Below are positions 1 to 24,192 of a DNA stretch of 24,192 nt, piece by piece. Each line of letters opens with the position of its first letter. Within the stretch, counting starts at the first letter, position 1. Source of the stretch: Pseudomonadota bacterium (GTDB lineage Bacteria; Desulfobacterota; BSN033; WVXP01; G020346125); contig DAOVGJ010000029.1 of the NCBI GenBank assembly GCA_030672465.1, positions 1 through 24,192 on the forward strand, read 5' to 3'. The notes under the pieces are model-generated. The model was not told where the DNA came from. It did not search any database and saw only the letters and a list, made by a program, of their open reading frames with translations. Both the position numbers and the translations under genes were made by a program.

Positions 1-56
1 CTGTGCCGTCTGATTTATGACTTTTTACGAGACCATCTTAGAATGGTCAAAAAGTC
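1..56. repeat. Imperfect inverted repeat (19-56), possibly the end of a MITE-like intergenic element that runs off the left edge
   Basis: Seen: GACTTTTT(19-26)-ACGA-GACCAT(31-36)-CTTAGA-ATGGTC(43-48)-AAAAAGTC(49-56), followed by TTTTT(57-61) on +. It could act as a + strand intrinsic terminator. From memory, GATGGTCTCGTAAAAAGTC (minus strand 37-19) resembles ends of palindromic intergenic repeats in deltaproteobacterial genomes; this is unverified. Confidence 0.5.
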
Positions 57-185
57 TTTTTAGTAAACGAAGGGGATTTGGGCAATAGCCCGTTTAACGG
101 ATGAATCCAAAGGTTGTGGCATGGGGAAGCTGCCGAGTGCCCCTGCCGAAGATGTGGAGAGCTCAAACACGGTCCGATTCCGGAT

Positions 186-1208
186 CTAAGCATTTGGAGC
201 TTCTACGATTTCAACTTGAAACTCATTCGCATCAGGGGGCATATTGGGGAAGATCACGATAAAGGGAACGCTCATCCGGGGGGCCACGCGCATCTGGCTT
301 GGCACCGGCCGGATCCTGAAGTCGCCCCTTGTGAAACGAGGGGGAAGTTTTTTAAGGTCTTCCTTGGTAAAGTAGCTGCCGCACAGGGTCTGCTTCTCAT
401 CCAATAGCTTATTCTTATCGTTTAATAAAATGGCCCTGATCCTCACGTGCTTCTTCGTTTTGTTAGTCTCATTTAATATCTTGCCCGTAATCACGAAAAC
501 CGGAACTTCACCGATGGTATCCTTATAACCCTCCAGATCGGAAAAGGTTAAGCTTCCCCTCTCTATCCCCCGTATATCCTCCCATATGGATTCGAGCTTC
601 TCCGGGATGGATTTGAGCAGGGATGGGATATTCCCAGGGAGGCTGATCTCCATCCCCCGCTCACTCCTGAGGTAATATCCCCCTAAGGCAATGATGAGAA
701 GGATGCCGATCAACACGAAGGACCAGGATGTTTTTCTCTTCGTGGGGGTCACTGGTGGTTTTTCGAAATATTTTTTCTCTTCCAATCCCCTCATGTCGAA
801 GGTGGGGGTATCCATCTCCCCCTCCATGAATTCCGTTTGTCTCTGTTCCTCAAGGGATGGGCTTGGCCATTCCTCGGTGGGGAATTCCGCCATGCTCGGA
901 CCCTCCGAAGGGGGTCCCTGCCCCGTATCTTGGAACGTGCTGTCAAATTCACCCCTTTCAAACGGGCTCTCCTCATCCGTGGACGGCCCTGTTTCCGGGG
1001 CGGAAGTATCCATCAAGTCTTTGTGAAATTTCTCAAAGGATTCGAAGTCCTGGAGAAAATCTTCCCCTTCTGATGGCGGAGTGGCTGGAGGGGGTTTAAC
1101 GGAAAAGATATGCTTGCATTTTGAGCATCGAACCTTTACGCCTTGCGGCGTAATTTTTGAATCCTCTATGTTGTACTTAGTCCCACAGAGATCGCATTGG
1201 ACGATCAT
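186..1208 (-). CDS. Zinc-ribbon (MJ0042-type CxxC...CxxC) / acidic linker / single TM / DUF3426-like membrane protein
   Basis: N-terminus MIVQCDLCGTKY...VKVRCSKCKHIF; Pro/Glu-rich linker; basic patch KRK then TM (WSFVLIGILLIIALGGYYL); beta-rich C-terminal domain (VFVITGKILNET...PFIVIF...EFQVEIV). RBS GGGAG lies upstream of the ATG. Confidence 0.85.
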   Translation of the reverse strand: MIVQCDLCGTKYNIEDSKITPQGVKVRCSKCKHIFSVKPPPATPPSEGEDFLQDFESFEKFHKDLMDTSAPETGPSTDEESPFERGEFDSTFQDTGQGPPSEGPSMAEFPTEEWPSPSLEEQRQTEFMEGEMDTPTFDMRGLEEKKYFEKPPVTPTKRKTSWSFVLIGILLIIALGGYYLRSERGMEISLPGNIPSLLKSIPEKLESIWEDIRGIERGSLTFSDLEGYKDTIGEVPVFVITGKILNETNKTKKHVRIRAILLNDKNKLLDEKQTLCGSYFTKEDLKKLPPRFTRGDFRIRPVPSQMRVAPRMSVPFIVIFPNMPPDANEFQVEIVEAPNA

Positions 1209-1244
1209 AAGCTCCCCTGTTGTTTCTTAAACCATTTATGGATC

Positions 1245-1273
1245 ATTATGATCGAAGAAATCCAAAAAATCAA
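1245..1273 (-). promoter_or_regulatory. Putative sigma70 promoter for the zinc-ribbon/DUF3426 gene
   Basis: Minus strand TTGATT(1273-1268)-17 nt-CATAAT(1250-1245), 36 nt upstream of the ATG. The -10 lies inside a 13-bp palindrome GATCAT-T-ATGATC (1241-1253). Confidence 0.5.
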
Positions 1274-1447
1274 GGTTTTTCTCTTGCTTGCCCCTGCTCC
1301 GTTTTGTTAATTGGCTTAATCAGCGCGGGGATGATTTGAAGGTGAATTTAGGCGAGGGGGGCTTAAACCGTTTTTTCGACCCTTGTCTCCGAAGGGGCTC
1401 AAGAGAAGGAAATTCATGTAAGCTTGTTGGTCCCAGCGGCAAAAACC

Positions 1448-2647
1448 TTACCTGGCCAGCAGCTTCTTAAATTCCTGGGTCAACATGGGGACGGCCTGAA
1501 AGATGTCCGCCACAACACCGTAGGTAGCGATTTTGAAGATGGGGGCCTCCGGATCCTTATTAATGGCGACGATGATTTCCGAGGTCTTCATCCCCGCTTG
1601 ATGTTGGATCGCCCCGGAGATTCCGCAGGCGATGTAGATTTTGGGCCTCACGGTTCGACCCGTCTGGCCGACTTGGTGTTCGTAGGGAATCCATCCCGCA
1701 TCTACGGCCGCACGGGATGCACCCAACGCCCCTCCCAATACATGTGCTAGCTCACGGATAACCGCGAAGTTCTCACTCCCTCCCACTCCCCTTCCACCGG
1801 AAACGATGATCTCCGCATCCACGAGGTTCACCGTTTCGGCCCCCTGAACGAAGTCCAGAATCTTAGTCCTTACCTTATCCTCGTCAATGGGTAACGGCTC
1901 GCGAATGATCTCCCCCGTCCTGGAATCGTCCTTTTCCGGCATGGCGAAGACCTTTGGCCTGACCGTGGCCATCTGGGGCCTATGGTTTTGGCACAGTATG
2001 GTAGCCATGATATTGCCGCCGAAGGCGGGACGGGTTTGTCTCAGCAATTTGGTCTCGGGATCGATATCGAGTCCCGTACAATCCGCTGTCAGTCCCGTAT
2101 ATATTGTGGTGGCCACGGTTCCCGCGAAATCCCGTCCTTGAGTGGTCGCCCCGAAGATCACGATATCGGGTTTGTATTTCCTGATCAAATTGACGGCTCC
2201 CGCCGCATAAGAGTCCGTTCTGTATTCTTTTAAAACGGGGCCTTCGGTTAGGTAGACCGTATCCGCCCCATACTTTATGGCTTCTTGAGCACATTCCTCA
2301 ACCCCATCACCCATAAGCATTCCGGAAAGTTTGCATCCTAAAGAGTCAGCTAGCTTTCTCCCCTCCCCAAGGAGCTCAAAGCTCACGTTGGTGATCCTTC
2401 CCCTTTTGTGTTCGATGAATACCCAGACGTCTTTATACTGGCTGATATCCACACCTTCGGCCTCTTTTTCCTCCTTTTCCAAAGCGATGGCTTCGACGGG
2501 ACAGACATCAACGCAAGCCCCGCAGAAGGTGCACTTCTCGTTGACCGTTACCACATCGCCCTTCATCTCCAGGGCCCCGTAAGGGCATTCCTCCACGCAG
2601 GCCTCACACCCGGTACATGCCTCCTCATCGATCAATAACCTGGCCAT
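1448..2647 (-). CDS. etfA: Electron transfer flavoprotein alpha subunit with N-terminal 2x[4Fe-4S] ferredoxin domain
   Basis: CTGCEACVEECP and CTFCGACVDVCP ferredoxin motifs; ETF motifs LTADCT, QTRPAFGGNIMATI, IVSGGRGVG, GASRAAVDAGW, QVGQTGRTVRP, ACGISGAIQH. RBS GGAG is upstream. Confidence 0.95.
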   Translation of the reverse strand: MARLLIDEEACTGCEACVEECPYGALEMKGDVVTVNEKCTFCGACVDVCPVEAIALEKEEKEAEGVDISQYKDVWVFIEHKRGRITNVSFELLGEGRKLADSLGCKLSGMLMGDGVEECAQEAIKYGADTVYLTEGPVLKEYRTDSYAAGAVNLIRKYKPDIVIFGATTQGRDFAGTVATTIYTGLTADCTGLDIDPETKLLRQTRPAFGGNIMATILCQNHRPQMATVRPKVFAMPEKDDSRTGEIIREPLPIDEDKVRTKILDFVQGAETVNLVDAEIIVSGGRGVGGSENFAVIRELAHVLGGALGASRAAVDAGWIPYEHQVGQTGRTVRPKIYIACGISGAIQHQAGMKTSEIIVAINKDPEAPIFKIATYGVVADIFQAVPMLTQEFKKLLAR

Positions 2648-2657
2648 CTGCTCCTCC

Positions 2658-3452
2658 CTATTTGATTACCTTCGCATCCATCAGTTTATCTATCAAGAGG
2701 GGAATGGTCTCGGTCAGTTCTCCCTCCAAAACCTCTCCTCCACCCCTTGGTTCCGGCGTAAAGACCCGGATGACCTCGGTTGGGGAACCCTCTAAACCAC
2801 ACTTTGCCTTATCCACCGGCAAATCCTCAGTGGTCCAGGTTGGTATTTCGGCCTTGGCCGCCTTCTTAATGCCAAGGAGGGAGGGAAGCCGGGGTTCATT
2901 GATATCCTTGACCACGGTGATGAGGGTAGGGAGAAGGGATTCAACGACCTCCTTTCCATCCTCCAGCATCCTCTCCACCACAATCCTGTTGTCTTCCACG
3001 TCGATCTCCCGTATCTTTGAGACATAAGTCAACTGGGGCAAGCTTAATTGAGTTGCTACTCCCGGGCCAACCTGGGCCGTGTCTCCATCGATTGCCTGCT
3101 TTCCGCAGATCACCAAATCCACTGCACCGATTTTCTTAATGGCCTGGGCCAGGGTATAGGCCGTTGCCCACATATCGGATCCCGCAAAGTCACGATCCGA
3201 CACGAGATAGACGTAGTCCGCACCAACGGCCAAGGCATTCTTGAGCACCTCAATGGCCTGGGGAGGACCCATGGTGATGACATGTACTTCCCCCCCATAT
3301 TTTTCCTTGGCCAGAAGGGCCTCCTCCACCGCGTATTCATCGAAGGGATTGGTTATGCTCTCCACCCCTTCCCTAACGAGGGTTCGGGTTTCCGGATCGA
3401 TCCTTACGTCGGTCGTATCGGGGACTTGTTTAATGCATGCGACAATCTTCAC
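2658..3452 (-). CDS. etfB: Electron transfer flavoprotein beta subunit
   Basis: KIVACIKQVPDT, NPFDEYAVEEA, DRDFAGSD, CGKQAIDGDTAQVGP, GSPT. Start moved from the track's TTG (3473) to GTG at 3452, which follows AGGAGG (3463-3458) by 5 nt. Confidence 0.95.
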   Translation of the reverse strand: MKIVACIKQVPDTTDVRIDPETRTLVREGVESITNPFDEYAVEEALLAKEKYGGEVHVITMGPPQAIEVLKNALAVGADYVYLVSDRDFAGSDMWATAYTLAQAIKKIGAVDLVICGKQAIDGDTAQVGPGVATQLSLPQLTYVSKIREIDVEDNRIVVERMLEDGKEVVESLLPTLITVVKDINEPRLPSLLGIKKAAKAEIPTWTTEDLPVDKAKCGLEGSPTEVIRVFTPEPRGGGEVLEGELTETIPLLIDKLMDAKVIK

Positions 3453-3464
3453 CTTGTCCTCCTT

Positions 3465-3482
3465 TTGAGACAAATTTCACAA
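3465..3482. promoter_or_regulatory. Putative Rex (NADH/NAD+ sensor) operator upstream of etfBA
   Basis: Minus strand TTGTGAA-ATTT-GTCTCAA versus Rex consensus TTGTGAA-W4-TTCACAA: 12/14 half-site matches with an all-A/T core. It lies between the putative -10 and the RBS. Confidence 0.55.
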
Positions 3483-3486
3483 TATC

Positions 3487-3515
3487 CTCATAGGCCAATT
3501 ATGTCGATTTGTCAA
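3487..3515 (-). promoter_or_regulatory. Putative sigma70 promoter for etfBA, with its -35 inside the pdxA 3' end
   Basis: Perfect TTGACA (3515-3510) preceded by an A-tract, 17-nt spacer, then TATGAG (3492-3487; 4/6, lacking the conserved final T). Confidence 0.45.
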
Positions 3516-4518
3516 TATTTTTTCCCTTCTCCCCGGCCATTCCGCTCGCGAGGATGATGGCCTCAATAAGGCTCGATGGATCGGCAGCCCCGCCTCCCGC
3601 TATGTCGTAGGCGGTTCCGTGGTCGACGGAGGTCCTGATGACGGGGAGCCCCAAAGTCACGTTGACAGCCCTTTTGAACCCCATCAATTTGATGGGGATC
3701 AGGCCTTGATCGTGATACATAGAGATTACGGCGTCGTAGATCCCCCCCGCGGCAAAGTGAAAGAGGGAGTCACTGGCCAAGGGCCCCTCAACGCTGAAGC
3801 CCGCCCTTCTGCATCCATCGATGGCTGGAATGATGGCGGCCTTCTCCTCATCCCCGAACAATCCATCCTCCCCGGCATGGGGGTTCAGAGAGGCAACTAC
3901 CAACTTGGGGTTTGGGATCCCAAAGGAGTTCCTTAAGGCGTGGTGCGTGACCCTTATGGTGTCCATGATCCTTTCCCGAGTGATCAAGCGGGGGACATCC
4001 CTCAGGGCGCAATGGGTTGTCACAAGGGCTACCTTTAACCCCGGGGCGACCAGCATCATGACCACGGGAGCACTGTTGGTTCGCTGAGCCAAGAACTCCG
4101 TATGTCCAGTGAAGGGATATCCGGCATCATTGAGAGACCCCTTATTGATGGGGCATGTAGTTATCCCTTCGATCCTTCCGTCCATCACAAAGGATAGGGT
4201 CGTTTCCAGATAGCGAATTACGTGAGCCGCATAGGGCCTTCTGGGAGTTCCAAATCGAAATCCATGGAGATCGATATGGCTCAGCTCAATGAGGTCAATC
4301 ATTCCCGGGGTTCCCCTTGCCTCTTCAGCCGTTCGTACCGGATTGATGTTGCACGGGGAATTGAGGGTTCTGTTGGCCTCCTTGAGCACGTTGCCATCAC
4401 CGAAGACCAAGGGTCTACAACAGGCGAACACCTCTTTTTGAGCCAAGGCCTTGACTATGATTTCCGGCCCGATTCCAACGGGATCACCCATAGTGATGCC
4501 GATGATGGGTAACGACAT
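3499..4518 (-). CDS. pdxA: 4-hydroxythreonine-4-phosphate dehydrogenase (PdxA family)
   Basis: ITMGDPVGIGPE, GHTEFLA, LNPHAGE, MYHDQGLIPIK, TLGLPVIRTSVDHGTA. Start set at ATG 4518 (MSLPIIGI) rather than 4623. Position after surA resembles the surA-pdxA linkage; a PdxA2 (sugar-acid) function cannot be excluded from sequence alone. Confidence 0.9.
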   Translation of the reverse strand: MSLPIIGITMGDPVGIGPEIIVKALAQKEVFACCRPLVFGDGNVLKEANRTLNSPCNINPVRTAEEARGTPGMIDLIELSHIDLHGFRFGTPRRPYAAHVIRYLETTLSFVMDGRIEGITTCPINKGSLNDAGYPFTGHTEFLAQRTNSAPVVMMLVAPGLKVALVTTHCALRDVPRLITRERIMDTIRVTHHALRNSFGIPNPKLVVASLNPHAGEDGLFGDEEKAAIIPAIDGCRRAGFSVEGPLASDSLFHFAAGGIYDAVISMYHDQGLIPIKLMGFKRAVNVTLGLPVIRTSVDHGTAYDIAGGGAADPSSLIEAIILASGMAGEKGKNIDKST

Positions 4519-4627
4519 AGCCGCCTTCGTCCTCGAAAGAGATCTGCGCCGAACAAACCCCTTCTTCAACCGCGTTTGCAACGCCCGATCTGTGGGTTGG
4601 GCTACCGAGATATTCGTGAACATTCAA

Positions 4628-4645
4628 GGGCGATTTCCACCGCCC
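4628..4645 (-). terminator. Weak hairpin just downstream of the surA-like gene (possible weak terminator or mRNA stabiliser)
   Basis: Minus strand GGGCGG-TGGAAA-TCGCCC followed by TTGAATGTT; the U-tract is poor. Confidence 0.3.
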
Positions 4646-4653
4646 GGGTTGGA

Positions 4654-5622
4654 TTATAATTTTACCTCGATGAAGGATTCTGCCTTAACCTTCTGTAGCC
4701 AGGCCTTATATAACCTCTGGGACTCCTCTTCAATGTACCGACTTTTTACCTTCTCCATCACCTCTTCATAGGGAATGATCGCTCCCTCTCTTTTCTCGGT
4801 GACCTTGATGATGTGGAACCCTATTTTGGTTCGAACTAAGCCGCTGAGCTGCCCCGGTTGTAGGTTGAAAGTGATCCGCTCGAATTCGGGCAGGAGTTCC
4901 CCGCTTTTAAAAAATCCCAAATCGCCTCCGTTTTTTGCCGATGCGTCATCGGAGTATAAGCGGGCTAGTGCTTGAAAATCCTCGCCCAGGCGGAGCCTCT
5001 CCAATATCGTTTCGCCCTTATGACGAAGGGCTTCCACCAGGAGGTCATCGGCATCCTGAGGAACCATGATCAAAATATGGCTAGCCCGTATTTGGTCAGG
5101 CTCCTTAAATCGTTCGATGTGTTGGACGTAAAACCTCTTGAGCCGCTGGTCGTCGACGGTGAACTCCTGCCTGACTACGCGAGAAGCCAATTTGGCCCTT
5201 TTAATCTGATTCCTCAACTCCTGTCGGTAATCCTCCCAACTCACACCATCCGCCATCAAAGCCATCTTCAGCTGTTCATCGGTAACGGCGTTTAACCTCT
5301 TTACGTCTTCGACGGCCGTATCGATATCCCTTGCGGACACCTTTATCGCCCATTTCTTGCACTGTTGATCGACTATCTTTTCCTCGATAAGGCGATCGAG
5401 GATCAGTCTTCTCGATTCGAAGACCTTGGCTCTCTTCTCCCATTGATTGCCGGTGGCCTCGGACCCGTCTCGCAGTTTTGAACGATACCGTTCCAGTTCA
5501 GAAAGGGTGATGATCTCGCCGTTGACGATGGCGACGATCTTATCGATGATCGTTGCCCCGCAAATCGCTTCGGATAGGCCGAAGATGAGGAAGATGATAA
5601 TGGATAAGATGGATTTCCGCAT
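4654..5622 (-). CDS. SurA-like periplasmic chaperone / parvulin (PpiC-type) peptidyl-prolyl isomerase
   Basis: Hydrophobic signal peptide; SurA N-domain (IDKIVAIVNGEIITLSEL...LDRLIEEKI); parvulin motifs RASHILI, GGDLGFF, GFHIIKV. Confidence 0.9.
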   Translation of the reverse strand: MRKSILSIIIFLIFGLSEAICGATIIDKIVAIVNGEIITLSELERYRSKLRDGSEATGNQWEKRAKVFESRRLILDRLIEEKIVDQQCKKWAIKVSARDIDTAVEDVKRLNAVTDEQLKMALMADGVSWEDYRQELRNQIKRAKLASRVVRQEFTVDDQRLKRFYVQHIERFKEPDQIRASHILIMVPQDADDLLVEALRHKGETILERLRLGEDFQALARLYSDDASAKNGGDLGFFKSGELLPEFERITFNLQPGQLSGLVRTKIGFHIIKVTEKREGAIIPYEEVMEKVKSRYIEEESQRLYKAWLQKVKAESFIEVKL

Positions 5623-5625
5623 AGA

Positions 5626-6564
5626 TCAGTGAGTATATTCCAATAACTGTTTGTTGATTTTGATCTTCGCCTTCGCCCTCAACCCCGAGAGCCAGTTATA
5701 GTAGATTTGCTCGCTCTTTTTCTTTCGAATTTTATGGGCGATCTCATCCTTGACTTCATCAAATTCTCGAACCTTAGCTTCGACTTTCTCCTCGACCTTG
5801 AAGATATGATATCCATAGGGGCTCTTGATTACTTTGCTGACCCCCCCTACTTTCAGGGAAAATACCTCATCGAAGGCCTCAGGCATCTCGCCGTGGGCGA
5901 AGAATCCCAGGTCTCCGCCATACAGCCTTTCGGGCATCATCGATTTTTCCTTGGCCAGTTTTTCAAAATCCTCCCCTTTCCTCAGCCTCCTCAAGATCGT
6001 TTTGGCCTCGTTTTCCGTGGCCACAACGATCTGCCTTGCCCTCACCTGCTCGGGAAAGGAATATTCCTCAATGTGTTCCTCGTAGTACTGTTTTACCGAT
6101 TTATCATCGATGGGAGCATCGAATTGCGCAACGGTTTGGATGATCTTCTCCGCCAGGAGTTTTTCCGTTAACCTTCGTTTCCATTCCTCGAAACTCATTC
6201 CGCGGGCCTCGAGCATGGCCTTGAAGCTCTCTCTAGCATAATCCCTTTTTAGGGCCAAAATAGTCCTATTGATCTCGTCCTCCGATACATGGATATCCAT
6301 ACGCCGAGCCTCTCCAAGGATGAGCTTCCTGTTGATGATTTGGTCCAGAAAGGCAGTTTTCAACTGGTCCAGGGATTCCCTGTCCTCCGGCAGTTTACCG
6401 TGTTCTAATTTAATATCCCGTAATTCGTTATTGAATTCCTCCAGGGTAATCAATTCTTCGTTTACCTGGGCCAGAATGCCCTGGGGGAGATTCGTATCTT
6501 CCTTCTGACATCCCATAATGCAGAGGGCTATCAACAGGCCGATCCACATAGTTGGGAGCTTCAC
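5626..6564 (-). CDS. PrsA/SurA-like parvulin PPIase, probable lipoprotein
   Basis: Start set at GTG 6564 (AGGAGG 6 nt upstream). Signal peptide ends in lipobox-like IMG-C; LAQVNEELITLEEF; RARQIVV; GGDLGFF; YGYHIFKV. Confidence 0.88.
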   Translation of the reverse strand: MKLPTMWIGLLIALCIMGCQKEDTNLPQGILAQVNEELITLEEFNNELRDIKLEHGKLPEDRESLDQLKTAFLDQIINRKLILGEARRMDIHVSEDEINRTILALKRDYARESFKAMLEARGMSFEEWKRRLTEKLLAEKIIQTVAQFDAPIDDKSVKQYYEEHIEEYSFPEQVRARQIVVATENEAKTILRRLRKGEDFEKLAKEKSMMPERLYGGDLGFFAHGEMPEAFDEVFSLKVGGVSKVIKSPYGYHIFKVEEKVEAKVREFDEVKDEIAHKIRKKKSEQIYYNWLSGLRAKAKIKINKQLLEYTH

Positions 6565-6657
6565 GTCTCTCCTCCTCACGGATTGATTCATTGATGATGA
6601 CCCGCTATTTCAGCCCGGATCGAGAGAATTATGGCCCGATTGAACGTACATGCCTTC

Positions 6658-9600
6658 TCAAGTTCTCTCCGGCACAAGGGGGCTCGGTTGATTCCCCCGC
6701 GGTTGAGCATATTGTGTCAACCTCTCCAAGGTGCTTTTGGTCTCACCAAAGGCCTCCTGCCACCCCCCCCTCCCTGTGGAGAGAATCAATTCCAAATTGG
6801 GGGTGAATTGAAATCGATCGCTGTTTTCCTGGACCAGGCCAACGATGCACTGGGGGGAAATCTCGGAGCTCTCGTCGAAGGCGATCACCGTTCTTTTCTC
6901 GGATAGGTCCAGCTTCCTCACCCTTAGACGGGTCAATAGTTGCTTGAGCTTCATCGCCTCCAACAAGTTCAGGGCTGGGGGAGGAATAGACCCAAAGCGA
7001 TCCATGAGCTCCTCCCTCATATCATCGATTTCCTCCTCGGAAAACGCTGATGACAATCGTTTGTAGAAAACCAGCCTCTGATGAGGGTCGCGAATGTAGT
7101 CATCGGGGATAAAGGTGGCAAATGGGAGTTTCATTTCGGGTGTAATGTCCTCCTGGACTTTCTCCCCCCTCAAATGCCTCACCGCCCTCTCCATGAGCTG
7201 AGTATACATTTCATATCCCAACGCCGCAATATGTCCCGATTGAGCAGGCCCCAATATGTTTCCCGCGCCCCTGATCTCCAGATCCTGGACTGCAAGCCTG
7301 AACCCTGAACCCAACTCGCTCAATTCCTGTAGCGCCCTCAAGCGCTTGAGGGCATCGCCGGATATGGAGGCTTCGGATGGAACGAGGAGGTAAGCATAGG
7401 CCTGATATCTCGATCTGCCGACCCTGCCCCTCAGCTGGTAGAGTTCCGCAAGACCAAACCTCTGGGCGTGGTCGATGATGATGGTGTTGGCGGCGGGGAT
7501 GTCCAGACCCGACTCGATGATGCTCGTACAGAGGAGGAGGTTGTATTCCTTCCCCACAAAGGCGAGCATTACCCTTTCCAGATCCCTCTCCCTCATCTGA
7601 CCGTGGGCGACGGCAAGAGAGGCTTCGGGGACGAGCTGCTGCAGGAATCGGGCCATGGCTGATATGTTGTGGACCCGATTGTGAACAAAAAAGACCTGGC
7701 CATTCCTATGGAGTTCCCTGAGGATGGTCTGGCGGATGAGGTCCTCGTCAAAGCGCGTCAAAAATGTCCGTATTGAGAGTCTGTCCTCGGGTGGGGTATT
7801 GATCACGCTCAGGTCCCTTATTCCCGTCAAGGCCATGTGGAGAGTTCTGGGAATAGGGGTTGCCGTCAAGGTCAACACATCGACCGTTTTCCTCAACTGT
7901 TTCAGTCTCTCCTTATGAGTGACACCAAACCGATGCTCCTCGTCGGTGACGAGCAATCCCAAATCCCGGAAGGCAACGTCCCTCTGAAGTAGACGGTGGG
8001 TTCCAATGAGGATATCGATCTTCCCCTCCTTCAATTCCCCGAGTATCTGTCTCTGCTCGTTCTTCCCCTTAAACCGGCTTAGCATATTGATGATAACGGG
8101 GTAGTGTTGGAATCGCTCGGAGAAGGTCTGGCAGTGTTGCTGAGCTAAGACCGTGGTGGGTACCAAAACGGCCACCTGCTTGCCACCCATAACCGCCTTG
8201 AATGCTGCCCTGATGGCCACCTCCGTTTTTCCATATCCCACATCACCACAGATGAGGCGGTCCATGGGTTTGGGTTTTTCCATGTCCATTATTACGTCCC
8301 TGATGGCTTCCAACTGGTCAGGCGTCTCCTCGTACTGAAAGGAAGCCTCAAATTCCTTGAAATAGCCATTCCCCTTGGAGAAGGCAAATCCATCGAATAC
8401 CTGCCTGGCCGCATACAGGTTGAGGAGCTCTTTCGCCATTTCCTCGATGGATTTGCTTACCTTCCGCTTCAATCGCCTCCATGAAGATCCACCCAGCCGA
8501 TCCTGTCTGGGACCTCTATCCTCAAAGGCGACATATTTCTGGATGAGGTTGATCCGATCAACGGGCACATAGAGTTTATCCCCTTCCAGGTATTCCAACA
8601 GGAGGTAGTCGTTGCTAACCCTTTGAATATTCAGACGTTTTAACCCCCTATAAATCCCGATCCCGTAGTCGATATGGACCACATAGTCGTTCTCATTGAG
8701 CTCGGAGAAAGAGGTAATGGCGTAATCCGCTGGCCTCCTATGGACTTTCGCGATTCTCTTGCGATGGCCGAAAATTTCCTCCTCAGTAATGGCTACTAAA
8801 CCTATGGAGGGGAGGCGGAAACCAGTCGAGAGGTCTCCGGTGAGAATGATGAAGTCGCCTTCCCCTGTCCTCGGACGATGGTCAACGAAACGGGAAACGC
8901 GGCCTTTCAACCATTGGGAGAAGGAGATTGGGCTCAGTTGCGGGGTGAGGTGGTATTCCATCAACAATTCCTGGAGCCGCTCCGCCTGGACCAATTGGTG
9001 GGCCACGATGATGATTTCGTTTCCCCCTTTGTGCCAGGATTCCAGTCGCTGCATGAGGGGAGATAGGAGGGTTTCCCTTCCGGGGGACTTTAGGCCGGTC
9101 CTCATATCCTCGTTGGATTCCACGGTGAACCGAAGGATTTCACCCCCTGCTCCCCCCGATTCGGGGAGGTCCATCTCCCCCAGGAGCAGCCTCCTCCAAT
9201 GTCCCCAGTTGGATTTGACGGTCTCCAAGGGGAGATACCAACGGTCGGGCGCCTGCGGGGTCTTCCCCTTGGCGACGGCTCGATCGAACATCTCGTTGAC
9301 CTGCAGCCAGAATGCCTCTCCTTCCCTCTCCACCTCGAAGAGGTCATCCATAGCCAGGATGGTTTGGGGGTTCAAATAATCGAAAAGGGAGGCGCCGGCC
9401 TGATCGTTGTGGTCCTCCATTATCTCCTTGGCCGGGAGGATCGAGGCGCCTTCATAATGCTGATGTGACCTCTGGGTCTCCGCGTCAAAGGCCCTCATTG
9501 ACTCGATCCGATCGCCGAAGAATTCGAGCCTCAAGGGATCCCGGTATGAGGGGGAAAAGAGGTCGATGATTCCGCCTCGAACGCTAAATTCACCCTTTTC

Positions 9601-10122
9601 CTCCACCAATTGAACCCGAGTATATCCACCTCGAATCAACTTCCCAATGAATTCTTCCCTGTCTATTTCATCGCCCACATTTAAGGCAATGGTCAGTTTC
9701 TCGAGGCCATGGGGGGTCATCGTCCTCTGCATGATGGCTTGAATGGATGTGACGATTAGGGTCCCATTTCGAACGGATGCCTGGGAAAGGGTTCTTACCC
9801 TCTGGCCCACGATATCCTGATGGGAGGGTAACTCATCGTAGGGACTTGTCTCCCAGGGAGGGAAGGTAAGGATCTCCCTTTCCGGCTCTGTGAAGAAACG
9901 CAGGGCCTCCGAGAAGGTCTCAGCATCTGTGGGTCGAGGAGTAATGACTAAAAGGGGAAGCCCAGACTCCTGCGCCAAAAGCGAAAGGATAAGGGCTTTG
10001 GAAGAACCTTTTAACCCTACTACGTGGACCTCCTGGGAACCCTCCTTCGCGCACTGGATTAAGCGGGAAAGGGGAAACCCTTTCCCGCGTTTATGCAGGA
10101 GTTCTGGCCTTACCGCAAACAT
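6658..10122 (-). CDS. mfd: Transcription-repair coupling factor
   Basis: 1154 aa. UvrB-homology region (RGGIIDLF), RID (VVHIDYGIGIY), helicase motifs DRLICGDVGYGKTEVA, DEEHRFGV, TATPIPRTL, QLRGRVGR, and TRG motif DLEIRGAGNILG. Confidence 0.98.
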   Translation of the reverse strand: MFAVRPELLHKRGKGFPLSRLIQCAKEGSQEVHVVGLKGSSKALILSLLAQESGLPLLVITPRPTDAETFSEALRFFTEPEREILTFPPWETSPYDELPSHQDIVGQRVRTLSQASVRNGTLIVTSIQAIMQRTMTPHGLEKLTIALNVGDEIDREEFIGKLIRGGYTRVQLVEEKGEFSVRGGIIDLFSPSYRDPLRLEFFGDRIESMRAFDAETQRSHQHYEGASILPAKEIMEDHNDQAGASLFDYLNPQTILAMDDLFEVEREGEAFWLQVNEMFDRAVAKGKTPQAPDRWYLPLETVKSNWGHWRRLLLGEMDLPESGGAGGEILRFTVESNEDMRTGLKSPGRETLLSPLMQRLESWHKGGNEIIIVAHQLVQAERLQELLMEYHLTPQLSPISFSQWLKGRVSRFVDHRPRTGEGDFIILTGDLSTGFRLPSIGLVAITEEEIFGHRKRIAKVHRRPADYAITSFSELNENDYVVHIDYGIGIYRGLKRLNIQRVSNDYLLLEYLEGDKLYVPVDRINLIQKYVAFEDRGPRQDRLGGSSWRRLKRKVSKSIEEMAKELLNLYAARQVFDGFAFSKGNGYFKEFEASFQYEETPDQLEAIRDVIMDMEKPKPMDRLICGDVGYGKTEVAIRAAFKAVMGGKQVAVLVPTTVLAQQHCQTFSERFQHYPVIINMLSRFKGKNEQRQILGELKEGKIDILIGTHRLLQRDVAFRDLGLLVTDEEHRFGVTHKERLKQLRKTVDVLTLTATPIPRTLHMALTGIRDLSVINTPPEDRLSIRTFLTRFDEDLIRQTILRELHRNGQVFFVHNRVHNISAMARFLQQLVPEASLAVAHGQMRERDLERVMLAFVGKEYNLLLCTSIIESGLDIPAANTIIIDHAQRFGLAELYQLRGRVGRSRYQAYAYLLVPSEASISGDALKRLRALQELSELGSGFRLAVQDLEIRGAGNILGPAQSGHIAALGYEMYTQLMERAVRHLRGEKVQEDITPEMKLPFATFIPDDYIRDPHQRLVFYKRLSSAFSEEEIDDMREELMDRFGSIPPPALNLLEAMKLKQLLTRLRVRKLDLSEKRTVIAFDESSEISPQCIVGLVQENSDRFQFTPNLELILSTGRGGWQEAFGETKSTLERLTQYAQPRGNQPSPLVPERT

Positions 10123-10146
10123 CCCTAAACCTCGCCACTCGATTTA

Positions 10147-10175
10147 AGGCTAAACCAAACGTAAGCCATAGTCAA
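10147..10175 (-). promoter_or_regulatory. Putative sigma70 promoter for mfd-PPIase-pdxA
   Basis: Minus strand TTGACT(10175-10170)-17 nt-TAGCCT(10152-10147; TAnnnT), 24 nt upstream of the mfd ATG. Confidence 0.5.
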
Positions 10176-10249
10176 CGCCAATCCTTCAAGGGATTCGCCA
10201 TGGGGGATAGAAAAGGGCGGGAAAATGTGGTTACGCTCTGGGCAGAGGG

Positions 10250-10543
10250 TCAATGTGATTTCTTGAACAATCCCTCCCAAGCTTTCCTCGCCTTGGCGAC
10301 CTCTTCTTCCCTTTTTCCACCGGGCTTCGATTCCCTGAAGGTGAAGAAGTCGCAGAAGTTGGCCTTTTCCCGGTCCGAGACGTACTCGCTCTGGGGCTCC
10401 CGGCACTGATTATGGGCATGGGGGTCGTAAAAGGCGCAGTTGAGGCAAGAATGGAGGTAGCTCCCGCAGTCGGGGCATGTAGCGGTTCTGGAAACCATAT
10501 CGGGCCCATTGAGCTCCTTTCCACACCGGTGGCATACTTTCAT
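10250..10543 (-). CDS. Small Cys-rich (8 Cys) putative double zinc-binding protein, function unknown
   Basis: Start set at ATG 10543 (GGAGG 6 nt upstream). 97 aa with CxxC(4,7), CxxC(23,26), HxCxxC(31-36), C47, C64 and an amphipathic C-terminal helix. Confidence 0.8.
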   Translation of the reverse strand: MKVCHRCGKELNGPDMVSRTATCPDCGSYLHSCLNCAFYDPHAHNQCREPQSEYVSDREKANFCDFFTFRESKPGGKREEEVAKARKAWEGLFKKSH

Positions 10544-10583
10544 GATTTGCCTCCGCCAGAAGGGCCGCATTGCTCAGTCGTTT

Positions 10584-11291
10584 CTAGAGATATCTCTCAA
10601 ACCACTCCAGGCTCATCTCAATGGCCTTTTCGCGATGATCGGGATGGTTTAGCCTGTGATCACCCCCCTCGATGATCTCCATTTTTTTGGGGTAATTGAG
10701 GTGTTCGTATATCATCCTTGCTTGCTCCACGGGGACGAGTTCGTCTCGATCCCCATGGATCACCAGACAGTTGGGCACCTTCCCCAGGGCGGAGGTGAGG
10801 TTGTGGGCTTTTATGTCGTGGAAGAATTCCTCCCCCAGCGATGCCATCTCTTCGTCCCCCCTCTTCTCCTCAAGGCCAGCCAGGGTAAAGGGGGTTGCCC
10901 ATGTCACCACAGACCGGATTCCATTCTCCCCTGCCGATACGATCAGCGAGATGTAGCCGCCCAAGCTACTTCCCATGAGTCCGATCCGGGGGCCGATCCA
11001 AGGATGTGATCTAACGAATCCGATGGCCATGTTCAGGTCCCTCAACCGGTCCGATACGGTGGTCTCCGTGGTTTTTCCCCCGCTTTCACCGCATCCCCTG
11101 AAGTCGAACCTGAGGAAGGCTATCCCCTTCCGATGAAATCGATGCCCGAGCGTAATATATTTTTCGCTATCCTTGCTGCTGAAGAGCCCGTGGGAGGCAA
11201 TCACGCAGGAAGGCTTTTCCATGTCGGGCAGATGAAGCGCCCCTACAACCGCTTGCCCATGGCTGGAAAAGGAGATCTTTTCCACTTTCAT
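10584..11291 (-). CDS. Alpha/beta-fold hydrolase (serine esterase/peptidase type)
   Basis: Oxyanion HG motif (SHGLFSSK), FDFRGCGES, nucleophile GSSLGG, acid HGDRDELVP, His in GGDH. Start is ATG 11291 or TTG 11303. Confidence 0.88.
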   Translation of the reverse strand: MKVEKISFSSHGQAVVGALHLPDMEKPSCVIASHGLFSSKDSEKYITLGHRFHRKGIAFLRFDFRGCGESGGKTTETTVSDRLRDLNMAIGFVRSHPWIGPRIGLMGSSLGGYISLIVSAGENGIRSVVTWATPFTLAGLEEKRGDEEMASLGEEFFHDIKAHNLTSALGKVPNCLVIHGDRDELVPVEQARMIYEHLNYPKKMEIIEGGDHRLNHPDHREKAIEMSLEWFERYL

Positions 11292-11302
11292 GGCGATTTC
11301 CA

Positions 11303-11415
11303 ACGCTAAATTGCGGTTCTGCAGTGTTGCGGTGCTGCAGTCATGCGGTTACGGCGGTGTGGATCTTAATCAAACTACTTGATACATTCATCCTAAGAGC
11401 GAGTTTTTCAGGGAT
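11303..11415 (-). repeat. Degenerate, inverted second copy of the murD-ftsW element, including a 5-unit 8-nt tandem repeat
   Basis: 11322-11351 matches the reverse complement of 22462-22491 at 29/30. 11311-11322 (TTGCGGTTCTGC) is identical to 22421-22432. 11405-11415 is the exact reverse complement of 22316-22326 (TIR core ATCCCTGAAAA). Octamers: ttgcggtt|ctgcagtg|ttgcggtg|ctgcagtc|atgcggtt (11311-11350). Confidence 0.75.
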
Positions 11416-11704
11416 TTTCCAGGGTTCCTTTCCCCTGGCTTCCCGCAGCTTCTCCTATGATGAGACGAATATATGGCCTCATGGAAACGGAGGAGAGATC
11501 GAACTGTCTCAGCGCCCGAACCAAGAGATCTATCCTCTCCCCGTGGGGCATTCTCCTGTCCATGATGATCACATTCCTTCCCCGGAGCTTACACAATCCG
11601 CCCTCGACTTTGAAATCCATTCCCATCAGATCGTCGTATCGGACCGCAATGGAGAGCTTTTCCGCTATCTCCTCCAGCTCCTGTAATAGGCGATTCTCCT
11701 CCAT
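11408..11704 (-). CDS. Small hypothetical protein (98 aa)
   Basis: Collinear with its neighbours and protein-like (LLQELEEIAEKLSIAVRY...GGLCKLRGRNVIIMD...RPYIR). Start is ATG 11704 or GTG 11725. Confidence 0.75.
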   Translation of the reverse strand: MEENRLLQELEEIAEKLSIAVRYDDLMGMDFKVEGGLCKLRGRNVIIMDRRMPHGERIDLLVRALRQFDLSSVSMRPYIRLIIGEAAGSQGKGTLENP

Positions 11705-11711
11705 CGACGTT

Positions 11712-11741
11712 ATCTTATCCTTCACGAGGGAAATTTTTCAA
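11712..11741 (-). promoter_or_regulatory. Putative sigma70 promoter, possibly giving a leaderless transcript
   Basis: Minus strand TTGAAA(11741-11736)-18 nt-TAAGAT(11717-11712), then 7 nt to ATG 11704. Confidence 0.4.
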
Positions 11742-11779
11742 TGGGATACTTTTTTGGAGTTCCCTACTGAAATATTTTT

Positions 11780-13474
11780 TTACTCCTTGCCTTGGCTCAA
11801 GGCCTCAAGATATTCCCCTCGTAGGTAATCCTTGCTTATACCATGATCGATAAAGTCCCAGGGTAAGATTTCATCGAAATCAATCTCCCGGTAAACGTAG
11901 AAGTCGGGATTGAGGTTTATCTCCTTAAAGGTCTTCTGCCAGTTGCCCCCATTGTAATGTGCAGCCAATAGGATCCTTCCCACCCTTCTGTCGCCCCGGG
12001 AGAGAAGCGTCTGGATATACCCCCACTTTGGGAGATTGTGTGTTACCTGGACGTTCCCTTCCCCGCGGAGCTCATTTTTTACGAGCTTCAGCTTACGCTT
12101 CAACGAATTGATCTCCTCATAAGGGGCCCATTGGAAAGGGGTCGAGGGTTTGGGGATGAAGGGAGTGATGCTGAGGACGATCCGCCCCAGTCGTTTTTGA
12201 TCACGGCCGACCTTCAGGAAAATATGCTTTATTCGCCTGGTGAGCCCGACGATTTCATCGATGTCCCGGGCCGTTTCCGTAGGCAGGCCGATGATGAAAT
12301 AGAGGCGGATATTGGGAATACCGCCCTTTGAGATCATCTCCACGGCACGAAGCAAGTCCATCTCCTGGAGGTCCTTTTTGATCACCCGCCTGAGCCTCTC
12401 CGAACCCGCCTCTGGGGCCAAAGAGATGGTCTTATGTCCGCCCGCCTTGAGGTATGTGATGAGATCTTCGGAAATGGAATCCGCCCTGAGGGAGGCAATG
12501 GAGAGGGTTCCCTTTGAATCGAGGACCGATTGGCATATCTCCCTTAAACGGGGATGGTCCGAAACCGCTGAGCCCATCAACCCGAGGCGCCTCTCGTGGG
12601 TTAACCCCTCCTCGATGTCCATTCGGAGATCTTTCAGGGTTCTATTCCGGAAAGGACGGTATATGAAACAGCCAGCGCAGAAGCGACATCCCCTGGGGCA
12701 ACCCCGATTCACCTCAACCAGGGCCATATCATTGAACTGGGTATGGGGGGTGAAGAGGGTCGAAGTGGTATGGATGTTATTGATATCCCGAACCCACCTC
12801 CTTTTAATCCGCCTTGGGTGCTTGCCCTTGGGGGTGAAGCTGTTGATGGGGCCCTCATCGAAATATCGAACCTGATAGAGTTGGGGGACATAGACGCCCT
12901 CGATGGCGGCTGCTTTCTCCACGAACTCCAGTTGCGTTTTCCCCTCGGATTTGGCTTCTTCGAAGCATCTCAGGAACTCGGGGAGGAGCTCCTCCCCCTC
13001 ACCGATGAAAAAGAAGTTGAAGAAGTCAGAGAGGGGCTCTGGATTTAGGAAAACGGCCACACCCCCTGCGATGACAAGGGGATGGGAGTCATTTCTGGCC
13101 GTCCTTAAGAGAGGTATTTTACCCATTTCCAAAATGGTGAGGATGTTGGGATAGTCGTTTTCAAAGGGGATGGAAAAGGCGAGGATATCGAAATCATAGA
13201 GAGGTCTTTGCGATTCCAGGGAGAAGAGGGGTGTGTCCGTCTTTCTATATTCCAGGAGGTCTTCCTTATCGGGGAGAAAGCTCCTCTCGCAGACGATCTC
13301 CTGCAATTGGTTCAATTGGTGGTAGAGGGTTTGAAAGCCAAGGTTGGACATGCCGGTATAGTACCGGTTTGGGAAGGCGAGGCAAAGGGTGGTTTTGCCA
13401 CCCCACTCTTTCCGGATGGTTCCTCTTTCCTCCGAGAGCCGTTTTTTGACCCTCTGTATGAGTTTCCAAGACAT
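11780..13474 (-). CDS. Radical SAM protein with N-terminal cobalamin-binding-like domain (TIGR03960-like, uncharacterised)
   Basis: CxxxCxxC motif in EVNRGCPRGCRFC; MSNLGFQTLY, DILAFSIPFENDY, IAGG, FIGEGE, APEAGSERLR, YFIIGLPTET, PFIPKPSTPFQW, LPWDFIDHG. Confidence 0.88.
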   Translation of the reverse strand: MSWKLIQRVKKRLSEERGTIRKEWGGKTTLCLAFPNRYYTGMSNLGFQTLYHQLNQLQEIVCERSFLPDKEDLLEYRKTDTPLFSLESQRPLYDFDILAFSIPFENDYPNILTILEMGKIPLLRTARNDSHPLVIAGGVAVFLNPEPLSDFFNFFFIGEGEELLPEFLRCFEEAKSEGKTQLEFVEKAAAIEGVYVPQLYQVRYFDEGPINSFTPKGKHPRRIKRRWVRDINNIHTTSTLFTPHTQFNDMALVEVNRGCPRGCRFCAGCFIYRPFRNRTLKDLRMDIEEGLTHERRLGLMGSAVSDHPRLREICQSVLDSKGTLSIASLRADSISEDLITYLKAGGHKTISLAPEAGSERLRRVIKKDLQEMDLLRAVEMISKGGIPNIRLYFIIGLPTETARDIDEIVGLTRRIKHIFLKVGRDQKRLGRIVLSITPFIPKPSTPFQWAPYEEINSLKRKLKLVKNELRGEGNVQVTHNLPKWGYIQTLLSRGDRRVGRILLAAHYNGGNWQKTFKEINLNPDFYVYREIDFDEILPWDFIDHGISKDYLRGEYLEALSQGKE

Positions 13475-13563
13475 AGCCGCGCTGTGGAGAAGGGGCCTTT
13501 TGAGCCATAGGGGAGATCCATAGAGTTGGTTCGCGATGCCCCTTTCCCACCGGAAACAAGGGG

Positions 13564-14718
13564 TTAATCAGCCTGCTTTCTTAGAAAGGTTGGGATGTCA
13601 TATTGTTCGTCATCATAGGAGGAGAGCTCATCAATTCCCTCGGGCTTCGCCTCCTGCGACTTTTCCCCCTCCTTCCTCAAATAGGCGGGGACGTCGATGT
13701 TTTCCCTGAGCGAGAAGGAGATAGGGGACACCTTTTTCAGGTGGGGAAGCATTCGTTCCTCCATCCTGCCAAAACCGGTGGCAATTACCGTCACTCGTAT
13801 TTCTTCCCCCATCTTTTCGTCGATGACGGCCCCAAATATGATATTGGCGTCTTCATGGGCCTCCTTCTGTATCAGCACCGATGCCTCGTTGACCTCGTTG
13901 AGGGTCATCGAGGAGCTGCCGGTGACATTGATGAGAAGCCCTTTGGCCCCTTCGATGGAGATGTCCTCCAGGAGGGGGCTGAAGATGGCCTTCTGCGCTG
14001 CCTCCGCCGCCCTGTTATCACCTGATCCGACGCCGGTTCCCATCAAGGCCATTCCCATCTCCGACATGATGGTCCTGACGTCGGCAAAATCGAGGTTGAT
14101 GAGACCATGAAATGCGATCAGGTCGGATATGCCTTTGGCTGCATGGAGCAGCACCTCGTCGGCCTTCTTGAAAGCCTCCAGCAACGACATGCTCTTTCCA
14201 CTAATGCTCAGGAGTCTCTGGTTGGGGATGGTAATCAAGGTATCGGCGGTCATCCGTACGTTGATGACTCCTTCCTCGGCATGCTTCATTCGTTTCTTCC
14301 CTTCGAAGAGGAAGGGTTTGGTCACGATGGCCACGGTGAGGGCGCCCATTTCCTTGGCCACCTCTGCAACAATGGGGGCGCCCCCGGTTCCGGTGCCACC
14401 TCCCAAGCCTGCGGTGATGAAGACCATATCCGCCCCCCTCAGGGAATCCCTGATCATGTCAATGTCCTCCAGCGCTGCCCTTCTGCCGATCTCGGGGTTG
14501 GCGCCGGCCCCCAATCCCTTGGTGATCTTGGCCCCCAATTGAAGCTTAGTGGGTGCCTTGCTGGCCGCTAAGGCTTGGGCGTCGGTATTGGCCGCGATGA
14601 ATTCCACAGCCGTGAGCTCGGAGGTGATCATGTTATTGATGGCATTACACCCTCCCCCTCCAATACCGACGGCTTTTACTTTGGCCGCCACGTTCCTGTT
14701 CTCATCGAATTCGATCAT
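13564..14718 (-). CDS. ftsZ: Cell division GTPase FtsZ
   Basis: GIGGGGCNA, ANTDAQAL, tubulin signature GLGGGTGTG, INLDFADV, C-terminal DIPTFLRKQAD. Confidence 0.99.
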   Translation of the reverse strand: MIEFDENRNVAAKVKAVGIGGGGCNAINNMITSELTAVEFIAANTDAQALAASKAPTKLQLGAKITKGLGAGANPEIGRRAALEDIDMIRDSLRGADMVFITAGLGGGTGTGGAPIVAEVAKEMGALTVAIVTKPFLFEGKKRMKHAEEGVINVRMTADTLITIPNQRLLSISGKSMSLLEAFKKADEVLLHAAKGISDLIAFHGLINLDFADVRTIMSEMGMALMGTGVGSGDNRAAEAAQKAIFSPLLEDISIEGAKGLLINVTGSSSMTLNEVNEASVLIQKEAHEDANIIFGAVIDEKMGEEIRVTVIATGFGRMEERMLPHLKKVSPISFSLRENIDVPAYLRKEGEKSQEAKPEGIDELSSYDDEQYDIPTFLRKQAD

Positions 14719-14745
14719 TTCACCCCTCCCAATAGGTCAATTCGG

Positions 14746-15975
14746 TTAAAAGAATTCGCCGAACCAATCCCTCATGCGGCGACTCACCTTCGTGAAGATA
14801 TTGGTTTCGCCGATCCGGAATCGGCTCTTGGACCGATTCCTGCTTCCATACATGACCAATCCGACCCCCGTTGCAAAAATGGGGCTATTCACTAAGTCCA
14901 CCAGACCGCTTATGCCCACAGGATATCCCGTTCTCACCGGAAGGTTGAAGACCTGTTCGGCAATCTCGGGCATCCCTTCCATGATGGCTGTTCCCCCCGT
15001 CAGGACAATCCCCGAACCGATGAGGTTGGCGTAGCCGGATCTCACGATCTCGCCTTGGATCAGCGTCAAAATTTCCTCCACACGGGGCTCGATGATCTCC
15101 GCCAGGGTCTGCCGGGAAAGGGTCCGAGACTTTCTTCCCCCGACACTGGGGACCTCGATCATCTCCTCCTTCTTCACCATGGAGACCAGGGCACATCCGT
15201 ATCTCTTTTTTAACTTTTCCGCCTCCTCCGCAGGGGTCCTTAGGCCAAGGGAGATATCGCTGGTGATGTGATTTCCCGCCAAGGAGAGGACCGATGTGTG
15301 TTTGATGCTTCCGTTACAAAAGATCACCAGGTCTGTGGTTCCACCCCCGATGTCCACAACGCCAATTCCAAGTTCCTTCTCCTCCGAGCTCAGGACCGCC
15401 TCACTGCAGCCCAGTTGTTCTAAGACAATGTCATTTACGTGGAGCCCCGCACGATTGGCGCAGCGGATGATGTTTTGAGCCGAGGTAACCGCCCCGGTGA
15501 CGATGTGTACTTTTCCCTCCAAACGAACGCCGCACATACCGATGGGATCCCTGATTCCATCCTGATCATCCACGATATATTCCTGGGGGAGGACGTGAAT
15601 AACCTCCCGATCCATGGGGATCGCGATGGCGCTAGCGGCATCGATGACGCGCTTTATGTCGTGCTCGGTAATTTCCCGGTTTTTCACGGCAATTACCCCA
15701 TGGCTCTTGAGGCCTCGAATGTGTCCTCCCGCTATCCCGGCAAAGACAGAATCGATCTGACACCCCGCCATGAGCTCGGCCTCCTCGATCGCTTTTCTTA
15801 TGGATTGTACCGTTCCTTCAATGTTGACGACCACTCCCTTTCTGAGCCCCCTTGAGGGATGGGATCCGATTCCGATGATGTTGATCAATCCGTTTTGGAT
15901 CTCCCCCACAATGGTGCAGATCTTGGTCGTTCCGATATCCAGGCCCACCAATAATTTGTTCTCCTTTCCGGCCAT
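14746..15975 (-). CDS. ftsA: Cell division protein FtsA
   Basis: GLDIGTTKI, GVVVNIE, DIGGGTTD, VLTGG and a C-terminal amphipathic helix (KVSRRMRDWFGEFF). Start set at ATG 15975 (AGGAGGT 7 nt upstream). Confidence 0.98.
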   Translation of the reverse strand: MAGKENKLLVGLDIGTTKICTIVGEIQNGLINIIGIGSHPSRGLRKGVVVNIEGTVQSIRKAIEEAELMAGCQIDSVFAGIAGGHIRGLKSHGVIAVKNREITEHDIKRVIDAASAIAIPMDREVIHVLPQEYIVDDQDGIRDPIGMCGVRLEGKVHIVTGAVTSAQNIIRCANRAGLHVNDIVLEQLGCSEAVLSSEEKELGIGVVDIGGGTTDLVIFCNGSIKHTSVLSLAGNHITSDISLGLRTPAEEAEKLKKRYGCALVSMVKKEEMIEVPSVGGRKSRTLSRQTLAEIIEPRVEEILTLIQGEIVRSGYANLIGSGIVLTGGTAIMEGMPEIAEQVFNLPVRTGYPVGISGLVDLVNSPIFATGVGLVMYGSRNRSKSRFRIGETNIFTKVSRRMRDWFGEFF

Positions 15976-15993
15976 ATCTCTCACCTCCTTTCT

Positions 15994-16791
15994 CTATAAG
16001 GTTTTGATGAGTCTTTTTGCGTAAAATGCCGTTACGTCCCTCATCTTTACAATAACCCTCTTTTCATAATTACAATCGATATATGCGGGTTTAAAGGGTC
16101 TTTTACGGAGATGTCTCCAGACCCTCTCCAATCGTTTCCATTTTGTATCGTAATTGTCGAGGCCCAATTTGATTTCGATGGCCCCGTCTTTCGTATAGAT
16201 GCTTATTCCAAAGGCCTTATCCATATGGATTTCGGAGATGTCCTTTTGGGAAAGGACCTCTCCTCCCTCGATCACCCTGATCAACCTCAACGCTTTGGAG
16301 ATCAATCCCCATGCTTCATCGGGGTTGGCCTTGAAATCATCCCGATGGAGGCCCGTCAGAATGGGATGATCGATTTGATGATCTTTGGGTACCCTAGTAA
16401 ATATAACCCCCTGAGTATCGATGTAATAGAACCGGTCCAAAAGGATGATGGCCGCTGGTCGCCTCTCGGTAATTCTTATTGAGATCCTATCGGGGAAGAT
16501 CCGCCTGATCTCCGCGCGCTCTATCCAGGGGTTGGTCTCCACCTTGCTTCTCAATGTGGCTAGCTTTATGCTGAGGATGTTCGGTCCGCGGTCCAAGTGC
16601 GTCATAGACAAAATGTCCCTTTCGGAAGTCTTCCGGCAGCCCTCAATGACTACTTCCCGGAGGGCCAGCAGGGGCGAATCCACCATGTAGCCATACACGG
16701 CGCGGCCCATGAAGGCCAAAATGGCCATGACCAATACCAGTATGGTGGCCTTAAAGAGCCCCTTTAGAAGAGGAGCTACCACTTCTCCCAT
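15994..16791 (-). CDS. ftsQ: Cell division protein FtsQ/DivIB
   Basis: N-terminal TM, POTRA domain (LREVVIEG...PWIERAEIRRIFPDRISIRITER), C-terminal YIDCNYEKRVIVK; position between ddl and ftsA. Confidence 0.93.
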   Translation of the reverse strand: MGEVVAPLLKGLFKATILVLVMAILAFMGRAVYGYMVDSPLLALREVVIEGCRKTSERDILSMTHLDRGPNILSIKLATLRSKVETNPWIERAEIRRIFPDRISIRITERRPAAIILLDRFYYIDTQGVIFTRVPKDHQIDHPILTGLHRDDFKANPDEAWGLISKALRLIRVIEGGEVLSQKDISEIHMDKAFGISIYTKDGAIEIKLGLDNYDTKWKRLERVWRHLRKRPFKPAYIDCNYEKRVIVKMRDVTAFYAKRLIKTL

Positions 16792-17740
16792 CCCTTTCCC
16801 GCCCTCGTACTTCTGTCTTCAATGAACCTCCCCTCAGGATCCTTTCCGCCAGTTCCGGGAAGTCGACCCCGGCAAAATGGGCAGCCTTTGGCACAAGGCT
16901 TGTCTCCGTCATCCCGGGCATGGAGTTGACCTCCAGGACGAAGATTTCCCCCTTCTCACCTGTCATCATATCTACCCTTGCACACCCCTCACATCCCAGG
17001 GCCTTATAGGCCTCCAAACCGGCCTGCTCGGCTTCTTCGTAGGTCTTCGAGGGGATGCGGGAGGGTAGGATATATTCGGTCTCTCCCTTGGTATATTTAG
17101 CATGATAATCATAAAATCCACTCTTCGGGGCAATCTCGATTATGGGCAGCGGCTGGCCATTCAGCACACTTAAGGGAATCTCCTTCCCCTCGATGTATTC
17201 CTCCAAGAGTAGCCGATGGTCGTATTCTCGGGCACCCTCAATGGCCTGGACCAGCCCGTCTTTATCGTGGACGATGACTACGCCAAGGGTCGATCCTTCA
17301 GAAGCCGGTTTCACCACAATGGGAAAGGGAAAGTCCAACTTTTCCAAGGCCTCGTTTGCGCCTTCGGTGGCTTGCAAAATGTTGGAGGCCGGGGTAGGAA
17401 TACCATGGGTGGCAAAGACCCGCTTGGACATGATTTTGTCCATGGATAGAGCGCTGGCCAAAACCCCTGAGCCGGTATAGGGTATTCTCATGATTTCCAG
17501 CATTCCTTGGACGGTCCCATCCTCGCCGAACCTTCCGTGGAGGGCGATAAAGGCAACCCGGATCTGCTCGGAGATTAGTCGCCCGGCAACGTCGTAACTC
17601 ACGTCGATGGGACAAACGTCGTAGCCCCTACCCCTGAGGGCCTTTATGATAGCCTCTCCGGTCCTCAAGGAGATCTCCCTTTCCGCGGAGATCCCGCCCA
17701 TCAGCACACCTATTTGCCCTTGAACCTTTGATCTTTTCAT
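16751..17740 (-). CDS. ddl: D-alanine--D-alanine ligase
   Basis: VLMGGISAEREISL, LHGRFGEDGTVQG, PYTGSG, VKPASEGS, YDYHAKY, LEVNSMPGMTETSLVP. Confidence 0.98.
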   Translation of the reverse strand: MKRSKVQGQIGVLMGGISAEREISLRTGEAIIKALRGRGYDVCPIDVSYDVAGRLISEQIRVAFIALHGRFGEDGTVQGMLEIMRIPYTGSGVLASALSMDKIMSKRVFATHGIPTPASNILQATEGANEALEKLDFPFPIVVKPASEGSTLGVVIVHDKDGLVQAIEGAREYDHRLLLEEYIEGKEIPLSVLNGQPLPIIEIAPKSGFYDYHAKYTKGETEYILPSRIPSKTYEEAEQAGLEAYKALGCEGCARVDMMTGEKGEIFVLEVNSMPGMTETSLVPKAAHFAGVDFPELAERILRGGSLKTEVRGRERDGRSGSSSSKGAL

Positions 17741-18657
17741 TCCTCTCCAATAATGTGAACTTCGGGGGTCAGCCGGATCCCCCGCTTCCCATATACCTCA
17801 TCCCGAATGAAGGCCATTAAATCCAAAACCTCTGCCGCTGTAGCATCTCCCTCATTGACGATGAAATTACCGTGCTTCTCCGAGATCCGCGCAGCGCCAA
17901 TACGGTAACCCTTAAGGCCCAGCTCATCGATCAATTGCCCTGCCGGCGCCCCCTCTGGGTTTTTAAAGATAGAGCCAGCCGTTGGCACATTCCATGGCTG
18001 GGATTCAAATCTGAGCCTTTGAAAGCTCTTGACCTTGGCCGCGATCTCCTCTCCTTTCGCCTCCCCGACCCCCAGGACGCCTCTGAGAATAATGGACCCC
18101 TTGGGGAGAACCAGATTTCGGTAGTCAAACCTCAGCTCCTCCCTTTGCTTAACCGTCACGCTGCCTGTTTCCTTCATCATGGCGACGGATCTAACCACAT
18201 CCCTCATTTCCGAACCGAAGGCCCCGGCATTCATGGCCAGGGCGCCTCCTACGGTTCCGGGGATTCCGGTGAAGGCCTCAAGGCCCGTAAGGTTCCTTTC
18301 CCCGGTAAATCGAACCAGGTCTTTCAGGTTTACCCCTGCCCCGGCGGAGACCAACACCTCATCGTCCTCTCGGCCAATGATCCTCACCCTTCTGAATCCC
18401 CGGCAAAGACTGATGACAATGCCTCGAAGTCCCCCATCCCTGACGATGACATTGGTCCCCCTGCCCAGGACGTAATAGGGAATGTCCCTCTCTTTGGCAA
18501 ATTGGAGTATCTCCCTTAAGTCTTCCTCGTCCTGGGGAAATGCGAGGGCGTCGGCACGTCCACCCACCCCCAACGAGGTATACTGTGCCAAGGGAACGTC
18601 AAAGGAGACATTCCCCTTGATAAGCGATTTCAATTTCTCCTTGGTATCCCCGTTCAT
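17737..18657 (-). CDS. murB: UDP-N-acetylenolpyruvoylglucosamine reductase
   Basis: TSLGVGG, LGRGTNV, GIPGTVGGALAMNAGA, AGSIFKNP, ISEKHGNFIVN, EVHIIG. ATGA overlap with ddl. Confidence 0.97.
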   Translation of the reverse strand: MNGDTKEKLKSLIKGNVSFDVPLAQYTSLGVGGRADALAFPQDEEDLREILQFAKERDIPYYVLGRGTNVIVRDGGLRGIVISLCRGFRRVRIIGREDDEVLVSAGAGVNLKDLVRFTGERNLTGLEAFTGIPGTVGGALAMNAGAFGSEMRDVVRSVAMMKETGSVTVKQREELRFDYRNLVLPKGSIILRGVLGVGEAKGEEIAAKVKSFQRLRFESQPWNVPTAGSIFKNPEGAPAGQLIDELGLKGYRIGAARISEKHGNFIVNEGDATAAEVLDLMAFIRDEVYGKRGIRLTPEVHIIGEE

Positions 18658-18684
18658 TTACCGGATACCCATGAGGTCATCAGT

Positions 18685-20085
18685 TCATCGGCGGCTCTCC
18701 GCCTTGAATTTCCTCCTGAGTTCATCAATCAGATCTTCACCCACCCGGTAGATATCGCCGGCCCCTAACGTGATCACCAGGTCGCCGGGCTTAATAACCG
18801 ACAAGAGGTATTGGAGGATTTCACCCCGATCAGAGATGTAGTGGACATCCCTATGTCCGTGTTCCCTAATTCCCTCGAAGAGGTGGCGAGCGTGTACCCC
18901 CTCGATCTCCTCCTCCCCTGCTGGGTAGATATCGGTGATGACCAGCACATCGGCCTCGTAAAAGGCCGTCAGAAAATCACCAAAGAGGGCCTTGGTCCGG
19001 GTGTACCGATGGGGTTGAAAGAGGGCTACGATCCTCCTTCGCCATCCCGACTTGGCAGCCCTCAAGGCGGCCTTGATCTCGGCGGGATGATGGCCGTAGT
19101 CATCAAAGACCAGGATATCCTCAATTTCGGCCTTCATTTGGAACCGGCGTTGAATGCCGGAAAATCCGGCCAGGGCCTCCTGGACGGTCTTGAAATCGAC
19201 ATCCAATTCAAAAGCCGTTGCCACGGTGGCCAATACGTTGTAGACGTTATGGATTCCCGGCATCTGGACCTTCAATCTTCCAACGCGCCTACCTCTGTGA
19301 ACCAGCTCGAAGGAGGTATGAGGCCCATCGAAGCTCATGTCCTTGGCCTGGAAGTCGGCCTGACTGGATAGCCCATAGGTGATAAAGCGTTTTCTCAATT
19401 GGGGGATTAAGCTTTGGACGTTTTCGTGATCCAGGCAGAGGACCGCCAGGCCAAAGAAGGGGATCTTGTCGATAAACTGAAGGAAGGCCTCCTTAATCTG
19501 TTCGATCCCCTGATAGTAATCGAGGTGTTCGGGGTCGATGTTGGTTACCACGGCGATCGTGGGCAACAGTTTCAGGAATGATCCATCGCTCTCATCCGCC
19601 TCGGCCACCAAGAAGTCTCCCTGGCCCAGTTTGGCCGTACTCCCGATGCTGTTGAGTTTGCCACCGATGACGACTGTGGGATCCAAACCCCCATGGGCCA
19701 AAACCGTGGCGATCAGGGAGGTCGTGGTGGTCTTCCCATGGGTCCCCGCAACGGCCACGCCGTATTTCATTCGCATGAGCTCTGCCAACATCTCCGCTCT
19801 CGGAATGACGGGAATGAGCTTTGAAGCGGCTTCCTGGATCTCTGGGTTCCCCTCCTTGATGGCCGCGGAGACGACGACCACCTCTGCCCCTTGGATGTTC
19901 TTCCGTTGATGTCGGTAATAGACCCGCGCCCCCAATTGCTCCAATCGCCGAGTTATCTCGGTTTCCCGAATATCGGATCCGCTGACCTCATAGCCCAGAT
20001 TGAGGAGGACCTCGGCAATCCCGCTCATCCCGATACCCCCGATTCCAACGAAATGGATATGGTTTATTTTGGTCTTTCGATACAT
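18685..20085 (-). CDS. murC: UDP-N-acetylmuramate--L-alanine ligase
   Basis: [54 protein letters not shown]. Confidence 0.99.
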
Positions 20086-20087
20086 GG

Positions 20088-21170
20088 CTATCTTCCCAAA
20101 GATACCAGTTTATAGCACCAATCCACGATGAGATCGGCGGCATTGGGTTGAGCCAGCTCCCCCGCTCGCTTCTCTATGGTGGAGATCTCATCCCTATTTC
20201 GATACAGGTGGAGAATCGCATCGGCCAGGAGTTTCCCCGTCAAATCGAAATCGGAGATCATCCGTGCAGCCCCTGCCTTTACCAGGGCTCTCGCGTTGAG
20301 GGTCTGATGATCACCGGAGGCATGGGGATAAGGGATTAAGATGGAGGCCCTGCGGGATACGGTCAACTCGGATACCGTTGTAGCTCCTGAGCGGCAGATG
20401 ACCAGATGGGCATCTCGATAGCAGGTAGCCATATCATCGATAAAGGCCCTCACCGATGCTCGGAATCCCCTCCTCCGGTAATTTCGGGAGACGAATTCCA
20501 GGTCATTCCCTCCCGTCTGGTGGATGATTCTCATGGTATCTCGAACCCCCTCCAACCAATCCAGGGCTTCCACCATCTTTTCGTTTATCCGGTGGGCCCC
20601 TTGACTTCCCCCGAAGATGAAGAGGTTAAAATCATCTCCGTTTCGGGTGTCCTCGAGCCCCTGGAGGAACTCCTTCCTCACCGGATTCCCCGTGAGAATC
20701 GTCTTCCCCTCGGGGAAATAGGATCTGCTTTCTTCGAAGGAGATGAATATGGCGTTGGATAGCCTTCCCAACAGGCGATTAGTGGATCCAGGTATGGCAT
20801 TCTGCTCCTGGATGGCCCTTCTAATGCCTACCAGAAAAGCCGCAAGGACAACGGGACCCGAAACATACCCCCCTACGCCGATAACCAGGTCTGCCTTGAA
20901 CTCCTCGATAATCCGAACTGAAACGACGATGCCAAGGGGGATAGTCAATAAGGAGATCAGCTTCCTCGTCAATGTCTTCCCCCTGACCCCAGAGACGGAG
21001 ATGGTTCTCAATTGATGTCCCATTTTGGGAATGAGCGCCTCCTCGATCCCCCTCTTCGCTCCAACGAAGAGAACTTCATTTCGCGCCTCCCTGATCTTGA
21101 ACGCCTCGGCTATGGAAATCCCGGGGAAGAGGTGTCCCCCAGTTCCGCCACCGGCAATGATGATCCTCAT
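20088..21170 (-). CDS. murG: Lipid I N-acetylglucosaminyltransferase
   Basis: True start is ATG 21170 ([17 protein letters not shown]), overlapping the ftsW stop as ATGA. Motifs GGYVSGP, EQNAIPG, GNPVR, GGSQGA, CRSGATT, HQTLNA. Confidence 0.97.
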
Positions 21171-22267
21171 GTGCTTCTCGCCTTTGATGAAATGTTGAGG
21201 AGAATGCCTACCCCCATTGCATTGACGAGTAGGGACGTTCCCCCGTAACTGATGAAGGGGAGGGTTAGTCCCTTTGTGGGGAGTAGTCCGAGAACTACCC
21301 CCATATTGACGATGGCCTGCATCGAGATCATGGCTGTTATCCCTACCGCGAGAAGGGTCCCAAAGGATTCTTCTGTCATGAGGGCAATACGGATACCACG
21401 AATCGTGAACAGGGCGAAGAGACCCAAGGTGATGGTTGCGCCCACCATGCCCAGTTCCTCCCCGATTACGGAGAAGATAAAGTCGGTATGCGGGGCTGGC
21501 AGAAAGAAGAGCTTCTGGCTCCCGCCTCCCAACCCTGTGCCGAAGAGGCCTCCTGATCCGAATGCAAGAAGGGATTGAACGATCTGGAAGCTCGTTCGGC
21601 TGGGATCTTCCCATGGGTTCAGGAATCCAATAATCCGGTTATACCGATAATCAACCCTCATGATCAGCAGATAAATGATGGGAATGGCAGCCAAAATGGA
21701 GGACACCAAATAAGATATCCTCGCTCCTCCGATGAAGAGGAGCATTAATACCATGGTTGCCAAGAAGATGGCCACACCGAAATCCGGTTGGAGCATGACC
21801 AAATAGATCGTTATTCCCGAGATTATGAGGACCGGAAGAAAACCCGTGGAGAAGGTTCTCATTCGATCTCCCTTTTTCTCCAAGAAGTAAGCCAAGAAGA
21901 TGATGAGGGCCAGCTTTGCGAACTCCGAGGGCTGAAAGGAGAGGTTGACGAGCCGAATCCAACGGGTCGACCCACCAACCTTGTATCCTATCCCCGGAAT
22001 CAAAAGGAGTATGAGGGACATCAGGCTTAGTCCCAATATGGGATAGGCCAATCTTTTCAGAAGGGTATACGGGGTATTCATCATCACCATCATTATCACC
22101 AAGGCAAAGGCACCGAATAGGGCCTGTTTTTTTAAGAAATAGTAACCGTCTCCGAACCTATCCGCCGCAAGAATGGCACTGGCACTGTAGACGATCACGA
22201 TCCCTACCCCAATCAACGAGATGGTAATAATGAGCAGGGACAGATCATATTGGGCCCTTTCCCTCAT
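21167..22267 (-). CDS. ftsW: Peptidoglycan polymerase FtsW (SEDS family)
   Basis: Multi-TM protein; RWI, FQPSEFAK, QPDFG, LPAPHTDFIFSVIGEELG, LPTKGLTLPFISYGGTS; position murD-ftsW-murG. Confidence 0.97.
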   Translation of the reverse strand: MRERAQYDLSLLIITISLIGVGIVIVYSASAILAADRFGDGYYFLKKQALFGAFALVIMMVMMNTPYTLLKRLAYPILGLSLMSLILLLIPGIGYKVGGSTRWIRLVNLSFQPSEFAKLALIIFLAYFLEKKGDRMRTFSTGFLPVLIISGITIYLVMLQPDFGVAIFLATMVLMLLFIGGARISYLVSSILAAIPIIYLLIMRVDYRYNRIIGFLNPWEDPSRTSFQIVQSLLAFGSGGLFGTGLGGGSQKLFFLPAPHTDFIFSVIGEELGMVGATITLGLFALFTIRGIRIALMTEESFGTLLAVGITAMISMQAIVNMGVVLGLLPTKGLTLPFISYGGTSLLVNAMGVGILLNISSKARST

Positions 22268-22310
22268 GCCTTTCGAGCTCCCTTGGGATTTCCCTCGCCA
22301 AGTTGATTAA

Positions 22311-22540
22311 TAGAGATCCCTGAAAAGGTCGTTCTTCGCTGCTCAAAATCTTTTTTTGACCATTGTAAAGTTCGCTTCACCGCAAATCCAAAACTCGCCC
22401 TACGGGCTCAAACGTTGCAGTTGCGGTTCTGCGGGCGCTTGAATGATAATGTGCACTGCCCTAACCGCATGACTGCAGCACTGCAACACTGTATAATTTC
22501 GCGCTCAGACCTCCTTTTTCCAGTTTTTCAGAGGTCTCTA
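22311..22540. mobile_element. 230-bp non-autonomous MITE-like element with 16-bp imperfect terminal inverted repeats
   Basis: Left TAGAGATCCCTGAAAA (22311-22326); right, reverse-complemented, TAGAGACCTCTGAAAA (22540-22525); 14/16 identical, with TA at both ends. Internal hairpins are present and there is no transposase ORF. It interrupts a normally abutting murD-ftsW junction. Confidence 0.8.
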
Positions 22541-23871
22541 ACAATCTCCTTAAAGATGTTTCCCCTCTCCTCGTAATCCCTGAACATATCGAAACTTGAA
22601 CATGCCGGGGATAAGAGCACCACATCGCCGTGCTTCGATTCATCAAAGGCTCGATGGACCGCCTCCTCAAGGGTATCGGCTACGGTGGTAGGGACGGAAG
22701 TCCCCAAGGCCTCAGCCATTCTCCGCTTCGCTTCACCCATTAAGATGAGCCGCTTCACCCTTTCGGTAACGATCCCTTTGAGAGGGCCGTAATCTCCCCC
22801 CTTGTCCTTTCCCCCCGCGATCAAAATGATGGGCTCGTGGAAACTCCTCAAGGATTTGACCACGGCGCCCACATTGGTTCCCTTGGAGTCATTGTAAAAG
22901 TTCACCCCATTCAGTTTCCTCACGAACTCCAAACGGTGAGGCAGTCCTCTGAAGGACTCCAGGGCAGTCTGGATAGCCCTCTTTGGACAGGAGCAGATTT
23001 TGGCCGCTGCCACGGCAGCCAACATGTTCTCGATGTTGTGGATTCCCTTCAGGGAAACCCGTGCGAGCTCCAAGCGCTCAACGTTTCCCTTTGGATCACG
23101 GCACATGAGCGAGTCCCGGTCAAGGAATGCCCCTGCCTCCAGGGGAGATGTAAGGCTAAAATACCATTTTCTCGCCTTGATCTCAGAGCTCATCGCGTTG
23201 ATGGTCCCGTCATCGGCATTGAGGACGGCAAAATCCGAGCCCCGCTGGTTCAAAAAGAGCCGAAATTTAGCCCTGATGTACTCCTCATAATCGGGATACC
23301 GGTCTAAATGATCCTTGGTGATATTGAGCATGAGGGCGATATAGGGCCTAAATTCAGCGATTCCTTCCAGTTGAAAGCTGCTGATTTCGGCCACCACATA
23401 ATCCCATTTACCCCCTCCGGCACAATCGATCAGGGGATTACCCACATTTCCCCCCACGAAGACCTTCTTACCGGATACCTTGAGCATATCCCCGAGGAGG
23501 AGGGTGGTGGTGGTCTTTCCGTTTGTCCCCGTTACCCCGATAATCGGATCTCGGATGAATCGGCACGCCAGCTCGATTTCGCTTATGACCTCGATGCCTT
23601 TCTCCCGAGCCGCCGTGAGGGGTTCGATACTGAGTGGAACCCCTGGACTGACGACGATCAGGTCGGCACTCAAAAAGGTCTCAATCCTGTGCTCACCAAG
23701 GTCGGTCCTTACGTTGAGCCTCCGTATTGTGGACCAGTACTCCCCCAACTCATCGGCGGATCGAATATCAGTTCCCATAACCCGCGCCCGCTGCTCGGCC
23801 AGAAATCGGACAACCCCTATTCCCGTCCTGGCCATTCCCACCACTAAGACCCGCTTTCCCTGCAGTTTCAC
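22528..23871 (-). CDS. murD: UDP-N-acetylmuramoyl-L-alanine--D-glutamate ligase
   Basis: VLVVGMARTG, VVSPGVP, GVTGTNGKTTTT, EISSFQLE, LNITKDHLDRY, GLPHRLE, YNDSKGTN, LLSPACSSFDMF. The last codons and the stop lie inside the element's TIR. Confidence 0.98.
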   Translation of the reverse strand: MKLQGKRVLVVGMARTGIGVVRFLAEQRARVMGTDIRSADELGEYWSTIRRLNVRTDLGEHRIETFLSADLIVVSPGVPLSIEPLTAAREKGIEVISEIELACRFIRDPIIGVTGTNGKTTTTLLLGDMLKVSGKKVFVGGNVGNPLIDCAGGGKWDYVVAEISSFQLEGIAEFRPYIALMLNITKDHLDRYPDYEEYIRAKFRLFLNQRGSDFAVLNADDGTINAMSSEIKARKWYFSLTSPLEAGAFLDRDSLMCRDPKGNVERLELARVSLKGIHNIENMLAAVAAAKICSCPKRAIQTALESFRGLPHRLEFVRKLNGVNFYNDSKGTNVGAVVKSLRSFHEPIILIAGGKDKGGDYGPLKGIVTERVKRLILMGEAKRRMAEALGTSVPTTVADTLEEAVHRAFDESKHGDVVLLSPACSSFDMFRDYEERGNIFKEIVRDL

Positions 23872-23892
23872 CGGACTCCCCGAAATGCGGAA

Positions 23893-24192
23893 TTACCTCA
23901 TCTTAAGCGTGCTGATGGCCACAAGTCCCAGAATGATCGCGATAATCCAGAACCTCACGATCACCTTTGGTTCCACCCATCCCTTCAGTTCGAAGTGGTG
24001 ATGGAGCGGGGCCATCTTGAAAATCCGTCTTTTCCTGAGCTTGAAGGAGACCACCTGCATGATGACGGAGATGGTCTCCAATACGAATATCCCGCCCACG
24101 ATAGCCAAGGGGATCTCGTGTTTGGTTACCAGGGCCAATGTTCCCAAGGCCGCTCCGAGGGCAAGGGACCCCGTATCCCCCATGAAGACCTG
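23893..24192 (-). CDS. mraY: Phospho-N-acetylmuramoyl-pentapeptide transferase, C-terminal part (5' end outside window)
   Basis: [50 protein letters not shown]. The frame stays open to the window edge. Confidence 0.97.

Follow-up and report, generated by a model that had tools for sequence, protein, structure and literature searches.

A probable MITE remnant carrying the stop codon of a conserved small gene in an uncultured Thermodesulfobacteriota genome, and the dense repeat family around it

The window analysed in this study, meaning the whole stretch of DNA under analysis, is 24,192 nt long and comes from the source MAG G000, whose nearest named relatives are uncultured Thermodesulfobacteriota and 'Syntrophobacterales' MAGs. 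The assembly is fragmented (1.64 Mb in 278 contigs, 75% complete, 50.6% GC). According to the ORF list, every gene in the window is located on the minus strand. The locus of interest lies in a constant gene string, which consists of a TIGR03960-type radical SAM gene, a conserved small gene, an alpha/beta hydrolase gene, a further small gene and mfd. The spacer between ORF 11408-11725, the longer form of the first small gene, and the hydrolase gene is 104 nt, and the ATG at 11291-11289 is the probable start of the hydrolase. Searches for homologues of the small gene gave matches in 22 of the 41 related genomes and to 62 proteins of the database, with identities of 64-99%. Repeat sequence is present directly behind this gene (called locus 2 below), between murD and ftsW, and at the contig end. 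The features are listed in Table 1.

Table 1. Features of the window that bear on the repeat family (strand as read in the window; empty cells where nothing is given)
Feature	Position	Strand	Remarks
Alpha/beta hydrolase gene, downstream of the small gene	10584..11291	-	Pfam; N-terminus MKVEKISFSS kept in orthologues
Deletion junction and leftover host spacer before the hydrolase ATG	11292..11310	-	Distal TIR and ~35 nt of host sequence absent
Octamer/16-mer array, (ACYGCAnn)n	11311..11351	-	TRF period 16, 2.5 copies; inverted match to 22454-22496
Subtype-specific internal module of the GAATGTATCAAGTAG...GATTAAGATCCACACCGCCG class	11352..11403	-	Matches C162, C85, C16, C247, C24 and others at 65-75%
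Proximal TIR of the probable locus-2 remnant, AAAATCCCTGAAAAA	11404..11418	-	12/15 to GAGATCTCTGAAAAA; then R-type continuation CTCGCTCTT
TGA stop of the 98/105-aa gene	11408..11410	-	TIR positions 9-11; from the ORF list
Conserved small gene, 98 aa from ATG or 105 aa from GTG at 11725	11408..11704	-	No family match in Pfam and NCBIfam searches
Target-site duplication TAATA	22308..22312		Partner TAACA at 22539-22543; minus-strand reading TGTTA / TATTA
Complete 226-bp MITE between murD and ftsW	22313..22538	+	R-type end faces ftsW, L-type end faces murD
murD stop TGA	22528-22530	-	Inside the TIR at 22524-22538
Partial copy of the repeat superfamily, the third in the window; its end is of the second subtype (TTTTTGACCATTCTAAG)	1..94 (contig end)		Self-BLAST depth 26; R-end nhmmer match C140 74-

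The original prediction, made from the letters of the window, was that locus 2 and the murD-ftsW element share a repeat, and this was confirmed. A repeat search of the window returned two inverted arms of 43 nt at 11317-11359 and 22454-22496 with 88% identity, BLAST gave a core of 29/30 at 11322-11351, and the 11-mer ATCCCTGAAAA, which had been reported as an 11/11 match to the core of the terminal inverted repeat (TIR), was exact at 11405-11415 on the minus strand and at 22316-22326 on the plus strand. A chance match of the two loci was considered and rejected. In the 1.64-Mb genome, 14 occurrences of the 11-mer were counted, compared with 0.78 expected for uniform sequence, and the module of the 43-nt block has about 50 genomic copies, the array stretch 11311-11351 being covered by about 50 genomic BLAST matches. 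The collinearity that had been claimed for the two loci held for the 43-nt block and the 11-mer, but the other two of the four proposed blocks were not homologous: AAAACTCGC belongs to the R-type end CTGAAAAACTCGCTCTT at locus 2 but to a different internal module at 22400, and AATTT-n-GCG is a trivial match. The earlier description of locus 2 as a murD-ftsW element with an internal deletion was rejected as well. Copies of another subtype, at least 14 of them, align with locus 2 nearly end to end (positions ~2-127 of 130; 65-75% identity), and what locus 2 lacks is a terminus rather than an interior.

The end profiles for nhmmer were seeded from both ends of the murD-ftsW element, and the searches returned 68 L-type and 88 R-type ends in G000. 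Self-BLAST of the same genome gave 346 repeat regions, which amount to 3.8% of all bases and are distributed on 199 of the 278 contigs. Alignment of 107 distinct ends gave a 15-nt terminal inverted repeat at both ends with the consensus GAGATCTCTGAAAAA; the conservation in the logo was 0.69-0.96 per position over the 15 positions, and the flanks of these ends were AT-rich and unconserved. TIRs with one mismatch at most numbered 47 in G000 (19+28) and 23-44 in each of the seven congeners, which together with G000 formed the eight-genome genus comparison, and a reversed-pattern control at the same threshold gave 0 matches in the eight genomes. A second family of the order harbours copies of the repeat as well, with sporadic ones further afield.

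In the two-ended copies (n=31), the facing ends were 64-404 nt apart and no ORF of note was found inside. Among 29 two-ended copies, the 5-bp flanks were perfect duplications in 8 and agreed at no fewer than four of five positions in 18, whereas permutation gave means of 0.30 and 1.42 and maxima of 3 and 8, respectively. The mean 5-bp flank identity in these copies was 0.74 versus 0.30 by permutation, and duplications of 2-4 or 6-9 bp gave no signal. The interiors were mosaics of few modules, including an L-end extension containing AAGGAGCTCTGAGC, an R-end extension GTCGCTCTTCGCTGCTCAAAATATTTTTTCGACCATTCTAAAG, the module GAATTTATCACGTAG..., a variable octamer array and a second end subtype. 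In the octamer array (window 11311-11350 and 22463-22496), the number and order of the units vary among copies and among orthologous loci in a minisatellite-like manner. The predicted multicopy, mobile element family was thus borne out by the whole-genome repeats, the TIR logo, the 5-bp duplications and the empty sites described below. Judging from its sequence organisation, it appears to be a family of MITEs (miniature, non-autonomous DNA transposons) with a mosaic interior of interchangeable modules, namely two kinds of end, the octamer array and others. It displays every structural feature of a bacterial MITE, except that an autonomous partner was not found in the genomes searched.

At murD, the site was empty in four relatives (L013-L016, MurD 81-85% identical), in which the flank TGTTA occurs once and the uninterrupted sequence reads ...AAGGAGAT-TGTTA-ATCAAC..., i.e. 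...GAGATTGTTAATCAAC... MurD of these relatives ends with KEIVNQLG...ARKA*, and its TGA overlaps the ftsW ATG. In the source genome, MurD ends with KEIV-RDL and a stop inside the TIR. The former last 15 murD codons (INQLGEGNPKGARKA in the old frame) remain there as a spacer at 22264-22312, and the old murD TGA still overlaps the ftsW ATG. Since the old murD tail is retained as a spacer, ftsW keeps its native ribosome-binding region, and the translational coupling to murD is lost. Duplications of 2 bp (TA) or 3 bp (TTA) at murD were also considered and were rejected in favour of 5 bp, based on the duplication statistics and the empty sites.

The stop of the upstream gene falls inside a TIR at both loci, as predicted. 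The TIR carries a TGA at positions 9-11, in frame for one of the three entering frames, so that this frame is stopped after two to three element codons. Whether the C-terminus of the small gene is foreign was a further question of the original prediction, and the answer is split. The tail AAGSQGKGTLENP is host-derived up to L, with a codon-for-codon match to GDDSGSEDKRIP of the orthologue L098, and GEAAGSQGKGTL, whose foreign origin had been suspected, is host sequence orthologous to GDDSGSEDKRIP of this sister lineage. The element contributes only the last two to three codons, (E)NP, and the stop, which lie in the TIR at 11404-11418. The TGA was assigned to the element because of the protein register (K-G-T-L versus K-R-I-P) and the R-type continuation CTGAAAAACTCGCTCTT. 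An alternative alignment with GAATCCCTGA of L098, in which the TIR motif is host sequence, was considered and ruled out. The homologues P0005 and P0007 share a ...GKGTLENA/P tail.

The structure of the small-gene product was modelled with AlphaFold. The model is of alpha/beta type and confident for residues 1-84 (mean pLDDT 78, pTM 0.69); the confident fold extends through the helix PYIRLII (residues 77-84), and the pLDDT of residues 87-98 is <50. The tail is therefore predicted to be disordered from about residue 87, and it is the sole freely varying part of the protein among 41 homologues. As a separate observation, the host sequence CCCTGGAAAA stands directly before the TIR core TCCCTGAAAA in window 11404-11424 (TRF period 11, 1.9 copies), and the orthologous host sequence in L098 is GAATCCCTGA; the gene tail thus carries a TIR-like decamer. 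Its position at an insertion hot spot could reflect targeting to sequences that resemble the inverted repeat.

Orthologous loci of several relatives were compared to follow the history of locus 2. The metagenomic orthologue L095 has no element; its small gene ends with ...EDK-TGA, and TCATA occurs once in its 85-nt spacer. The more distant L097 has no element either, and its gene extends to overlap the hydrolase GTG. These loci, together with the MurD ending in ...ARKA*, agree with the expectation that relatives without the repeat have other C-termini and stops. L098, whose protein is 95% identical to that of the source genome, contains a minimal 64-nt MITE at TCATA, and G007 contains a roughly 150-nt L-type copy at TCATA, both with a perfect duplication. 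In these two, the stop of the small gene is a TAG formed by the flanking TA and the first G of the TIR. In the source genome and in G005, G006 and G001, where the orthologous proximal TIR is present, an R-type TIR directly follows ...GGAACCC(T/G)G, and the TIR-borne TGA ends the small gene in G005, G006 and the source genome.

The distal TIR is retained in G005, where it is followed by TCATATCA... The junction AACCGCAAT..AGCGTTGG is common to G000, G001 and G006, and ~75 nt are absent from it, corresponding to the distal TIR and ~35 nt of host spacer. This deletion was judged against G005, G007 and L098, where both the distal TIR and the host TCATATCA... are still present. Since the junction is common to three independent assemblies, an assembly artefact or chimera at locus 2 is unlikely. 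The locus-2 copy has the gene-proximal TIR only, the outermost positions of this TIR are degenerate, and no duplication is recognisable. With its distal TIR and flanking DNA lost, the copy is no longer able to move. From these alignments, locus 2 is best described as a remnant of a member of the MITE family and not as an intact member, and as an old, fixed, one-ended copy whose junction is shared with two congeners. A nested AT-rich insert of ~130 nt, GTATATGAGAGAATACA...CAAAACGTTTAGGATTT, was also observed in the MITE of L002 (G001) and L004 (G005), about 100-230 nt past the small-gene stop. It is unrelated to the MITE, occurs in G002 as well, and probably represents another small repeat family.

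In our main reading, to which we assign a probability of roughly 0.85, window 11311-11418 is a fixed, degenerate, one-ended MITE remnant that was inserted in the tail of the small gene and donates its TGA. A MITE copy would have inserted in the poorly conserved and probably disordered 3' tail of the gene, presumably mobilised in trans by a transposase, and the insertion would predate the split of several species of the genus. The reading frame entering the TIR would then end after two to three element codons, as E-N-P-stop, and the small gene would keep its folded core; the disorder of the tail may be the reason why the insertion was tolerated. In the order of events that seems most plausible, the interior would have been partly replaced later, probably by recombination between copies, and a deletion of roughly 75 nt would have removed the hydrolase-side TIR together with flanking host DNA.

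The arrangement of the ends can also be explained by two independent insertions at a hot spot, in which the TIR-like decamer of the host (CCCTGGAAAA / GAATCCCTGA) attracts the transposase and adjacent MITEs recombined into a chimeric one-ended copy. We regard this course as possible but doubtful. The R-type end is located right after CCCTGG in G000, G001, G005 and G006, the L-type end of G007 and L098 is located 12-35 nt further, at TCATA with a perfect duplication, and the host decamer beside the TIR makes up an 11-nt tandem repeat. In addition, G005 joins the upstream R-type end to a TCATA-flanked distal end. These positions speak for two insertions, but the upstream end has no recognisable target-site duplication, the flank logos of the family are only AT-rich without a TIR-like motif, and a 16-nt deletion plus end conversion by another copy fits the same data. 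The end types at locus 2 are compatible both with one ancestral insertion followed by rearrangement and with two hot-spot insertions.

An extension of this idea is that the tail is a recurrent landing pad, to which the transposase is attracted by the TIR-like decamer, and that the ends of the element, which offer a stop to every entering frame, either inside ~33 nt or where flank and TIR join, are shaped so that operon-internal tail insertions are tolerated. We consider this unlikely. If it were true, the MITEs would be recurrent uncouplers of translationally coupled pairs, e.g. murD-ftsW and the small gene-hydrolase pair.

The positions of the family relative to genes were surveyed in G000 using a home-made codon-usage-scored ORF picker, which gave 1589 genes and 84% coding sequence. 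With these scored gene calls, the TIR TGA was the stop of a gene at 2 of 108 TIR ends, both of them in the window, and at 2 further ends the stop straddled the flank/TIR junction. Stops were located 1-18 nt before the TIR at 8 ends and 19-200 nt before it at 24 ends, and 72 ends had no gene reading toward them within 200 nt. In a looser count, in which any ORF of at least 60 codons was accepted, stop donation was found at 5 of 107 ends, and no such ORF read into 82 of the 107. Among 207 internal repeat regions, 12 were inside genes and 195 in spacers. The spacer repeats were divided among tandem, divergent and convergent spacers as 118/56/21, compared with 80/9/11% of all adjacent gene pairs, which is a three-fold excess in divergent (promoter-side) spacers and a depletion in tandem ones. 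In tandem spacers, 61 repeats were nearer the stop and 57 nearer the start (p=0.78). Given the two stop donors, the excess in divergent spacers and the lack of a stop-side bias, the family does not target the 3' ends of genes, and it donates stops only occasionally, as a side effect. The proposal of an element family that is found within operons where genes end, and that brings the stop along, accordingly failed.

As a rival explanation, the same proposal takes the family to be specialised, by targeting or by selection, for the 3' ends of operon-internal genes, where it provides its own stop and the host genes survive such a benign insertion. Both cases in the window are real, and within its 33 nt the L-type end presents a TGA to two of the three frames, the second one at offset 31. 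A flanking T or TA together with the first bases (GAG) of the TIR also forms TGA or TAG, as seen in L098, G007, C76 and C227. Because of the TIR TGA, the second TGA of the L-end and these junction stops, insertions in a dispensable tail add few residues, and the element-encoded tails are indeed short. However, the small number of donated and straddling stops, the 82 ends without an incoming ORF, the preference for divergent over tandem spacers and the even split within tandem spacers all stand against such a strategy, and the logo shows no higher conservation at TIR positions 9-11 than at the positions beside them. We therefore hold it to be very improbable. That the repeat is no transposon remnant but has been maintained between the genes for a function, as a structured RNA or as a binding site for protein (REP/BIME-like, attenuator or sRNA), is scarcely credible: the octamer array is periodic, and the end-to-end fold of the complete murD-ftsW element surpasses that of shuffles (z = -2.65), but the fold of locus 2 is no better than shuffles (z = +1.0), Rfam gave no match at the gathering score in the window and none at E<=1 in 11200-11500, neither a terminator nor a promoter was predicted in the locus-2 element, the interior is very different between orthologues and contains the nested insert in G001 and G005, and the TIRs, duplications and empty sites show transposition.

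A transposase partner was searched for in G000 and its congeners. In G000 and G001, only ordinary genes, and no transposase, were found between TIRs paired at distances of 0.6-4 kb. Two such pairs had been candidates for the autonomous partner, one 1.3 kb apart in G001 and one of 1.7 kb in G000; the former was rejected for the ordinary genes between its TIRs and the latter for a GT20 glycosyltransferase. The IS4/IS5-type (PF01609) transposases of G002, G004 and G006 were rejected as well, being without the family TIR; the check for the TIR in congeners covered PF01609 transposases, in MAGs that are incomplete. Since these searches found no autonomous element or transposase with the family TIRs, mobilisation in trans by a transposase is a step that we infer for the MITE reading.

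The family was compared with known systems. It resembles pneumococcal BOX and E. coli BIME elements in being modular, with few modules in varied combination and number between conserved ends; BOX and BIME elements are not known to have the TIR-plus-duplication signature, whereas both TIRs and duplications are present here. The MIRUs of Mycobacterium are reportedly operon repeats whose ends overlap the neighbouring stop and start codons, and are said to form tandem units of 46-101 bp with no TIRs or duplications and with a systematic stop/start overlap. In contrast, the present elements are single and not tandem, and their stop overlap is rare (2-4 of 108 ends). REP/REPIN sequences, which are RAYT-mobilised GC-rich palindromes, do not match, as the family has TIRs and 5-bp duplications and no significant fold was obtained for locus 2. 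In Correia elements, the TIRs measure 26 bp and the duplicated target is TA, whereas the family has a 15-bp TIR and a 5-bp duplication without fixed sequence, and there is no sequence similarity between the two. What they have in common is that both are abundant TIR-bounded spacer elements, sometimes fused to ORFs, whose transcripts fold end to end. For these Neisseria miniature insertion sequences, ORF fusions are described, and the size variants differ in their open and stopped frames (PMC2229807).

A parallel to the stop event is reported for MITEAba12 of Acinetobacter, where fusion of the element to a gene lengthened the 3' end by 31 bases and created a premature stop (PMC6382973). It is likewise short, non-coding and multicopy, with TIRs and duplications and without a transposase of its own, and the stop event is of the same kind as at both loci of the window (PMC6382973). 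MITEAba12 is uniform at 113 bp, makes 9-bp duplications and has the partner ISAba12 (PMC6382973), whereas the present family has a different TIR, 5-bp duplications, a length of 64 to about 400 bp, a mosaic interior and a copy number in the hundreds for a genome of small size, and our searches gave no partner. A variable short tandem array inside a MITE has a counterpart in Porphyromonas gingivalis, where a MITE with an internal minisatellite is reported, in another host and with another sequence and unit (PMC4596501). The mechanism itself is not new, since stops supplied by a MITE fused to a gene have been described before (PMC6382973, PMC2229807).

In this genus, the repeats have consequences for the reading of its genomes. 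In G000, 102 of the 346 repeat regions are located within 150 nt of a contig end, which indicates that the repeats of the MITE family break the assembly and explains the poor assembly of MAGs in the genus. Gene callers will give element-derived C-termini at loci of the kind described here. For biology, the value lies in clean before/after pairs, in which insertions clip gene tails, donate stops and part gene pairs that formerly overlapped; one of these pairs lies inside the essential dcw cluster. Taken as MITEs, the elements would constitute a previously undescribed and very dense family, defined by GAGATCTCTGAAAAA and 5-bp duplications, that makes up at least 3.8% of the assembly and inhabits an uncultured Thermodesulfobacteriota genus and related genera.
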